From: an uncultured Clostridia bacterium
GTDB lineage: Bacteria > Bacillota > Clostridia > Christensenellales > UBA1242
NCBI GenBank assembly: GCA_947584415.1
Contig: CANPWN010000003.1
Location: 28,860-92,859, forward strand
Direction: 5' to 3'
DNA: 64,000 nt
Shown here: positions 1 through 64,000 of the stretch, piece by piece
Numbering within the stretch: the stretch's first letter is position 1
Layout: each line of letters begins with the position of its first letter
Notes under the pieces: model-generated
Seen by the model: only the letters and a program-made list of their open reading frames with translations
What the model was told of the DNA's origin: nothing
Database searches by the model: none
Program-made: the position numbers and the translations under genes

Positions 1-1
1 T

Positions 2-1417
2 CCTCTCAAATTTATTGATGGGGCAAGCCATGGTGATTTGCAAAGCAGGATGATAAATGATGTTGACACAATCACTGACGGGTTCATTTTGGGGCTGACA
101 ACTTTCTTTGACGGAATTTCAACCATCGCACTGACAATCGTTTTCATGTTCCGCATCAATGTGCCAATAGCCGCCGCCATTGTCGGCATGACGCCACTGA
201 CAGTTTTGGCAGCAGCATACATTGCAAAAAAGACCAACAAACTTTTCAAACTTCAAGCCAAAGAACTTGGAGATTTGTCAGGCACTATTGTGGAAATGCT
301 TGGCAATCAAAAGGTTGTTAAAGCCTTTGAGTATGAAGATGATTCCATTGAAAAATTTGACCAAAACAATTTGAGATTGAGGGCTGTCAACACAAAAACT
401 TCCTTTTACTCCTCTATCAGCGGCCCACTTACAAGATTTATTAACGGAATATTGTATGCCACAGTGGCAATCATGGGTTGCTTGTTTGCACTTAAGGGTC
501 ACCTATCTGTCGGAAATATCTCCACCATGCTTTCTTACGCAAACAGATATTCAAGACCGTTCAATGACATCACTGATGTGTTTGCTGACTTGCAAGCAGC
601 CTTCGCTTCGGCTGGAAGAGTGTTTGCAATTTTGGATATTCCAAATGAGGTCAGTGATGTGGGGCTGCCTCAGATTAAACGCTGCACAGGAAATGTTGTT
701 TTAAAAAATGTTGAATTCTCTTACACTTCCACCAAAAAACTTATCACAAACTTAAACCTCACCGTGACAAAGGGTCAACGAGTTGCCATTGTCGGCCCAA
801 CAGGGTGTGGAAAAAGCACTTTAATCAACCTGCTAATGCGCTTTTATGATGTGGATAAAGGTCGCATTGATGTCTGCGGGCATAACATAAAGGAAGTGAC
901 GCGTGAAAGTTTGAGAAATCAATTTGGCATGGTGCTGCAAGAAACTTGGCTGTTTAGCGCAAGCATAAGGGATAATATTGCCTACGGAAAACCTGACGCC
1001 ACAGACGAGGAAATCAAACTTGCCGCAAAACACGCCGGTGCAGACTTCTTTATTGAAACAATGCCAAATGGCTATGACACCATCATAAATGAAAATGGCG
1101 ACAATCTTTCACAAGGGCAAAAACAACTTTTGTGTATTGCCCGCCTCATGCTTGTGAAACCTCCAATGCTGATTTTAGACGAAGCCACAAGCAATATTGA
1201 CACAAGAACTGAACTTGCAATTCAGTCAGCCTTCAACAAGATGATGAAAGGCAAAACAAGTTTTGTTGTTGCTCACAGACTTTCAACCATCATATCTTCG
1301 GACATTATTCTTGTCATGAATAAGGGCGACATCATTGAACAAGGCACACACAAAGAACTTATGGCAAAGAAAGGTTTTTATTACAATCTTTACAATTCAC
1401 AATTTAGCAGTTATTAG
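2..1417 (+). CDS. ABC transporter permease/ATP-binding fusion (MdlB/MsbA-like), 5'-truncated by window edge
   Basis: Frame open from position 2. TM helices, then Walker A GPTGCGKS, signature LSQGQKQ, Walker B LILDEATS, H-loop VAHRLST. Confidence 0.93.
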   Translation, partial: PLKFIDGASHGDLQSRMINDVDTITDGFILGLTTFFDGISTIALTIVFMFRINVPIAAAIVGMTPLTVLAAAYIAKKTNKLFKLQAKELGDLSGTIVEMLGNQKVVKAFEYEDDSIEKFDQNNLRLRAVNTKTSFYSSISGPLTRFINGILYATVAIMGCLFALKGHLSVGNISTMLSYANRYSRPFNDITDVFADLQAAFASAGRVFAILDIPNEVSDVGLPQIKRCTGNVVLKNVEFSYTSTKKLITNLNLTVTKGQRVAIVGPTGCGKSTLINLLMRFYDVDKGRIDVCGHNIKEVTRESLRNQFGMVLQETWLFSASIRDNIAYGKPDATDEEIKLAAKHAGADFFIETMPNGYDTIINENGDNLSQGQKQLLCIARLMLVKPPMLILDEATSNIDTRTELAIQSAFNKMMKGKTSFVVAHRLSTIISSDIILVMNKGDIIEQGTHKELMAKKGFYYNLYNSQFSSY

Positions 1418-1452
1418 TGGCTAAAAGGTTCGTCTGGGAATAAATAACTAAG

Positions 1453-2241
1453 ATGAACCTTTTTTTGTCCGCATTAAAATATGTTAAATCAACCATTTGG
1501 AAAGACGAACACTCCTTAGGTCAAATTTTTGATTTGGCAAAAAAGGCTTTTGATTGTGCAAAACAAGACTGCACTTATGGAAAAAGATTTTTTCGGCTGG
1601 CTGGTCAAAGCGGAAGTGGAAAAACCTCGCAACTTTACTATGCAACAAGCAAATATTGCTCACAAAAAAATATTAAGCCTCTGCACCTTGCAGTGCGAAA
1701 TTTTTGCGAATACTATCCAGATTATCAGTCCATCCCCGTTAAACAACGCAGAGAAAAAACAAATGGATTCTGTTTGAAAATGCTTTTATTTGTTTTAAAG
1801 TTTGCACTTGAAAGCGGAATTGATATAATCTTGGAAATAGCACTTTTGGGCAAAAATTTTGAAAAATACATAATTTTTATGTTAAAAAAACAAAATTATC
1901 ACTCCATTTTTCAAATTATGAGTGTAAACAAACTTATTTCTGATATTTTATTGTTTAAAAGAAAACTTAAATCTGGAAGGCAAACACTATCCTCCTCCGC
2001 CAATTATTTTTTTTGCGTTCAAAACAAAAGTTTCAAATATGTTTCAAAAAATTTTGACTGCCCCGCAATTGTTTGGTCGGCTTTCAATTTTGAGCCTGTT
2101 TATTTCGGTTCACTCAAAACTTGCCGCAAAGATTTTTTCAAAAATCAAAAACGAATTGAAAGCATGACAAAAAATGAAGATGAACTCAAAAATGAAAAAT
2201 TCAATTTTCTTATATCTCAATTTCCGGATGGTGCGTTTTGA
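1453..2241 (+). CDS. Zeta-toxin-like P-loop kinase, divergent
   Basis: LAGQSGSGKT Walker A followed by F...YPDY and GIDIILE segments typical of zeta/PezT-like kinases. Confidence 0.6.
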   Translation: MNLFLSALKYVKSTIWKDEHSLGQIFDLAKKAFDCAKQDCTYGKRFFRLAGQSGSGKTSQLYYATSKYCSQKNIKPLHLAVRNFCEYYPDYQSIPVKQRREKTNGFCLKMLLFVLKFALESGIDIILEIALLGKNFEKYIIFMLKKQNYHSIFQIMSVNKLISDILLFKRKLKSGRQTLSSSANYFFCVQNKSFKYVSKNFDCPAIVWSAFNFEPVYFGSLKTCRKDFFKNQKRIESMTKNEDELKNEKFNFLISQFPDGAF

Positions 2242-3001
2242 TGTAAGAGATATATTTTTCGTCAACATATCTCCACATTTGGACAAGTTCAAAAACGCTG
2301 TCTTCAATCTCTCCAAAGAAAGATTTATACGCCCTTATCATTGTGCTTGCAAAGGCCTTTTCACTTCTTCCAATGAGCCTAGCAAAATCATTTAAAGGAT
2401 GAGAAAGGCTGACAAAAGAAAAGTCTATGACGCCCGAAACATGCCCGTTTGAAATTAAAATATTGCCGGTGTTGAAGTCACCATGACTTAAGACCAGTTT
2501 TTCTTTTTCAAGGCGTTTGAGAGGAAGGTGTTTTTTAAGGTCATATTGCCCTGGAACTAAAGAAAGGTCATCCAAAAATTGTGAGCAAGTTGGGAGCGGG
2601 ATTGTGGGTTTTAAGTTTTGAAGTTGCCCAAGAAATTTGCAAATGTCCTCCGCCACATCTTCAGTTTGAGAAGAAGAGAGTTTGCATAAGTTTAAGGGCT
2701 GGCCTTCCAACTTTTCGTGGCATGAAAAAGGCCTTAAATTATCAAAATGCAGTTTTAAATTTGGCAACGAAAAGTCAAACGCATTATGGGCAGCACTACT
2801 CACAAATTCGCACTCTTTGACAATTGTCTTTGAAAAAAAGTCGTTTCGCGGAAAGCGAAAAATTTTTGTTTGATGTGGCAACTTGACTTCAAACACAAAA
2901 TTTGTCCAGCCTGTTGAAATCAAATCTATTTTCTTAACATTTTGCTCAAGTGAATTTATGATATAAAAAAAGTCATCAGAACTATCAAAATAATTTCTCA
3001 T
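2210..3001 (-). CDS. Aminoglycoside phosphotransferase (APH)/choline-kinase-like family protein
   Basis: GWTNFVF, IFRFPR, Brenner motif HGDFNTGN, and GVIDF metal-binding motif. Confidence 0.85.
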   Translation of the reverse strand: MRNYFDSSDDFFYIINSLEQNVKKIDLISTGWTNFVFEVKLPHQTKIFRFPRNDFFSKTIVKECEFVSSAAHNAFDFSLPNLKLHFDNLRPFSCHEKLEGQPLNLCKLSSSQTEDVAEDICKFLGQLQNLKPTIPLPTCSQFLDDLSLVPGQYDLKKHLPLKRLEKEKLVLSHGDFNTGNILISNGHVSGVIDFSFVSLSHPLNDFARLIGRSEKAFASTMIRAYKSFFGEIEDSVFELVQMWRYVDEKYISYIKTHHPEIEI

Positions 3002-3036
3002 GACTTTTTATATGTTTTTAATCAAAAAGATGTTTA

Positions 3037-3417
3037 TTATTTTGTGTAAGCATCTTTATAATCAGATGATGGGCCAAGAACTTCACAATCAAGAACAAAG
3101 TCAAATTCTCCATCTGCTTCTGGGATGTCAACCGCTTCAACATCAAAAACTGGAGCGCTCTTTCTGTCAAGGCTTGCCTGTCTGCGTGTTCTTCTTGCGT
3201 TAAGCCTGATTTCCTTAAGTTTTGCGGCTTCCATCTTTTCAATTTCTTCATCAGTTAAGTTTGTTGTGCTAAGTCTGTTCGCTGTGGTTTTGTCAACATA
3301 TCCTGTTCTTCCATTATTTTTCTTTCCATACGCTGCTGATTTTGGTGGGATACCCCTTCTGATTTGGCGTGGTGTAAGTCTTCCTGTTGCTACTTCTTCT
3401 TCATAATTATTGTTCAT
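3037..3417 (-). CDS. Hypothetical protein, 126 aa (basic N-terminal/central part, acidic C-terminus)
   Basis: AAGGAG RBS before ATG. TTGATT..TACAAT promoter-like elements upstream. Confidence 0.7.
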   Translation of the reverse strand: MNNNYEEEVATGRLTPRQIRRGIPPKSAAYGKKNNGRTGYVDKTTANRLSTTNLTDEEIEKMEAAKLKEIRLNARRTRRQASLDRKSAPVFDVEAVDIPEADGEFDFVLDCEVLGPSSDYKDAYTK

Positions 3418-3502
3418 GTTTATCTCCTTTCAATGTGATGGTTTATTGTAGCACATATTGTTCGACAAATCAAGACTAAAATGCAAATTTTTCAAAAAAT
3501 TT

Positions 3503-5263
3503 TTATTCAACTGTCACTGATTTAGCGAGGTTTCGCGGCATGTCAGGATTTAGGCCTTTTATCATGCAAACTTTGTAACTTAAAAGTTGCAAAGGGATGG
3601 CGGCCATCACTCCTCTCAATAGTTTTGGGACTTTTGGAAGGGTCATGCACATTTCAAAATCTTTGAGTTCATACGCCTGCGGCAAAAGTGAAGAAATGAC
3701 AAAAAGTTTCCCACCCCTGCTCTTTGCCTCCAAGGCACTGTTCATTGTTTTTTCATAAAGTTTTTCATCCGTTGCAACCACAATGATTGGCGTGCCTTCA
3801 TCTACCAGCGCAAGCACGCCGTGTTTTAATTCCCCCGCTGGAAAAGAGTTGCAATTTATGTAAGATATCTCCTTCAGTTTAAGTGCTCCTTCAAGTGCTG
3901 TGATGTAATCAATCCCTTTGCCTATAAAGAAAACTTTGTCATGCTTTGCAATCTCTTCAGCAAACGGAGAAATGTTAATAAAAAATTTTTGAATTTGCTC
4001 TGACAACTTTCTCACATCTCGAAGTGCCTGATAAAAATGCTTTTCGCTTTTTAAGGCCATTGTTAAAAGATAAAGCACCACAACTTGTGAACAATACGCC
4101 TTTGTTGACGCAACACAAATTTCAGGCCCAGCACATGTTGAAAAATGCATGTCGCCCATCTGTGAAAGAGTGCTGTGTGGAACATTGGTGATGACAAGTG
4201 TTTTAGCCTTTTTTTTGGATATCTTTTCTAGCGCTGCAATAGTGTCCGCCGTTTCGCCACTTTGACTGACAAACACACAAAGTGAGTGTGAACCTATGAT
4301 TTGCTTGCCATATCTAAACTCGCTTGCCTGCACGGCCTCTGCGTCAATATTTAAGATGCGTTTGAAAAATTCTGCGCCCATTAAACATGCATGATATGCT
4401 GTTCCGCAGCCAACAAGTTTAACGGATGAAAATTTAAGTTTCTTTAATGCCGTCAAATCAAGTTTTTCATAAACGTCACACACTCTGTCCAAAACATCTG
4501 GCGTTTCATAAATCTCTTTGAGCATGAAGTGTTCAAAATTGTTTAAATCTGCGCTCGAGTTAATATTTTGATATTTTTGAAGTGTTTTTTTGATTTTTTC
4601 GCCCTTAAAATTGAAAAATTCCAGTTTTCCTTTACTCATTTTGCAAATTTCGTCATCTTCAAATTTGTAATAGTCACCCTTTGGAAAACAAATTGGGTCG
4701 CTTGCAAACATGGACATTTTGCCATCACAAAAAGCATAAAGTGGGCTTTTGTGTTTTGCCGCATAAACGTGATTGTCCGATTTGTTAATTGCACAAAAAG
4801 CATAACTGCCCTTAAGTTGTTTGCATGTCCAAAGCACACTTCTTAAGTTATCTTCAAAATCATTGGCTGAAAGCAAAGATGAAATTACTTCGGTGTCAGT
4901 GTCCGTGAAAAAGCACTCTCCCTCACTTGTGCGTTCGTCAACAATTTCTTTGTAATTTTCAATTATGCCATTATGCACGACCGCCCAATTTTTGTCGCTG
5001 CTCAAAATTGGATGGGCATTTTTTTCACAAACCTGGCCATGCGTTGCCCAACGCGTGTGCCCAATTGCAATCTCCCCGTCATAGCCGTTTAGTTCTGTCT
5101 CCAACTTGGCAACACTTCCTTTGACCTTTATTGTCACAAGTTTTAAATCACTTTTAAAACACACACCCGCCGAATCATAGCCCCTGTATTGAATTTTTTT
5201 AAGACCACCAATTATGGTCTTTTTAACAGGCTGACTGTCAATGACGGCAACAATTCCACACAT
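3503..5263 (-). CDS. glmS: Glutamine--fructose-6-phosphate transaminase
   Basis: Starts MCGIV (ATG 5263, GGAGG RBS). YRGYDSAG, GHTRWATHG, SQSGETADT, C-terminal PRNLAKSVTVE. Confidence 0.97.
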   Translation of the reverse strand: MCGIVAVIDSQPVKKTIIGGLKKIQYRGYDSAGVCFKSDLKLVTIKVKGSVAKLETELNGYDGEIAIGHTRWATHGQVCEKNAHPILSSDKNWAVVHNGIIENYKEIVDERTSEGECFFTDTDTEVISSLLSANDFEDNLRSVLWTCKQLKGSYAFCAINKSDNHVYAAKHKSPLYAFCDGKMSMFASDPICFPKGDYYKFEDDEICKMSKGKLEFFNFKGEKIKKTLQKYQNINSSADLNNFEHFMLKEIYETPDVLDRVCDVYEKLDLTALKKLKFSSVKLVGCGTAYHACLMGAEFFKRILNIDAEAVQASEFRYGKQIIGSHSLCVFVSQSGETADTIAALEKISKKKAKTLVITNVPHSTLSQMGDMHFSTCAGPEICVASTKAYCSQVVVLYLLTMALKSEKHFYQALRDVRKLSEQIQKFFINISPFAEEIAKHDKVFFIGKGIDYITALEGALKLKEISYINCNSFPAGELKHGVLALVDEGTPIIVVATDEKLYEKTMNSALEAKSRGGKLFVISSLLPQAYELKDFEMCMTLPKVPKLLRGVMAAIPLQLLSYKVCMIKGLNPDMPRNLAKSVTVE

Positions 5264-5352
5264 GCTTTCCTCCACTAAAGCATATTATGTAAATTTGGCT
5301 TCAATAGTGAATTTTGTTTTGTAAAAATAAATTGTTTTGTTATAATAATTTT

Positions 5353-5961
5353 ATGAAACACTTAAAAATTAAATTTATTAAGTCCATAGGTGAAGTCAGA
5401 GAGTGCTTCTCTTTTTTCAAAAGAATTATGTTTGACATAAGCCAAGACAGCCTTGGAGTTTTCACATCTTTTCATGAAACCTATCAAATCATGCTTGACA
5501 ATTTGAATAGAAAAGAAAAACTCCAGTTTGTCGCAGAACTTGATGACGAAATTGTCGGCTGCATAATTGGTGCAAAAGAGGACACTTCAACTTTGTTTTT
5601 GCCTGTTATTGCGGTTGACGGCAGACACAGAAAACTTGGCATTGCTAGGCAACTTTTGGACACACTGATAAAACCACTTAAAAAATCAAAATATAAAACA
5701 ATCAAAGTCATCTCTTCGGAAGAGTTTGCAGGGTTCTTTTCCAAACTTAACTTCTCGCCATATTTGTATGTTGAACCACTTGAAGCAGTGACAACGGAGC
5801 AGATTAAAAGTCTTGGCGCAACTTTGCAGCAAGTTGAAGAAGGCTCAAATTATGTCAAGTTCGCTTTGCCAGAATTTAAGGAAGATTATGCCAAACCTTT
5901 CAAAAAAAGGCTTAGGCTTGTGAACACTTACTTGACTTTTGAAAAAAATATAGTTGAATAA
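5353..5961 (+). CDS. GNAT-family N-acetyltransferase
   Basis: Acetyl-CoA motif IAVDGRHRKLGIARQLL and FFSKLNF. Start placed at ATG 5353, 6 nt after TGnTATAAT. Confidence 0.75.
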   Translation: MKHLKIKFIKSIGEVRECFSFFKRIMFDISQDSLGVFTSFHETYQIMLDNLNRKEKLQFVAELDDEIVGCIIGAKEDTSTLFLPVIAVDGRHRKLGIARQLLDTLIKPLKKSKYKTIKVISSEEFAGFFSKLNFSPYLYVEPLEAVTTEQIKSLGATLQQVEEGSNYVKFALPEFKEDYAKPFKKRLRLVNTYLTFEKNIVE

Positions 5962-5999
5962 AAGTTTGCCTTAAGCACACTCTATGTGTGAGGCAAATT

Positions 6000-6740
6000 A
6001 TGGATATCAAAAAAACAATCAATTCAATGGATGAATATTCCATCCAAAAACAGACCAAAGGAAGATGGTTTGAACTTGTGCTTGCAAACACGCTTGCAAT
6101 TGTTTTTGTTATGCTCGGCTTCAATTTTCCATTTTTGAGCTTGACTTTGGCGTTTATTGTCATGGCATATTTGCAAATTGGAGTGTATGGATTTGCTCTT
6201 AAAACATATCAGGCAAAAAACCCAAAATTTGAGGAGATATTTTTTCCGTTCAAACACTTTTTGAAAGTCATCACTTTGAAAATTGTTGTCATGGCAGGCA
6301 TGGCAATTTGGGCGCTTGCACTCATTGTGCCGGGAATTATCTTTGGGCTAAACTACGCCTTTGCAGGCTTTGTGCTGTTTGAAAATCCTGAAATGGAGAT
6401 AAAGCAAGTTTTAAGCATCTCAAAAAAACTGACTTATGGCAAAAGAATTGAAATTTTGCTTATGACCCTCTCGCTCATAACCCTCATCTGTGCTGCGGCA
6501 TCACTTGGCGTGGGAATTCACTTTTTACTCATGCTTGCGTTCAAAGTTCCAGTTTGGCTGACAATCATGCTCATCTTAATCCCTGCCGCCCTTGTTGGCC
6601 TTCTCATCTGTCTTCCGCTTTTCGAGTTTTTCCTTGCTGGCTCTTATGAAAATTCAAAAGAATTGAACGAAAAATCACCTATTCCTTCAAAAAAATCAAC
6701 TTCTTCTGCACGCAAGCCCAAAAAAGTTTTAAAATCATAG
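6000..6740 (+). CDS. DUF975-like integral membrane protein
   Basis: Several TM helices. LIVPGIIFGLNY...F...ENPE...L..SKKLTYGK pattern. Confidence 0.7.
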   Translation: MDIKKTINSMDEYSIQKQTKGRWFELVLANTLAIVFVMLGFNFPFLSLTLAFIVMAYLQIGVYGFALKTYQAKNPKFEEIFFPFKHFLKVITLKIVVMAGMAIWALALIVPGIIFGLNYAFAGFVLFENPEMEIKQVLSISKKLTYGKRIEILLMTLSLITLICAAASLGVGIHFLLMLAFKVPVWLTIMLILIPAALVGLLICLPLFEFFLAGSYENSKELNEKSPIPSKKSTSSARKPKKVLKS

Positions 6741-6783
6741 CGTTTTGTGATATAATCTCCTTAAAGAACGGGAGTAAAAAAAT

Positions 6784-7344
6784 ATGGAAAGAGAAAATTT
6801 TGTCACAAAAAGTGATGCTTTCAAAGGTTTCACGGAACTTAGAACTGTGATTAATGACTGCATAAATAATCCTGAGCAATATACAAAGTCATTTTTGGAT
6901 ATGTTCACCGAAGTTGGCACTCTGGCAATGTCTGGAAATTGCATAGCACAAGATGTGATGAGTTATTATTATAAAAATGGCGTTGAGGGACAACTGCCAG
7001 AAAACTATGACCATTACATGTGTTGGGCAATTCTTGCGGGGGCAAACGGAAATGAATTTGCCATTGAAAAACTGCAATTTTTCTTAAACTTTGCATTTGA
7101 AGAGATTGTTGAAAATGAGCAGTTGCCAGACATTTTGGACAGAAACGACATTGATGAAGAAAACTATGTTTTTATCCTTGGAAATTTGCTTTGCGAAGGC
7201 ATTGTGGATGAACTTGGCATAAACGCAAAAGACCTTGTTGAAGCACAATTCAAAGAATCAAAATACACACCTGAAAAATTGAGAAAATATCGCAAAGCGC
7301 TGGACACTGCCCTTCCAAAAGTTGTAAATTACTTGCTGGCATAA
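6784..7344 (+). CDS. Hypothetical acidic protein with one SEL1-like repeat
   Basis: GNCIAQDVMSYYYKNG...NYDHYMCWAILAGANGNEFA resembles SEL1. GGGAG RBS and upstream TATAAT. Confidence 0.6.
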   Translation: MERENFVTKSDAFKGFTELRTVINDCINNPEQYTKSFLDMFTEVGTLAMSGNCIAQDVMSYYYKNGVEGQLPENYDHYMCWAILAGANGNEFAIEKLQFFLNFAFEEIVENEQLPDILDRNDIDEENYVFILGNLLCEGIVDELGINAKDLVEAQFKESKYTPEKLRKYRKALDTALPKVVNYLLA

Positions 7345-7345
7345 C

Positions 7346-7370
7346 AAAAACGGCTTTAAAGCCGTTTTTT
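7346..7370. terminator. Bidirectional intrinsic terminator
   Basis: AAAAACGGCTT-T-AAAGCCGTTTTT between convergent genes. Confidence 0.8.
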
Positions 7371-7840
7371 TATTTTAGTGTCACGCTTATCACCTCGCCG
7401 ACATCATAAAGGTCGCTGCTCATCCTCATCCTTTGAAAGCAAAGACTGACAAGTCTTTCATATTCTTCAGATTTTTGAGCGAGGAGAAACAATTTCATGA
7501 CCAACCTATTTTCAAGGCTTATTGCATTGATGAAGGCTTTGGTCTTATTTGGACTCAGCCTAAAACCGCGATTTTGCTTGTAGGAGAACATTTTGCGCAT
7601 GGTTTCAATCTGCTCTTCATTGAGGGCATAAAACTTGTCTGAGCCCATAAATGTGCCAAGGCTGCGGTAAGTTGAACGCAACTTGAACATCAAATCAAAA
7701 GTCTCATCAACAAGATTGCTTACTCCTTCTTCGTCCAAACGCACAAAAATAAAACCCTTTTCCTTTAACGCGTTTGAATATGCTTTGGCAAGTTGCTCAT
7801 ATTCATTTGGCGAAAGAAAAGCAAAATCTTCATATTCCAT
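7370..7840 (-). CDS. Hypothetical helical protein (~156 aa)
   Basis: ORF with GAGGTG RBS before ATG 7840 (MEYEDF). Confidence 0.65.
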   Translation of the reverse strand: MEYEDFAFLSPNEYEQLAKAYSNALKEKGFIFVRLDEEGVSNLVDETFDLMFKLRSTYRSLGTFMGSDKFYALNEEQIETMRKMFSYKQNRGFRLSPNKTKAFINAISLENRLVMKLFLLAQKSEEYERLVSLCFQRMRMSSDLYDVGEVISVTLK

Positions 7841-7883
7841 TTCACACCTCTGCCTTTGATATGATTCGGCACAAAAAAGTGTT

Positions 7884-7910
7884 AAAAAAAGCACCTTCAA
7901 AAAGGTGCTT
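7884..7910 (-). terminator. Intrinsic terminator of the VirD4-like gene
   Basis: AAGCACCTT/AAGGTGCTT stem followed by a T-tract on the minus strand. Confidence 0.75.
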
Positions 7911-7914
7911 AATT

Positions 7915-9909
7915 TTAATATTGCCTGTTTGCTATAATTTGATTTCGCTTTTCAATATCATAGAACACCTGCTCTTCATTGAGCGACCTGATGGTTTTTG
8001 ACGCAGTCAGTGGTGGATATAAAACAATTTGTGGAGTCTTGTAATATGGTGTAAGTTCGCATTTTATAGGCCTATAGCGGAAGATTTTTACAATTGCAGT
8101 TCCTGTTGGCAGAGTTGAAAGTTCAAACGGGTCGACAAGCGGACGAACAGAACGCTGAACATTTGTTGACCTGCTTGTTGAAGATGAATCCTTGCCTTCG
8201 TTTTTTGTGACCTGTTCTTCTTCAGTTGTAAGTTGAATATCTCCGCAACTCTTTGAAAAAGCCTCTCTTGTTGCGGCATCCTCGGAGCCGAGGAAGATTT
8301 GGATGTTAAAGTTACCTTTTAATGTTTCCGCAACCTCTTTGCCATATTTTGTGTCAAGTTGTGTGAAGGACTGCACAACAATGTTGAACAAAATGTTTCT
8401 TGAACGCGCAACCGTAATCATTGTGCCAAAGTCTTGGATAACCGGTAAGTTACCGAATTCATCCATGATGAAGTAAACATGCCTAGGAAGTTGCATGCGA
8501 GGATACTTGTTTGCAATATCAACCAAAGTTCTGTAAAGTTGAGCAACGCAAATTGTGGCAAGTGGATGACGCTCTTTCTTGTGGTCAGGCACTTTGATGA
8601 AGAAGGCTGTCGGTTTGTCAATAAAATTATTAAAATCTATTTCAGTTCCGCTGGTCGCATAGCAGATACCCATGTCTTCCATGAGTTGTGAAACTTTACT
8701 TGCAAGCACACTCAAATATGACTTTGTGGTTGTAGGTGCCGAGTTGATGATTGGAGAAGTCATAAGTGGCACATTTGAGGTCTTGGCTCTGCCTGAGCAA
8801 TATCTTCTTATGGAATTAAACGGGTTGTCTGGGTCAGGGTCACGCTTGTTGGAAATCTTGTAAAGGTTATAAAAGTTGAATTGGTCCTTGCGAAGTTTGT
8901 TGTCGCCAAGCCTTGGGTCAATGGAGTCCTCAAGCATGGCAAGCATGATGCCATATAAAAAGTCTTGTGCACCCTGCTCCCACATTGTGTCATTTGTGCC
9001 GGCTGAAACTGGACAAATTGACGCTGCAACGCCACGCAAATCAAAGGACGCCTCGTTGATAAGTTGCTGCCTCTTTGATGCGAGTTGTTTGTTCAAACTC
9101 TCTTCATCTGGAAATGCTATGTCCTCAAATTCATACCAAACATCACCATAAACAACGCCTTCCAAAGGCTCTTTGCCTGCCTGTTGTGGAGTGCAGCCAG
9201 AATATTTTTTTGCCTCTTTGTAAATGTTTATTGCCCTGTGATAGATGTTGAACGCCCTTTCCATAGGATTCCATCTTGAAGATGCATAAGGGTTGTTAAG
9301 GTCATAAACTTTAACATCATATCCCTCTTCCAAAAGCGCCCTTGCGTGCTTTTCATAAAGTTCGCCCTTAGGGTCAGTGATGACAAGCGACGGTTTTTCC
9401 TGTGTGTGCGCATAAACACGGATTGCTGGGTCAATAAGCATAGTTGTTTTACCTGTGCCAGTTGTTCCTATGATAAGCGAGTGCATTTCATCCTTCATTG
9501 TTGTTTCATAGCGCGGGCCGTTTTTAATTCCCATGATAAACGAGCCTGTCTTTTTAAGTGACGGCAGTGATGACCAAGTTTGATTTATCAAAAATTTGTC
9601 GTTCAAAACTTCATCTCTCGCCATAAAGCCTGAGTCATAGTGAAGTTCGAACTCCTTTCCTGCGGCTGTTTTGCCTTTGACAGTTTTTGGACCTTTGCCT
9701 TTTTTGAAAAATTTGATGTAAAGTGTTATTGCAAAACCAAGCGCAACTCCCGCAACAAGCATGCCAAGAGAAAGAGAAGATTTCATCATGTCAATGTTAA
9801 AATCCCCTTCGGTTTGCAAATATGTGATTCCCACGCCTATTCCAAAACATATTGCAGAACACACCACCACCCAAAAAACGAGCAGCAAGAAAAAATTCAT
9901 TTTTTTCAT
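7915..9909 (-). CDS. Type IV secretion coupling protein, VirD4/TraG family
   Basis: Two N-terminal TM helices, H-S-L-I-I-G-T-T-G-T-G-K-T Walker A, ITDPKGEL, RWNP, Walker B FIMDEFGNL, ARSR and QS..QL..KYG motifs. Confidence 0.92.
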   Translation of the reverse strand: MKKMNFFLLLVFWVVVCSAICFGIGVGITYLQTEGDFNIDMMKSSLSLGMLVAGVALGFAITLYIKFFKKGKGPKTVKGKTAAGKEFELHYDSGFMARDEVLNDKFLINQTWSSLPSLKKTGSFIMGIKNGPRYETTMKDEMHSLIIGTTGTGKTTMLIDPAIRVYAHTQEKPSLVITDPKGELYEKHARALLEEGYDVKVYDLNNPYASSRWNPMERAFNIYHRAINIYKEAKKYSGCTPQQAGKEPLEGVVYGDVWYEFEDIAFPDEESLNKQLASKRQQLINEASFDLRGVAASICPVSAGTNDTMWEQGAQDFLYGIMLAMLEDSIDPRLGDNKLRKDQFNFYNLYKISNKRDPDPDNPFNSIRRYCSGRAKTSNVPLMTSPIINSAPTTTKSYLSVLASKVSQLMEDMGICYATSGTEIDFNNFIDKPTAFFIKVPDHKKERHPLATICVAQLYRTLVDIANKYPRMQLPRHVYFIMDEFGNLPVIQDFGTMITVARSRNILFNIVVQSFTQLDTKYGKEVAETLKGNFNIQIFLGSEDAATREAFSKSCGDIQLTTEEEQVTKNEGKDSSSTSRSTNVQRSVRPLVDPFELSTLPTGTAIVKIFRYRPIKCELTPYYKTPQIVLYPPLTASKTIRSLNEEQVFYDIEKRNQIIANRQY

Positions 9910-9990
9910 GTTTCCTCCAGTAAGTTCAATTTAGCATACCACATTTTTGGTGAAAATAAAAGCAACTTGCCTTTGTTTTCACATTTTTCT

Positions 9991-10018
9991 TTGACAAATT
10001 TTTGATTTGATATATAAT
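9991..10018 (+). promoter_or_regulatory. Sigma-A promoter of the tRNA
   Basis: TTGACA (9991) and TATAAT (10013), 16-nt spacer. Confidence 0.6.
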
Positions 10019-10064
10019 GAGATAGTTTGATGCACATTTAAACTTCTTCGTTCAGTTTTTATTT

Positions 10065-10139
10065 GCTCCCGTGGTGTAATGGAGAGCACAGCAGTCTTCG
10101 GAACTGCTTGTTCGGGTTCGAGTCCTGACGGGAGCACCA
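10065..10139 (+). tRNA. tRNA-Arg (anticodon UCG)
   Basis: Acceptor stem GCTCCCG/CGGGAGC, D arm GTGT..GCAC, anticodon arm GCAGT-CT TCG GA-ACTGC, GGTTCGAGTCC T-loop, encoded CCA. Confidence 0.92.
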
Positions 10140-10142
10140 GAT

Positions 10143-10388
10143 TTATGTCTCTAAATTATCTAAACTAAACAATTCATCATTAAAGAAATCGTTTAATGAA
10201 ATATCCAAAGCAATGCAAACTTTGACTATTGTCGAAAAATAAACATCTGTGTTAACTTCATTGAAAATATATCTCAGCGCTGAATGTGTCAATCCAGTTT
10301 CTTTTTCAAGTCTATATTTTGACATTCCTTTTTCATTCAACAATTTGCTAAGCCTCAATGCAAATGCTTTATTTAAATTCATTTTCAC
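10143..10388 (-). CDS. XRE/Cro-C1 helix-turn-helix regulator
   Basis: RLSKLLNEKGMSKYRLEKETGLTHSAL...TIVKVCIALDISLNDFF. Confidence 0.85.
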   Translation of the reverse strand: MKMNLNKAFALRLSKLLNEKGMSKYRLEKETGLTHSALRYIFNEVNTDVYFSTIVKVCIALDISLNDFFNDELFSLDNLET

Positions 10389-10502
10389 CTCTCAATATTA
10401 TGTGCAATCAAAATAAGAGAAATACATTGCTCTTATATTTGACATTATAAAATTGAGATCTTATAATATAGGTGCAGTCGTCTGCACTTATATGAGGTCG
10501 TT

Positions 10503-11066
10503 TTGAAAACTTGTTGCTTTATCGGGCATAGAAAAATTGAAATAACTGATGGGCTTGTGTTAGCAATCAGGCACATTTTATTGTCACTCATTGAAGATGA
10601 AGGTGTGCGGATTTTTGCTTTTGGTAGCAGGAGTGAATTTAACTCGCTATGCCACAAAATTGTCACGGATTTGCAAAAAGAGTATAAGGGGATTGAAAGA
10701 GTTGCTCTTACCTGCCGAAGTGAAGTTTGTTGTTTGGAGAGCGAAAAAGAAAGGTGGGAAGAGATTTTTGCCAAAAATTCAAATCAAACAGTCCGCTTGC
10801 AGGGCTTTGAGAGAGAAATTGAATTCAAAAATAAATACACCTCTGGAAGAGCGGCGTATGTCGAGCGAAATCAAGCACTGATTGATATGAGCGACTTCTG
10901 CATATTCTATTTTGACAAAGATTATCTTCCGCCATAGAGGAAGGAATCAAAAAGATCCACATTTTTTTATCAGCCAAAGAGCGGAACGGCACTTACTTAC
11001 AAATATGCTGAGCAAAAGAAAAAACACATCATCAATGTGTTTGGGATTGATAAAATTGCGTTTTAA
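10503..11066 (+). pseudogene. SLOG/DUF1273(YspA)-like protein interrupted by an in-frame TAG at 10935-10937
   Basis: TCCFIGHR...ERNQALIDMSD, then after the TAG the same frame continues RKESK...QPKSGTALTYKYAEQKKKHIINVF to TAA at 11066. The inverted paralog has GAG at this codon. Confidence 0.7.
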
Positions 11067-11130
11067 AAAAACACGACTTTTAAGCCGTGTCTTTTATAAA
11101 CATTGTTTGAAATAATATCACTTTCTAAAT

Positions 11131-12024
11131 TCAATTATCAAGGTCAACAAGTTCGTATTCGTGGGTGCCAAGGCCGAGTTGTTCCGCCGCCTCTACTATA
11201 TGGATGCCGTGACGGGAGTTCATTCTTTCAACAAGCGACTTTTTACCCTTGTCTTTGGAATTTATCACGGCGTCATAGCACGCTTGGTCAAGTGCCACTG
11301 GATTGAGTGAGGCAAATATGCCAATATCCGCCATTTCAGGCTCTGGTGGATGTGCATCACAGTCGCAATTGACTGAAAGGCGATTTGCCACATTGATGTA
11401 TGCCATATTTTTTGGCTTCAAATAATCAATCACCGCTTTGCATGCGTCAGCCATGCTTTCAATGAAGGCGTCTTGGTCACGGTCAAAGAGATTTTGCATC
11501 ATTACATCAGGGTCAGATGTTGCACCGACAGAGTGGATAAAGGCTTTGCCATTTCGTGATGCAAGTCCAATTGAAATATTTTTCAGCGCTCCGCCGAAGC
11601 CACCCATCATGTGTCCTTTAAAGTGCGACAACACAAGCATGGAGTCATAGTTCTTTAAATGCTCGCCGACAGTGTCATAAGGCAAATGAAAACCGCCTTT
11701 GACTGGCAAATTAAACTCCCCTTCCTCATCCAAAATGTCGCATGGGGCAATGTCCAAAAAACCGTGCTGCTTGATTGCCTTCCAGTGGTCTTTGGAATCA
11801 AATCTCCTGCCGCGATATGCTGTGTTGCACTCAACAATTGTGCCACCGACACGCGAAACAAGTGGAGCAATCAGTTTTGGATTTAAAAAGTTGTGTCCGC
11901 CCGGCTCGCCTGTTGAAATCTTGACTGCGACTTTGCCCTTTAACTGAGCTTTCAGTGCGTCATAAATTTTATTTAAGCCTTCGCTTGTCAATTCTTTTGT
12001 GAAAAAAACTTTTGATTTTGCCAT
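11131..12024 (-). CDS. DUF362-family uncharacterized Fe-S-center protein
   Basis: VAVKISTGE, ECNTAY.G.R, SHFKGH.MGGFGGALKN, CDCD, D.GIFAS..PVALDQAC. Confidence 0.85.
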   Translation of the reverse strand: MAKSKVFFTKELTSEGLNKIYDALKAQLKGKVAVKISTGEPGGHNFLNPKLIAPLVSRVGGTIVECNTAYRGRRFDSKDHWKAIKQHGFLDIAPCDILDEEGEFNLPVKGGFHLPYDTVGEHLKNYDSMLVLSHFKGHMMGGFGGALKNISIGLASRNGKAFIHSVGATSDPDVMMQNLFDRDQDAFIESMADACKAVIDYLKPKNMAYINVANRLSVNCDCDAHPPEPEMADIGIFASLNPVALDQACYDAVINSKDKGKKSLVERMNSRHGIHIVEAAEQLGLGTHEYELVDLDN

Positions 12025-12102
12025 TTCTTTCTCCTTTATTAAGATAACTATACCACAAAATGAAAAATTTTAAAAATATTTCAACATTTTATCAACTTTT
12101 GC

Positions 12103-12156
12103 TTGACAGTTGAATACATATTCAATTATAATGAAACAGTTGAATGAATATTCAAC
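12103..12156 (+). promoter_or_regulatory. Sigma-A promoter with two ArsR/SmtB-type palindromic operators
   Basis: TTGACA (12103) and TATAAT (12127). Palindromes TTGAAT-ACAT-ATTCAA (between -35 and -10) and GTTGAAT-GAAT-ATTCAAC (downstream of -10). Confidence 0.8.
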
Positions 12157-12171
12157 CATAAAGGAGATAGT

Positions 12172-12552
12172 ATGGGAAAATGCAAATGTGTTAATTGCGA
12201 CTGCAATGTCATCAATGCGGAAAAAGTTTCCGCTGTAAAAAAACAGATGCAAGAAGAGGAAGTTTTACTTGCTATGGCGGATTTTTACAAAGCACTTTGC
12301 GACAGCACAAGAATTAAAATTATCAATGCGCTGGACTGCCAAGAACTGTGCGTCAGCGACATTTGTTCGCTTCTCAACATGTCAAAGTCAGCAGTTTCTC
12401 ATCAACTGCAAAATTTAAAAGAGCAAGGGCTTGTCAAATGCCGCAAAAGTGGAAAAGAGGGCTATTATTCCCTCGCTGACGACCATGTTTGCCGCGTTTT
12501 TGAGATAAGTTTGGAGCATGTTTTGGAGGAAAACAATGAAAAAAAGCGTTAA
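12172..12552 (+). CDS. ArsR/SmtB-family metal-sensing repressor (CadC/CzrA-like)
   Basis: FYKALCDSTRIKI, ELCVSD, SAVSHQL, YYSLADDHV...EH. N-terminal Cys cluster. Confidence 0.92.
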   Translation: MGKCKCVNCDCNVINAEKVSAVKKQMQEEEVLLAMADFYKALCDSTRIKIINALDCQELCVSDICSLLNMSKSAVSHQLQNLKEQGLVKCRKSGKEGYYSLADDHVCRVFEISLEHVLEENNEKKR

Positions 12553-14593
12553 ACTTGTCGGCTTAGACTGTCCAAATTGCGCAAGGTCGCTTGAAAATGA
12601 AATCAGCAAACTTAACTCTGTCAAAAATGTGCATATAGACTTTGTCAAAAACAGGCTTTATTTTGAGAGCGACGACACTATGGCGGCACTTGATGAAATT
12701 ATCAAATTGACAAAACGCCTTGAGCCGCAAGCACAAATTTCGGAGATAAACTCGGCAGAGCGCAAAAACAAGTTGAATTTGATTTTGGACATCACTTTCC
12801 TCGCCGTGGGAATTGCAATTGGCTTTGTCATTTTCTTTGTTAGCATGCCAAAATGGTGTTACTGGACACTCTATGTTCTTAGTGCGTTGCTGCTTGGCTA
12901 TAAGACTTATTTGAAAGCAATAAGACTACTCTTTAAAGGCATAATAAATGAAAATCTTCTTATCACAATTTCTGTTGTCGGAGCGTCAATCATAAGCCAG
13001 CATATGGAGGGACTTATGGTGATAGCGCTTTACTCCATAGGCAAAATATTTGAGGGGTTGGCGGTCAACAGGTCAAGAAAAAGCATTGAGAAACTTGCTT
13101 CGTTGCAACCCGAATATGCAAACCTAATCTTAAACAACGGCGAAGTTGAAAAAGTCCAGCCATCAAGTGTTAAAATTGGCGACATGATTTTGGTCAAAGC
13201 CGGAGAAAAAGTGCCACTTGACGGCAAAGTTGTTGAGGGCGAAACCTTTCTTGACCTAAAAAGCCTTACGGGAGAAAGCCTGCCTGTCAAAGCCAAAGAG
13301 GGCGATGAGATTTTGTCTGGCTCAGTTGTTGTTGATGGTGTGATAACAATTGAGGTGACAAGCGTTTATGAAAACAGTGCCGTAAGCAAAATTATGAATC
13401 TTGTGGAAAACGCGGCGGAAAACAAATCTAAAACTGAAACCTTCGTTTCAAAAATCACAAAGTGGTATACCCTTGCAATTATTGTGCTGGCGCTTTCGGT
13501 TTGGGGAATTGTTTGGGCTGTGACGAAAGATTTGAATTCCGCATTTTACAGAGGACTGATATTTTTGGTTGTGTCCTGCCCTTGCGCCTTTGCCATTTCT
13601 GTGCCACTTTCATACTTCTCTGGACTTGGCAACGCATCAAAAAACGGAGTTTTAATCAAAGGTTCAAATTTCTTAGACGCCTGTGCTGGCTTAAAAACAA
13701 TTGCGTTTGATAAAACTGGCACGCTGACAACTGGTCAGTTTGAAATTGACAAAATCACATCTTTTGGTGATAAGAAAGAAGATGAACTTTTGTTTGTCGC
13801 CGCTTTGGGTGAACAATATTCCCTTCACCCGCTGGCACAAGCAATAACAAAATCTTGCATAGTTAAATTGCCAAAACTCAAATCAGTCAAAGAAATTGCT
13901 GGAGAGGGTGTTGAATTTGTTTATAAAAAGAAAAATTACTTTGTCGGAAGAAAAAATGATAATTTAACCGCAACATGCGTTGAAATATATGAAAATGATG
14001 AAAAAATTGGTGAAATTTCACTTTCTGACAAAATAAAACCTTCCGCAAAGGACACCTGCAAAGGCTTAAATGACCTTGGTGTGAAAACCGTTTTGCTCTC
14101 TGGCGACAACACCGAAATTGCCCAAGATGTTGCAAAACAAGTTGGCATAAATGAGGCACTTGGAAAACTTCTGCCGCAGGACAAATATGAATATTTGAAA
14201 AAATGCAAAGATGAAAAAATCAAAATTGGCTATGTTGGAGATGGCATAAATGACGCCCCTGCCCTCACTCTTGCAGATGTTGGAATAAGCATGGGAATAA
14301 ACGGCGCACCGGCAAGCATTGAAGCAAGTGATGTTGTGCTGGTTGATGATGACCCGCAAAAGATAATTTCGCTTATCAAAATATCAAAATTCACAAAACT
14401 AAATGTCATTGAAAACATCTCGCTTGCCGCAATCATCAAACTAACATTTTTATCCCTCGGAGCAGCCGGCGTGACAGGTATGCTTGCCGCTGTGTTTGCA
14501 GATGTCGGGGTAACACTTCTTGCAATCTTAAATAGCATGCGGGTTTTAAAATACAAACCTAACAAAAAGCAAAATATAAAAAACAAAAAGTAA
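12536..14593 (+). CDS. Heavy-metal-translocating P1B-type ATPase (CadA/ZntA-like)
   Basis: N-terminal LDCPNC HMA domain, TGES, SCPCA, DKTGTLT, HP, GDGINDAP, ADVGV. Confidence 0.95.
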   Translation: MKKSVKLVGLDCPNCARSLENEISKLNSVKNVHIDFVKNRLYFESDDTMAALDEIIKLTKRLEPQAQISEINSAERKNKLNLILDITFLAVGIAIGFVIFFVSMPKWCYWTLYVLSALLLGYKTYLKAIRLLFKGIINENLLITISVVGASIISQHMEGLMVIALYSIGKIFEGLAVNRSRKSIEKLASLQPEYANLILNNGEVEKVQPSSVKIGDMILVKAGEKVPLDGKVVEGETFLDLKSLTGESLPVKAKEGDEILSGSVVVDGVITIEVTSVYENSAVSKIMNLVENAAENKSKTETFVSKITKWYTLAIIVLALSVWGIVWAVTKDLNSAFYRGLIFLVVSCPCAFAISVPLSYFSGLGNASKNGVLIKGSNFLDACAGLKTIAFDKTGTLTTGQFEIDKITSFGDKKEDELLFVAALGEQYSLHPLAQAITKSCIVKLPKLKSVKEIAGEGVEFVYKKKNYFVGRKNDNLTATCVEIYENDEKIGEISLSDKIKPSAKDTCKGLNDLGVKTVLLSGDNTEIAQDVAKQVGINEALGKLLPQDKYEYLKKCKDEKIKIGYVGDGINDAPALTLADVGISMGINGAPASIEASDVVLVDDDPQKIISLIKISKFTKLNVIENISLAAIIKLTFLSLGAAGVTGMLAAVFADVGVTLLAILNSMRVLKYKPNKKQNIKNKK

Positions 14594-14663
14594 AATTTGT
14601 TTCGGTCTATTAGAGTTTATAATATATGTAAACTCGCACCTTCAACTTTTTGAGCATAAATTG

Positions 14664-14692
14664 AAAAGCACGGCTTTAAGCCGTGTTTTTTT
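14664..14692. terminator. Terminator hairpin; homolog of the hairpin at ~11065-11095
   Basis: CACGGCTT-T-AAGCCGTG flanked by A and T tracts. Confidence 0.7.
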
Positions 14693-14696
14693 GGAA

Positions 14697-14936
14697 TTAA
14701 AACACAATTCTATCAATCCCAAACACATTGACAATATGTTTTTTCTTTTGCTCGGCATATTTGTAGGCAAGCGCCGTTCCGCTTTTTGGCTGATATGGAA
14801 ATGATTTTTTAGTGGCTTTTCTCTCTGGCGGAAGATAATCTTTGTCAAATAGAAAATGCAGAAGTCACTCATGTCAAAGCCCATCAGTTATCTCAATTTT
14901 TCTACGCCCAATAAAACAACAAGTTTTTGTTTTCAT
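14697..14936 (-). pseudogene. Internally deleted, frameshifted inverted paralog of the 10503-11066 SLOG-like gene
   Basis: Reverse strand reads MKTKTCCFIGRRKIEITDGL, jumps ~325 bp of the paralog to DMSDFCIFY, loses 1 nt, then reads DKDYLPPERK...QPKSGTALAYKYAEQKKKHIVNVFGIDRIVF*. Confidence 0.85.
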
Positions 14937-15059
14937 ATATATTCCTCATAGTCTACGGATTGTATAATAATAGACAACCTATTATAACATACTAAATCAA
15001 AAAAATAGTCAACTATTATAGACTATAATTATACTTGTGATTAACTATGTGAGGATAAT

Positions 15060-15311
15060 ATGGATATTTTAAAAAGAATAACCGATATAAGAGAAACTCG
15101 CGGTATGACAATATATGAGCTCGCAAAAAGAAGTGGAATAAACAAAAATACAATTTATAGGTGGTATGACAATAATTACACTCCGACACTGGATTCTTTG
15201 CAGATAATTTGTGAGAAGGGTTTTGGAATATCATTAGTAGAATTTTTTGCAGTTGATTGCGACCTTATACCTGCAACGCCCGAAATAAAAGAGATTGTAG
15301 AAATTTGGTAA
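15060..15311 (+). CDS. XRE-family HTH regulator, possibly C-terminally truncated
   Basis: RGMTIYELAKRSGINKNTIYRW...PTLDSLQIIC. After the TAA the frame continues SLNDVQKDA, a plausible lost tail. Confidence 0.75.
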   Translation: MDILKRITDIRETRGMTIYELAKRSGINKNTIYRWYDNNYTPTLDSLQIICEKGFGISLVEFFAVDCDLIPATPEIKEIVEIW

Positions 15312-15448
15312 AGTTTAAATGATGTTCAAAAGGATGCTATAAACAAATCATAAAATCTTATAAAATTAAAAATGCATAACTTAGATAATTTGGAAATATA
15401 GGATAAAACACGGCTAGCTGCTGTGTTATTCAAATCTAAATAATTAAC

Positions 15449-15478
15449 AAAAAAATGCGCTTTTTGGCGCATTTTTTT
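15449..15478. terminator. Bidirectional intrinsic terminator
   Basis: AAAAAAATGCGC-TTTTTG-GCGCATTTTTTT. Confidence 0.8.
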
Positions 15479-16703
15479 AATTGTTTATATCAAATTTTGT
15501 TTCAAAAAATGTTTTGCAGCATTTCTTCATGTCTTCAATATCCTCGCACGCTGCCATCTCAATGGCTGAGTGCATTGCAAGTTGCGGCACTCCTATGTCA
15601 CAAGCGTTTATATGCAAAAGTGAACTTGAAATAAGTCCAACTGTGCTGCCACAACTAAGGTCAGAATTGCAATAAAAGTCCTGATATTTTAATTTTGCGT
15701 TTTTGAGCATTGTTTTGACAACCGATGCAGAATAGCCATCTGTTGAATAGCGGCTGTGATGTTTGATGACAATCCCGCCGCCAAGCACGACATCATTTGC
15801 AGGGTCAGATTTTTCTGTATGGGCAGGATGAATTGCATGTCCGTTGTCAATGGAAAGCATAAAGCCTTTTTCACAGGCGGAAATAAAATCTTGTTCATCA
15901 TGTCCCAAAGAATATCCAATTTTTTTGAGCAAGTCGCTCAAAAGCGAACTGTCCGCCCCCTGTTTTGTGAGTGAGCCAATTTCCTCATTATCAAAAATGC
16001 ACCCCACGGCAATATGTTTTGGCTTGCAATTTGAAAGCCCTTCTATCACTGAAAGCACGCTTGTTTTGTTATCTATGCCATAAGCGGACACAAATTGCTC
16101 GTCACTTCCGTTCAAAAATGGCTCGACCGCTGGGACAACAAACAAATCACCGTCCAGCACTTCGGCTTTTGGATATATAAGGCTGTAAACATCTTCGCCG
16201 CCGCCAACTAAAGGAAGCAAGTCCTTTTGAACATCAATTTCAAGTTTTTCATTGACCCCTCGGTTTTGATGAATTGCCAAACTTGGAATCACAACATTAA
16301 ATTTGCTTTCAACAAGTTCGGCTTTGATTTTACCTTTTTCTTGAACAAAAACTCTTCCTGCAATTTTGAGAGGGATGTCCAGCATTGAATAATTGATAAG
16401 TCCCCCATACACTTCAACATTTATCCTTTTCCCTTCCTCGCTGTCCAAAAGTTTGTTGCCTTTGACTTTTAATGCGGGGCTATCCGAGTGCGCAACAGCA
16501 ATATTGAAGGCAAAATTTTCGCCAAGCACAAAGCCGATAAGTGCGCTTTGGTTTTTTGTTACATAATACTTTCCGCCTTTTTTCAAACTCCATTTTTCTG
16601 AAAGGTCAAGTTTTTTAAAGCCGTTTTCCTTTAAAACTTCTTCGCACGCTTTTGTTGTGTGAAATGAAGTTGGTGTTTTTTTCAAAAATTCCAAAACTTT
16701 CAT
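15477..16703 (-). CDS. M18 family aspartyl aminopeptidase
   Basis: PTSFH, AHSDSP, YGG, IPSLAIH, DN, FDNEEIGS, DNGHAIHP, CGSTVG, QLAMHS. Confidence 0.92.
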   Translation of the reverse strand: MKVLEFLKKTPTSFHTTKACEEVLKENGFKKLDLSEKWSLKKGGKYYVTKNQSALIGFVLGENFAFNIAVAHSDSPALKVKGNKLLDSEEGKRINVEVYGGLINYSMLDIPLKIAGRVFVQEKGKIKAELVESKFNVVIPSLAIHQNRGVNEKLEIDVQKDLLPLVGGGEDVYSLIYPKAEVLDGDLFVVPAVEPFLNGSDEQFVSAYGIDNKTSVLSVIEGLSNCKPKHIAVGCIFDNEEIGSLTKQGADSSLLSDLLKKIGYSLGHDEQDFISACEKGFMLSIDNGHAIHPAHTEKSDPANDVVLGGGIVIKHHSRYSTDGYSASVVKTMLKNAKLKYQDFYCNSDLSCGSTVGLISSSLLHINACDIGVPQLAMHSAIEMAACEDIEDMKKCCKTFFETKFDINN

Positions 16704-19057
16704 TTTTTCTCCTTTTGTTTATTCCAATTCCAATCAAGAATTTCCGGCATATCTATGCCAAATTCTCGGATATATTTTTCATGTTTGTTGAGAAGTTTTT
16801 GCATATCCTTTTGGATAAGTTTTCTTTTATCCTCTGGGATGGAAAGATATTTGATTGCACTTAAAACCAAGTGATATCTGTCAACACAATTTCTCACTCG
16901 CATGTCAAACGCGGTTGTGATTGTTCCCTCTTCGCGGTAGCCAGAAACATGAAGATTTTGATGGTTTGGCCTGTTGTAAGAAAGGGTGTGAATAAGTTGC
17001 GGATAACCATGGAAATTGAATATGACTGGAACATTTTGCGGGAACAATTTTTCATATTGCGCCGCTGTAAGCCCATGAGGGTGAGATGAATCGAGTTTCA
17101 TAAGGTCAACAACATTGACAAACTTTATGTTAAGAGATGGGAGATATTCATTTAAAAGTTTGACTGTGGCAAGCGCCTCTAAAGTGACAGTGTCGCCGCA
17201 ACTTGTAATAATAATGTCTGGGTTTGATGTGTCATTTTTCCCAGCCCATTTCCACTCGCTTGCCCCCTGCTTGCAATGGCGTTTTGCCTCATTAATGTTC
17301 AGCCACTGGAAAGACGGATGTTTTGATGCCACAATGATATTGACATAATTTTTGCTTCTCGCGCAGTGGTCATAACATGACAAAAGTGTGTTTGTGTCTG
17401 GAGGAAGATAAATTCTAACAACATCAGCTTTTTTATTGACCAAATGGTCAAGCATGCCGGGGTCTTGATGTGTAAAGCCATTGTGGTCTTGCTGCCAAAC
17501 ATTGCTCGTCAAAACCAAATTAAGAGAGCTTATGTCCTCTCTCCAAGGAATTTCGTTGCAAGCCTTAAGCCATTTTGCATGCTGACTTACCATGCTGTCA
17601 ACCACCCTGATGAACGCTTCATAACTGTCAAACATACCATGCCTGCCGGTCAGCAAATAGCCCTCCAACATGCCTTCGCAAAGATGCTCTGAAAGGTAAC
17701 TGTCCATCACTCTGCCGTCTGACGCCAAACTTTCATCAGAGTCAAGAATTTTGGCATTAAAGGTTCTGTTTTCGCTTTCAAAAACTCTGTTCAAGCGGTT
17801 GCTCATGGCTTCGTCAGGGCTGAAAATGCGGTAATTTTTGTTCTTTTTGTTAAGTTTGAATATATCACGGACAAAACTGCCAAGTTCCATCATATCTTGA
17901 GATTTTACTCTGCCATGTCCCCTAAATTTGATTGCATAATTTTCAAAAGGCGGCACAATCAATTCCTTTAAAAGTTTGCCACCATTGGCATAAGGGCTTG
18001 CGCACATCCTTTTATTTCCCTTTGGAATGACCGCTTTTATTTCATCAACTGGTTGATATTTTTCGTCAAAAAGTTCATTAGGCTTGTAACTTAAAAGCCA
18101 ATTTTTGAGCATATCCAAATGCTCTGGCTTTGTCATATTTAGCGGAATTTGATGGGCACGGAAACTTCCCTCCACTTTTTTGCCGTCAACTTCTTTTGGC
18201 CCAGTCCATCCTTTTGGAGTTCTTAAAATAATCATTGGAGGGCGGATATTTGCCTCACTTGAAGTTTTGCGAAGATGGATGTCCTCAATGCATTTGTCCA
18301 TTGCTTCTGCCATTGCCTTATGCATTTTCATAGGGTCGTCACCCTCAACAAAATAAGGGTTATAACCATAGCCTTGCATGAGAGATTTCAGTTCGTTTTT
18401 GCTGATGCGCGACAATATGGTTGGATTGTTAATTTTGTAACCGTTCAAATGTAAAATTGGCAAAACTGCCCCATCATTTTTATTTAAAAATTTATTTGCG
18501 TGCCATGATGTTGCAAGTGGCCCCGTTTCTGCCTCGCCATCACCGACAATGGCAACTGCAATGAGATTTGAATTGTCCAAAACACTGCCATAGGCGTGTG
18601 CAAGCACATAGCCAAGTTCACCGCCTTCATGGATAGAACCCGGGGTTTCTGGAACACAATGTGACCCTATTCCACCCGGAAAGGAAAACTGCTTGCAAAA
18701 TTTTGACATGCCATCATGGCTGAAGGAAATTTCTGGATAATACTGTGAATAAGTGCCTTCAAGATAGCAGTTCGCCGTCAAAAAGTTGCCGCCATGCCCT
18801 GGGCCTGAAAGCAAAATCATGTCCTGACCATATTTTTGTATCACTCGGTTGCAATGGGCGTAAATAAAATTCTGCCCCGGCACAGTTCCCCAGTGTCCAA
18901 CGAGTTTTTTCTTGACATCATCCATTTTAAGTTCGTGGTCTCGAAGTAGTGGATTTTGCTTGAGATAAAGTTGTGCAACAGAGAGATAGTTTGCTGCCAT
19001 AAAATATTTGTTAAGTTTTTCAAAATACTCTTTTGAATTATAATAATCTTTGTCCAT
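16700..19057 (-). CDS. xfp: Xylulose-5-P/fructose-6-P phosphoketolase
   Basis: GHWGT.PGQNF, GPGHG, GSIHEGGELGY, TPP motif GDGEAETGPL, LSEH.CEG, QDHNGFTHQDPG. Confidence 0.96.
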   Translation of the reverse strand: MDKDYYNSKEYFEKLNKYFMAANYLSVAQLYLKQNPLLRDHELKMDDVKKKLVGHWGTVPGQNFIYAHCNRVIQKYGQDMILLSGPGHGGNFLTANCYLEGTYSQYYPEISFSHDGMSKFCKQFSFPGGIGSHCVPETPGSIHEGGELGYVLAHAYGSVLDNSNLIAVAIVGDGEAETGPLATSWHANKFLNKNDGAVLPILHLNGYKINNPTILSRISKNELKSLMQGYGYNPYFVEGDDPMKMHKAMAEAMDKCIEDIHLRKTSSEANIRPPMIILRTPKGWTGPKEVDGKKVEGSFRAHQIPLNMTKPEHLDMLKNWLLSYKPNELFDEKYQPVDEIKAVIPKGNKRMCASPYANGGKLLKELIVPPFENYAIKFRGHGRVKSQDMMELGSFVRDIFKLNKKNKNYRIFSPDEAMSNRLNRVFESENRTFNAKILDSDESLASDGRVMDSYLSEHLCEGMLEGYLLTGRHGMFDSYEAFIRVVDSMVSQHAKWLKACNEIPWREDISSLNLVLTSNVWQQDHNGFTHQDPGMLDHLVNKKADVVRIYLPPDTNTLLSCYDHCARSKNYVNIIVASKHPSFQWLNINEAKRHCKQGASEWKWAGKNDTSNPDIIITSCGDTVTLEALATVKLLNEYLPSLNIKFVNVVDLMKLDSSHPHGLTAAQYEKLFPQNVPVIFNFHGYPQLIHTLSYNRPNHQNLHVSGYREEGTITTAFDMRVRNCVDRYHLVLSAIKYLSIPEDKRKLIQKDMQKLLNKHEKYIREFGIDMPEILDWNWNKQKEKK

Positions 19058-19086
19058 AGTTTTATTATACATATTTAATTAAAAAA

Positions 19087-19593
19087 TTAAAAATGATTTA
19101 TTAACAAATCTGGTCTTGGCGGTTTTAACTGAACATCTGCGTCAATAATTTGCCTTTCTTCTGGCAAAGAGCCGTTCAAATTGTCAATCTCCTGTTGAAT
19201 CAGTGCCGCAGTTTCGCCAGAATAATGTGCCATCATGTTTTTTCCACTTTCGGCGACAAATTGAACACAAATTTCGTAACTTCTTAAGACTTTAAACATC
19301 TTCTCGGGCCTGAAAAGATTGTCCTCCCAAAATTCCTGCTCGCCCTTAGACAAAATTATATTCGGGTTGAACATTACACTTATTTTTCCGCCAATTCTCT
19401 CCGCTAAGGCAATTGCACGGACATTTAACCCAATTTGATTTGAAGAAAGTGATTTGCAAATCCTTCCGTTTGACCAATGATATCTTAAAGTGTCCTTCAT
19501 ATCACTTGCAGCACAAACACTTTGAACATCAAAAGGCGTTTCAATAACCGGCTGTTTAAATTTTTCGTTGTCAAAAACAATATCTTTTACCAT
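19087..19593 (-). CDS. Peptide deformylase-like protein lacking metal ligands
   Basis: Fold landmarks present (NQIG, NP.I, R...I.V), but EGCLS is EDNLF and QHEXDH is QQEIDN. Confidence 0.7.
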   Translation of the reverse strand: MVKDIVFDNEKFKQPVIETPFDVQSVCAASDMKDTLRYHWSNGRICKSLSSNQIGLNVRAIALAERIGGKISVMFNPNIILSKGEQEFWEDNLFRPEKMFKVLRSYEICVQFVAESGKNMMAHYSGETAALIQQEIDNLNGSLPEERQIIDADVQLKPPRPDLLINHF

Positions 19594-19658
19594 ATCTTTT
19601 AAGATATGATTTAACTTGAAAAAGATGATAACAAAATTGAGGAAAATTTCCTCGACTT

Positions 19659-21080
19659 TTAGCCTAAAATGTCACTTCTGTCGGCATAGGTCGTGTGGAG
19701 TAATTCACTTCCTGTTTTGTTAAGATAGGTTTCATAAAGTTGGACAATTTCAGGGTTTTCGTGGGCAAATTTGATTTTTGCACTCTCATCAAGCGAGTAG
19801 ATTGCCTGCTTTCTCATTTTTCTGACATCTTCAAAGGTGTTGAACAGATTTTTTGGCTGTCCTCCGCCTGCCATACATCCGCCAAGACACGCCATAACCT
19901 CCACAAAATCATACTTTTTGCCTTTTTTCATTTGTTCAAACAACTTGTGAGCATTAACAAGTCCGCTGACAACTGCAACTGACAAAGTTTTGTTGCCAAC
20001 ACGCACTTTTGCTTCGGTAAAGCCATCATTTTTTCTTAAGTTTTCAAATTTGCAATTTTTTAAATTTTTCCCAGTAAGCATGAAATTCGCTGTGCGAAGA
20101 GCCGACTCCATAACACCACCCGAAACACCGAAAATTATTCCTCCTCCGCTGCCAGTTTGCATCATGCTGTCATACTCGCTCTCTTCCAAAAGGTCAAACC
20201 TAATTTCCCTCTCTTTCATCCAGCGGGCAAGTTCACGAATTGGGATGACAAAATCAACATTTTTTGTCCTTTTTATTTCCGCTTTTTTTGCCGTGCATGG
20301 AGTGATTGCCACGCTGACAATGTTTTCTTTTTTTATGCCCATCTTCTTTGCCCAAAATGTTTTTATCATTGCCCCCTGCATTGATATTGGACTTTTGCAA
20401 CTTGACAAAAGGTTTATTTTTTCAGGATAAAAGATTTCTGCAAACTTAACCCACGCAGGACAACAACTTGTGATTAAAGGAAGATTTTGTTTGTTTTTAA
20501 GCCTTTCAACAAGTTCCTTTGCCTCCTCCATAATTGTTAAGTCTGCTCCAAAAGTTGTGTCAAAAACATAGTTCGCACCAAGTTTTCTTAAAGCTGAAAC
20601 AAGTTTTCCTGTGCAAATTGTGCCTTCTTTCTGTCCAAACTCTTCTGCCAAGGCAACCCTGGAAGATGGCGAAGTTTGAAAAACAAAAACTTTTGTCTTG
20701 TCCTGCATAAGTTTTTCAAGTTCCATATAGTCCATTTTTATGTCAAGCGCCCCTGTCGGACACGCCAAGCAGCATTGCCCACAATCAACACACACGGACT
20801 TACACTTGCATTTTTGTATGTCATAATGCCCATAAACACTTTGTTTAAATCTGCAAACAGACTTGCAATTCCCACATTTGACGCAAAGATTTTCATTTCG
20901 GCAAATTGACGGGTTGTCCTTGTCAACTTCAATGAAAACCGTCTCTTCTCGTGCCACCTCTTTGACCGGCTCAAACAAATCTTTGCTCACATGGCACATG
21001 GGGCAAGTCCAAGAATCTGGCAGAGCTAAAAAATCACCATCATAAATATAACCGCAAACTTTGCAAATATATTTGGACAT
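19659..21080 (-). CDS. Monomeric [FeFe]-hydrogenase with N-terminal rubredoxin and 2[4Fe-4S] domain
   Basis: [19 protein letters not shown] rubredoxin. Two CxxCxxCxxxC motifs. H-cluster motifs [31 protein letters not shown]. Confidence 0.93.
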
Positions 21081-21109
21081 AATAACTCCTTATTCAACAA
21101 AATCTTACA

Positions 21110-22189
21110 CTAAATTTTGTTTTTTTCAAAGTATTTGTCAAAAAATTTTTGATTCTGTTGAACACGCTCGTCATTTGGTTTGCAAGAGAGGCTAAGTTTA
21201 TGAAATTCATAAGATTTTTTAATATCACCTTTGACAAAATGAGCATAACAAAGTTGCAGCGAAGGAAGAAAGCAATAATTGTCCTCGTTCACAAACGCAC
21301 CGCTATTTAGGTCAATTTTGCTTTGAAGGGCCAGTTCAAGCCAAAAAATAGCCTCATCAATACGGCTAAGCCGCAACAAAAGGTCACCAAGTTTGCAAAA
21401 GACCTCTGCCTTTGGCAAAGAGGTTGTAAGAGCAGAGGAAAGACTTTGAAGTGCCATATCTTGTCTTCCCAAAATGTCATAACAATCAGCCATATCAAGA
21501 TAAGCCTGAGCGCGGTTGACAACCCAGCCACCAGGCATATTTAAATACTTCTTTAACTCTTTTATCGCCTTATTATATCGGCCAGAAAAATAATATTCAC
21601 GCGCATAAAAAAATTGTTCGCGAGGTGAAAATGCCACTTTCTTGCGTTTTTGGGCCAAAAAAATGCGTAAATTCCTATTTTTTTCGTTAATTTTCATTTT
21701 TTTATGATAAATTTTGATGTCCGCAATTCTAACATCTCCGTTCACTTCAACATACTCATGAACAAATCCATGCCACAAAAAGTTTTTGTCCCTTTTGAAA
21801 AGCCTCTCCCTTTTAAAAATGGAAATGGGCGTGAAATTTTCGTCATAGGCAAGCACATAATAAAACATGTAAGCGTCTGCTGGCGCTTTTGATTGTTTTA
21901 ATTCGTTTATCTTTTTGATGTCTTCATCCAAAACAATATCATCTGCGTCCAGCCACATCACATAATCAAGAGTTGCTTTGGAAAATGAAAAATTCCGTGC
22001 TTTTGAAAAATCATCATCCCACTCAAAATCAAACACCTTGTCTGTGAACTTTTTTGCCAGTTCTTTTGTCCTGTCTTTTGACCCAGTGTCAACAACAATA
22101 ATCTCATCTGCAAATTTTTGAACGCAACAAAGACATCTTTCAATAACAAGTTCTTCGTCCTTCACAATCAAGCAAACTGATATTTTCAT
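21110..22189 (-). CDS. GT2 glycosyltransferase with C-terminal TPRs
   Basis: SVCLIVKDEE, VDTGSKD, DFSKARN, WLDADD, G.VHE, followed by TPR-like helices. Confidence 0.9.
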   Translation of the reverse strand: MKISVCLIVKDEELVIERCLCCVQKFADEIIVVDTGSKDRTKELAKKFTDKVFDFEWDDDFSKARNFSFSKATLDYVMWLDADDIVLDEDIKKINELKQSKAPADAYMFYYVLAYDENFTPISIFKRERLFKRDKNFLWHGFVHEYVEVNGDVRIADIKIYHKKMKINEKNRNLRIFLAQKRKKVAFSPREQFFYAREYYFSGRYNKAIKELKKYLNMPGGWVVNRAQAYLDMADCYDILGRQDMALQSLSSALTTSLPKAEVFCKLGDLLLRLSRIDEAIFWLELALQSKIDLNSGAFVNEDNYCFLPSLQLCYAHFVKGDIKKSYEFHKLSLSCKPNDERVQQNQKFFDKYFEKNKI

Positions 22190-22446
22190 ATCCTTAATTA
22201 TTCAAAAATAATGAAAAAATTGCAGAAAAATAATATATTTTTATAAAAAAATCATTAAAATTATTAAATTATGCTTTTTATCCCTTATTTTTAAAGGCAA
22301 AAAAATTGTTTGAGGCGAAGACCTTCTTTTAATGTTATATTAAAATAAATATAATTATATATAATATTTACACATAATTTATTTTGATTTTGCAAAGAAT
22401 TATGCTAGAATTATTTTGTCAAAAAATGACAGAAGAGGTAAGGTTT

Positions 22447-25400
22447 ATGAACAAGTTGAAATCAGTTTTGAGTTTTACTTTTCTAGCAGCGGCAGTCATA
22501 GGTGTTGGCTGCGGAGGTATGTTGTGTTCTGCCCCACCAAGAGCAAACATGACCGTTTTTGCAGACTATGTTGATGACACGGTCAATGAAACCGTGCTTG
22601 ATGACTATTTTGTTGTTGACGGGCTAACCCAAGGCACATTTTTTCATAAAACTGCAAGTGACACTGGCTTCAGCGTCAGATTAAACACAGAGAAAGCCGA
22701 AGTCGCAAATGATGATAACGAAACGAGTCCTAATTTCAAATATTATTACTCAGTCCCTGGTGCAAGTCCAACGACATATTATTACTTCCTCGTCAACGCC
22801 GTAACCTTTTCAATTGATGGAGTGACCATCCCAGACAAAAAGGCAAGCGGAAATGACATTGGCTTTGACACTTCCAACCTTATCCTTAACTCCACCGGCA
22901 GTACTGACTTTCTTGATGCCGGCGACAATGTTACATCTCAAACAATCAATTTTAAAGTTGTTTATGAAAAAGGTGGAAAAACAAGAATATCTCAACCAGT
23001 TGCAGGTGAGAACGACTATTTGACGACCGAAAATAAATTATCACCAACACCTCAGCGAACAGTTTATCTTGGCGACACCTTCACAGACAGTGAAGGGCGC
23101 GAGCGCTCAACTGAAGGAAAACTTGAAATCAGAATAAGTTACTCTTTCGTAATTTCGGAACAAATTGCAGTGGGGAGAAACTCCGAAAAATTTGTTGGCA
23201 CAGAAACTCCACTCACCCCTGCCATTATCCGAACACTTTACTTAAACGAAGACAACTATGTCACACAATTAAATGAGCCAAAACTTGAGTATGACACAAA
23301 CACTTTGACAAGAACAAATGTGACAACAAGCGAGGCGGCAACACATAAATTTAATTATTTTTACAACTATCAATCAAATCAAATCCCTTGGATAAGTTAT
23401 AACCCAAATTACATAAGGCTCAGCGTAACAAAAACACAAAACAACGCAACCATTTCCGACACCATTGTCTATGACCCAGATGACAAAAAGATTAACAAAG
23501 ATGCAAACGGCAACGAGCATATCCCTTCTTTCTTGTATGACATTAAGGAAGAGGAAAATGGCAATTTGAAAGTTTACTTTAATGATGTTGGACAATATGG
23601 TCTTGCCATTGACTTTGTGCATATTAACACAAACGACAAAACAACCTATGTTGTTGACAGGGCAATCAAAGGGCAGTTATATCAAAATGTTTATATCTTT
23701 GGTGCTCAAGCCTTTTTCACTAACCGTGCAGAAAACAAGCAAAGTGAGTTTAAAGATGTTGAAAATTTCGCTGCAACCATATCGGCTGATATAACTTCCT
23801 ATTTGAAGGACAATAAATACGCCTCACTTCTGCCAAGCGGCGCAGAAACAAACGAACATGATGCTGAAGGCTCATGCACTTGTGCAGACTGCACAATGAA
23901 AAAACTTGTTGCACAAATAAACACAGACAAAATTAACATTGTATCAACAAATCAAACTCCGGTCAAATTCGCCTTCAACCTTAACTCTCAAAACATTTCC
24001 GTTTACTCAAAACTGGAAAATGATGATAAAGGTTGGCAGCGTTCCGCTGAAAGCGTGACAAAAACATTTAGCAACCCTGGAGAATACTTTGTTAGATTAA
24101 GTTACAGTTTTGCCCCTCACACAACTTTAGACGGAGCGGCAAGTGATGCAACTTTTACACAATATTTTTACTTCAAAATCAACAAGCCTGTTCCAGTTAT
24201 CAAAATTTATGCTGTTGACAAAAACAACACTGAAAAAGAGTTGATGTCAAAAGATTACACCAACGCCGAAAGAGTTAAAATCATCTATGAAAACTATGGC
24301 GGCAAGTTTGACAGCGAAGCAACTTTTGAAATTTCAAAAAAGGATTTCAAAAACCCAAGTCAAAGTTTTGAAAACAGACCTTTTACTTTTAGAGTTACAA
24401 CTCGCCAAGATGCAAGCGGAAACGAATATCAATGTGGCGAATATGTGGAAGAAGGAGAAGGAACTTACACAGTTTCCACCTACTACTCTTTTGAAGGCGT
24501 TAAACAAAAAGTTCCTGTTACAAAAAGTTTTACAATTGACAGAGAAGCAATTGACGCAATTGAACCTATAAACGCTTACACTGTGCAAACTTATGGCTTG
24601 AATAAGGAATATCAAAGCGACCCAACACCAATTTCAGATGCCACAAACCAACCTTTCATTTTAACTTGGCAACAAACAAAACGCAGCGGCGCAACAACAA
24701 ATGCCTATGTTAAATATTATCCACTTCAAAAGAACAATATCTATTCCTCTAACGGCAATCTTAGCGGGATGATACAAAGTTTCTTGGGAACATTTCAATC
24801 TCTTGCAACAGACAAATCTTTAAACTTTAGGCAAAATGCAAGTTGGGACAAATATGACAACGCCACTGCAGTGAGAAATGGGGTTATCCCAAATTACTAT
24901 GTCAAATCTGACGCCGGACTTTACATCTTCCAAATTGTTGACCAAGCAGGAAACACCGCTGTCAAGATTGTTTTATTTGATGACAGCACTCCTTACTTTG
25001 CAATGTATAAAGCGGGCAGCAGCAGTGGTGAAGCCGGCGGCTACTCCATTGTAAGCACTTATTACACAACCTCAACAGACGCAACAGTTTACTGGGGTGA
25101 AAAGAAAGCAATTTTCATTGATTATGACCCAAATAGCAATGATGTTGCGGCCGACAGAAATGGTGACGAAAGCGAAAACTCCCCTGTATACCAAGCACTT
25201 ATGAACTTCTTTAATGGCAAAACTCACAACTATTCCCTGCCACAAATTGCAGATGCATACAAGGGTGATTACTACGAAGTTGAACTTGAAGATTATGCTT
25301 CATACAAAGGGCTAAGCGGAAAATATGAACCTATCAACGCATCTTCAATGGAAATTCAATCTTCCTTCAAGGTTTATTACACGGGAGATGAAAGCGTAAT

Positions 25401-28400
25401 AAATTATTACTATTCAACCAGCGACAATGTGAACAACTATGTTTTGAAAGTTAAAGAGGACGGCTCAACGGAAAGAGTTGTTTCAATCAATGGCACAACC
25501 ATTGAAAATGAAGGAACACTTAAGGAAGCAAAGGTTTACAAACGCTCAGTCAATGGTGAAAACACCGCTTATTACTATAGCGCTCCAATTTCCTCTGACA
25601 CAAATCTTCACAAAGTTTACAGCACTGAAGTTGTGACAAAGCCTGCAAATTTTGAAAACTCCGAATTTAAGGAAGTTAACTTTGTGGATATGGAAGGCAC
25701 TTATGTCTTCCTGCTCAGAGATAAGTCCAACACACTTGGAAGAGATTACCCTAAGGACTCAAACGGTTACAGCGAAGAGGCCTTCTTGAATCATGCGTCT
25801 GCATATCAATATGTCAAAGTGACGGGAGATGTTTCAGGGACAAAAATTTACTTCACAGACGGAGATGACACCATTGAATTGACATACGCGGCATTTTCAA
25901 ATTCCGGTGTGACTGAAAATGACGAAGCAAAAAATCTGTCCTTTAGGGAAAGTTACTATGAGCCAACCTGCATACAAAAAGTGTTGTCAGTTTCATTTAC
26001 GCCAACCACAACAACCTCTGCAGGAAAAACACAAATTGACAAGGTTACACTGCAATACTTCCCTTATGAAACACAAAAGTATGCACATTTGAATGCTTGG
26101 GGAAATCCTGTTGTCGAATTCTATCAAACGCTTTCCACAGTTGAAACAGAACCTATTGTGCTTTATGATTATAAAAATGGAAGTGGTGATGCAGAATCCT
26201 CAGAAGAACTTACTTTCAGCATCAATGTTTCTTCACAAATGACCAAGGCTGGAAAATACATCCTCAAGAGAACTTATGTCACAGGCGAAGGCTATATCAC
26301 CGGCAGTTTTGACTATGACCAAAGAACACTGACCGCCCTTGTTGACAGATACAATGTTCTTTCTGAACAAGCGTCTGTTGAATATGTGGAAAACATCCGA
26401 ACATATCAAAATGTTAATGGATTAACACTTCAAACCCGCGTTATTGAAAACATTTTGGAAGTTACTGTTGTGGGCGAAACGAATTTCCCAGACAACCCAA
26501 CCTTTAAATTTTATGCAAAAAACGGCGAAGAAGAAACCGAACTTAAATTAAGCCAAATCAATGCAAACATTGGATACTACAATCTTGTCAGCGAAGAAGA
26601 CAGCAAAAAGCCTGACATTATCCTTGACACAAGCGCAATTGTTGACTATGTTTTGAAAGTTGGCGAAGATAAAATCCAAGATTACAGCGTAACACCAAGC
26701 AAATCTTACAGGTCTTTGGAAAGCGTTGTTGGCAGTGACATCTTCGTCAATATGTATGATGGCATGTCTGAGAACGGCGGGAGCCAAGTTTCCATTACCT
26801 TCCCTAATTACAGCGGAATTTTGCCTTCTGGAGACTCTTTCTACACAGACAACAAATCAGATTGGGACCCAATTCATGATGAAACAGCAAGCAAGTTCAC
26901 AACAAACAAACTTCCTGTTTCACTTTACATTCCAAGCGTTAAATACACTCTTTACAACTTAGGACAATGGGATGACGCAATTGAATATTCTTCAGTTTTA
27001 AATGAAACCCTAAATTACTATGACAAAACCTACACAAATTCAGTAATCAATTCCTATGAACTGCGTGCTGAAATCACCGTGTTTGACAACGAAGGAAACA
27101 TAATCAAATATTATTCAAATGGCTCAACTTACAGTGGTTTCTTAAAATTCGTCGACGATAAAGGTCAAGATGTTTCTAACTTTACAACCGCCGGAGTTTA
27201 CATTGTCAACATCTCGCAGGGCAACTATTCTGAGGGTGTCTCTGCAAATAGTTTCAAGAAAAACTATCAGTTCTCTTTCACCGTGCTTTCCTCCTCGCCT
27301 GAATTTAGCATCTCTGCAAATGGTGCTCAACTCAACTCACTTCAAGACCGTTCCCAAAATGAAGTTAAGGAAATTTATTACACAAACGCAAGTGACATAA
27401 GAGTTTCTTGGAACGACACGGACAGCCCTTACATTGCGAACATTGACAAAACTCAAATAAGACTTATCATTATGCAAGCAACATACAAAATCAGCATTGT
27501 TGATAATAAAGTTTCCGTTTTCAATGATACAAATGATGAACTTCCGGATTTTGAAGTCGGGATGTCCTATTCAAAAACGGGCAACCAAAACAGGCTGATT
27601 ATCAACCTGTCCGCGCTAGACGCTTACTACAACGGCAGCGAAGTTGACATCACCATGCAATTTGAAAATCACAACTCTGACTATTACTCGACAAAAACAA
27701 AGGCCATTTACATTGACCTTGCCGCTGACGCAACTTCCCTCAACCCACTCATTGACAAACTTCCTTCATCTTCAGCCTTAACACTTGACCGCAGCACTTT
27801 GAGAAGATACAAGGATGCAAGCGGCGGCGACATCACAACGGGCAACCCGAATAACGACAACTTTGTTGCTTCTTACAACATCTCTCAAGATGCAACCAGC
27901 CCACTTTATAGATACAGTTACATGGTTGATTCAAATTTCTTCATTACTTTGCGCGACAAGGTTATGGCAAATGCAAACATCACTTCGCCACAGGACTATG
28001 TTCAAGCAGGCTGCGGCGCTTGGGAAGCATATTACAGAATTGTTGACAACCCTTACAACACCACCTCTGAAACAAGTGACGAAGAAACATCCTATGAAAA
28101 CTTTATTCCATCAACCTTTAACAACATCACAGATTCAATTCCTTCAACTGCGGGCGACTATGTTGAAGTGGTTGAACGTGACCGTGCTGGAAACATGACA
28201 ATTTACTTGGTTTACCTTTATGACCAAGACCAAACTGACGAAGGGCAAGAAGGCTCTTATCAGGGCATTGAAATCAAAGATGAAAGCACCTTTAAACTTG
28301 CAAGTGATGCCCAAATTGCCACAGACAAACTCAGCCTTTACGCATCAACCAGCACAACCATTTCTCGTTTCAACTTCTTGGGTGATGAGTGGATAAGATT

Positions 28401-31400
28401 TGCTGTTAATGATGAAGAATACTTGCTCTCACCAATTATTCCTCAAGGCAATGTTTTCCATCTGCCAAACACAACAACTTCAATAAGTTTGAATTCTGTT
28501 CTTTCTTCCTTTAGTTCATCAACAGTGCCAATTTCCATCAGAGTTCTTAACAGAGCCACCGGCGTTTGGCACAATTTCACCATCACGCTTTTAAATGAAG
28601 TTGCGCTTGTGACAACGCTTTCAAACTCTGACTCCGAATACATTTCAATCTCATATTCCAATGCGGTGTATCCAGTCAATGTTTCAATCTTCCAGCAAAC
28701 AATACAAAATGAACAAGCCGTTCTCACTGCAAACCTATCAAACAACCCTAACAAACTTGAAAACCTGACAAATGCAGATTACACATATCTGTCAGGCTGG
28801 GCAAATAAAGACGGCATAACCGTTTCTGTGGACGCAGCGACAAACCGCATAGTGTTCAGATTTAACCGCAACCCTTCAGTTGGTGTTAAAGTTAGATATG
28901 AAATTGAAGATAACTTTGGCAATATCTTAAAGCCAGCGCACATCTTTGGTATTGTGCAGCCAAACGAAATCACGAGCAGCGGAAATATTTATCAAACTGT
29001 TGTCAATGACTTCACAACTGGCAACCAAAACGAAATTTATTATATTGCAACCAAAAATTTGGTTTACAGTTTCAACAACCTCATACACAATGTTACTGTT
29101 GAAAAATGGGATAACATCCGCGGAAGATGGTCATCAGACGCTTCAGTTTTACTTCCTAATGATTACATTTCACGAACAACCGACAATATCACAACTTACA
29201 CCTTTGCCCCTCAAAATGACACTTTTAATCAAAAGTTTAGGTTGATTGTCAATGAATTGGACGGAACAGAACAAACAAATGTTAAAACCGTTTACTTGCA
29301 ACTATATCAAGTTCTGCCACATCTTTTGGATAAACTTGAAAACGCAAATGACTATCTTTCAACTTTCACCATGACGGACTCCTCAGGCATCAACATAACC
29401 AAAGAAGTTTTGGTGGACAGAAACTCCGAAAATGTTTTCATCAATGGCAAAACTTACTCCGTTTCTTTGGCCGGAATAACCTTTGCAAAGAGCATTAGAT
29501 TGACTTTCACTGACCCAGCGCAATTTGCCTTCCCTTACAGCATTTACATATATAAAGAAGATGGCTCGCTTGGTGAAGACTTTGTGCCAATCAACTCTGG
29601 AAGTAGATTTGCAGAAAGCGGCGTTTACTACATCTTGTTCAAATATGACGAACTGTTGTTGTATGAGGACAGAGTTTACAAAGTTGAAATTCTTGACTCC
29701 AATAATGAATACTACCGCGTTACAAACAATGGACATGTTGTAAACCGCGCCGGAGCATATTACAATGATGGCTCAGTTGATAACCCTGAATATTACATTG
29801 TCAATGTTAAATATCCAGACGAAAGCCGTGCAATTGAAATTGTTCCAAACACCTATCAAAAAATTGTTTCTTACTTCATCTCAGAAAAACCAGAAGAACA
29901 AAGTCGTGAAGTGGTAACTTTGCAGTATGTTGTTTCAAATGTGGGAAGAAATGGTGACCAGCCTCTTGAACAGGGACTTCATAAATTCTTCAAAAAAGTC
30001 TTTATCACCTTTGTTCCTCCAACACAATCTCCTGTTGGCACAATGTATTTGACCTACAACTTCTCTGACATGCCTATCCCTGATTCAATAAATGATAAAA
30101 GTTCTTACACAGCAGTGCCACCAGACCCAGGAATTGAATCAATCAAACTTGTTTACTCCAAAAACAGAGGAATTGACAGCAATTTGATTAATCTTTCCGT
30201 GCTTAAAGATGGCGTGCCTTACACCCCAACAATCAAGCAAATGGCAACCGGTGACGGCGAAGAAGAACTTATGTATGCTGAATTTTCAATCTCCGGCACT
30301 TACACAATTTCATTTACAGATGTTGCGGGCAACAGGCAAATGTTTGCAACTGGCTTAACTCAACAATCTTACGAATTTAATCTTGTGCTGTTAAAAGATG
30401 TTTCGTTCTTCATGACCTACACAGATGTTGACGGAAATGAACAAAACACTGACCCAATTCAAAAAGGCGTGTTCAATAGCGAAGTGACACTTTCAGTTAT
30501 CAAAAAGTTTAATTCGGTTTATTACACTCAAGCATCTGTCGGAGAAAAAGACTCCCTCATCCATGTTACCAGAAACGGCGTGCCTTACACTAATTATGAA
30601 TACTCCTCAAACGAAACACTTTCTTCCTTCAAGTTCTCAAAACCGGGATATTACTCCGTTTACTTCTCCGCAACCAGCCTGGCAACCGGACTTGAACTGA
30701 GAGAAACCGTTTACACCTTCGCAATTGTCGAGCCTGAAGAGTCAAGATATGCGTTTGAATTCTCACCTTATCAGAGTTATTATGTTCTCTCAATCATAAA
30801 AGGCAACAGCGGTGACATCACAAGAGATAATGACGGCAATTTGGTTGCAGACCTTCAAAATACCTTCCAAACCGCAGTTGGCAGTGATAACAAGCGCTAT
30901 TTGAAAAACTTTGTGACTTCAGTTTCAGATGAAGGTTTGCTTGGCAGCGGAAGATATATTGTGACAATTTCAACAAACAAAAACTTAAACCGTGACGATT
31001 ACTCCAAAGTCACAACCTTCTCCTTTGCATATTGGATAAATTCAGAGTCAGTGCCAATCAGCGTTTCAATCAACGAAGGCACTTCAACCAACAAAAACAT
31101 CTCTGTTTCCTTTAATGCAGAAAGAGTGTTCACTTCGGTCGGCGAGTGCGACATCTATGTTGGAACAAAAATATATCACATAAACAGTGAAACCATTGCC
31201 GAACTTGGCACTATCACCGAAACACTTTCAACAACAGGTGTTCACTACATCACCGTTATGTCAATGAGCGGCAGCGTTCTTTACAGATACAAAGTTGAAA
31301 AAACTGAACCTCTCAATGGCTGGGCAATTGCAGCAATTGTCATAGGCGGCATAGTGCTGATTGCAGTGATAATCATCATTGTTAAACTGAGAAAACGAAT

Positions 31401-31413
31401 CAAGGTTAAATAA
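22447..31413 (+). CDS. Giant (~2990 aa) secreted, C-terminally membrane-anchored beta-rich surface protein
   Basis: Signal-peptide-like start MNKLKSVLSFTFLAAAVIG after GAGGTAAGG. Recurring Ig-like GxY...D.AGN strands. C-terminal TM WAIAAIVIGGIVLIAVIIIIV then KLRKRIKVK. Confidence 0.85.
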   Translation: MNKLKSVLSFTFLAAAVIGVGCGGMLCSAPPRANMTVFADYVDDTVNETVLDDYFVVDGLTQGTFFHKTASDTGFSVRLNTEKAEVANDDNETSPNFKYYYSVPGASPTTYYYFLVNAVTFSIDGVTIPDKKASGNDIGFDTSNLILNSTGSTDFLDAGDNVTSQTINFKVVYEKGGKTRISQPVAGENDYLTTENKLSPTPQRTVYLGDTFTDSEGRERSTEGKLEIRISYSFVISEQIAVGRNSEKFVGTETPLTPAIIRTLYLNEDNYVTQLNEPKLEYDTNTLTRTNVTTSEAATHKFNYFYNYQSNQIPWISYNPNYIRLSVTKTQNNATISDTIVYDPDDKKINKDANGNEHIPSFLYDIKEEENGNLKVYFNDVGQYGLAIDFVHINTNDKTTYVVDRAIKGQLYQNVYIFGAQAFFTNRAENKQSEFKDVENFAATISADITSYLKDNKYASLLPSGAETNEHDAEGSCTCADCTMKKLVAQINTDKINIVSTNQTPVKFAFNLNSQNISVYSKLENDDKGWQRSAESVTKTFSNPGEYFVRLSYSFAPHTTLDGAASDATFTQYFYFKINKPVPVIKIYAVDKNNTEKELMSKDYTNAERVKIIYENYGGKFDSEATFEISKKDFKNPSQSFENRPFTFRVTTRQDASGNEYQCGEYVEEGEGTYTVSTYYSFEGVKQKVPVTKSFTIDREAIDAIEPINAYTVQTYGLNKEYQSDPTPISDATNQPFILTWQQTKRSGATTNAYVKYYPLQKNNIYSSNGNLSGMIQSFLGTFQSLATDKSLNFRQNASWDKYDNATAVRNGVIPNYYVKSDAGLYIFQIVDQAGNTAVKIVLFDDSTPYFAMYKAGSSSGEAGGYSIVSTYYTTSTDATVYWGEKKAIFIDYDPNSNDVAADRNGDESENSPVYQALMNFFNGKTHNYSLPQIADAYKGDYYEVELEDYASYKGLSGKYEPINASSMEIQSSFKVYYTGDESVINYYYSTSDNVNNYVLKVKEDGSTERVVSINGTTIENEGTLKEAKVYKRSVNGENTAYYYSAPISSDTNLHKVYSTEVVTKPANFENSEFKEVNFVDMEGTYVFLLRDKSNTLGRDYPKDSNGYSEEAFLNHASAYQYVKVTGDVSGTKIYFTDGDDTIELTYAAFSNSGVTENDEAKNLSFRESYYEPTCIQKVLSVSFTPTTTTSAGKTQIDKVTLQYFPYETQKYAHLNAWGNPVVEFYQTLSTVETEPIVLYDYKNGSGDAESSEELTFSINVSSQMTKAGKYILKRTYVTGEGYITGSFDYDQRTLTALVDRYNVLSEQASVEYVENIRTYQNVNGLTLQTRVIENILEVTVVGETNFPDNPTFKFYAKNGEEETELKLSQINANIGYYNLVSEEDSKKPDIILDTSAIVDYVLKVGEDKIQDYSVTPSKSYRSLESVVGSDIFVNMYDGMSENGGSQVSITFPNYSGILPSGDSFYTDNKSDWDPIHDETASKFTTNKLPVSLYIPSVKYTLYNLGQWDDAIEYSSVLNETLNYYDKTYTNSVINSYELRAEITVFDNEGNIIKYYSNGSTYSGFLKFVDDKGQDVSNFTTAGVYIVNISQGNYSEGVSANSFKKNYQFSFTVLSSSPEFSISANGAQLNSLQDRSQNEVKEIYYTNASDIRVSWNDTDSPYIANIDKTQIRLIIMQATYKISIVDNKVSVFNDTNDELPDFEVGMSYSKTGNQNRLIINLSALDAYYNGSEVDITMQFENHNSDYYSTKTKAIYIDLAADATSLNPLIDKLPSSSALTLDRSTLRRYKDASGGDITTGNPNNDNFVASYNISQDATSPLYRYSYMVDSNFFITLRDKVMANANITSPQDYVQAGCGAWEAYYRIVDNPYNTTSETSDEETSYENFIPSTFNNITDSIPSTAGDYVEVVERDRAGNMTIYLVYLYDQDQTDEGQEGSYQGIEIKDESTFKLASDAQIATDKLSLYASTSTTISRFNFLGDEWIRFAVNDEEYLLSPIIPQGNVFHLPNTTTSISLNSVLSSFSSSTVPISIRVLNRATGVWHNFTITLLNEVALVTTLSNSDSEYISISYSNAVYPVNVSIFQQTIQNEQAVLTANLSNNPNKLENLTNADYTYLSGWANKDGITVSVDAATNRIVFRFNRNPSVGVKVRYEIEDNFGNILKPAHIFGIVQPNEITSSGNIYQTVVNDFTTGNQNEIYYIATKNLVYSFNNLIHNVTVEKWDNIRGRWSSDASVLLPNDYISRTTDNITTYTFAPQNDTFNQKFRLIVNELDGTEQTNVKTVYLQLYQVLPHLLDKLENANDYLSTFTMTDSSGINITKEVLVDRNSENVFINGKTYSVSLAGITFAKSIRLTFTDPAQFAFPYSIYIYKEDGSLGEDFVPINSGSRFAESGVYYILFKYDELLLYEDRVYKVEILDSNNEYYRVTNNGHVVNRAGAYYNDGSVDNPEYYIVNVKYPDESRAIEIVPNTYQKIVSYFISEKPEEQSREVVTLQYVVSNVGRNGDQPLEQGLHKFFKKVFITFVPPTQSPVGTMYLTYNFSDMPIPDSINDKSSYTAVPPDPGIESIKLVYSKNRGIDSNLINLSVLKDGVPYTPTIKQMATGDGEEELMYAEFSISGTYTISFTDVAGNRQMFATGLTQQSYEFNLVLLKDVSFFMTYTDVDGNEQNTDPIQKGVFNSEVTLSVIKKFNSVYYTQASVGEKDSLIHVTRNGVPYTNYEYSSNETLSSFKFSKPGYYSVYFSATSLATGLELRETVYTFAIVEPEESRYAFEFSPYQSYYVLSIIKGNSGDITRDNDGNLVADLQNTFQTAVGSDNKRYLKNFVTSVSDEGLLGSGRYIVTISTNKNLNRDDYSKVTTFSFAYWINSESVPISVSINEGTSTNKNISVSFNAERVFTSVGECDIYVGTKIYHINSETIAELGTITETLSTTGVHYITVMSMSGSVLYRYKVEKTEPLNGWAIAAIVIGGIVLIAVIIIIVKLRKRIKVK

Positions 31414-31442
31414 AAAATGCGAACTTTCGTTCGCATTTTTTT
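31412..31442 (+). terminator. Intrinsic terminator after the giant gene
   Basis: AAAAATGCGAAC-TTTC-GTTCGCATTTTTTT. Confidence 0.85.
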
Positions 31443-31491
31443 AAAGGTTAAATACGGACTTGCATTTTCATTTTCAAAGATTAAATGTTGC

Positions 31492-31527
31492 CATGGGTTG
31501 TTTTTGTCCCATGCTGTATGTTATAAT
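31492..31527 (+). promoter_or_regulatory. Extended -10 promoter overlapped by an inverted repeat (candidate operator)
   Basis: CATGGG (31492)-N10-CCCATG (31508) spanning the -35 region, then TG-T-TATAAT (31522). Confidence 0.55.
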
Positions 31528-31539
31528 ATAAGTAGAGAG

Positions 31540-31836
31540 ATGAAAATGAACAAACACAAAAAACTTATCATTTTGTACGTGTATGATGTTTTAAAGCATG
31601 GCAGTGCGGAAGATTGCCTTTTTCACCAAACAAGCATTGCCAAGCAAATAAGTGAGTATTTTGGCATACCTTGTGACAGAAAGACAGTCGCGCGCAATAT
31701 TGGTTATTTGCGGGAATATGGCTGCGACATTGTCACAATCAAAGGTAAAGGTTGTTACATGAGGTCCTATCCCTATCTTGGAAAGACCATTTACACAAAG
31801 AAAAAGTTTGAGGAGGAAAATAATGCGACCAATTGA
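31540..31836 (+). CDS. Stand-alone winged-HTH resembling the N-terminal domain of WYL-family regulators
   Basis: KKLIILYVYDVLK..S.ED......I...I...FGI.CDRKTV.RNI..L...G.DI....GKGCY. ORF ends where a WYL domain would begin. Confidence 0.65.
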   Translation: MKMNKHKKLIILYVYDVLKHGSAEDCLFHQTSIAKQISEYFGIPCDRKTVARNIGYLREYGCDIVTIKGKGCYMRSYPYLGKTIYTKKKFEEENNATN

Positions 31837-32116
31837 ACCATTTGTTATGCCAAAATACAAATGCAAGAACTGCGGAAAAATTATTTCCGAGCCGCAACTG
31901 AAATCTTTTAAAGTTTCGTTTGGCGACTTTCAATGTTTTGGGCAATGGTGTTTGTGCGATGAGTGCTTGGAAGGTGGAATAACAAAGCCCAAATGCGTCC
32001 GCACACATAAATGGGTTTTGGGAAAAGATGACGCAACATTTTTAAGGGAACTTGCGGACCTGATAACAAAATATAAAGTCCGCGCAATAGATGTATTTTT
32101 TGAGGAGGAAGACTGA
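31823..32116 (+). CDS. Small Cys-rich (putative Zn-binding) hypothetical protein
   Basis: AGGAGG RBS. CKNC...C...CLCDEC...C. Overlaps the upstream ORF by 14 nt. Confidence 0.7.
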   Translation: MRPIEPFVMPKYKCKNCGKIISEPQLKSFKVSFGDFQCFGQWCLCDECLEGGITKPKCVRTHKWVLGKDDATFLRELADLITKYKVRAIDVFFEEED

Positions 32117-32574
32117 TGGAAAAAGAGTTTTTAAACAGAGTTTTTGAGTTTGGTGGCACATTAGGAAATTTGCAAGCGGAAAAAGGAAATTACAACGGCG
32201 TTTACATCTTTGTCCGCCCTGATGATTTCGGAAAGGTTATTTTTGGCGAAAGTAAGTTGAAGTTTTGGCGTGGCTACGAAGTTTCGTTGACCACTGAAGA
32301 ACTTCAAAATAAATGGGTCGAAAACGCAAATGTTTTGTATATAGGAAAATGCTCATCAAAAACAAAGTCACTTCAAAAACTTGTGCGAAAACACATAGAA
32401 TTTTGGAATGGCAAAGAGGTTTCCGCGTATGGTGGAAAAGCCATTGGCCAAATCCAAAACTGGAAGGATTTGCAAGTATGGTATTTGGAGTGTGCCGACC
32501 CGCAACAAGCAAAAACTGATTTATTGAAAGATTTTTTTGAAAAATATGGAAAATTGCCGTTTGCAAATTTGTAG
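32116..32574 (+). CDS. GIY-YIG-like protein
   Basis: GVYIF...VLYIGK pair and C-terminal F.EKYGKLPFAN. TGATG coupling and GGAGG RBS. Confidence 0.65.
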   Translation: MEKEFLNRVFEFGGTLGNLQAEKGNYNGVYIFVRPDDFGKVIFGESKLKFWRGYEVSLTTEELQNKWVENANVLYIGKCSSKTKSLQKLVRKHIEFWNGKEVSAYGGKAIGQIQNWKDLQVWYLECADPQQAKTDLLKDFFEKYGKLPFANL

Positions 32575-32588
32575 TTAAAAGGGTGAGC

Positions 32589-33257
32589 ATGAAAAATCAT
32601 AATTTTAGCATCAAAATTCTCGGCAGCGGCATGGGAGGGATAAACATCATAAAGCCCTTTGCCAAAGTGCCTTTGAAAAATGTTGAGTGTTTGGATATGC
32701 ACGCGGACTGGGCCTCTAAAATCACCAACAAATTTATTAAAATAGGAACAAAAACAACGAGGGGTTTAGGCACGGGCGCACTCCCACTTTTCGGCGAAAA
32801 GGCGGCAAGAGAAGATAAAGACGCGATCGTTAATGCAATATCTGGCTGCGACCTTTTAATTCTTGTTTCGGGGCTTGGAGGAGGAACAGGCTCTGGCGCA
32901 TCGCCTGTGGTGGCTGAAATTGCAAAAGAGCTCGACATTCCGACAGCCGCGTTTGTGACAACTCCACTTGGCTTTGAATCAAAAATGCGGCATCAAAATA
33001 CGCAAGTAAGCCTTGAAAAATTAAAAAGTTTTGCCGGCGTTTTAATTGTCTTTTCGTGTGAAGAATACATGTCGCACGTTCCGAAAAAAACTCCTATTGG
33101 CGAAATTTTTAAGCGAATTGATGAGATTTTGCAAAAAAACATCATAAAAATGATAGATTTTTGCAATTTGCAAGCTTCAAATGGCAAATCAGCTAAAGAG
33201 ATTTTGAAACTTATCAAATTTGATGATCCTTGCATAAATGTGTTTAAAACGATATAA
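32589..33257 (+). CDS. FtsZ/tubulin GTPase-domain-only paralog (~222 aa)
   Basis: IKILG.G.GG.N, IG...TRGLGTGA.P..GEKAA, tubulin signature GLGGGTGSGASPV, VTTP..FE. No recognisable T7 loop or C-terminal domain. Confidence 0.85.
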   Translation: MKNHNFSIKILGSGMGGINIIKPFAKVPLKNVECLDMHADWASKITNKFIKIGTKTTRGLGTGALPLFGEKAAREDKDAIVNAISGCDLLILVSGLGGGTGSGASPVVAEIAKELDIPTAAFVTTPLGFESKMRHQNTQVSLEKLKSFAGVLIVFSCEEYMSHVPKKTPIGEIFKRIDEILQKNIIKMIDFCNLQASNGKSAKEILKLIKFDDPCINVFKTI

Positions 33258-33285
33258 AAAATGCGGCGATAATTGCCGCATTTTT
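33256..33285. terminator. Bidirectional intrinsic terminator
   Basis: AAAAAATGCGGCGAT-A-ATTGCCGCATTTTT. Confidence 0.8.
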
Positions 33286-33946
33286 AAATTGCAATTTCGT
33301 CATCTTTAGATTCAAGCGATTTGTCAACAGAATTATCCACATATTCCTCGCCATAGATGTCGCTGATGTCTTGCGTCATCTCAATGTCCTTAATTTTTTC
33401 CTGTATAACTTTAACGTCCCCTAAATCATGTGCAAAATCAACTTGGCTGTGCATGAGCATAAGTTCAAATTGTGAAAATTCGCCAATGTTGCCTATTTTG
33501 AAAGCATGCCCTTGCGTCAAGATTTCTGAAAATGTCAAATTTTTAAAGTCAGTGATTGCATCCTTATATTCCTGCTGTGACACTGCATCTAACCCTTGGC
33601 TCAAAGCCATTTTTTGATATATCTTGTATCCTTTTTTAAACAAGTTTTTGTTGTTGATCTTGCGAATGCGTTTTGTAATCAAATTGCCAACAAACATCAC
33701 GCCTGCTCCACCCAAAAAAAGTGAACTTGCCGCTGCAAATTCGCCATCATGCAAACCTTTGATAAACATGCCAATTCCACCGCCTATCAAGCCAAGACTC
33801 AAAATGGAAAAAAAGAGATTGCCAGTAAAGTTTGCCAGCTTCATAGAGTGGTCAAAACTTTTTAATATTGGATAAAGCCTGTCAATTTTGTCTTCCTCAA
33901 TCGAAATGTCACCCATCATCTTTTGAACGATTTCATCATTGTCCAT
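33284..33946 (-). CDS. Hypothetical membrane protein (2 TM, acidic tail)
   Basis: AAGGAG RBS before MDNDE. Two Gly-rich hydrophobic helices. Confidence 0.7.
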   Translation of the reverse strand: MDNDEIVQKMMGDISIEEDKIDRLYPILKSFDHSMKLANFTGNLFFSILSLGLIGGGIGMFIKGLHDGEFAAASSLFLGGAGVMFVGNLITKRIRKINNKNLFKKGYKIYQKMALSQGLDAVSQQEYKDAITDFKNLTFSEILTQGHAFKIGNIGEFSQFELMLMHSQVDFAHDLGDVKVIQEKIKDIEMTQDISDIYGEEYVDNSVDKSLESKDDEIAI

Positions 33947-34004
33947 ATTTTCTCTCCTTGGCTTTATTATACGCTCTGAGCGTCTGAGTGTCAATATGGA
34001 AATT

Positions 34005-34034
34005 AAAAAAACAGGCCTTTCGGTCTGCTTTTTT
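34005..34034 (-). terminator. Terminator after rplA
   Basis: CAGACC-GAAA-GGCCTG hairpin plus T-tract on the minus strand. Confidence 0.65.
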
Positions 34035-34035
34035 G

Positions 34036-34719
34036 TTACATTGTTGTCACAATCTTAATTCCAGGGCCCATTGTTGAGCAAACGGAAATGTTTTTGAAAT
34101 ATTGTCCTTTTGCTGCCGCAGGTTTTGCCTTTTGAAGGGCTTCAATGACTGTGCGATAGTTTTCTATAAGTTTTTCTTTGCCAAAGCTAACTTTGCCCAA
34201 AATTACGTGAACATTGTTTGTTTTGTCCAAACGATATTCAACTTTTCCGGCTTTAACTTCGCTGATAGCCTTTTTAACGTCCATTGTAACTGTTCCGCTC
34301 TTTGGGTTTGGCATGAGGCCCTTAGGTCCAAGCACTCTTGCCACACGTCCAACAACGCCCATCATGTCAGGAGTTGTGATGCAGACGTCAAAGTCAAGCC
34401 ATCCTCCTTGAATTTTGGCAACAATTTCTTCTGCGCCAACAAAGTCCGCTCCGGCCTTTGTTGCTTCGTCCGCTTTGTCACCCTTTGCAATAACCAAAAC
34501 TTTCACGCTTTTGCCTGTTCCGTGAGGAAGCACAACAACGCCTCTAACCTGTTGGTCAGCGTTTCTTCCATCAACGCCAAGTTTAACATGAAGTTCAACT
34601 GTTTCATCAAATTTTGCTTTTGCTGTTTCAACCACATGAGCAAACGCCTCTTCTGGAGAATAACTGGTTGCTTTGTCATAGGTGGAAAGAGCAAGTTTCA
34701 TTCTTTTGCCTTTATTCAT
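34036..34719 (-). CDS. rplA: 50S ribosomal protein L1
   Basis: [42 protein letters not shown]. Confidence 0.98.
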
Positions 34720-34729
34720 ATCCTTCCTC

Positions 34730-35158
34730 CTACTCTGTGATTGTAACGCCCATGCTGCGTGCTGCACCTTCAATCATGCTCATAGCGGCCTCAATGCTTG
34801 CTGCGTTAAGGTCAGGCATTTTTGTGGTTGCAATTTCACGAACTTGCGCTTTTGTGAGTGAACCGACTTTTTGCTTGTTTGGTTTTGGCGAACCCTTTTC
34901 AAGTCCAAGCGCCTTTTTGATAAGAACGGCTGCTGGTGGGGTTTTCAGCACAAAACTGAATGACCTGTCTTGATAAATTGTTATCACAACAGGGATGATG
35001 AGACCTGCTTGAGATGCAGTTTTCTCATTAAATTCTTTGGTAAATGCCGCAATGTTTATCCCATGAGGTCCAAGTGAAGAACCCACAGGAGGTCCAGGTG
35101 TGGCTTTACCGGCTGGGAGTTGCAATTTTACAACTGCGCCAATCTTTTTTACTGCCAT
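34730..35158 (-). CDS. rplK: 50S ribosomal protein L11
   Basis: [33 protein letters not shown]. Confidence 0.98.
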
Positions 35159-35171
35159 TTTTTCCTCCTTA

Positions 35172-35212
35172 TGTGTGGTTATTTAGAGCGATTGCAGTCC
35201 CGCTCTCCCACG
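35172..35212 (-). promoter_or_regulatory. Putative L1-binding autoregulatory leader of rplK-rplA
   Basis: GTGGGAG-AGCG..CGCT-CTAAATAA-CCAC hairpin with internal loop immediately before the AAGGAGG RBS. Confidence 0.6.
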
Positions 35213-35265
35213 TTTTTGGGCTTCAAGCCCTTTATATTAAGCAGAATTTCTGCATAATACCATTT

Positions 35266-35874
35266 TTAAGCGTCAATTTTTCGCATTTGAGTGTAATCAA
35301 GTTCAACCGGTGCTTCACGGCCAAACATCTCAACAATGACTGTTGCGATGCCATTTTCAGGTGAAACAGACTGAACTGTTCCAATTGTGCCTTCAAGCGG
35401 CCCGTCAATAACCTCAATTTTGTCACCAATTTGAAGGTCAACTTCAACTTTGATTTTTTCTAGCTTGTTTTTGCGCACTTCGTCATCAGTAAGTGCAAGA
35501 GGTCTGCCGTTTGGTCCAACAAAACCTGTGATACCACGCGTTCTTGTCACATTGTGCCAAAGGTCATCACCATATATCATCTTAACGAAGATATAACAAG
35601 GCATGCTTTTTCTTTCCACCAATTTCTTCTTGCCGTTTTTTTCTTCAACAACGCTTTCCATTGGAATAATGATGTCAAAAATGCGGTTTTGAAGTCCAAA
35701 TTTGGTCACAACAGTTTCAAGATTTTCTTTGGCAACATTTTCATATCCAGAAAATGTGTGAAGAGCATACCACTTTGCTTCTTTTGATTGGTCAGGAACT
35801 TGCTCTCCGCCCACAGAGTGAACTCCAATTGTGCCTTGAACCTTAGGCTGATTTTCTTCTTTAATTTCGTCCAT
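35266..35874 (-). CDS. nusG: Transcription termination/antitermination factor NusG
   Basis: WYALHTFSGYE, TRGITGFVG, KOW GD.IEVIDGP, MFGRE.PVEL. Confidence 0.97.
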   Translation of the reverse strand: MDEIKEENQPKVQGTIGVHSVGGEQVPDQSKEAKWYALHTFSGYENVAKENLETVVTKFGLQNRIFDIIIPMESVVEEKNGKKKLVERKSMPCYIFVKMIYGDDLWHNVTRTRGITGFVGPNGRPLALTDDEVRKNKLEKIKVEVDLQIGDKIEVIDGPLEGTIGTVQSVSPENGIATVIVEMFGREAPVELDYTQMRKIDA

Positions 35875-35883
35875 ATTCTCTCC

Positions 35884-36258
35884 TTATGTCAAAAGTCCAA
35901 ACAAAAAACCAAACAAGGCGTCAAGTCCAAAAAGGATAAGACCGAAAAGAACAACCACCGACAAAACAACGCCTGTTTTTTTGCAAACATCACTAAAACT
36001 TGGCCATGTCACTTTTTTGAGTTCGCTGACAGTTTCCTTGCCCTTACGTTTGATTTTCTTGCCAAAGCCCTCTTTGTTTTTGTCTTTGGCTTTCTTGTTT
36101 GCCTTTTTGTCGCCTTTGTCAGCCTTCTTGTCCTCTTTTTTTGCCTTAGGCTGTTTTGCAGGCTTAGAAACGCTCTCGTCAGTCACGACAACAGCGTCCA
36201 AATTTTCTTTAGTTTCAGAAACCTCAACCTCTTTGGTCAAGTTTTTCTTTTTGGCCAT
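35884..36258 (-). CDS. secE: Preprotein translocase subunit SecE
   Basis: SELKKVTWP plus one TM helix, between rpmG and nusG. Confidence 0.93.
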   Translation of the reverse strand: MAKKKNLTKEVEVSETKENLDAVVVTDESVSKPAKQPKAKKEDKKADKGDKKANKKAKDKNKEGFGKKIKRKGKETVSELKKVTWPSFSDVCKKTGVVLSVVVLFGLILFGLDALFGFLFGLLT

Positions 36259-36273
36259 TTCTCCTCCTGCAAC

Positions 36274-36435
36274 TTATTTGGTTTCTTTGTGAAGTGTTCT
36301 CTTTCCACATCTTGGGCAGAATTTTTTGATTTCAATTCGCTCTGGGTTTGCGGAACTGTTTTTGCTTGTTGCATAATTTCTCTCTTGGCACTCGGTGCAA
36401 GCAAGAGTGATATCTTTGCGTTTTGGTGCTGCCAT
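36274..36435 (-). CDS. rpmG: 50S ribosomal protein L33, Zn-ribbon type (not in ORF track)
   Basis: Translated by hand: [53 protein letters not shown]. Confidence 0.96.
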
Positions 36436-36523
36436 AACTTTTTCTCCTAACAAAAAACTAACACCCCGATTTGGAAGTGTTAGTGTATTTTAACATAATG
36501 TTTGCTTTGTTGTCAAGAGAAAA

Positions 36524-36823
36524 CTAGTCTATTTTTTTAGATTTTTTAAAGTCTTTGAAATCTTTTGTCGTGAGAATTGTGTCAACCAAGAAGGCAAGTT
36601 GATGCTCACCACACTTCTTGCTCACATCCTCAAGGTCTGATGGGAAATTGAAATCAAAGTCGTTTGACAAGGCATAAAGAAAATAAACCCTCAAAAGTTC
36701 CTTTGCAAACAAAAAGGCTTGGTCGTAGTTTGGTCCTGAGGTTGAAATGTCAAGGTCTGGGAAATAAACCCTTGTTTCGCCTTCGTCAATGTAAAATATT
36801 GCTGGATAGATGAATTGTTGCAT
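36524..36823 (-). CDS. HicB-like antitoxin-fold protein (orphan)
   Basis: YPAIF......V.FPDL...T.G.....A...AKELL......P.PS-like pattern. Confidence 0.7.
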   Translation of the reverse strand: MQQFIYPAIFYIDEGETRVYFPDLDISTSGPNYDQAFLFAKELLRVYFLYALSNDFDFNFPSDLEDVSKKCGEHQLAFLVDTILTTKDFKDFKKSKKID

Positions 36824-36886
36824 TTTTTGGTCTCCGTTAATAATATTCTATCACATCTTTTCAAGTTTTAGCAAATATTTTAACAT

Positions 36887-36911
36887 AAAAAAACAGACCA
36901 AGTCTGTTTTT
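36887..36911 (-). terminator. Terminator of the 47-aa small ORF
   Basis: AAAAACAGAC-CAA-GTCTGTTTTT. Confidence 0.7.
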
Positions 36912-36922
36912 AAACAAAATTT

Positions 36923-37066
36923 TTAAAATGTGATGCCTTCGTTTCCTTTCTCTGGGAAATTCATTTTAAAAGTTGTTTCTTTATTCATGTCAATAGGGTT
37001 TCTTGACACAACTGTCAAATCTGGATATCTTTTCGCTAAACTGAAAACTTCAAATTGCTTTGTCAT
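36923..37066 (-). CDS. Unannotated 47-aa small protein
   Basis: MTKQFEVFSLAKRYPDLTVVSRNPIDMNKETTFKMNFPEKGNEGITF. AAGGAGG RBS, TTTACA-17-TATGAT promoter, own terminator. Confidence 0.65.
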   Translation of the reverse strand: MTKQFEVFSLAKRYPDLTVVSRNPIDMNKETTFKMNFPEKGNEGITF

Positions 37067-37171
37067 TGCTTGTCCTCCTTTGATAGCCCTATCATATCAC
37101 AAACTTTAAAATTTGTAAATACTTTTTTCAAAAATTTTTTAAATATTTTTTTACCTTTATTTTAAAGGGCT

Positions 37172-38908
37172 TTACATCTTTTCAGGAATTTCAATTCCCA
37201 AAACATCACAAGCCTCTTCAAGGTTTGAAAGCACAATTGTTAAAAGCGTCAAGTGCGCGTTAAAAACTTTTTTGTCAGGCTCTGAAAGAATGTGGCAGGA
37301 GTTGTAGAATGAAGAGAACTCGCTTGCAACATCATATAAAGCCGTGGTCAGAGAGTTTAAACTCTTTTCCTGATAGCATTGAATATAACTTGACCTGAGT
37401 TTATTCAGACTGAGAATGAGCGAGCGGTGGATTGGAAGAAATTTATAACTTGTTTCAAATTCCTTAGCCTTTGCAAGAATTGACTTTATTCTGCACGCTG
37501 TGTATTGAATGTAAGGGCCGGTCTTCCCTTCAAACGAAAGCACCCTGTCCATATCAAAGTTGATATCTTTTTCAACAACGCTGCTTAAATCAGCAAACTT
37601 GAGTGCCGCATTTCCAATCTTGCGTTTTAAATCCTTATCGTGCTTTGTCCCGTTTGCAACGAGTTTTTGCTCGGCTTTGTCATACAGGGTGTTTAAAAGG
37701 TCAACAAGTTGCATATTGCCGCCGTCACGCGTCTTTAAGGCTTTCCCGTCCTTGCCGTTGATTGTGCCAAAACCGGTGTGAAGCAAAATTTGATTTTTGT
37801 TTGAAATTCCAGCCTTTTTGCAAGCGCGGAAGACCTGAGTGAAGTGCTGTTTTTGTCTGGCATCAGAAAAATAATGGATGATGTTAGGATGATATTTTTC
37901 ATTTCTTAGATAAATTGTGGCAATGTCAGAAGTTGAATACATATCCCCGCCATTTGATTTTTGAAGTATGACTGGCGGCATAGGATTTTCATATCTCTGC
38001 ACTTCGTCTGGGTTCTTTTTTGGAATTGGAATTTGCTCGCCTTCCTCAGCAACATCGACCACAAGTGCACCTTCACTGACATGTGCAAGCCCCTTCTTTT
38101 TGAAGATGTCAACAACTCTGTCCACATATTCACTTGCTGTGCTTTCGCCGTTCCAAAGGTCAAAATGCACATTTAACATTATGCAAAGGGCTTTGATTTC
38201 CTTGACGGAAACTTCTCTCAGTCTCTTCCAAAAGCCAAAATATGGCTCTTCATGATTTTGAAATTTGAGTGTTATCTCTTCGGCGCGCGCCTTGAAGGTT
38301 TCATCTTCGCTCTTCAATTTGCTGCCCTTTGGATACGCCTCATTCATGACCGTGATGTCAAGTTTTTTCTTGCCAGTCAAATAGTCGTTAAACGACCCCT
38401 CTCTTTCAAGCATTGCCATGATAAGACCAAGGGGCATACCCCAATCACCAAGAAAGATGTCACTCGTCACATTGAAGCCAAGTTTTTTATATAGCCGCTT
38501 AAACGCCTCGCCAATATTAAAAGACCTCATGTGACCAATATGTAACGCTTTGCCAATGTTTGGGCCGCCATAGTCAATTAGTAAATTTTTGCCTTTGCCG
38601 ACTTGTGGCACTTGAGAATTTGATAACGACTTTGCAAGCGCATTTATGCCCTTTTGCGTCAGTTTTATGTTTATAAACGCCGGTTTTGCAACTGAAAAGA
38701 CAAAATTTTGATTGTTTTGAAGATTGTTCACAATTTTTGTTGCAATTTCAAAAGGGTTTGAGTGAAGATTTTTGGCTATTGCAAAAGAGGAGTTGCTTTG
38801 AAAGTCCGCCATGTCTGGAAGTGCGGAAAAAGAAACCACAAACTCTTGTGGAAAACCCTCTTTTTTGGCTGAATCATTTAAAAGTTTTTCAAGTTTTTTT
38901 CTAATCAA
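37172..38908 (-). CDS. argS: Arginine--tRNA ligase
   Basis: DYGGPNIGKALHIGHMRS, GDWG, KTRDG, FEGKTGPYIQY, LGIEIPEKM. Confidence 0.97.
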   Translation of the reverse strand: MIRKKLEKLLNDSAKKEGFPQEFVVSFSALPDMADFQSNSSFAIAKNLHSNPFEIATKIVNNLQNNQNFVFSVAKPAFINIKLTQKGINALAKSLSNSQVPQVGKGKNLLIDYGGPNIGKALHIGHMRSFNIGEAFKRLYKKLGFNVTSDIFLGDWGMPLGLIMAMLEREGSFNDYLTGKKKLDITVMNEAYPKGSKLKSEDETFKARAEEITLKFQNHEEPYFGFWKRLREVSVKEIKALCIMLNVHFDLWNGESTASEYVDRVVDIFKKKGLAHVSEGALVVDVAEEGEQIPIPKKNPDEVQRYENPMPPVILQKSNGGDMYSTSDIATIYLRNEKYHPNIIHYFSDARQKQHFTQVFRACKKAGISNKNQILLHTGFGTINGKDGKALKTRDGGNMQLVDLLNTLYDKAEQKLVANGTKHDKDLKRKIGNAALKFADLSSVVEKDINFDMDRVLSFEGKTGPYIQYTACRIKSILAKAKEFETSYKFLPIHRSLILSLNKLRSSYIQCYQEKSLNSLTTALYDVASEFSSFYNSCHILSEPDKKVFNAHLTLLTIVLSNLEEACDVLGIEIPEKM

Positions 38909-39497
38909 TTTCCCTTCTCCCTTCCATTGCTTTTGAAAGCGTCACCTCGTCTGCATATTCAAGGTCACTGCCCATTGCTATGCCCTGTGCAAGTCTTGTG
39001 ACTTTTATGCCCATAGGCTTTAATAATTTTGCAATATACATAGCTGTCGCGTCACCCTCAACATCAGGGTCGGTTGCCATGATGACTTCCTCAGTTTTAA
39101 GTTCTTGGATACGCTTGAGAAGTCCTTTTATGTTGATATCATTTGGGCCTTTGCCGTCAAGAGGACTTAAAAGTCCAAACAACACATGATAAACACCATC
39201 ATAGTTTTTAACTTTTTCCATTGAGATGATGTCCTTTGGCTCTTTGACAACACAAATCACTTTTCCAGAGCGTTTTTCACAGATGTCGCACACAGGCTTG
39301 TCCGTGTAATTTCCACACTTTGTGCAAAGTCCAATTTTTGATTTGACTTCTTTGATTGCCTCGGCGAAATTCTCCGCCCGCTCTTTTGAGCCTTCAATGA
39401 TAGAATAGGCATATCTCTGTGCCGTCTTATAGCCAACGCCTGGCAAGGACCTAAAATACTCTATCAGCCTTTCAATAGGCTCATCAAACTTTGCCAT
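38901..39497 (-). CDS. recR: Recombination mediator RecR
   Basis: LPGVGYKTAQR, C4 Zn finger, YHVL.G.LSP, EGDATA, LEYADEVTL. Confidence 0.97.
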   Translation of the reverse strand: MAKFDEPIERLIEYFRSLPGVGYKTAQRYAYSIIEGSKERAENFAEAIKEVKSKIGLCTKCGNYTDKPVCDICEKRSGKVICVVKEPKDIISMEKVKNYDGVYHVLFGLLSPLDGKGPNDINIKGLLKRIQELKTEEVIMATDPDVEGDATAMYIAKLLKPMGIKVTRLAQGIAMGSDLEYADEVTLSKAMEGRREID

Positions 39498-39498
39498 A

Positions 39499-39819
39499 TC
39501 ACATCCCTGGAATTTGAGGTATTGTTTCTTTTTCTGCTATGTCAATCTTTGCAATAACATCATTAAACGCACTTGTGATGAGGTCTTCAAGCATTTCAAC
39601 ATCATCAGGGTCAACAACTTCCTTTTTAATGTTTATTGACTTTAAGGTTTTGTTGCCAAACATTGTGATTGTCACTGCGCCGCCACCAACTGTGCTTGAA
39701 AATTCACGCGCATCAAGTTCTTCTCTTGCTCTTTGCATATCCTGTTGCATTTTTTGTGCTTGGCGCATGAGTTGTTGCATATTTCCTCCGCCAAAGCCAC
39801 CAAAACCGCCATATCCCAT
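39499..39819 (-). CDS. ybaB: Nucleoid-associated protein YbaB/EbfC
   Basis: MQQLMRQAQKMQ, GGGAV, VDPDDVEMLEDLI, in dnaX-ybaB-recR synteny. Confidence 0.95.
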   Translation of the reverse strand: MGYGGFGGFGGGNMQQLMRQAQKMQQDMQRAREELDAREFSSTVGGGAVTITMFGNKTLKSINIKKEVVDPDDVEMLEDLITSAFNDVIAKIDIAEKETIPQIPGM

Positions 39820-39826
39820 AGTTTTT

Positions 39827-41262
39827 TTACTCCTTTACTTTAAATTTTTCGCCAAACTCTTTTCTGAGCATAACTTCATCTTCGTCAACCTTAGAAGGCT
39901 TTATAATTTTTTCTTCCATCACAACTTTCATCTCTCTTCCCTGCCAACTGAGTGCCCGTTCAAGTTCTCTCTTACCGTCTTCTAAAAGAGAGAGAACTGT
40001 TTTATCTGGCGTTCTTATAATAAGGTTTCCATTTTCAATTGAAACATCTGTGATGTCGCCACACGCAACATGCAGTGCGACATGCCTGTTTTCTTTTAAA
40101 TACAAAACGACCTTACCCCAAACATCTCTGACACTGAGTGGCCCAACCTGATTAGTCAGTTTTTTTTTACTTCTTCACCTGTTATGCAAGCAATTGCCAA
40201 ACTTTCAAGCAGAAGTCTTGTTGAGAGGGTGTATCTCAGTTCTGCCTCGCTTGACGCAAAAGTTTGCATGTATGAAATAAGCCGCTTGTCGTCAACGCGC
40301 TCCGCCTGAGCCACATATTTTTTAAGCACATCATCAGGCAAATTTAATATTTCGCTCGGCCTAAGACAAGTTTTGCACACAAGAAGGTCACGCGCGTGCT
40401 TTGCCGCATCCTTTGCAAACACTGAAAGGTTTTTGCCAGAGGCATCAATATTGTTTATTAGCGTCAAAACGCCGCCCAAATCCTTGTCAATGATTTTATC
40501 AAAGAATTCAAGCAAAAGTTCATGGTCAGTTGTGCCAAGCACCTTCATGACCGCCTCTTTTGTGATGTGGCCGCCGGAATAAGCATTTATGCTGTCGGCA
40601 ATGGACAAGGTGTCACGCACACTGCCTTCACCTGCCGCGGCAATAAGTTTGATAGCGTCCATCTCTGCCTCAATGCCTTCCTGTTTAAAAATGCCCTCAA
40701 GCACTTTTGAAAGGCTGTCTATTGAAAGCAGTCTGAAATCAAATCTTGAACATCTTGAAATGATTGTTGCCGGAAGCTTATGCACTTCCGTGGTTGCCAA
40801 GATAAATATTATATATTCAGGGGGCTCTTCCAAAGTTTTCAATAACGCGTTAAAAGCACTGTCGGAGAGCATGTGCACTTCGTCTATGATATAAACTTTG
40901 TATTTTGCGCCAATTGGTGCAAACTTAACTTTTTCCCTAAGTTCCCTTATGTCATCAACCCTGTTGTTTGACGCAGCGTCAATTTCCACAACATTGACAT
41001 CATTTGCTTGTTTGAGTTTTTTGCAAACTTCACATTCTCCACATGGTGAGCCAGTTGTGTTGTTTTCACAATTGACTGCACGGGCAAAAATTTTTGCAAC
41101 ACTCGTTTTTCCAACTCCGCGTGAGCCGGTGAAAAGATAGGCATGAGAAATCTTGCCTGACAAAATTTGATTTGCCAGCGTCTTTGTGATATGCTCCTGA
41201 CCAACAACCTCTTCAAAAGTCTGCGGCCTATATTTTCTGTAAAGTGCAAGATGTGAACTCAT
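39827..41262 (-). CDS. dnaX: DNA polymerase III subunits gamma/tau; gamma ends at 40156 and the longer form needs a -1 shift at the A9 run (40160-40168)
   Basis: LYRKYRPQTF, GSRGVGKT, EIDAASN, DEVHML, SRC. After GTAAAAAAAAAC the -1 frame reads LTNQVGPLSVRDVWGKVVLYLKEN... to 39827. Confidence 0.92.
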
Positions 41263-41298
41263 AGCCATATTATATCCATTTCCCTTTTACAAATCAAC

Positions 41299-42048
41299 TT
41301 ATTTGACGGAGTTTGCAATATTCAAAAAGGCGTCAACTTTGAGCGACACTCCGCCAAAAAGACCGCCGTCAATTCCTGTGGCAGAAAGAAGGGCTTGATA
41401 ATTTTTCTCGTTCAAACTTCCGCCATACAAAAGTTGAATATCACGGCTGGCTTTCTCAGAAAAGTTTTCCAAGATGACCTTTCTTATTATCTTTGCAACA
41501 AATTCAACATCTTTGACTGTCGCATTGTTGCCTGTGCCTATTGCCCAAATTGGCTCATAGGCAATGATAACGCTTTCAAGTTCGTTTTCATAAAGACCTT
41601 TAAGGTCTTCTTCAAGTTGTTTTCTTATCACTTCGCCGGTTTTCCCTGCGTTTTTGTCAAGTCCGCTTTCACCGACACAAAGGATACATTTTAGTCCATT
41701 TTTGAGTGAAGTTTTGATTTTTTTATTTATGAGTTTGTCGCTTTCCTTAAATTTGTTTCTTCTTTCACTGTGGCCAATTATGACATACTCGCCACCCACC
41801 GCCTTAATCATGTCGGCACTGATTTCACCAGTGAAAGCACCCTGCTCCTCATCACTGACATTTTGCGCGCCAAGTTTGATTTTGCTGCCACGAGTGAAGA
41901 AACTTGCAAGCGGCAAAGAGATGTATGGTGGGCAAATTATCACATCTGCTCTTTCGCCATTAAACAGCGAAACAAATTTTGTGAAATATGCCTTTGCCTC
42001 TTCAATGTTTTGGTTCATTTTAAAATTTGCAACTATCAATTTTTTCAT
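41299..42048 (-). CDS. tpiA: Triosephosphate isomerase
   Basis: ANFKMN, GAFTGE, GHSERR, AYEPIWAIGTG, YGGS. Confidence 0.97.
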   Translation of the reverse strand: MKKLIVANFKMNQNIEEAKAYFTKFVSLFNGERADVIICPPYISLPLASFFTRGSKIKLGAQNVSDEEQGAFTGEISADMIKAVGGEYVIIGHSERRNKFKESDKLINKKIKTSLKNGLKCILCVGESGLDKNAGKTGEVIRKQLEEDLKGLYENELESVIIAYEPIWAIGTGNNATVKDVEFVAKIIRKVILENFSEKASRDIQLLYGGSLNEKNYQALLSATGIDGGLFGGVSLKVDAFLNIANSVK

Positions 42049-43226
42049 ACCACTTTCTCCTGTATAACATCAATTCCAACCAGCGGTGCGCCTTCAAGAA
42101 GTTTCAATGTTGCTCCTCCGCCTGTTGAAATGTGGTTTATCATTTTCACACAATGCGCTTGTTTAACCGCACTTATGCTGTCACCACCGCCCACAATTGA
42201 GTAAGCGGCACTTTTGCCAATCTTTTTGGCAATTTTGAAAGTTCCTTTTTGGAATTTAGGGTCCTCATATTTGCCAAGAGGCCCGTTCCAGATGATTTGA
42301 TTTGCTTTGCTGATTTCTCGTTCAAACAAGTTGATGGTTTTTGGGCCAATGTCAGAGCCAACCATTTCGCCGCTAAGTTCATCTGTCACAAAAGTCTTTT
42401 CTTTCTTGTCGCCAAACATGTAAGCAACATGGTCAACCGGCAGAACAATGCGTTTGTTTAGCGTTTTGGCCTGTGCCAAAACCTCTTCAGCCACTTTAAC
42501 GCTGTCAACATCAACCAGGCTATGTCCAACACTGTGACCCTCCGCCACAAGGAAGGCATAAGCCATAGCACCGCCAATCAAAATGACATCAGCAACTTTC
42601 ATGATGTTCAACAGTGCGCCAATTTTATCATCCACTTTGCCGCCACCAAAGATTGCAACAAAAGGCTTTTTTGGGGTTTTTATTGCATTTTCAATTATGT
42701 TCAATTCATTTTCAATCAAAAAGCCAACGGCATTTGGCAAAAGTCTTGGAACGCCATAAGTTGATGCATGCTTTCTGTGTGATGTTCCAAACGCATCATT
42801 GACATAAATGTCCGCAAGCGAAGCGAGTTGCTTTGCAAACTCTGGGTCATTTTGCGTTTCTTCCTTATAAAATCTTACATTCTCCAGCACTAAAATGCTG
42901 CCTTCCGACATGCTTGCCACCTGCTCTTGAACATCAGGGCCAATGGTCTTGTGTGCAAACTGCACCTTGCCTGGAAAATACTTCATAAGCAAAAGGGTTA
43001 TAGGCCAAAGAGAAAGCCTGAAATCAAACCCATTTGGTCTGCCAAGATGTGAGCAAATTATCACCTTCGCCCCTTTATCAACCAAATATCTTATTGTTGG
43101 CAATTCATTGACAAGTCTTGTGTTGTCAGATATTCTTCCTGCCTTGTTCATTGGCAAATTGAAGTCCGTTCTAAGGAAAACTCTTTTGCCTTTCAAATTG
43201 ACAAGGTCGCGTATGCTTCTTTTCAT
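42045..43226 (-). CDS. pgk: Phosphoglycerate kinase
   Basis: R.DFN.P, SHLGRP, LENVRF, NDAFGTSHR, WNGP.G, GGGDS, STGGGA. Confidence 0.97.
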   Translation of the reverse strand: MKRSIRDLVNLKGKRVFLRTDFNLPMNKAGRISDNTRLVNELPTIRYLVDKGAKVIICSHLGRPNGFDFRLSLWPITLLLMKYFPGKVQFAHKTIGPDVQEQVASMSEGSILVLENVRFYKEETQNDPEFAKQLASLADIYVNDAFGTSHRKHASTYGVPRLLPNAVGFLIENELNIIENAIKTPKKPFVAIFGGGKVDDKIGALLNIMKVADVILIGGAMAYAFLVAEGHSVGHSLVDVDSVKVAEEVLAQAKTLNKRIVLPVDHVAYMFGDKKEKTFVTDELSGEMVGSDIGPKTINLFEREISKANQIIWNGPLGKYEDPKFQKGTFKIAKKIGKSAAYSIVGGGDSISAVKQAHCVKMINHISTGGGATLKLLEGAPLVGIDVIQEKVV

Positions 43227-43239
43227 AATTCCTCCATAA

Positions 43240-44187
43240 TCATTTTACACTTTTTGTTCTAGTTTTCAAAATGTTTGCGCTCTCTTGCAAGAGTTTTAGG
43301 CTTTCATTTATGTCAGTTTGAAGTGCCAATTGCCGCTTTATGTCGCTGCCGGCTTTAAATGCTGCCGCATAAGCAAGAAAATGTTTGCGAAGATATTTGT
43401 TAAGCCACGCCTCAGGATAATGCTCTCTTAAAATTTCAACATGGCGGAAAATCATATCCATTTCGTCAACCTTTTTCCCTTTGATTAAAGAAAATATCCA
43501 TGGCGAGCCGACCGCTCCTCTTCCAATCATAACACCATCAACTTGGGTCTGTTTCATTTTTTGATAACTTTCTTCATCAACAACATCTCCGTTTCCAATG
43601 ATTGGGATGTGACTGACCGCCTTTGCAAGCGCAATTGCATCATAGTCGACGCTGCCAGAAAACCCTTGTGCAAAAGTTCTGCCATGCACTGACACAAAAC
43701 TTGCACCTGCCTCTTCGCACACGCGAATAATTTGGGCTATGTCAACCTTGTCATATCCAAGTCGCACTTTAACGCTGACTGGTCTGTCCTTTGCCGCTTT
43801 GACGCACTCTGAAATAATGCACCCCATGGTATTAAGGTCTTTCAAAAGCGCCGACCCCTCACCATTCTTGATTATTTTTGGTGCCGGGCAGCCCATGTTG
43901 ATATCTATGCCTTCAAAGTGGCTTAAAATGTTGTTTTTGACGGCTTCTGCCATGACAAAGGGGTCTTTGCCAAAAATTTGAGCAAAAACAAGCCTTTCTT
44001 CTTTTTCTCTAATTGTCATGTCCTCAGTCTTTTTGCTGTTATGACGCATAGCCTCGGCAGAGAGCATTTCTGTAAACATTGCGTCCGCTCCGCATCTTTG
44101 ACAAACGCACCTGAATCCAACATCGCTGTAACCTGCAAGCGGTGCTAACAAGACTGCATCTTTAAAATCTAAGCCTTTAATTTCCAT
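43240..44187 (-). CDS. dusB: tRNA-dihydrouridine synthase (DusB-like)
   Basis: LAPLAG, IDINMGCP, G.GSALL, VHGRT, GNGD, MIGRG. Confidence 0.9.
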   Translation of the reverse strand: MEIKGLDFKDAVLLAPLAGYSDVGFRCVCQRCGADAMFTEMLSAEAMRHNSKKTEDMTIREKEERLVFAQIFGKDPFVMAEAVKNNILSHFEGIDINMGCPAPKIIKNGEGSALLKDLNTMGCIISECVKAAKDRPVSVKVRLGYDKVDIAQIIRVCEEAGASFVSVHGRTFAQGFSGSVDYDAIALAKAVSHIPIIGNGDVVDEESYQKMKQTQVDGVMIGRGAVGSPWIFSLIKGKKVDEMDMIFRHVEILREHYPEAWLNKYLRKHFLAYAAAFKAGSDIKRQLALQTDINESLKLLQESANILKTRTKSVK

Positions 44188-44234
44188 GCTTTTATTTTAG
44201 CAAATTATTTCTCTTGTGCAAAATGATTTATGCT

Positions 44235-45761
44235 TTAAGAAGATTCGTCACTCACAACTTTCTTTTTAAATATGTTTTTAAAAATTTCGGTGGTGATTGG
44301 CAGCGTGCATAAAACATAAATTGTTGCGCCCAAAATCACACTGAGCAAGACTTCAACCAGCGGAGGAAGGTCAAAATAAAAAAGCAGTGCATTAATTGAA
44401 AGGGTCATAAGCAAAGACGAAATAAGTGGAAGAGTGAGGTCAAAAAAGCCAACAGAAACCTTCCTTTTGTTTTTGATAAGCACCATAATGCAAACTACAC
44501 TTGCAAAAGCAATGTTGCCAATCACCACACCAAAAATATTTATTTGTGGCAATGCAGTCAAAAAAATAACTGCAGTAACTTTGATTACTCCACCAACTAT
44601 GTAAGCCGACATGCAATAATAAAAATGCCCCTTAGACTGCAAAATTGCAACAAAAAATTGCATAAGCGCTGTGATTAATGTTGAAATTATGCCAAAATAT
44701 GTCAATTTCACCGCATAATCAATAAGTTCACTTTCAAGCGAAGGATAAACGAAAATATAAAGAGGTCTGCTTATTGCGGCAATTCCAAATGTCAAAGGCA
44801 GAAGCACCAACCACATAATTTTTAAAGAATTTGCAATTGTGTTGTCCTGGTCTAAATTAAGTTTTGCTTCATCATACGCAACTGCCGGCAAGATTGCAGT
44901 TGAAATTGCAGAGGAAAGAATAAGTGGAAAATTTAATATTGCTCCAACCACACCCGTCTCTAACCCAAAAAGCGAAGTCGCAAACCCTCTTTCAAACCCA
45001 GCGCGCATAAGGCACGAAACAACCACAAAACTGTCAACAACCGAAACAAGTGGCAAAACCGAACTTCCAAGTGAAAGTGGAACAACCGCTTTTAAAAATG
45101 CCGCCGCCACATTTTTGTCCTTAACACTCACAAATTTTGTTTTAAAGTGCATATATAAGCAGAGGAATATTATGCACGCAATCTCCCCCATTGTCACGCC
45201 TAAAAATGCGCCAAACACACCCGACTCAACTCCTTTTTTGCCAAATATAAAAGCAAACAAAAGCCCCAAGACAAATTTGACCGCCTGCTCCAAAATTTGA
45301 CTTATTGCGGTTGGTGTCATGTTTTCATAACCCTGAAAAACTCCGCGCATTGAAGCAATAACTCCGCCAAAAGGAATGAGAAAAAGCATAAGTTTGTAAC
45401 TGCTGCTGCCTGCCGCCGCACCTTGCAAAAAGGCTATCTGGCTTGAAAGCAGACTTAAAGCAAGACCTCCCGCAAAACCAAATAAAATTGAATACAAAAG
45501 CGAAGTTTTGAGGAGTGATTTAATCTTGCCAAAATCACCTATTGCCCGCGCTTGCGAAACAAATTTGGACAGCGCTGTGCTCACCCCTGCGGTTGTCAAA
45601 ATTAAAGCGAAAGAATAAACGCTCATGACAAGTTGAAAAACACCAATGCCCTCAATTCCAAGTATCGAAGTGAGCGGAAGGCGAAAAAAAGCGCCTAGCA
45701 CTTTGCAAATGACACCACTCAAAACCAATATCAAAGTCCCTTTTCCAATGCTTTTTGTCAT
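44235..45761 (-). CDS. MOP-superfamily flippase (SpoVB/YabM-like polysaccharide biosynthesis protein)
   Basis: KVLGAFFRLPL, RGVFQGYENMTPTAISQILEQ, ~14 TM helices. Confidence 0.85.
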   Translation of the reverse strand: MTKSIGKGTLILVLSGVICKVLGAFFRLPLTSILGIEGIGVFQLVMSVYSFALILTTAGVSTALSKFVSQARAIGDFGKIKSLLKTSLLYSILFGFAGGLALSLLSSQIAFLQGAAAGSSSYKLMLFLIPFGGVIASMRGVFQGYENMTPTAISQILEQAVKFVLGLLFAFIFGKKGVESGVFGAFLGVTMGEIACIIFLCLYMHFKTKFVSVKDKNVAAAFLKAVVPLSLGSSVLPLVSVVDSFVVVSCLMRAGFERGFATSLFGLETGVVGAILNFPLILSSAISTAILPAVAYDEAKLNLDQDNTIANSLKIMWLVLLPLTFGIAAISRPLYIFVYPSLESELIDYAVKLTYFGIISTLITALMQFFVAILQSKGHFYYCMSAYIVGGVIKVTAVIFLTALPQINIFGVVIGNIAFASVVCIMVLIKNKRKVSVGFFDLTLPLISSLLMTLSINALLFYFDLPPLVEVLLSVILGATIYVLCTLPITTEIFKNIFKKKVVSDESS

Positions 45762-45855
45762 AAAAATAGTTTTATCTTATTAAAAAAACTTATGCAAAGG
45801 GTATTTACAAACCAAAAAATTTATGTTATACTAAGGGCAAACAAAGGAGATTAAT

Positions 45856-46449
45856 ATGGCTGATACCGGAATTAATAGAGTAAAAGACCCTGAAATCAAT
45901 AAAGCCCTCTGGGAAAGCAAAAATGCAGGACTGATAACGGTTTTGGACCGCGTTCAAGGACAAGAGATTGATCCTGCGACCTTAAAAGGCGAAAAATGTT
46001 TGACCATCATGTTTTTCAGAGTTATATCTTATTTTTACACAAAGTATGACAACCCCGACTACATTGACCAAGATGCCGAAGATTGGCTTCAAGGAAAAAT
46101 TGCTTTGGAAAACTCCGCTATCACAAGCGCACTTCAATGCAGAACCTTTTTAAAGCGTCTTCGTGAAAACTTTTCTGATTACGCTTCTTGCCAATATTTT
46201 GAAAGCATCTTCAATTTTAACCCTGATTACAACCGACAAGTAGCTTACATGAAAGACTCAAACAATAAAATTGTTTTTTCACTTGAATCATACATGAACG
46301 GAGCAATGAACGGCAACAAACTTAAATCTCCAGCATCTCTCAAATTTGCACCTGACATATCAAAGGCTGTAAACGCACTTGACGAAAGTATTGATAAAGA
46401 TGTTTATGCAAATGTTTCTCCATACAGTGCAGAAAAAAATATTAGATAA
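45856..46449 (+). CDS. Hypothetical protein, 197 aa
   Basis: TTTACA..TGnTATACT promoter, AAGGAG RBS, downstream terminator. Confidence 0.75.
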   Translation: MADTGINRVKDPEINKALWESKNAGLITVLDRVQGQEIDPATLKGEKCLTIMFFRVISYFYTKYDNPDYIDQDAEDWLQGKIALENSAITSALQCRTFLKRLRENFSDYASCQYFESIFNFNPDYNRQVAYMKDSNNKIVFSLESYMNGAMNGNKLKSPASLKFAPDISKAVNALDESIDKDVYANVSPYSAEKNIR

Positions 46450-46451
46450 AC

Positions 46452-46485
46452 AAAAAACAAGGCATTTTGATTGCCTTGTTTTTTT
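46452..46485. terminator. Bidirectional intrinsic terminator
   Basis: AAAAAACAAGGCA..TGCCTTGTTTTTT. Confidence 0.8.
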
Positions 46486-47923
46486 ATTTTGTTAAATCAA
46501 TGTTGTTAGGTTTAAATGGGCTAAGTTTGTCTGGGCTAATACTACCAGTTGGCTTTACAGGAGGGGGATTAGGCTTACCCGCTCCAGTTTGGTTTGGGTG
46601 AATACTAACAGTTGGTTTCCCTGGGTCCACAATACTGCCATGGCCACCAAGCCTTGGTGGTGGCTTGAGGGCTATATCTTCAGCCGTTAAAACATTTTCT
46701 TTTGGGGGCTGACTGACGCTCACTGGCTTTGTTGTTTCCGCTGGCGCATCCGTTGCCTTTGGCTGCAAAGAAATGTTTTCGCCAGCCTTTTCTGTTTGCA
46801 CTGGCGTGTTAAGTATGTCCCGAACCTCATCAATTGGTGCAGGTGAAACAATCTGCTCTTCTGGTGCACTTGAAATTGGTGTGACAGGAACAATTGGCGT
46901 TTTTAAAATTTCTTTGTTGATTTTTGCACCAATCATGATGTCTTTTTTCTTTTCAGTTTTTTCTTTTTTACCAGGTTTTGCTGATTTATATTTGTAAAGA
47001 GGTCCCGGTTTTGGACGCTTTGCAGAAGATGACTTACCACCTTTTTTCTTTGCGCCGCTGCCCGCCACTTCTGTTTTTTTAATTTTTGGTGCTGACAAAG
47101 TTTCCAGTTTGTTTGAAACTTGGTCATATTCAATAACAGGCTTTGTGAAAATTTTGATGGTCTTTGGAAAGTCCTGAGGAAGTTCCTTTTTAATCTCTTT
47201 AAAACCGCCCTCTTTCAAAATCATTATGTCAAGTTTGCGCCTTAACTTTGTGTAAGTTGTGCTTTGATTTGGAAGGGCTTTGCTTTTTTCATGCTCTTCT
47301 TTGAGTTTTTCCAAAATGCGCTTGCACTTTTCTCCGCCCTTCTCAAGTACTTCCATCATCTCTAAGATGTAATATTCAGATTGAAGTTCAACAACAAATT
47401 CCCTTTCAATTCTTTTAAGGTCCTGCTGTTCAATAAACTCTTTTATCTTTTCGGAATTTTCATCTGCGTAGTCATCAATATCGTCCAAAATGTTGAACGC
47501 AGTTTTAAGTTTTTGAGTGAAAACTTCGTTATAGTCTGCATAATATTGCGCCACAAAACTGATAATCTGGTCATCTTCAACGCTTTCAATAAGATAAAGA
47601 TTGGCATAGCCTTTGTTATCTTCATGCCAAAATTTAACCTTAAAATGAAGAGTAATGCAGCCAAGTTCACTTTCTGCAACAAGTTCGCCAAAATCTGTTG
47701 CAGTAAGTAATTTTTTAACCCCAACCAAAGTTGGTTTTATCTCAGGCAAAAGGGCGTATTTCCCATCCTCAGTGAAATTACCCAGAAGTTTATATTCCAA
47801 AATCTCGTCCAATTTATGCAAGCGATAGTAGTCAATAAAATCTGGGTCCTCTAACTTTTCACCTGTCCCATACACTATCCAAGTCGGTTTTGACTCAAGC
47901 GTGTCAACCTTGTCTTTCTTCAT
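46484..47923 (-). CDS. Hypothetical protein: acidic globular N-terminus, Lys-rich linker, Pro-rich tail
   Basis: 479-aa ORF with a TTGCAA-17-TATACT promoter 6 nt before ATG. Confidence 0.75.
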   Translation of the reverse strand: MKKDKVDTLESKPTWIVYGTGEKLEDPDFIDYYRLHKLDEILEYKLLGNFTEDGKYALLPEIKPTLVGVKKLLTATDFGELVAESELGCITLHFKVKFWHEDNKGYANLYLIESVEDDQIISFVAQYYADYNEVFTQKLKTAFNILDDIDDYADENSEKIKEFIEQQDLKRIEREFVVELQSEYYILEMMEVLEKGGEKCKRILEKLKEEHEKSKALPNQSTTYTKLRRKLDIMILKEGGFKEIKKELPQDFPKTIKIFTKPVIEYDQVSNKLETLSAPKIKKTEVAGSGAKKKGGKSSSAKRPKPGPLYKYKSAKPGKKEKTEKKKDIMIGAKINKEILKTPIVPVTPISSAPEEQIVSPAPIDEVRDILNTPVQTEKAGENISLQPKATDAPAETTKPVSVSQPPKENVLTAEDIALKPPPRLGGHGSIVDPGKPTVSIHPNQTGAGKPNPPPVKPTGSISPDKLSPFKPNNIDLTK

Positions 47924-47973
47924 AATTTAAGTATACTACAAAATAATATTATTTGCAACAATTTTTTCAATTT

Positions 47974-48285
47974 CTATTTTCTTATAAAAGTCAAGCAATA
48001 AGGCTTTGCTCTGTAATCATTGACAGTTATGCCATTTGCAACGCAATGCCCGTCATGATTGAGCAAACACTCGGCGGAACATTTGATTTCAATTGTTTTT
48101 GAGTCCCTTTGCGGGCTATATTTTGGAATTCGCTCAAACAAATGTTTGGATGTGTCAATTTGCTGCTTTTCTTCGTCTGGCTCATAGTGAGAGCATAACA
48201 TTCCCTTTGTGACCGCAATGCCTCTGGCTTTGCAAGTGAAGTGGTCATTATATTTGCACTTTAATTTTCTGCACCTAATATCCAT
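47974..48285 (-). CDS. DUF1540-like Cys-rich tandem-domain protein
   Basis: Two C..x.C..N....C.A..I.V...C repeats. GAGGAG RBS. Confidence 0.75.
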   Translation of the reverse strand: MDIRCRKLKCKYNDHFTCKARGIAVTKGMLCSHYEPDEEKQQIDTSKHLFERIPKYSPQRDSKTIEIKCSAECLLNHDGHCVANGITVNDYRAKPYCLTFIRK

Positions 48286-48366
48286 GTTTTCTCCTCTAGT
48301 CAAGTGTTGCCAATTTGTTTGACTTTTACTCATATTTTGAGTTAAAATTTATTTAAGAGGTGAAAG

Positions 48367-48807
48367 ATGAAAGTCGTTTTGTTAAGTGATGTTCGTGGCT
48401 GCGGAAAGAAAGGCGAAATCAAAGAGGTCAGCGGCGGATACGCACAAAATTATTTGATAAAAAACGGACTTGCACGAATTGCAGACAACTCTGCCTTGTC
48501 AGCGCAAGCGCAAAAAAATTCTTCCGAAGCGTTCCATAAGGCAGAAGCACTCAAAGATGCCAAGTTGTTAAAAGAAAAACTTGCAAATGTGTCCCTATCT
48601 CTTCAAATAAAATGCGGCGAAAACGGAAAGAGTTATGGTGCAATCACAAGCAAAGAAATTGCAGACGCGCTGTCGCAAAAGGGATATGAAATAGACAAGA
48701 AAAAAATTGCAAGCGGCACAATCAAAAATGCAGGAATTTACAAAGTTGAAATCAAACTTCATCCAGAAGTTGTCGCCACAATAAAGGTTGTGGTTGAAGC
48801 CGTTTAA
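48367..48807 (+). CDS. rplI: 50S ribosomal protein L9
   Basis: MKVVLL.DV.G.GKKGEI.EV..GYA.NYL, GK.YGAITSK, KLHPEV. Confidence 0.97.
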
Positions 48808-48818
48808 AAGGAGTTAGC

Positions 48819-48953
48819 ATGAGCAATATCAAGCAATATTTGGAAAAAGTTGCGCTATATGACCGCGACCAAATAAGAAATGACGAAGAGGACAGACGCG
48901 TTTTGGAAAGAATAACAAAACACGCGCAAGAGGCCAAAGCCGAAAACATTTAA
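48819..48953 (+). CDS. Unannotated 44-aa charged small protein downstream of rplI
   Basis: AAGGAG RBS at the rplI stop. MSNIKQYLEKVALYDRDQIRNDEEDRRVLERITKHAQEAKAENI. Terminator follows its stop. Confidence 0.6.
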   Translation: MSNIKQYLEKVALYDRDQIRNDEEDRRVLERITKHAQEAKAENI

Positions 48954-48982
48954 AAACGAGTGCGTTTGCACTCGTTTTTTTT
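48952..48982 (+). terminator. Intrinsic terminator (likely bidirectional)
   Basis: AAAAACGAGTGC-GTTT-GCACTCGTTTTTTT. Confidence 0.85.
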
Positions 48983-49038
48983 ATTTTTATTCTTTTTACA
49001 TTTTTGCTTTATTATGTTGCTTGCTTATATCTGCTTAT

Positions 49039-50127
49039 TTAATTTGCTCCGTTTTCAAGTTTTTCTGTTCTGTCTTTTAAAATTAGGGCGTCAATGAAAA
49101 CATCAATTCCACCATTTAACACCCCTTCCAAATCATAAGAGGAAACATTGACGCGGTGGTCGGTCACACGCCCTTGCGGATAATTGTAAGTTCGCACTCT
49201 CTCACTTCTATCCCCCGTGCCAACCTGTGAGCGGCGATTATCTTTCATTTCTTTTTCTTTTTCGCCTTGATAGAGTTCATACAGTTTACTTTGCAAAATT
49301 CTCATTGCTTTTTCGCGGTTTTTAATTTGGCTGCGCTCATCTTGACAGGTGACAACAATACCTGTTGGGATATGCGTCAAACGGATGGCGCTGTCCGTTT
49401 TGTTGATGTGTTGCCCGCCAGCACCTGAAGCTCTGTATGTATCCACCCTCAGGTCGCTGTCCAAAATTTCAAAGTCAACATCCTCAACTTCTGGAAGCAC
49501 CGCAACTGTGGCTGTTGAAGTGTGAATTCTGCCCTGCGACTCTGTTTCTGGCACACGCTGAACCCTGTGCACACCCGCTTCAAATTTGAGTCTTGCATAC
49601 GCGCCTTTGCCTTTGACAAAAAATGTCGCCTCTTTAACTCCGCCAAGTTCTGTTTCATTTAAATCCGAAATTTCAATCTTCCAACGGTGCGCGTCTGCAT
49701 AATGCTGATACATGCGCAAAAGTTCTGCTCCAAAAAGCGCCGACTCCTCTCCGCCAGCCGCTGCACGAATTTCCATAATGATGTTTGCGTCATCATTTTC
49801 ATCCTTTGGCAAGAGCAAAATTTTTATCTCTTCGCACAAACTTTCAATCTGCTTGCCAAGTGAAAGGCACTCTTCTTCAAACATGGCTTTAAGTTCAGTG
49901 TCCTTTTCGTTGTCGCGCTCTTTTTGGCAACTCTCTTTGTCTTTCATTGCCTTTTCAAGTTTTTTTGACGCCTCAACAATGTCCTGCAAGGATGCATGCT
50001 CCTTTGCAAGCGCCCTCCAAGTTTTGTTGTCTGCAATAACAGAAGGAGAAGCAATTTGCTCAGACAATTCGTCGCTCCTATGCCTAATTTTTAAAGTTTT
50101 TTCAAGTAAATCTTCTGCGCTTGTCAT
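49039..50127 (-). CDS. prfA: Peptide chain release factor 1
   Basis: GGEES, HRVQRVPET (PxT), GAGGQH, RTYNYPQGR. Confidence 0.97.
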   Translation of the reverse strand: MTSAEDLLEKTLKIRHRSDELSEQIASPSVIADNKTWRALAKEHASLQDIVEASKKLEKAMKDKESCQKERDNEKDTELKAMFEEECLSLGKQIESLCEEIKILLLPKDENDDANIIMEIRAAAGGEESALFGAELLRMYQHYADAHRWKIEISDLNETELGGVKEATFFVKGKGAYARLKFEAGVHRVQRVPETESQGRIHTSTATVAVLPEVEDVDFEILDSDLRVDTYRASGAGGQHINKTDSAIRLTHIPTGIVVTCQDERSQIKNREKAMRILQSKLYELYQGEKEKEMKDNRRSQVGTGDRSERVRTYNYPQGRVTDHRVNVSSYDLEGVLNGGIDVFIDALILKDRTEKLENGAN

Positions 50128-51818
50128 ATTTCCGCCTTTACAACCCTTATTATTTTGGAATAATCTTTTTTAAATTTGATGTTTTTAAACCCGTTATCTT
50201 TCAAAATCTGCTCAACATCTTTGAACTGCCCCTGCCCTATCTCCAAAAATAATTTTCCGTTTTTTTTGAGATATTTTGGACTTTCAAAAGCAATTTTTCT
50301 GTAAAAATCAAGCCCGTCCTCGCCGCCATCCAAACTCAGTCTTGGATCAAAATTTTTGACCTCGCCGTCCAGTCCTTCAAGGTCAAGCGAACGAATATAT
50401 GGTGGATTTGAGACAATTATATCAAACTTTTTGTGATTTTTCAACTTATTGAAAAGGTCGCTTTCAACAAACTCCACTTTGGCATCATTTTTTTCAGCAT
50501 TTGTTTTCGCAACTTGCAATGCCGCTTTTGACACATCTAACGCCGTCACCTTCGCTGATGAAAATTTTGCAAGACTGACCGCTATTGCACCACTTCCCGT
50601 GCCAACATCCAAAACTTCCGGCTTGCCATTTCCAATTTCGCCAAGCACTTCTTCGACCAAAATTTCTGTTTCCATGCGCGGCGACAAAACTTTTTTGTTG
50701 ACATCAAATCTAAGCCCATAAAATTCAACAAAGCCAAAGATTGCACTTAGTGGTTTGCCAGCCGCTCGCTGCTCGGTCGCTTTGATGATTTCGCGGTATT
50801 TCTTCTGGTCAAAACTGCGGACAAGTTTTGCCTCCGCCCTGTTCATGTTAAGAACGGTTGCAATTATCCACTCCACATCTGATTTTTCATATTTCCCCGC
50901 CTTTTCAAGTGTTGTCTGCATTTCGGCAAGCACGCTTGAAAGCGGAATTTCTTTTTCTTTCACTTCTTCTCCATTTCCAAGTTCTGCCTCATGAAGTGCA
51001 ACTCGTGCAATCTCATCATGGGTGATGCTTGGTTTTACGCTCACAAAAAAATCTGTTGCAAGGCTCATAAGCCTGAGCCAATTTTGCTTTTCAAACAAAA
51101 AACAAATTTCATAAGCCACCCCGCAACAAACAAGAAATATGCCAAGATTGACAAAAAAGTTGACAAAAGGGTTAATTCTTATCCCAACACATGTTATCAC
51201 AAAAATTGCCAAAATAAAAGTAAAAACAATAATATTTAAGATATTAAGAGGTGTGTGATGGTCAAATTTGCCTTTTTGAACACTGCTGCCCTTTCGCACT
51301 CTCACCTGATTACAAGCCCCATTGAAACGAAACAAATCCTGCATAATGGGGATGAAACGCAAGATAAGAATAGAAAAAAGAAAGAGCGCGACCTTTGTTA
51401 GAGCAATCAAAAAGTTCCTTAGCGCGAAATTCATGCTAAGGCCAATCATCACAAAAGAAAGTTTTGACGGAAGATATCCAAACAAAAAAAGTGACAATAA
51501 AAAGCCTAAAATCAAAATTATTGAAATGACAAGGCTTTCGCGTTTGACATTAAGGCTTTTTGACGCTTTGTCCACCGCGCCGCCTTTGATTGGCTCTGAA
51601 ATTTTGCACGACTCCCAAAACGCAACAATTAAAGCAACAATTCCCTGAAAAAAATAGCAAATTCCACGAATAAATGGAATTTTTTGGCACGCTATTTTAT
51701 TTTTTACTTTTCCAAAGCGAACTCGTTTTGCGCCGCGCTCATCAATGACAGCCAAAGCACACCTCTTGTTTGTCTGACATCTGACACCTATTGAACACGG
51801 AAAGAAAAAAATTTTCAT
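50124..51818 (-). CDS. prmC: DUF1385-like membrane domain fused to release-factor glutamine methyltransferase
   Basis: N-terminal IPFIRG and TM helices. C-terminal PRMETE, DVGTGSGAI, SNPPY, LDGGEDGLDFY. Confidence 0.88.
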   Translation of the reverse strand: MKIFFFPCSIGVRCQTNKRCALAVIDERGAKRVRFGKVKNKIACQKIPFIRGICYFFQGIVALIVAFWESCKISEPIKGGAVDKASKSLNVKRESLVISIILILGFLLSLFLFGYLPSKLSFVMIGLSMNFALRNFLIALTKVALFLFSILILRFIPIMQDLFRFNGACNQVRVRKGSSVQKGKFDHHTPLNILNIIVFTFILAIFVITCVGIRINPFVNFFVNLGIFLVCCGVAYEICFLFEKQNWLRLMSLATDFFVSVKPSITHDEIARVALHEAELGNGEEVKEKEIPLSSVLAEMQTTLEKAGKYEKSDVEWIIATVLNMNRAEAKLVRSFDQKKYREIIKATEQRAAGKPLSAIFGFVEFYGLRFDVNKKVLSPRMETEILVEEVLGEIGNGKPEVLDVGTGSGAIAVSLAKFSSAKVTALDVSKAALQVAKTNAEKNDAKVEFVESDLFNKLKNHKKFDIIVSNPPYIRSLDLEGLDGEVKNFDPRLSLDGGEDGLDFYRKIAFESPKYLKKNGKLFLEIGQGQFKDVEQILKDNGFKNIKFKKDYSKIIRVVKAEI

Positions 51819-51857
51819 ATCTTGTTTTTTGACAAAATATGAAAATCTTAATCAATT

Positions 51858-53189
51858 TTAAGGGTTGATGTCATCTGGCTTAATCTTGCTGTCGGCTGGC
51901 TCTTCTTCGCTTGTGTCAAAATCATCCATTAAAAGATATTCATCTTCTTCCATGGCGTCTTCTGGCAACATCTCAACTGTGGCGGACTTAGTTATCCCAA
52001 CACTTGCAAGCAATTCCTCTTGCTCGGAAGAAAGTTCACCAGCATTTAATCTTCGTTTCACCGCTGCCACCCAAGGTTTGTAGTCCCAACCATTTACCTC
52101 TCTTCTCTTGCCGGCAACACTGAACTCTGGGTCTTCATCCATTTTTGCTTTCAACCTTTCAACACCCTCTTCAAGTGGCACTTTGACTGTAAACGAAAAT
52201 CCGCGCTTTGCAAGTTCCTCATACTGCTCTGGCGGAAGTGTGCCTTTTCGGTATTGCGCCCTCTTAACAAGAAGATAGTAGCAAAGGTCAAAGCCATTAA
52301 CCACCAAATTCTTGTTTCCGCTTGAACTTTTCTGTTTTGCAATTTCGTCAATAGTAAGTTCTGGGTTTGCGGCAAGTTGCTCGTCAATTAACTTTAAAGC
52401 ATGCTTAAAATTGAGATTAACCCTGAAAGTCAAGCCTAAACTTGTCAATTTTTCAACTTCTGTTGGTGAAAGTTTGTGCCGCTTAAATTTTTCTCTTTGA
52501 TTGCTCAGCCACACACCAGCATTCCAGTTCTTTATCATGTGATATTTGGCCTTAAGTTTTCCATCAACCCACACTCTCTTTGCAACGGCAATTTCATCAC
52601 AACTGAGTCCTGTCGCCTGCATTTCTTCTTTCAAAAGGTCAATTGCTTTGTCAAAATCAATGATTGGTCTGCCCTGACGAACCGGGTTTTCAACATCAAA
52701 ACCCAAACTCTTCAATTCAGCAGCCTGCTTAGATGATATTTTGCCCTTTTTGAAATCTTTGCGCGCCTGGTGATACCAATCAGGTATGTCGACCGTGCCA
52801 ATATGATAGTGGAAATTTTTTGTTTCACCGCCCTGCGTTAATTCTTTGTTGTAAAAAAGCATCTGCCTGCTTGTAAGCCCTGGATGAAGTTGAAATTCAA
52901 CTCTTAACAAGTCTATGATGTCATCTGTTTTTGGATTTTTTCTTCTGACAACACCAATTTGATTGAGCATTTCTTTCTTTTTTGGGTCAAAATCTCTTTC
53001 GCCGAGTTTAAGATAATAGAAAGCAAGAAATTCCGTGGCATCAAAACTTGAAAACATGTAATGTTCGTCACTCATGACCTTTTCAGGCGTGAAAATTTCT
53101 TCAAGCGGAATCTTGTCCAATTTCATGGTGTAGTATATTAAATAGTAGTTTTTGTAAAACTCAAAATCTTGTTCACTCATTTCTTCCAT
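51858..53189 (-). CDS. Protein of ~5 helicase-associated (HA)-like repeats, no helicase domain
   Basis: Repeated W...QR..FK..KLS...V..L.SLG.-type units. Confidence 0.65.
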   Translation of the reverse strand: MEEMSEQDFEFYKNYYLIYYTMKLDKIPLEEIFTPEKVMSDEHYMFSSFDATEFLAFYYLKLGERDFDPKKKEMLNQIGVVRRKNPKTDDIIDLLRVEFQLHPGLTSRQMLFYNKELTQGGETKNFHYHIGTVDIPDWYHQARKDFKKGKISSKQAAELKSLGFDVENPVRQGRPIIDFDKAIDLLKEEMQATGLSCDEIAVAKRVWVDGKLKAKYHMIKNWNAGVWLSNQREKFKRHKLSPTEVEKLTSLGLTFRVNLNFKHALKLIDEQLAANPELTIDEIAKQKSSSGNKNLVVNGFDLCYYLLVKRAQYRKGTLPPEQYEELAKRGFSFTVKVPLEEGVERLKAKMDEDPEFSVAGKRREVNGWDYKPWVAAVKRRLNAGELSSEQEELLASVGITKSATVEMLPEDAMEEDEYLLMDDFDTSEEEPADSKIKPDDINP

Positions 53190-53196
53190 ATTTCCC

Positions 53197-54792
53197 TCAC
53201 TTATCTATTTTTATATCAGATTTATAAAAAGGTTTTGCTGTTTCTGGCACAGCAGGACCTTCCCATGTCTCTCGTTTGTATGGCGACTTTTGACTCTCTT
53301 CAATCTTTGGTGGTGGCTCTTCTTTTTTAGGGTTTTTATGAGGTTTTATTGCAAAAATGCCAATGCTGTTTAAAAGGACCTCTTCGCTGATTGAACATCC
53401 ACCTTGCGTCAGATATGCTTGCATTGTGCCAATCCAATTTGAAACATTCCAATCACCAATCATGTAATCAATTCTCTCACCATTTGCATCATATCTTGCC
53501 CGCATATCGTCAATTGTAAGTTCAGGATGGGCAAAAAATTCTTCATGAATTTGTTTGACTCTCAGCTCCGTAGTTATGTTAACGCCCGCATATCTGTTTA
53601 TGTTCAGGGTTTTAAAAATGTCAGATATTTCTTCCTGCGACATCCTTCTGTGTGCCGGTTTTTTGCTGCGCCTCTTTGAACTTTGGAAAAATCCAATAGT
53701 TTTTAAAAGTTCAACATCCTTTTCGGTGAGTTTGCCTTCTCTGTATCTGACCTGAACATTTCTTATCCAACTTGACGCGTTCCAATCTTTAATAAAATAA
53801 GGTGGTTTTTTCACTTGATAAGTGCAAAAATCTTTGAAAACAACACCCTTTTCTTGCATTTCCTGTCTTATCCTTTGCACGCCCTCTTCAATCGGAACGC
53901 CCTTTCTGCCCGACTTTCTATACAGCGCTTTTTCTTCCTCTGTTGACTTTTTTCGCGGCATATTAAGGGTTATACCCACTGACGCCAAAAGTTCGATTTC
54001 CTCTTGCGAATATGCGCCTTGTTTAAGAAGTGTTTTTGCATATACAATCCAATTTGACACATTCCAGCCATCAATATATTTGCATAGCGGCACTCTTTTG
54101 TCATATTTGTAAACGGATGCTTTTAGCAAGGAATAAATTGTTTTGTCCGGATGCTCGCTTAAATATTTCTTTATCTTCTGAACAGCCATCTCCACAGTGT
54201 GATATTCCATAACTTTGAAATCAAAACCCATCTCTTCAAGTTGCGTTTTAATTTCTGGCTCTAACTGTCCTTCCTCAAATCGCTTTTTCATGTAAATAAG
54301 AAAATTCGTCGCGTTCCAACCGTCAATTTTGTAATAGTGATATTCCCCGTTGACACGATGCTTTATTTGAATGTCTTGAATTGTCAGGCCTGGGTGAGTT
54401 TCAAGTTCATGTCTTATCATATCCACACATTGTTGTGAGCGCAATATTCTTCCGCTGTTCGCCTGTGATTGTCGCTGCTCTGGATTTGAAATTGTTTCAA
54501 CGCTTTTTCTTTCAACTTCCTCTTTGTTTGCCATTTTGACAACACTTTTCACCTTGTCAAGTCCAATTTCACAAAACGCCTTTGCTTGCGAAGACGAAAG
54601 TTCGCCTTTAATTAACCTTTTGAGTGCCACTTTTTGCCAAGCAGCGACATCAAAACTTGCTATGCTCCCTCTTTTAATAATATCTTCCACTTTCAACTCT
54701 GGGTGCAACAAAAGTTCAATCTTAACAAGTTCAATGGCAGCAAAAAAACTCGTTTCAAATTCCTCTAAGTTGCTTTTTTGCCTTTTTGCCAC
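53197..54792 (-). CDS. Paralogous protein of ~5 HA-like repeats
   Basis: Repeated HPxLTI...I.(G/D)WN.S.W......GxL....L..IG units. GTG start with GAGGTGAG RBS. Confidence 0.65.
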   Translation of the reverse strand: MAKRQKSNLEEFETSFFAAIELVKIELLLHPELKVEDIIKRGSIASFDVAAWQKVALKRLIKGELSSSQAKAFCEIGLDKVKSVVKMANKEEVERKSVETISNPEQRQSQANSGRILRSQQCVDMIRHELETHPGLTIQDIQIKHRVNGEYHYYKIDGWNATNFLIYMKKRFEEGQLEPEIKTQLEEMGFDFKVMEYHTVEMAVQKIKKYLSEHPDKTIYSLLKASVYKYDKRVPLCKYIDGWNVSNWIVYAKTLLKQGAYSQEEIELLASVGITLNMPRKKSTEEEKALYRKSGRKGVPIEEGVQRIRQEMQEKGVVFKDFCTYQVKKPPYFIKDWNASSWIRNVQVRYREGKLTEKDVELLKTIGFFQSSKRRSKKPAHRRMSQEEISDIFKTLNINRYAGVNITTELRVKQIHEEFFAHPELTIDDMRARYDANGERIDYMIGDWNVSNWIGTMQAYLTQGGCSISEEVLLNSIGIFAIKPHKNPKKEEPPPKIEESQKSPYKRETWEGPAVPETAKPFYKSDIKIDK

Positions 54793-54846
54793 GAACTCAC
54801 CTCTTTTAAAGCAATTTTACACCCAAAAAGGCCTTTTGTCAACAAC

Positions 54847-54872
54847 AAAAAAAGCCACAACTGGGCTTTTTT
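54847..54872 (-). terminator. Terminator after rpmE
   Basis: AAAAGCC-ACAACTG-GGCTTTT hairpin with flanking A/T tracts. Confidence 0.6.
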
Positions 54873-55077
54873 ATTCAAGATTGTATTTTTTCTTAAACTT
54901 GTCAACAGTTCCGCTGGCGTCAACAATTTTCTTCTTTCCTGTGAAGAACGGATGACACTTGTTGCAAATGTCAACATTGAGTGTGTCACCTTTGATTGTT
55001 GAACGAGTTTTAAATGTGTTGCCGCAAGCACAAACAACTGTAACTTCGTGATAATCTGGATGAATTTTCTCTTTCAT
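54871..55077 (-). CDS. rpmE: 50S ribosomal protein L31 (Zn type)
   Basis: [22 protein letters not shown]. Confidence 0.97.
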
Positions 55078-55086
55078 AATTCCTCC

Positions 55087-55347
55087 TTAGTCCCCAACAA
55101 ATGGAAGAAGTGCCACATTTCTAGCACGCTTGATTGCAAGTGCAAGTTTGCGTTGGTGATGAGAGCAAACCCCTGTTTGTCTCCTTGGCAAAATCTTTCC
55201 TTTTTCGGTGATAAATTTTCTAAGTTTTGCAACATCTTTGTAATCAATTTCCTTTTCACCAGCAACACAGAAAGCACAAACTTTCTTCTTTGATGGCTTG
55301 CGGAATTTTTTTACAGTTTTTGTTTCTTCTGCTTTAACTTCGCTCAT
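55087..55347 (-). CDS. rpsR: 30S ribosomal protein S18
   Basis: IDYKD...LRKFITE.GKILPRR.TG, AIKRAR.VALLPF. Confidence 0.98.
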
Positions 55348-55359
55348 TGTTTTCTCCTT

Positions 55360-55776
55360 TTAAAATGGAAGAGAGTCGTCATCAATAGGCTCAAGCTCTG
55401 CAACAGGCTTGCCGTTTGGCTTTTCTTCTCTTGTTGCAGCAGGAGCATCTCCATCGTCTCTTCTTGCTCCAATAAATTCAACATTGTCTGCAACCACTTC
55501 GGTCACATATCTTCTTGAGCCGTCCTGCGCATCATATGAGGAAGTTTGAATTCTGCCCTCAACAGCACATTTTGACCCCTTTTTCAAATATTTGTGGCAG
55601 TTTTCTGCCTGAGCACGCCAAACAACAATATTGATGAAGTCAGCGTCTCTTTCACCTTCGGCATTTTGAAATCTTCTCTGCACTGCAATTGTAAATCTGC
55701 AAACTGACACACCGCCATTTGTGGTGCTAAGTTCTGGGTCGCGAGAAAGGTTTCCTATAAGAACAACTTTATTCAT
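55360..55776 (-). CDS. ssb: Single-stranded DNA-binding protein
   Basis: MNKVVLIGNL.RDPEL, ADFINIV.W, C-terminal DDSLPF. Confidence 0.97.
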   Translation of the reverse strand: MNKVVLIGNLSRDPELSTTNGGVSVCRFTIAVQRRFQNAEGERDADFINIVVWRAQAENCHKYLKKGSKCAVEGRIQTSSYDAQDGSRRYVTEVVADNVEFIGARRDDGDAPAATREEKPNGKPVAELEPIDDDSLPF

Positions 55777-55799
55777 ATTTTTCTCCTTGTGTTTTTCAA

Positions 55800-56081
55800 T
55801 TAAATTCTGACAAATTGATGACGCATAATGCCTTCAGTGATGTTCATAAGTTTGCTCATTGCATCAACTTCTTGTGCAGGCAGTTCCAACTTCATAAGCA
55901 CATAGTAGCCTTCGTTTTTGAAGTTGATTTGATAAGCGAGTTTTTTGATTCCCCACTTGTCAACGCCTTCCACTTTTCCACCTTTTGCCTCAACATAGCC
56001 ACGGAACTTTTCAATGAGTTCTTCTTTCTTCTCGTCACTAAGTTCTGGCGTGATGATATACAAAACTTCGTATTTTGGCAT
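55800..56081 (-). CDS. rpsF: 30S ribosomal protein S6
   Basis: KYE.LYI, WG.KKLAY.I, EGYY. AAGGAGG RBS before ATG 56081. Confidence 0.97.
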   Translation of the reverse strand: MPKYEVLYIITPELSDEKKEELIEKFRGYVEAKGGKVEGVDKWGIKKLAYQINFKNEGYYVLMKLELPAQEVDAMSKLMNITEGIMRHQFVRI

Positions 56082-56087
56082 AATTTT

Positions 56088-56138
56088 TCCTCCTTTTGGA
56101 CAATTTTGGCTCAAATTTTTGAAATTTGAGCAAGGATT
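56088..56138 (-). promoter_or_regulatory. Putative S6:S18 autoregulatory leader
   Basis: TCCTT-GCTCAAATT..AATTTGAGC..CCA-AAAGGAGG: anti-SD pairing plus inner stem, upstream of rpsF. Confidence 0.6.
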
Positions 56139-56260
56139 TTTTATCGACTTAGTGAGTATAGCATAAATTTTCAAAAGGTGCAAGTAGAATTTTCAGGATT
56201 TTAAAAATTTTTAACTTAAAAGAAGGCCCATGATTTTTCACAGTCCTTCTTTCTTAAAAT

Positions 56261-58204
56261 TTAGATTGTTATGTCGTCGGGATGAGTTAACATGTCTTGA
56301 ATATATTCAGGACAATTTTCTAATTTTGGGGCATTCAAACTTGTCAAGGACAAATTGATGCATAAAAAATCGTCTCCCACACGCTCTAAATTAGGCAAAT
56401 CCGCTATCTCTAAAACTGAATTAAATTCTAAAAAATAATTTCCTGCGTCCTTCAATTTTTGTAATGAAAGTGATTTTAATGACTTATTCCAATATAAGAA
56501 ATCGTTCCTCACTTGCTCCAAACTCGGCAAGTCAACTGTTTCCAAAACTTCATTGTTTCTTAGAAAATAACTTCCTACATATTTCAATTTTGGCAACGAA
56601 AGCGTTTTTAAACCTTTATTTCTTAATAAAAAGCCATTTCCAACTTCTATTAAACTCGGCATGTCAACTGTTTCCAATGTTTCATTATGATACAGAAACA
56701 TATTGCTCGCAACTATTAATTTTGGCAATGAAAGTGTTCTTAAACCTTTATTATACTGTAAAAAGGCATCTTCCACTTGTTCCAAACTCGGCAAGTCGAC
56801 CGTTTCCAAAACTTCATTAGTCCATAAAAAACCATCTCCTGTTTTCCTTAATTTTGGCAATGAAAGCGTTCTCAATTTTTTATTTAGGGCCAAGAAGTTG
56901 CCCCCTTCAAGTTCTAAATTAGGTAGGTCAACTATTTTTAAATCTTCGTTTTGATGCAAAAAGAAATGCCCAACTTTCTTAATTTTTGGCAATGAAAGTG
57001 TTTTTAAGCCCTTATTGCACCTCAAGAAATAATTTCCTGTTTCTTCCAATATTGGCAAGTCGACCGTTTCCAATTCTATGTTATCATACATAAAATCACC
57101 TTTTACCTTCTTTAATTTTGCCATTGAAAGCGTTTTTAGGCTTTCATTAAAGTATAAGAAATCATCTCCTATTTCTTCCACATTTGGATTGTTAAGCCCT
57201 ATCATTTGGTTTTTCTCGTTCAAAGTCAGCTCAATTTTTTCGCCTTCTTTTGGAACGATGACAACAACTTTATTGCCATTTTCATCTTTTTTTGTTGAAA
57301 TTTTGTCAATTTCACCCAAACTTTGAATAAAACTGTCGTCTTCTTCATTTTTTTCACCATATAGAGTGACAGTCCCATTTTTCTGGTCAATGATATAATT
57401 TTCTGCAACAATGTATCTCAATTTGTCAAACTCGACAACTTTTCCGTGGTCCAAAACAACATTGTTTTCACAATAACAAATGTCATCAAATTCAAGATTT
57501 ACACGATAAAATCTTCCATCATCCCCAAGGCGATAGCCGTCCAATTCAAATCCGTTTTTCCCACCTGAAAGAGAAATATCATAAGTTTCTGTAAAAGCCT
57601 CTGTAAGTCCTGGGATTATATTGTCAAGATTGTTGCCAAATGTGGCATCAGGATTGTTGACGGTGTGATTGTATCTGTTTTTTATGGACAGTGTGCTATT
57701 TCTTCCTCTTGAAAATTGTATACTTATGACACTTGTCCCATATTCATCTTGTCTTGTCGGTTTTGGAAAATCTTCCCTTCTTATTTCATCAACATTTTTC
57801 TTCACTGCAAACCAGACTCGGCAATAATCCAATCGTCCTCCACGAAAAGTGCAAAGCACTTCTCTAGGTTTATAGTATTTTTTAAATGCTTGAACTTCCT
57901 CTTCTGTTTGGCATTCTGGAAAAAGAATGTATCCTGCTTCATCCATCAATTCTTCCGGTGTTTTTTTGACAACTTCTTGCAGCGCGTCTTGTTCAACATC
58001 AACCAAACTAAAGATATAATCCTTAAATTCATCTCGACATTTTATAACATCATTATATAACGACCTTGAAGGTCCAAAATGTTTTGAAATTATGGTTGAA
58101 AGCAAACCTTCTTGCTCCAAGATGGTCGGAAAAAGTTCTCTGCAAAAATGTGCAAAATTTTCACCATAATGTTTTTTCAAAAATTTTAAGTCTTTGTTTT
58201 CCAT
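56261..58204 (-). CDS. Leucine-rich-repeat protein (22-aa repeats) with a large uncharacterized N-terminal domain
   Basis: ~13 LxxLxLPxLxxxGxxFLxxN repeats in the C-terminal half. No signal peptide or TM segment. Confidence 0.85.
   Translation of the reverse strand: MENKDLKFLKKHYGENFAHFCRELFPTILEQEGLLSTIISKHFGPSRSLYNDVIKCRDEFKDYIFSLVDVEQDALQEVVKKTPEELMDEAGYILFPECQTEEEVQAFKKYYKPREVLCTFRGGRLDYCRVWFAVKKNVDEIRREDFPKPTRQDEYGTSVISIQFSRGRNSTLSIKNRYNHTVNNPDATFGNNLDNIIPGLTEAFTETYDISLSGGKNGFELDGYRLGDDGRFYRVNLEFDDICYCENNVVLDHGKVVEFDKLRYIVAENYIIDQKNGTVTLYGEKNEEDDSFIQSLGEIDKISTKKDENGNKVVVIVPKEGEKIELTLNEKNQMIGLNNPNVEEIGDDFLYFNESLKTLSMAKLKKVKGDFMYDNIELETVDLPILEETGNYFLRCNKGLKTLSLPKIKKVGHFFLHQNEDLKIVDLPNLELEGGNFLALNKKLRTLSLPKLRKTGDGFLWTNEVLETVDLPSLEQVEDAFLQYNKGLRTLSLPKLIVASNMFLYHNETLETVDMPSLIEVGNGFLLRNKGLKTLSLPKLKYVGSYFLRNNEVLETVDLPSLEQVRNDFLYWNKSLKSLSLQKLKDAGNYFLEFNSVLEIADLPNLERVGDDFLCINLSLTSLNAPKLENCPEYIQDMLTHPDDITI
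56400..57190. repeat. 132-bp (2 x 66 bp) tandem coding repeat
   Basis: AATTTTGGCAATGAAAG-like motif recurs at 56454, 56586, 56718, 56850, 56982 and 57114. Confidence 0.85.
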
Positions 58205-58491
58205 TAGCCATAAATCCTTTTCAAAATGTATTTTTTGTTTTTCGTTTGCAAACCGATCATATCTTCTTCAGCCATTTTGTCTATATTTTTTTCATCAAAT
58301 GGTTCAAAAAAACAATGCGCAACATAGTCAAGCGATTTCGTGTTTAATAATGCGTCAGGCACAAACAACACATCACCCACTTCCGGTTTTGGCATGTCAT
58401 AAAATTCAAGCAACAGGCGATGTTTGTTTTTGCCATTTTGAAGTTCATATTCGTTGTATGGACCTATTTTTATGATTTTTAATTTTATCAT
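58204..58491 (-). CDS. Small hypothetical beta-rich protein, translationally coupled to the LRR gene
   Basis: GGGAG RBS and TATAAT upstream. TAATG stop/start overlap at 58204. Confidence 0.7.
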   Translation of the reverse strand: MIKLKIIKIGPYNEYELQNGKNKHRLLLEFYDMPKPEVGDVLFVPDALLNTKSLDYVAHCFFEPFDEKNIDKMAEEDMIGLQTKNKKYILKRIYG

Positions 58492-58611
58492 ATCCGCTCC
58501 CTTTTTATTATAGCACATAAATAAACGCTTCTCAAGCCCTTTTATCATTTTTTTTCGCTTTGGAATAGAAACAAAATTGATGCACAAAATAGTTTAAAAG
58601 TGAGGTTCAAT

Positions 58612-59040
58612 ATGTCAGATACAATAAGTTTATTGAAAGAATGTGATGCGGGAATTAAAATGGGCATTGAGGCCATAAACGAAGTGATTGAACACGTTAA
58701 AGACAAAGAGTTTAAACAAAAACTTGTCAATTACAAAAAAGATTACAATTTTTTGCAAGATGAAATTCAAAAAATGCTGGATCGTTTTGACAAAGATGGC
58801 AAAAATCCAAATCCTATTGCCAAAGGGATGTCAAAAATGAAAACAGCAATAAAACTTTCGTTTAATGATACTGATGTAACAATTGCTGACCTCATGACAG
58901 AAGGCTGCAACATGGGCGTCAAATCTTTGAACAAATATTTGAACGAATATAAAAAAGCGGATGACAAGGCAAAGGAACTTGCCAAAAAACTCATCCGCCT
59001 GATGGATAATCAAGAATTTGATATGAGAAAATATTTGTGA
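58612..59040 (+). CDS. Conserved-looking four-helix (ferritin-like) hypothetical protein
   Basis: LLKECDAGIKMG...IADL.TEGCNMGVKSL pattern. GAGG RBS. Confidence 0.65.
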   Translation: MSDTISLLKECDAGIKMGIEAINEVIEHVKDKEFKQKLVNYKKDYNFLQDEIQKMLDRFDKDGKNPNPIAKGMSKMKTAIKLSFNDTDVTIADLMTEGCNMGVKSLNKYLNEYKKADDKAKELAKKLIRLMDNQEFDMRKYL

Positions 59041-59050
59041 TTTTAACTAA

Positions 59051-61771
59051 TCAATCATTTTTGCCGCAGCATTGTTTGTATTTCTTTCCGCTGCCGCATG
59101 GACAAAGTTCATTTCTGCCGATCTTTCTTTCAGTGTTGACAACCGTTTTTTGAATTGTTGGCTTCTTGGCTTCTTCTTTCTTTTCTTCCGGCGTTGGCTC
59201 TTTGCGAGCAATAGGAGTGAAGGTTGGCCTGTTCATCTTTGGCTTTGGCTCTTCCATTTCAAAGTGGCTGACAAGCAGCAGTTGGCAGGTCGTCTGCCTG
59301 ATTTTTGCAATCATTTTTTCAAAGAGTTCATAGCCGTCTTTCTTGTAAGCCAACACTGGGTCTTGGTTGCCAAACCCACGCGAGAAAATTTCGTTTTTCA
59401 TGATTTGCATGTCGTCAATATGGTTCATCCAATTTGCATCAACAACTCTCAAAAGCACATATCTTTCAACATCCTCAAAGTTGACGCCAAAACTTTGTGC
59501 CTCTTCCATGCGCTCGTTATAACGCTTTTCAATAACCTTCAAAAGTTTTTCAGCCACATCATTGACATCACAGTCCTCAACAAACTTTTCGTTAACTGTG
59601 TTTGAGCCTTTTTCAGTCCAGCCCTTTTCCAAATCAGCGTTAATTTCGCTCAAATCCCACTCAAAATAAGGCTTGTCCTCATCAAGATGATTTCTGACAA
59701 TTTCGTTAATAATCTCAGGGAACATGCCCATGATTTGGTCGTGGATAGGCTCGCCATCCAAAACTTTATTCCTTTGCTCATAAATGATTGTGCGCTGTGC
59801 GTTCATGACATCGTCAAACTGCAGCACAGTTTTTCTGGTTGAAAAGTTTTGAATTTCAATCTTCTTTTGAGCGGTTGAAATTTGTTTTGACAGAATTTTA
59901 AGTTGAATTGGCGTTGACTCGTCAATTCTAAATGCCATGGCAATGCGTTTCATCTTGTCGCCGCCAAAACGCTTTAAAAGGTCGTCCTCCAAACTTAAGA
60001 AAAAGACACTTGAGCCTGGGTCGCCTTGACGAGCGGCACGACCACGGAGCTGATTGTCAATTCGTCTTGACTCATGGCGCTCTGTTCCAACAATATGCAA
60101 GCCGCCAAGAGCAACCACCTCTTCCTTTTCGGCGTCTGTTTGAGTCTTAAATTCTTTGTAAAGAGCGTTATATCTCTCCCTCGCCGCATTGAGTTTTTCA
60201 TCATCAACAACATTGAACGCAGTGGCGTAAGAAATTTCCTCATCTGTGAATTTTTCGTCCTGCATTTTCTTTTTTGCAAGAAATTCTGGGTTTCCCCCCA
60301 ACAAAATATCCGTTCCACGCCCCGCCATGTTTGTGGCAATTGTGACAGCACCCTTTCTGCCCGCTTGAGCGACAATGGCACTTTCTTGCTCATGGTTTTT
60401 GGCGTTCAAAACAACATGCTTAACTTTTTCGCGTTTGAGGGCTTTGGACAAATCTTCAGATTTTTCAATTGTCACTGTGCCGACCAAAACAGGCTGTCCA
60501 ATTTCATTGCAACGCTTGATTTCTTCAACAATGGCTTTGATTTTGCCAGCATAGGTCGTGTAAACAATGTCCGCTTCATCACGGCGGCGGTTTGGAAGAT
60601 TTGGTGGAATTGTGACAACATCCAAACTGTAAATTGTCCTAAATTCGCCCTCCTCCGTTTTGGCAGTTCCCGTCATGCCTGAAAGTTTGTTGTAAAGGCG
60701 GAAATAGTTTTGAAAAGTGATGGTTGCAAGAGTCTTGTTTTCGTCCTTAATCTCAACATTTTCTTTGGCTTCAATTGCTTGATGAAGGCCATCATTAAAT
60801 CTTCTGCCCGGCATAAGACGACCAGTGAATTCGTCAACAATGACAACTTCGCCGTCTTTAACAATATAGTTTTCATCACGGAACATGATAAAGTTTGCCT
60901 TCAAAGCGTTGTTAATATAGTGGTTAAGTTCCAGATTTTCAATGTCTGACAGGCTTTCAACACCAAAAAATCTTTCAGCTTTGGTGATTCCGCTTTCGGT
61001 GAGGTTGATTGCCTTGGTCTTTGGGTCAATTTCAATGTCCTTATCCTTCTTGATAGTCTTTGCAAATCTCTGAGCCTGAATATAGTCATCACTCGACTTG
61101 CCGCCCTTTCCAGAGATGATAAGTGGGGTTCTTGCTTCGTCAATCAAAATTGAGTCAACTTCGTCGACTATGGCAAAGTTCTGCCCACGCTGAACGCGTT
61201 GCTTTGGTGAAACCGCCATGTTGTCACGAAGATAGTCAAAGCCAAGTTCGTTATTTGTGCAGTAAGTGATGTCAGCATTATACGCCTGGCGTTTTAAGTC
61301 TTCTTTCATATTTGAAACAATAACACCAACGCTCAGCCCCAAAAATTTGTAAACTTTGCCCATCCACTCGGCGTCACGCTTTGCCAAATATTCATTGACA
61401 GTGACAACATGCACGCCCTTTCCTGCAAGCGCATTTAAGTAAGCCGGCAGTGTCGCCACCAAAGTTTTACCTTCACCGGTTGCCATTTCAGCAATTCTGC
61501 CCTGATGAAGAGCAATGCCCCCCAAAATTTGAACATAAAAATGCTTCATGTTAAGCACACGAAATGCTCCTTCACGCACAACAGCATAAGCGTCAGGCAA
61601 AATGTCGTTCAAAGTTTCACCATCCGCGAGTCTCTTTTTTAACACCTCGGTCTGCGACTGAAGTTCACTGTCGGACATTGCTGCATACTTGTCCTCAAGG
61701 GCAATGACTTTGTTTGCAATCTTCTTTAATTTTCTCACTTGTGAGTTGTTTTCACTTCCAAAAAGTCCCAT
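59051..61771 (-). CDS. secA: Preprotein translocase ATPase SecA
   Basis: M.TGEGKT, DEVDSILIDEARTPLIISG, GMTGTA, ATNMAGRGTDI, SEC-C GRNE.CPCGSGKKYKQCC. Confidence 0.98.
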   Translation of the reverse strand: MGLFGSENNSQVRKLKKIANKVIALEDKYAAMSDSELQSQTEVLKKRLADGETLNDILPDAYAVVREGAFRVLNMKHFYVQILGGIALHQGRIAEMATGEGKTLVATLPAYLNALAGKGVHVVTVNEYLAKRDAEWMGKVYKFLGLSVGVIVSNMKEDLKRQAYNADITYCTNNELGFDYLRDNMAVSPKQRVQRGQNFAIVDEVDSILIDEARTPLIISGKGGKSSDDYIQAQRFAKTIKKDKDIEIDPKTKAINLTESGITKAERFFGVESLSDIENLELNHYINNALKANFIMFRDENYIVKDGEVVIVDEFTGRLMPGRRFNDGLHQAIEAKENVEIKDENKTLATITFQNYFRLYNKLSGMTGTAKTEEGEFRTIYSLDVVTIPPNLPNRRRDEADIVYTTYAGKIKAIVEEIKRCNEIGQPVLVGTVTIEKSEDLSKALKREKVKHVVLNAKNHEQESAIVAQAGRKGAVTIATNMAGRGTDILLGGNPEFLAKKKMQDEKFTDEEISYATAFNVVDDEKLNAARERYNALYKEFKTQTDAEKEEVVALGGLHIVGTERHESRRIDNQLRGRAARQGDPGSSVFFLSLEDDLLKRFGGDKMKRIAMAFRIDESTPIQLKILSKQISTAQKKIEIQNFSTRKTVLQFDDVMNAQRTIIYEQRNKVLDGEPIHDQIMGMFPEIINEIVRNHLDEDKPYFEWDLSEINADLEKGWTEKGSNTVNEKFVEDCDVNDVAEKLLKVIEKRYNERMEEAQSFGVNFEDVERYVLLRVVDANWMNHIDDMQIMKNEIFSRGFGNQDPVLAYKKDGYELFEKMIAKIRQTTCQLLLVSHFEMEEPKPKMNRPTFTPIARKEPTPEEKKEEAKKPTIQKTVVNTERKIGRNELCPCGSGKKYKQCCGKND

Positions 61772-61953
61772 ATTTTCTCCTAACACCTATTTAGTTTACT
61801 AAATTTGCAAATTTAGTCAAGCAGATTAAGGCGCGGAAAGTGTCTAAACTTCAATAATTCCACTTAAATGGGTTTGACTTTGATATAAAAATATGTTATT
61901 ATGTGAATAAAGTATGGGCACTTAACGCCCTTTTAAACAAAAGGAGAAATTTA

Positions 61954-64000
61954 ATGCCAACTAAGAAAAGTGTTAAGAATAATGATAACCGAGTTTTCCA
62001 AGCCCCTTATATGATATATCAAGCAACTGCCAACCAACAAGATGGCGGTAGAATAACTCAAAATATAATCATGGAGCCGACCCCAACAAAAGACAGTGCA
62101 AATGCTCCTTATTTTTCTGTTGATTTACCTCCTGTGAAAGGTGAAGAAAAGCCTAAATCTGTTATGACAGTGCATAAGGACAAGAAAGGCAAACTCACTG
62201 CAACTTTGGTATTTGACCGGCACGGCAATCCACCATCAATAACAGAGGAGATGGCTGAGGTCTTAAGAAAGGCCAGTGAAAGGATTGTTACAAACCAAAA
62301 CACAGGAAGAACGGAATTTGAGATTACTGCAGATGAATGCTCTTTTAATTGTTCTGACGCCAATGGTAATGATTTTGCATTTTCTTGCACAATAGGCGGA
62401 CAAAAAGTTAAGATTGAAGCGCGTGCAGGCTCTTTAACCATTAAAGCTGATGGAGAAGATGCCGCAACAATGGAACTAAATTCTCCTGAAGGAACAGCGT
62501 CAAAAGTAGGGTTCGGCTTTACTTTATCACAAGAGTTGTTGAAAGATTTGCTTCAAAGCAATCCTTCGACAAAGCTAACATATAATTCCGGCAAAAGTAA
62601 GCCTACTCCGATAAATAAATTACCTGCCCCAATTTTTCGAGCACTAGGCGCTTTTAATGCAATTGATTGCACTGACGCTAGACAGACTGCACCAAGCAGC
62701 GCAACCATTGGGGATTATGAATTTTTTGGACTTGATGCCGTTGATGGCATGGATTCAAGTGGCAGCAACGAAAACAACTCTGTTCTGTTTGTAAAAACAG
62801 GCGGACAAACTTATGTGTATGATGGGTCAGGATATCATGAAATTAACCCTGGTGGAGCTGACTTCTTCATAGGCAGAACTCCATCTACTCCCCCTAACGA
62901 TCTTAACTTTTTCATATCATATAAAATTGGTACGAGGAGAGTTGACTTGCCAATAAGGCTCAAAACAAAAGATGGTAAAGCTGATTTGTATGACCCAAAC
63001 ACTGAATGTTTTATCGCGCTTCTCAAATTCTTAAGACCAACAGAAGAGGATGCGTTTGATGATTGGGATGGAAATCCTAAAAAAATTGGTGGCATATCAA
63101 TTAAAAATGATGCAAATAGGCCAAACACAACATCAAATTCGGAAAAAATATCACACCGCCCTAACCCAGGGTCAAGCAAAAATTTAAAAACCGTTGGCGT
63201 TGCTCTCGCTGTTGAATCGCCTATTATAGAAGAACAAGAAGAGCCGGAAGAACAATATATCGGTCCAAGTTCAGAATCGTTTGCTGGCGAGAGGCTGGAA
63301 AATAACATAAACATCAATGTTCACTTATTAAATCCAAATGGAACACCAGTTCAAAAAGAGGGCAGAAATGAAGTTTATAACACCACATTTTCTTTTGTTC
63401 CCGAAGAAAATGATGCAGACGCAGGATTGTTTACCATTTTAACTGCTGATAAACAACCTCTTGCAGAGGCTAGCGCTAAGGTTAAAAAATCCAATTCTGG
63501 CAATGTAACAACCACTGTAACGCTCTATGAAGACCAACTTCCTGCTGACATTATCAGCATTTTAAACAAGGCAGGTTATGTTGCTGAAAATGGCAAATTT
63601 ACTCTCTCTCAAGCACAAGTAAGGCTCACAACAACTGGCACGCAAATTGAAAGTAACACAGGTGACAATAAAGTTCAACTTAATATAGGAACAAAAGGCA
63701 TAAATGCAGCATATGGTGGCATTCCTGCAACCGAAACTGAATTTACGCCAACAGAAACAGCGTCCAGCCAATTGCCAGAAGATAAATGTTATGCAACACA
63801 AGTTAAACTTGCCGCTTTAAGTCACCCTACAACTCAATTTGTATTTAACAAAGGCAAACTATTAACAACATTTTCTGCAGACACAAAGGCTTCTGTCCTT
63901 CCCGTGGAAGTTTTGCATGCCATTGCAACTGCAGGATGTGACGGCGAACCCCCTAAACCTATTGTGAAACAAGTTGGGGAAAATTTAACATTTTTTGCTG
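61954..64000 (+). CDS. Large hypothetical protein, 3'-truncated by window edge (>680 aa; absent from ORF track because no stop is reached)
   Basis: TTGACT..TATTAT promoter, AAGGAG RBS, ATG 61954 (MPTKKSVKNNDNRVFQAPY...). Frame appears open to the window end. Confidence 0.75.
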   Translation, partial: MPTKKSVKNNDNRVFQAPYMIYQATANQQDGGRITQNIIMEPTPTKDSANAPYFSVDLPPVKGEEKPKSVMTVHKDKKGKLTATLVFDRHGNPPSITEEMAEVLRKASERIVTNQNTGRTEFEITADECSFNCSDANGNDFAFSCTIGGQKVKIEARAGSLTIKADGEDAATMELNSPEGTASKVGFGFTLSQELLKDLLQSNPSTKLTYNSGKSKPTPINKLPAPIFRALGAFNAIDCTDARQTAPSSATIGDYEFFGLDAVDGMDSSGSNENNSVLFVKTGGQTYVYDGSGYHEINPGGADFFIGRTPSTPPNDLNFFISYKIGTRRVDLPIRLKTKDGKADLYDPNTECFIALLKFLRPTEEDAFDDWDGNPKKIGGISIKNDANRPNTTSNSEKISHRPNPGSSKNLKTVGVALAVESPIIEEQEEPEEQYIGPSSESFAGERLENNININVHLLNPNGTPVQKEGRNEVYNTTFSFVPEENDADAGLFTILTADKQPLAEASAKVKKSNSGNVTTTVTLYEDQLPADIISILNKAGYVAENGKFTLSQAQVRLTTTGTQIESNTGDNKVQLNIGTKGINAAYGGIPATETEFTPTETASSQLPEDKCYATQVKLAALSHPTTQFVFNKGKLLTTFSADTKASVLPVEVLHAIATAGCDGEPPKPIVKQVGENLTFFA

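Follow-up and report, generated by a model that had tools for sequence, protein, structure and literature searches.

A 222-residue protein encoded in the window (the whole 64,000-nucleotide stretch of DNA analysed here) retains the nucleotide-binding domain and helix H7 of the division protein FtsZ and lacks the T7 loop and the C-terminal domain; we call it half-FtsZ. Its gene is the last of a horizontally mobile, accessory, self-contained operon that also encodes a small winged-helix (wHTH) regulator and a DNA enzyme. We tentatively propose, at a probability of about 0.38, that half-FtsZ binds nucleotide, docks on host FtsZ at its T7 face and caps or sequesters it, so that division would stall while the DNA enzyme acts. 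The features discussed are these:

31492..31527, + strand: putative conserved cassette promoter/operator (upstream alignment across 6 loci)
31546..31836, + strand: small winged-helix regulator, 96 aa, first cassette gene (Pfam HTH_11, homologues)
31823..32116, + strand: four-cysteine zinc-ribbon protein, 97 aa (weak match, sequence)
32116..32574, + strand: GIY-YIG-like nuclease-domain protein, 152 aa (Pfam matches of family members)
32589..33257, + strand: half-FtsZ, 222 aa, FtsZ nucleotide-binding domain with H7 and a family-specific helix-strand tail (profile searches, alignment, AlphaFold2)
33257..33285, unstranded: hairpin terminator common to the convergent downstream gene (11-pair stem)

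An FtsZ protein that ends before the T7 loop

The half-FtsZ reading frame lies on the + strand, with possible starts at 32583 (GTG) and 32589 (ATG) and a TAA stop at 33257. Because the ATG is preceded by the purine-rich AAGGGTGA, the 222-residue form is the likely product; a database protein 98% identical to it likewise begins MKNHNF.

The Pfam profile PF00091 (Tubulin/FtsZ GTPase) matches residues 8-158 with an E-value of 8.1e-28 (98.4 bits, against a cut-off of 33), and this score above the gathering threshold, together with a tubulin/FtsZ fold and the GGGTGSG motif, places the protein in the superfamily. It is not a full FtsZ by the equivalog criteria of NCBIfam TIGR00065 (ftsZ): its 155.3 bits fall below the cut-off of 295.2, the alignment covers only profile positions 16-206 of 353, and T7 and FtsZ_C are missing. 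By phmmer, 52 distinct PDB sequences match at E <= 0.01, led by the FtsZ 4m8i (E 4.2e-37, query 3-191 against chain residues 15-206). Identity to the genome's own FtsZ is ~38% over residues 7-190. Profile-profile comparison (hhalign) of the short family with canonical FtsZ gave a probability of 100 and an E-value of 7e-58; the alignment stops at query residue 195, equivalent to residue 199 of the genome's own FtsZ, just before the T7 loop.

The first-pass annotation of this DNA had described a GTP-binding domain kept through about H7 and followed by neither T7 loop nor C-terminal domain, and PF00091, TIGR00065, hhalign and the lack of a PF12327 (FtsZ_C) match all agree with that anatomy. The motifs it had picked out are in place: GSGMGGIN at residues 12-19, the TRGLG.GA loop as TRGLGTGA at 57-64, GGGTGSG at 97-103 and FKRIDEIL at 174-181. 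It had also reported a clean stop with a terminator behind it, which we recovered as the TAA at 33257 and the hairpin at 33257-33285, and no obvious frameshifted remainder. On this last point we found PF12327 once in the whole genome, inside the canonical ftsZ, and in neither half-FtsZ nor 15 short homologues. A split gene was considered and rejected, as the genome search for an orphan FtsZ_C domain found none outside canonical ftsZ.

The Asn and Asp residues of the T7 synergy loop (N-x-D-x-x-D) were not found in half-FtsZ, the profile alignment ending before T7. When the FtsZ register is extended ungapped into the tail, the T7 positions fall on G199, S201 and E204, and the short-family consensus there is K-S-x-K-D/E. 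The protein ends at residue 222, without linker and without conserved C-terminal peptide. The canonical ftsZ, with an IPAWLR tail, is on another contig, adjoining a 377-aa ORF that we read as ftsA; half-FtsZ sits outside the division gene cluster.

Fold model and C-terminal tail

The AlphaFold2 model of half-FtsZ has a mean pLDDT of 94.1 and a pTM of 0.92. Foldseek ranks S. aureus FtsZ 4dxd first (E 1.9e-19), and VIA-align superposes it on M. jannaschii FtsZ 1w58 with a Z-score of 29.7 and an rmsd of 2.4 over 220 aligned residues.

An unrelated tail of ~35 residues had been noted in the first pass. It does lie beyond the FtsZ similarity found by hhalign, which stops short of it, but it is not junk: ~30 residues (K-S-x-[KQ]-[ED]-I-L-K...) are conserved in the short family and are confidently predicted to form a helix (202-208) and a strand (216-220). 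In the ungapped FtsZ register the helix falls on H8, with similar hydrophobic spacing, and the strand lies near S7, which in canonical FtsZ comes a few residues earlier; VIA-align puts the tail on differing C-domain elements, chain by chain. The tail might possibly be a degenerate T7-H8-S7.

A conserved family of short forms

Homologues of similar length had been suggested as a check, and we found ~15 relatives of 207-248 aa at 41-98% identity. Seventeen short forms make up one clan in the tree (support 100/100, stem 0.6), outside the FtsZ clade of the host genus. The first-pass concern that all close homologues might be full length, marking a recent truncation, does not hold: the closest are short, and dN/dS is 0.27-0.39 in four diverged short-form pairs. 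By this estimate from sequence the short family is under purifying selection. The 98%-identical variant differs by an in-frame 4-aa deletion, and one copy from the genus (G155) has an internal TAA. Four high-scoring longer proteins from a representative search (P0121 and P0124-P0126, 731-840 aa) were set aside: they are built of full-length FtsZ units in tandem and do not represent short-form fusions.

Residues invariant or nearly so among 16 short forms are G12, G14 and G17 of T1, G59, G61 and G63 of T3, the T4 GGGTGSG, P126 and E130 of T5, R134, and D178 of H7, all of which are also found in canonical FtsZ; R134 corresponds to S. aureus R143 (phmmer alignment, counted from the N44/D46/Q48 anchors of PMC8936486). 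Other residues are fixed in the short family alone: an Asp in T1, a Trp after NTD, and Ser156. The short-family consensus agrees with canonical FtsZ at 0 of 7 positions in H1 and at 4 of 11 in T2/H2, and the H6-H7 loop is variable inside the family. Besides the altered T1 seen in the first pass, the window copy deviates at loop T2, which had been missed: it reads HAD in place of the NTD common to the short family and canonical FtsZ. Half-FtsZ probably still binds GTP or GDP.

The cassette and its partner genes

The first-pass annotation also missed the operon context, in which a regulator and a DNA enzyme accompany half-FtsZ in a mobile cassette. Context was drawn from nine loci, the metagenomic short forms P0002-P0007, P0009 and P0011-P0013 standing outside this set. 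In all nine, half-FtsZ is the last gene of a cassette lying between unrelated flanks. The cassette runs from a promoter with a palindrome through the wHTH regulator (8 of 9 loci) and the DNA enzyme gene or genes to half-FtsZ. Any function proposed for half-FtsZ has to explain this fixed company.

About 70 bp 5' of the regulator can be aligned in six loci (the window, L016 and L020-L023); sequences farther upstream are unrelated. Within this segment the inverted repeat CATGGG-N10-CCCATG (31492-31513) overlaps a -35-like hexamer, TTGTTT (31498-31503), and TGnTATAAT follows downstream at 31519-31527. The element would act as promoter and operator; a consensus scan missed it because its -35 fits at only 3 of 6 positions.

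The regulator starts at ATG 31546, with an alternative ATG at 31540. It matches Pfam HTH_11 (E 0.002 for the window copy, 6.1e-5 for that of L016) and, weakly, the wHTH of the BirA repressor (E 0.013-0.7); homologues at 66-77% identity lie upstream in 8 of the 9 loci. The zinc-ribbon gene has GGAGGA before its ATG at 31823, its stop overlaps the next start (TGATG), and its product weakly matches the zinc ribbon of RNA polymerase subunit P (E 0.0014). In L016 the zinc-ribbon and GIY-YIG-like domains are fused in frame in a 261-aa protein. The window copy of the GIY-YIG-like protein has no Pfam match; across its 11-member family, PF20815 (GIY_YIG_2) matches seven (best E 1.6e-5) and PF01541 four (best E 7.6e-5), and LYIGK, H93 and P-F-A-N are invariant. 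Protein-atlas neighbours of this protein include GIY-YIG clusters, which we note as a lead only. Two GIY-like clusters (P0267, P0268) and two half-FtsZ clusters (P0008, P0010) are listed with the same longest contigs, of 47092 and 2658 bp; because these values match, the two pairs are probably on the same contigs.

In loci L018-L023 the DNA enzyme is a putative glycosylase of the uracil-DNA glycosylase (UDG) fold, in place of the zinc-ribbon and GIY-YIG-like pair. It scores just under the PF03167 cut-off (23.7 bits against 24.3, E 5.4e-5). Its model has a pLDDT of 88.8, the Foldseek matches listed are all UDG-superfamily chains (best TDG 4jgc, E 3.1e-4, TM ~0.5), and motif A (GE..P) is present as an invariant VGESxP; the modelled fold places it in the UDG superfamily. 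In every locus the DNA enzyme gene leads directly into half-FtsZ, with a gap of 9-15 nt or an overlapping stop and start. In the tree, the UDG-linked half-FtsZ copies form a clade (support 100/99), and a 9-row clade (98/98) holds the GIY-linked copies of the window and L017, with the GIY-linked L016 outside it; partner type is known here for the locus rows only.

The gene after half-FtsZ is convergent (33284-33994, - strand). The hairpin between the two genes is G+C-rich, with an 11-pair stem of which 5 are G-C, and is listed on the - strand; A/T runs flank it, and since an A-run precedes and a T-run follows the stem, we read it as probably usable on both strands.

Distribution and searches

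Half-FtsZ is rare, occurring in 8 of 151 sampled genomes of the genus. It is missing from the syntenic site in all five relatives checked, and the cassette flanks differ in 9 of 9 loci. The cassette moves among chromosomal sites in gut Clostridia whose genomes are very small. Such a patchy, mobile distribution is that expected of conflict or defence genes. Defence- or mobility-type neighbours occur at some loci only (a restriction endonuclease domain in L019, an IS200 element in L020). PADLOC-DB 2.0 yielded no family for 8 cassette proteins at E <= 0.01, which leaves room for a defence system not yet described.

Searches of mobile-element collections found no close copy of half-FtsZ. By tblastn, 50,697 phage records gave matches in 16, all at <= 40.7% identity, and 72,556 plasmid records gave matches in 19, the 15 listed all at <= 40.7%; the annotated features under these matches are ftsZ. 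IMG/VR gave five loci, partial and at <= 43% identity. JGI metagenomes contain 63 matching loci, at <= 44% identity and none extending beyond residue 208. Among these phage, plasmid, IMG/VR and JGI matches no member of the short family was seen. PHROGs gave only weak PhuZ-type matches for half-FtsZ (E 5.7e-4) and none for the neighbour proteins. A single study labelled as rabbit gut metagenome supplies four DNA runs that contain 55-71% of the words searched, and no RNA run is among the listed sequencing runs containing them. A LexA-type SOS link was considered and set aside: the lexA profile TIGR00498 found no match in this 99.4%-complete genome, and therefore the cassette is not in a LexA regulon detectable with that profile.

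Our literature searches found no description of an FtsZ nucleotide-domain-only protein in Firmicutes and, among the papers listed, none that links an FtsZ-like protein to defence; truncated FtsZ forms are not mentioned in the main text of PMC9871819, as judged by a search for terms.

A possible brake on division, and its alternatives

In the filament described in PMC8936486, the lower FtsZ subunit makes contact only through its nucleotide domain (H6-H7 loop, T5, T3 and H1/H2) and the upper subunit through H10, S9, H8 and T7. The same source proposes that the growing end is the one exposing T7, which the incoming monomer meets with its GTP-bound face, and describes bottom-interface mutants as toxic and top-interface mutants as not. 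All four nucleotide-side contact regions come from elements that half-FtsZ keeps, and the partner side is absent. Half-FtsZ thus reads as a natural 'bottom-less' subunit, predicted to be unable to insert a catalytic T7 into a neighbour or to offer a bottom face to the next subunit. Gp0.4, SulA and MciZ are described as inhibiting FtsZ by occupying its synergy-loop (T7) face (PMC13423816; PMC9897490), and half-FtsZ appears to keep the natural ligand of that face. The idea of a cap or poison, raised in the first pass, is structurally reasonable. Half-FtsZ would dock by its nucleotide face on the T7 (bottom) face of a host FtsZ monomer or growing filament end, and elongation would be stopped by capping or sequestration. 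De-repression of the cassette would then pause division concurrently with the action of the partner enzyme on DNA, a combination that would fit a defence, abortive-infection or addiction-type module.

The cassette could thus be defence- or addiction-like. The fuller version, a new mobile cassette combining an FtsZ-derived dominant-negative cap with an interchangeable glycosylase or GIY-YIG nuclease directed against invading, possibly base-modified DNA, we hold to be rather doubtful. We know of no other natural division inhibitor carved from FtsZ itself; if half-FtsZ does cap or sequester FtsZ, it would be the first known, and could serve directly as a probe of filament polarity and of treadmilling. 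The fixed company that half-FtsZ keeps with a DNA glycosylase or nuclease, and with what would be a repressor of its own, suggests that conflict at the DNA level and division control are linked in a way not yet described.

Truncated paralogues of A. tumefaciens bear on the brake model in both directions: overexpressed FtsZ1 is reported to block division, and overexpressed FtsZ3 to have no effect, which counts against it (bioRxiv 10.1101/2025.09.29.679267). The diverged H1 and T2/H2 and the variable H6-H7 loop, the parts that would meet a neighbour's T7, also appear to count against it. So may the window copy's loss of the T2 Asn and Thr; in S. aureus FtsZ, N44 with D46 is described as holding Mg2+ waters (PMC8936486). 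Further points against are the absence of a PADLOC match, the presence of defence-type neighbours at some loci only, and the constant pairing with a DNA enzyme, which a cap alone does not explain. A complex prediction, run without controls, for the genome's own FtsZ (1-316, 27-row alignment) with half-FtsZ (16 rows) and 2 GTP gave scores of 0.09 and 0.01, where the mark is 0.32, and speaks neither for nor against the model.

Half-FtsZ might instead act on its partner enzyme, as a regulatory subunit or a switch worked by nucleotide: on binding GTP or GDP it would hold or release the GIY-YIG nuclease or UDG-fold glycosylase, making no contact with the division machinery. Its gene always follows the enzyme gene directly, its subclades track partner type (L016 excepted), the nucleotide-contact motifs are retained while the filament-contact helices H1/H2 drift, and the T1 Asp, the Trp that follows NTD and Ser156 are fixed in this family only. 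A single module would, however, need to control two unrelated enzyme folds, and the resemblance of half-FtsZ to true FtsZ (E 4e-37) far exceeds its resemblance to regulatory GTPases of any kind; we consider this reading unlikely, though even a role limited to GTP-dependent regulation of the nuclease would put the tubulin fold to a new use. We rate as improbable a decoy or sensor for phage FtsZ inhibitors, which would soak them up or, as in effector-triggered immunity, license the DNA-degrading partner. FtsZ is a common target of phages, and a defence protein is described that senses Gp0.4 only when it is FtsZ-bound (PMC13423816); proven anti-phage effectors include the UDG-superfamily protein Brig1 (PMC11078745) and the GIY-YIG nuclease CMoRE (PMC12923530), and half-FtsZ evolves fast and is patchily distributed. 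Yet the inhibitors with a known or modelled binding site (Gp0.4, SulA and MciZ) are described as binding the synergy-loop/C-terminal face (PMC13423816; PMC9897490), which is absent here, and none of the 8 cassette proteins matched PADLOC.

Type III partition loci consist of a small wHTH gene and a gene for a tubulin-family GTPase, and the cassette recalls them in that order of genes and in its conserved upstream palindrome. In such an analogue of TubR/TubZ, the palindrome would be the binding site of the wHTH protein, and polymers of the FtsZ-like GTPase would move DNA. GTP-driven polymerisation is unlikely without the T7 catalytic residues and the second domain, and TubZ 4xcq matches only at E 0.0023 over 36 residues (80-115), against 4e-37 for FtsZ. 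Moreover, a DNA enzyme gene lies between the wHTH and half-FtsZ genes, the wHTH matches only weakly the BirA type, with TubR absent from its PDB matches, and the loci are chromosomal, with no close copy in the phage, plasmid or IMG/VR collections; we consider such a module very improbable. Recent truncation or decay of a duplicated ftsZ is scarcely credible: the internal TAA of the G155 copy and the two T2 residues lost in the window copy would suit a pseudogene, but the short forms share an end point, a conserved tail, a clan of their own, a conserved operon and dN/dS of 0.27-0.39, and no remnant of the C-terminal half was found downstream or elsewhere in the genome.

Comparison with known systems

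Canonical FtsZ (TIGR00065) has the same nucleotide-binding fold and the same motifs through H7. It also has the NxDxxD synergy loop, FtsZ_C, a linker and a membrane-tether peptide, all four of which half-FtsZ lacks.

The A. tumefaciens paralogue FtsZ3 reportedly has only a partial GTPase domain (an observation attributed to Howell et al. 2019). FtsZ1 and FtsZ3 of the Hyphomicrobiales are described as additional ftsZ copies, truncated and lying away from the dcw cluster, as half-FtsZ is. They differ from it, as described in bioRxiv 10.1101/2025.09.29.679267, in that the complete GTPase domain is retained, together with the N-terminal peptide and a short linker; they are vertically inherited, occur in ~70% of two families, and have no partner-enzyme operon reported for them. 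FtsZl1 and FtsZl2 (PMC2875224) are described as divergent superfamily members occurring beside canonical FtsZ, FtsZl1 being without the usual C-terminal domain. FtsZl1 is alignable only to H5, lacks T6-H7, has other C-terminal regions and is found in vWA/OmpA operons (as given in PMC2875224), whereas half-FtsZ aligns through H7, has 222 aa and neighbours a wHTH regulator with either a zinc ribbon and GIY-YIG or a UDG.

Brig1 (UDG superfamily) and CMoRE (GIY-YIG) resemble the two alternative partners, the one in the modelled UDG fold and the other in the putative GIY-YIG fold, and are likened to them by fold alone; the matches of the UDG-like model include the S. tokodaii UDG, given as Brig1's best match as well (PMC11078745). 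Neither system has an FtsZ-like gene.

The engineered bottom-interface mutants of FtsZ (PMC8936486) are described as toxic and as blocking division; like half-FtsZ, they combine an unimpaired nucleotide face with a faulty bottom one, but they are full-length laboratory point mutants, whereas half-FtsZ is a natural loss of the whole bottom half. MciZ, SulA and T7 Gp0.4 (also MipZ and MinC) block the synergy-loop face, the mode that we propose for half-FtsZ. These inhibitors are small peptides or unrelated proteins with no kinship to half-FtsZ in sequence or fold; half-FtsZ, unlike them, would be a self-derived dominant-negative subunit.

Gene and protein anatomy

Features of the window around the half-FtsZ gene, and of L001, the locus of the genome's canonical ftsZ
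22384-31413, + strand: giant ORF, 3009 aa, with a C-terminal hydrophobic anchor
about 31413-31443: hairpin terminator, 3' of the giant ORF
32589-33257, + strand: half-FtsZ ORF, 222 aa, TAA stop
33257-33285: hairpin directly 3' of the half-FtsZ frame, common to the convergent gene
33284-33994, - strand: membrane protein, 236 aa, in the giant gene-rplA interval
L001 373-1197, - strand: membrane protein, 274 aa, directly downstream of canonical ftsZ

The half-FtsZ (224 aa if read from an alternative GTG start 6 bases 5' of its ATG) matches the Pfam Tubulin/FtsZ GTPase domain PF00091 (E 8.1e-28). It scores 155 bits against the curated ftsZ model, whose cut-off is 295, covering only positions 16-206 of 353. 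Solved structures gave 52 matches, the top ones being FtsZ chains (4.2e-37, residues 3 to 191 aligned). Every motif named in the first-pass annotation was found in the sequence, and its claim that similarity ends around helix H7 held up: when profiles of the short family and of canonical FtsZ are aligned (E 7e-58), the match runs no further than residue 195, the counterpart of residue 199 in the host's own FtsZ, directly before the T7 loop. AlphaFold2 predicts the fold with high confidence (pLDDT 94.1, pTM 0.92): after the FtsZ nucleotide-binding domain comes H7, a long helix spanning 170-197, and then a short helix at 202-208 and a strand at 216-220. The model can be superposed on FtsZ structures both by Foldseek (E 1.9e-19) and by VIA-align (220 aligned residues at an rmsd of 2.4, Z 29.7). 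The protein is a member of the tubulin/FtsZ superfamily, and is without four of the five features that define FtsZ proper.

The host genome (903 kb, 21 contigs, 99.4% complete) encodes on another contig a canonical FtsZ of 389 aa with the C-terminal peptide IPAWLR, downstream of a 377-aa ORF read as a putative FtsA; the sole match to a model of the FtsZ C-terminal subdomain over this genome lies inside canonical ftsZ. The 274-aa membrane protein beside it resembles the sporulation peptidase SpoIIGA (E 4e-28; 98.6 bits, below the cut-off of 209.6), a match that is notable for a 0.9-Mb genome.

A distinct family of short forms

Homologs of the same ~220-aa length, proposed earlier as a check, are found: in a search of 5.8 billion proteins the best 15 matches were all short (207-248 aa, PF00091 only, 41-98% identity), and full-length FtsZ first appears at rank 16. 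With a family profile run against 1.84 billion representatives, short forms scored 232-354 bits and single-copy canonical FtsZ at most 198. Four long top-scoring predicted proteins there are whole FtsZ repeats in tandem (P0121, P0124, P0125 and P0126; 731-840 aa, two complete globular units, from public metagenomes). A maximum-likelihood tree of the N-domain and H7 (53 rows, 194 columns) separates all 17 short forms from the rest by a branch of length 0.6 with 100/100 support, and the host-genus canonical FtsZs (n = 8) form their own clade elsewhere (100/98). Because the short-form terminal branches are long (0.3-0.9), the tree does not place their exact origin.

In the four pairs that had accumulated enough changes, Nei-Gojobori dN/dS was 0.27-0.39; it was 0.48-0.79 in three near-identical pairs whose 3-10 changes are too few to inform. 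The tail is kept within the short family, and a 98%-identical variant carries a 4-aa deletion that keeps the frame; that the half-FtsZ is a decaying gene is scarcely credible. One copy with an internal TAA stop was observed in a host-genus genome (G155:C3:45550-46170).

Among the matches listed, the short form occurs in 8 of 151 host-genus genomes sampled, this one included, at 270 bits or more in frames of 212-250 aa, where canonical FtsZ reached at most 202 bits; genome G126 has two copies (335 and 271 bits; contigs C40 and C8). It was absent from all 16 genomes of other families in the order, and none was seen among the matches from the phage, plasmid, IMG/VR and JGI metagenome collections. 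A scan by sequence pattern across 185,579 species genomes returned at least 80 loci. Eight of those listed are short forms (L016-L023; seven labeled uncultured Clostridia bacterium and one uncultured Christensenella sp.), and the other 72 show the canonical FtsZ pattern, with at most 42% identity and no extension into the tail past residue 208.

Cassette organization and mobility

We clustered ORFs across nine loci, the window and L016-L023. All nine have the half-FtsZ, and eight have a small winged-helix gene upstream, none being found in L019. The middle gene encodes a UDG-like protein of 189-192 aa in six loci (L018-L023); in the window, L016 and L017 the middle unit is Zn-ribbon/GIY-YIG-like, a single 261-aa fusion in L016 and, in the window, two frames (97 and 152 aa) overlapping at TGATG, while from L017 a 110-aa Zn-ribbon ORF alone was recovered. 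The remaining ORFs are unlike from locus to locus. Across 40 flanking ORFs, Pfam matches indicate ordinary chromosomal genes, and also a restriction-endonuclease domain in L019, an IS200 transposase in L020 and, in L017, an Xre-type HTH with DUF4268. The L019 domain (PF19778, E 4.1e-32) belongs to a 347-aa protein whose gene (13-1056) precedes those for the UDG-like protein and the half-FtsZ. In L020 (6829-8701) the IS200-type transposase comes right after the cassette, followed by a 345-aa paralogue in which Sel1 repeats are joined to the Zn-ribbon/GIY-YIG-like unit.

About 70 bp 5' of the regulator gene are kept in six loci, with no alignment further upstream; within it CATGGG-N10-CCCATG overlaps a -35-like hexamer, and TGnTATAAT is also present.

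Five same-genus genomes are syntenic with the window at the giant surface-protein gene and rplA/rplK (L101-L110). The giant ORF had no Pfam match in its first 1000 or last 1003 residues; its last 350 aa show 55-59% identity in four genomes of the genus and 35% in a fifth. From giant gene to rplA the interval is 3360 bp in the window (31413-34773), versus 247, 966, 1407 and 1858 bp in relatives, and three of the genomes opened each have a different unrelated ORF there (212, 324 and 445 aa with repeats). No cassette protein was found in this interval in the five genomes (tblastn at 1e-3), nor was a counterpart of the 236-aa membrane protein found there in the relatives. Since the cassette is absent from the syntenic site, with unrelated ORFs there instead, it is a unit that moves. 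Separately, the L018 half-FtsZ (799-1533) has the appearance of a mosaic: at both ends it resembles the L021-L023 type, and in the central part, near the H6-H7 loop, the L019/L020 type, which suggests recombination between cassette variants.

Partner enzymes

The UDG-like protein falls slightly below the Pfam UDG cut-off (E 5.4e-5); the matches listed for its model (pLDDT 88.8) were all UDG-superfamily structures (TDG, MUG, family 4 UDG, SMUG1, UdgX), the top one at E 3.1e-4 and TM about 0.5. The 152-aa window protein itself had no Pfam match; seven of 11 homologues match GIY_YIG_2 and four match GIY-YIG, and a protein-atlas search also gave GIY-YIG, as a lead only. UDG-superfamily glycosylases (PMC11078745) and one GIY-YIG nuclease (PMC12923530) are reported to have a proven role as anti-phage effectors, directed at phage DNA that is modified. 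PADLOC models matched none of eight cassette proteins.

A possible cap or sequestering agent of FtsZ

Nucleotide contacts are largely retained: T1 in the form G-x-x-G, the glycines of T3, T4 without variation, Pro and Glu in T5, the Arg that corresponds to S. aureus R143, and in H7 the Phe/Tyr and Asp. T2 of the window copy no longer has its Asn and Thr. Judged by these contacts, the half-FtsZ likely binds guanine nucleotide. High-resolution structures of FtsZ filaments are described as having four longitudinal contacts, to which the lower subunit gives only nucleotide-domain elements (H6-H7 loop, T5, T3, H1/H2) and the upper subunit H10, S9, H8 and T7; the same source argues for growth at the T7-exposing end, where the filament captures incoming monomers by their GTP face, and reports bottom-face mutants to be toxic (PMC8936486). 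The T7 face is given as the site of action of Gp0.4, SulA and MciZ (PMC13423816; PMC9897490). These contacts, growth at the T7 end and the T7-face inhibitors, together with the missing bottom face, make the half-FtsZ a plausible cap or sequestering agent: offering a nucleotide face without a bottom face, it would cap or sequester FtsZ. We tentatively take this idea, first raised in the first-pass annotation, as the best single mechanism, at a probability of roughly 0.38, and add to it that the half-FtsZ would be brought into play, along with a DNA enzyme, by a mobile operon under repressor control.

Against it, the helices that meet the neighbor's T7 loop are divergent, H1 sharing 0 of 7 and H2 4 of 11 consensus positions with canonical FtsZ, and A. 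tumefaciens FtsZ3, another truncated paralogue, is reported to be inert when overexpressed (preprint 10.1101/2025.09.29.679267). Nor does capping alone account for the obligatory DNA-enzyme partner. The half-FtsZ might be a GTP-dependent regulatory subunit of that enzyme, which we think unlikely. That it serves as a decoy for phage anti-FtsZ proteins is improbable, the idea being weakened because known inhibitors bind the very face that it is without; a partition-like filament seems highly improbable.

Comparison with known systems

Neither literature searches nor a term search in the main text of a 2023 survey of the FtsZ family turned up a protein or cassette of this kind. The truncated FtsZ paralogues of alphaproteobacteria differ from the half-FtsZ in keeping the whole GTPase domain. 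FtsZl1 is described as having lost T6-H7 and as having other C-terminal regions and vWA operons, unlike the half-FtsZ (PMC2875224), and TubZ is a separate family.
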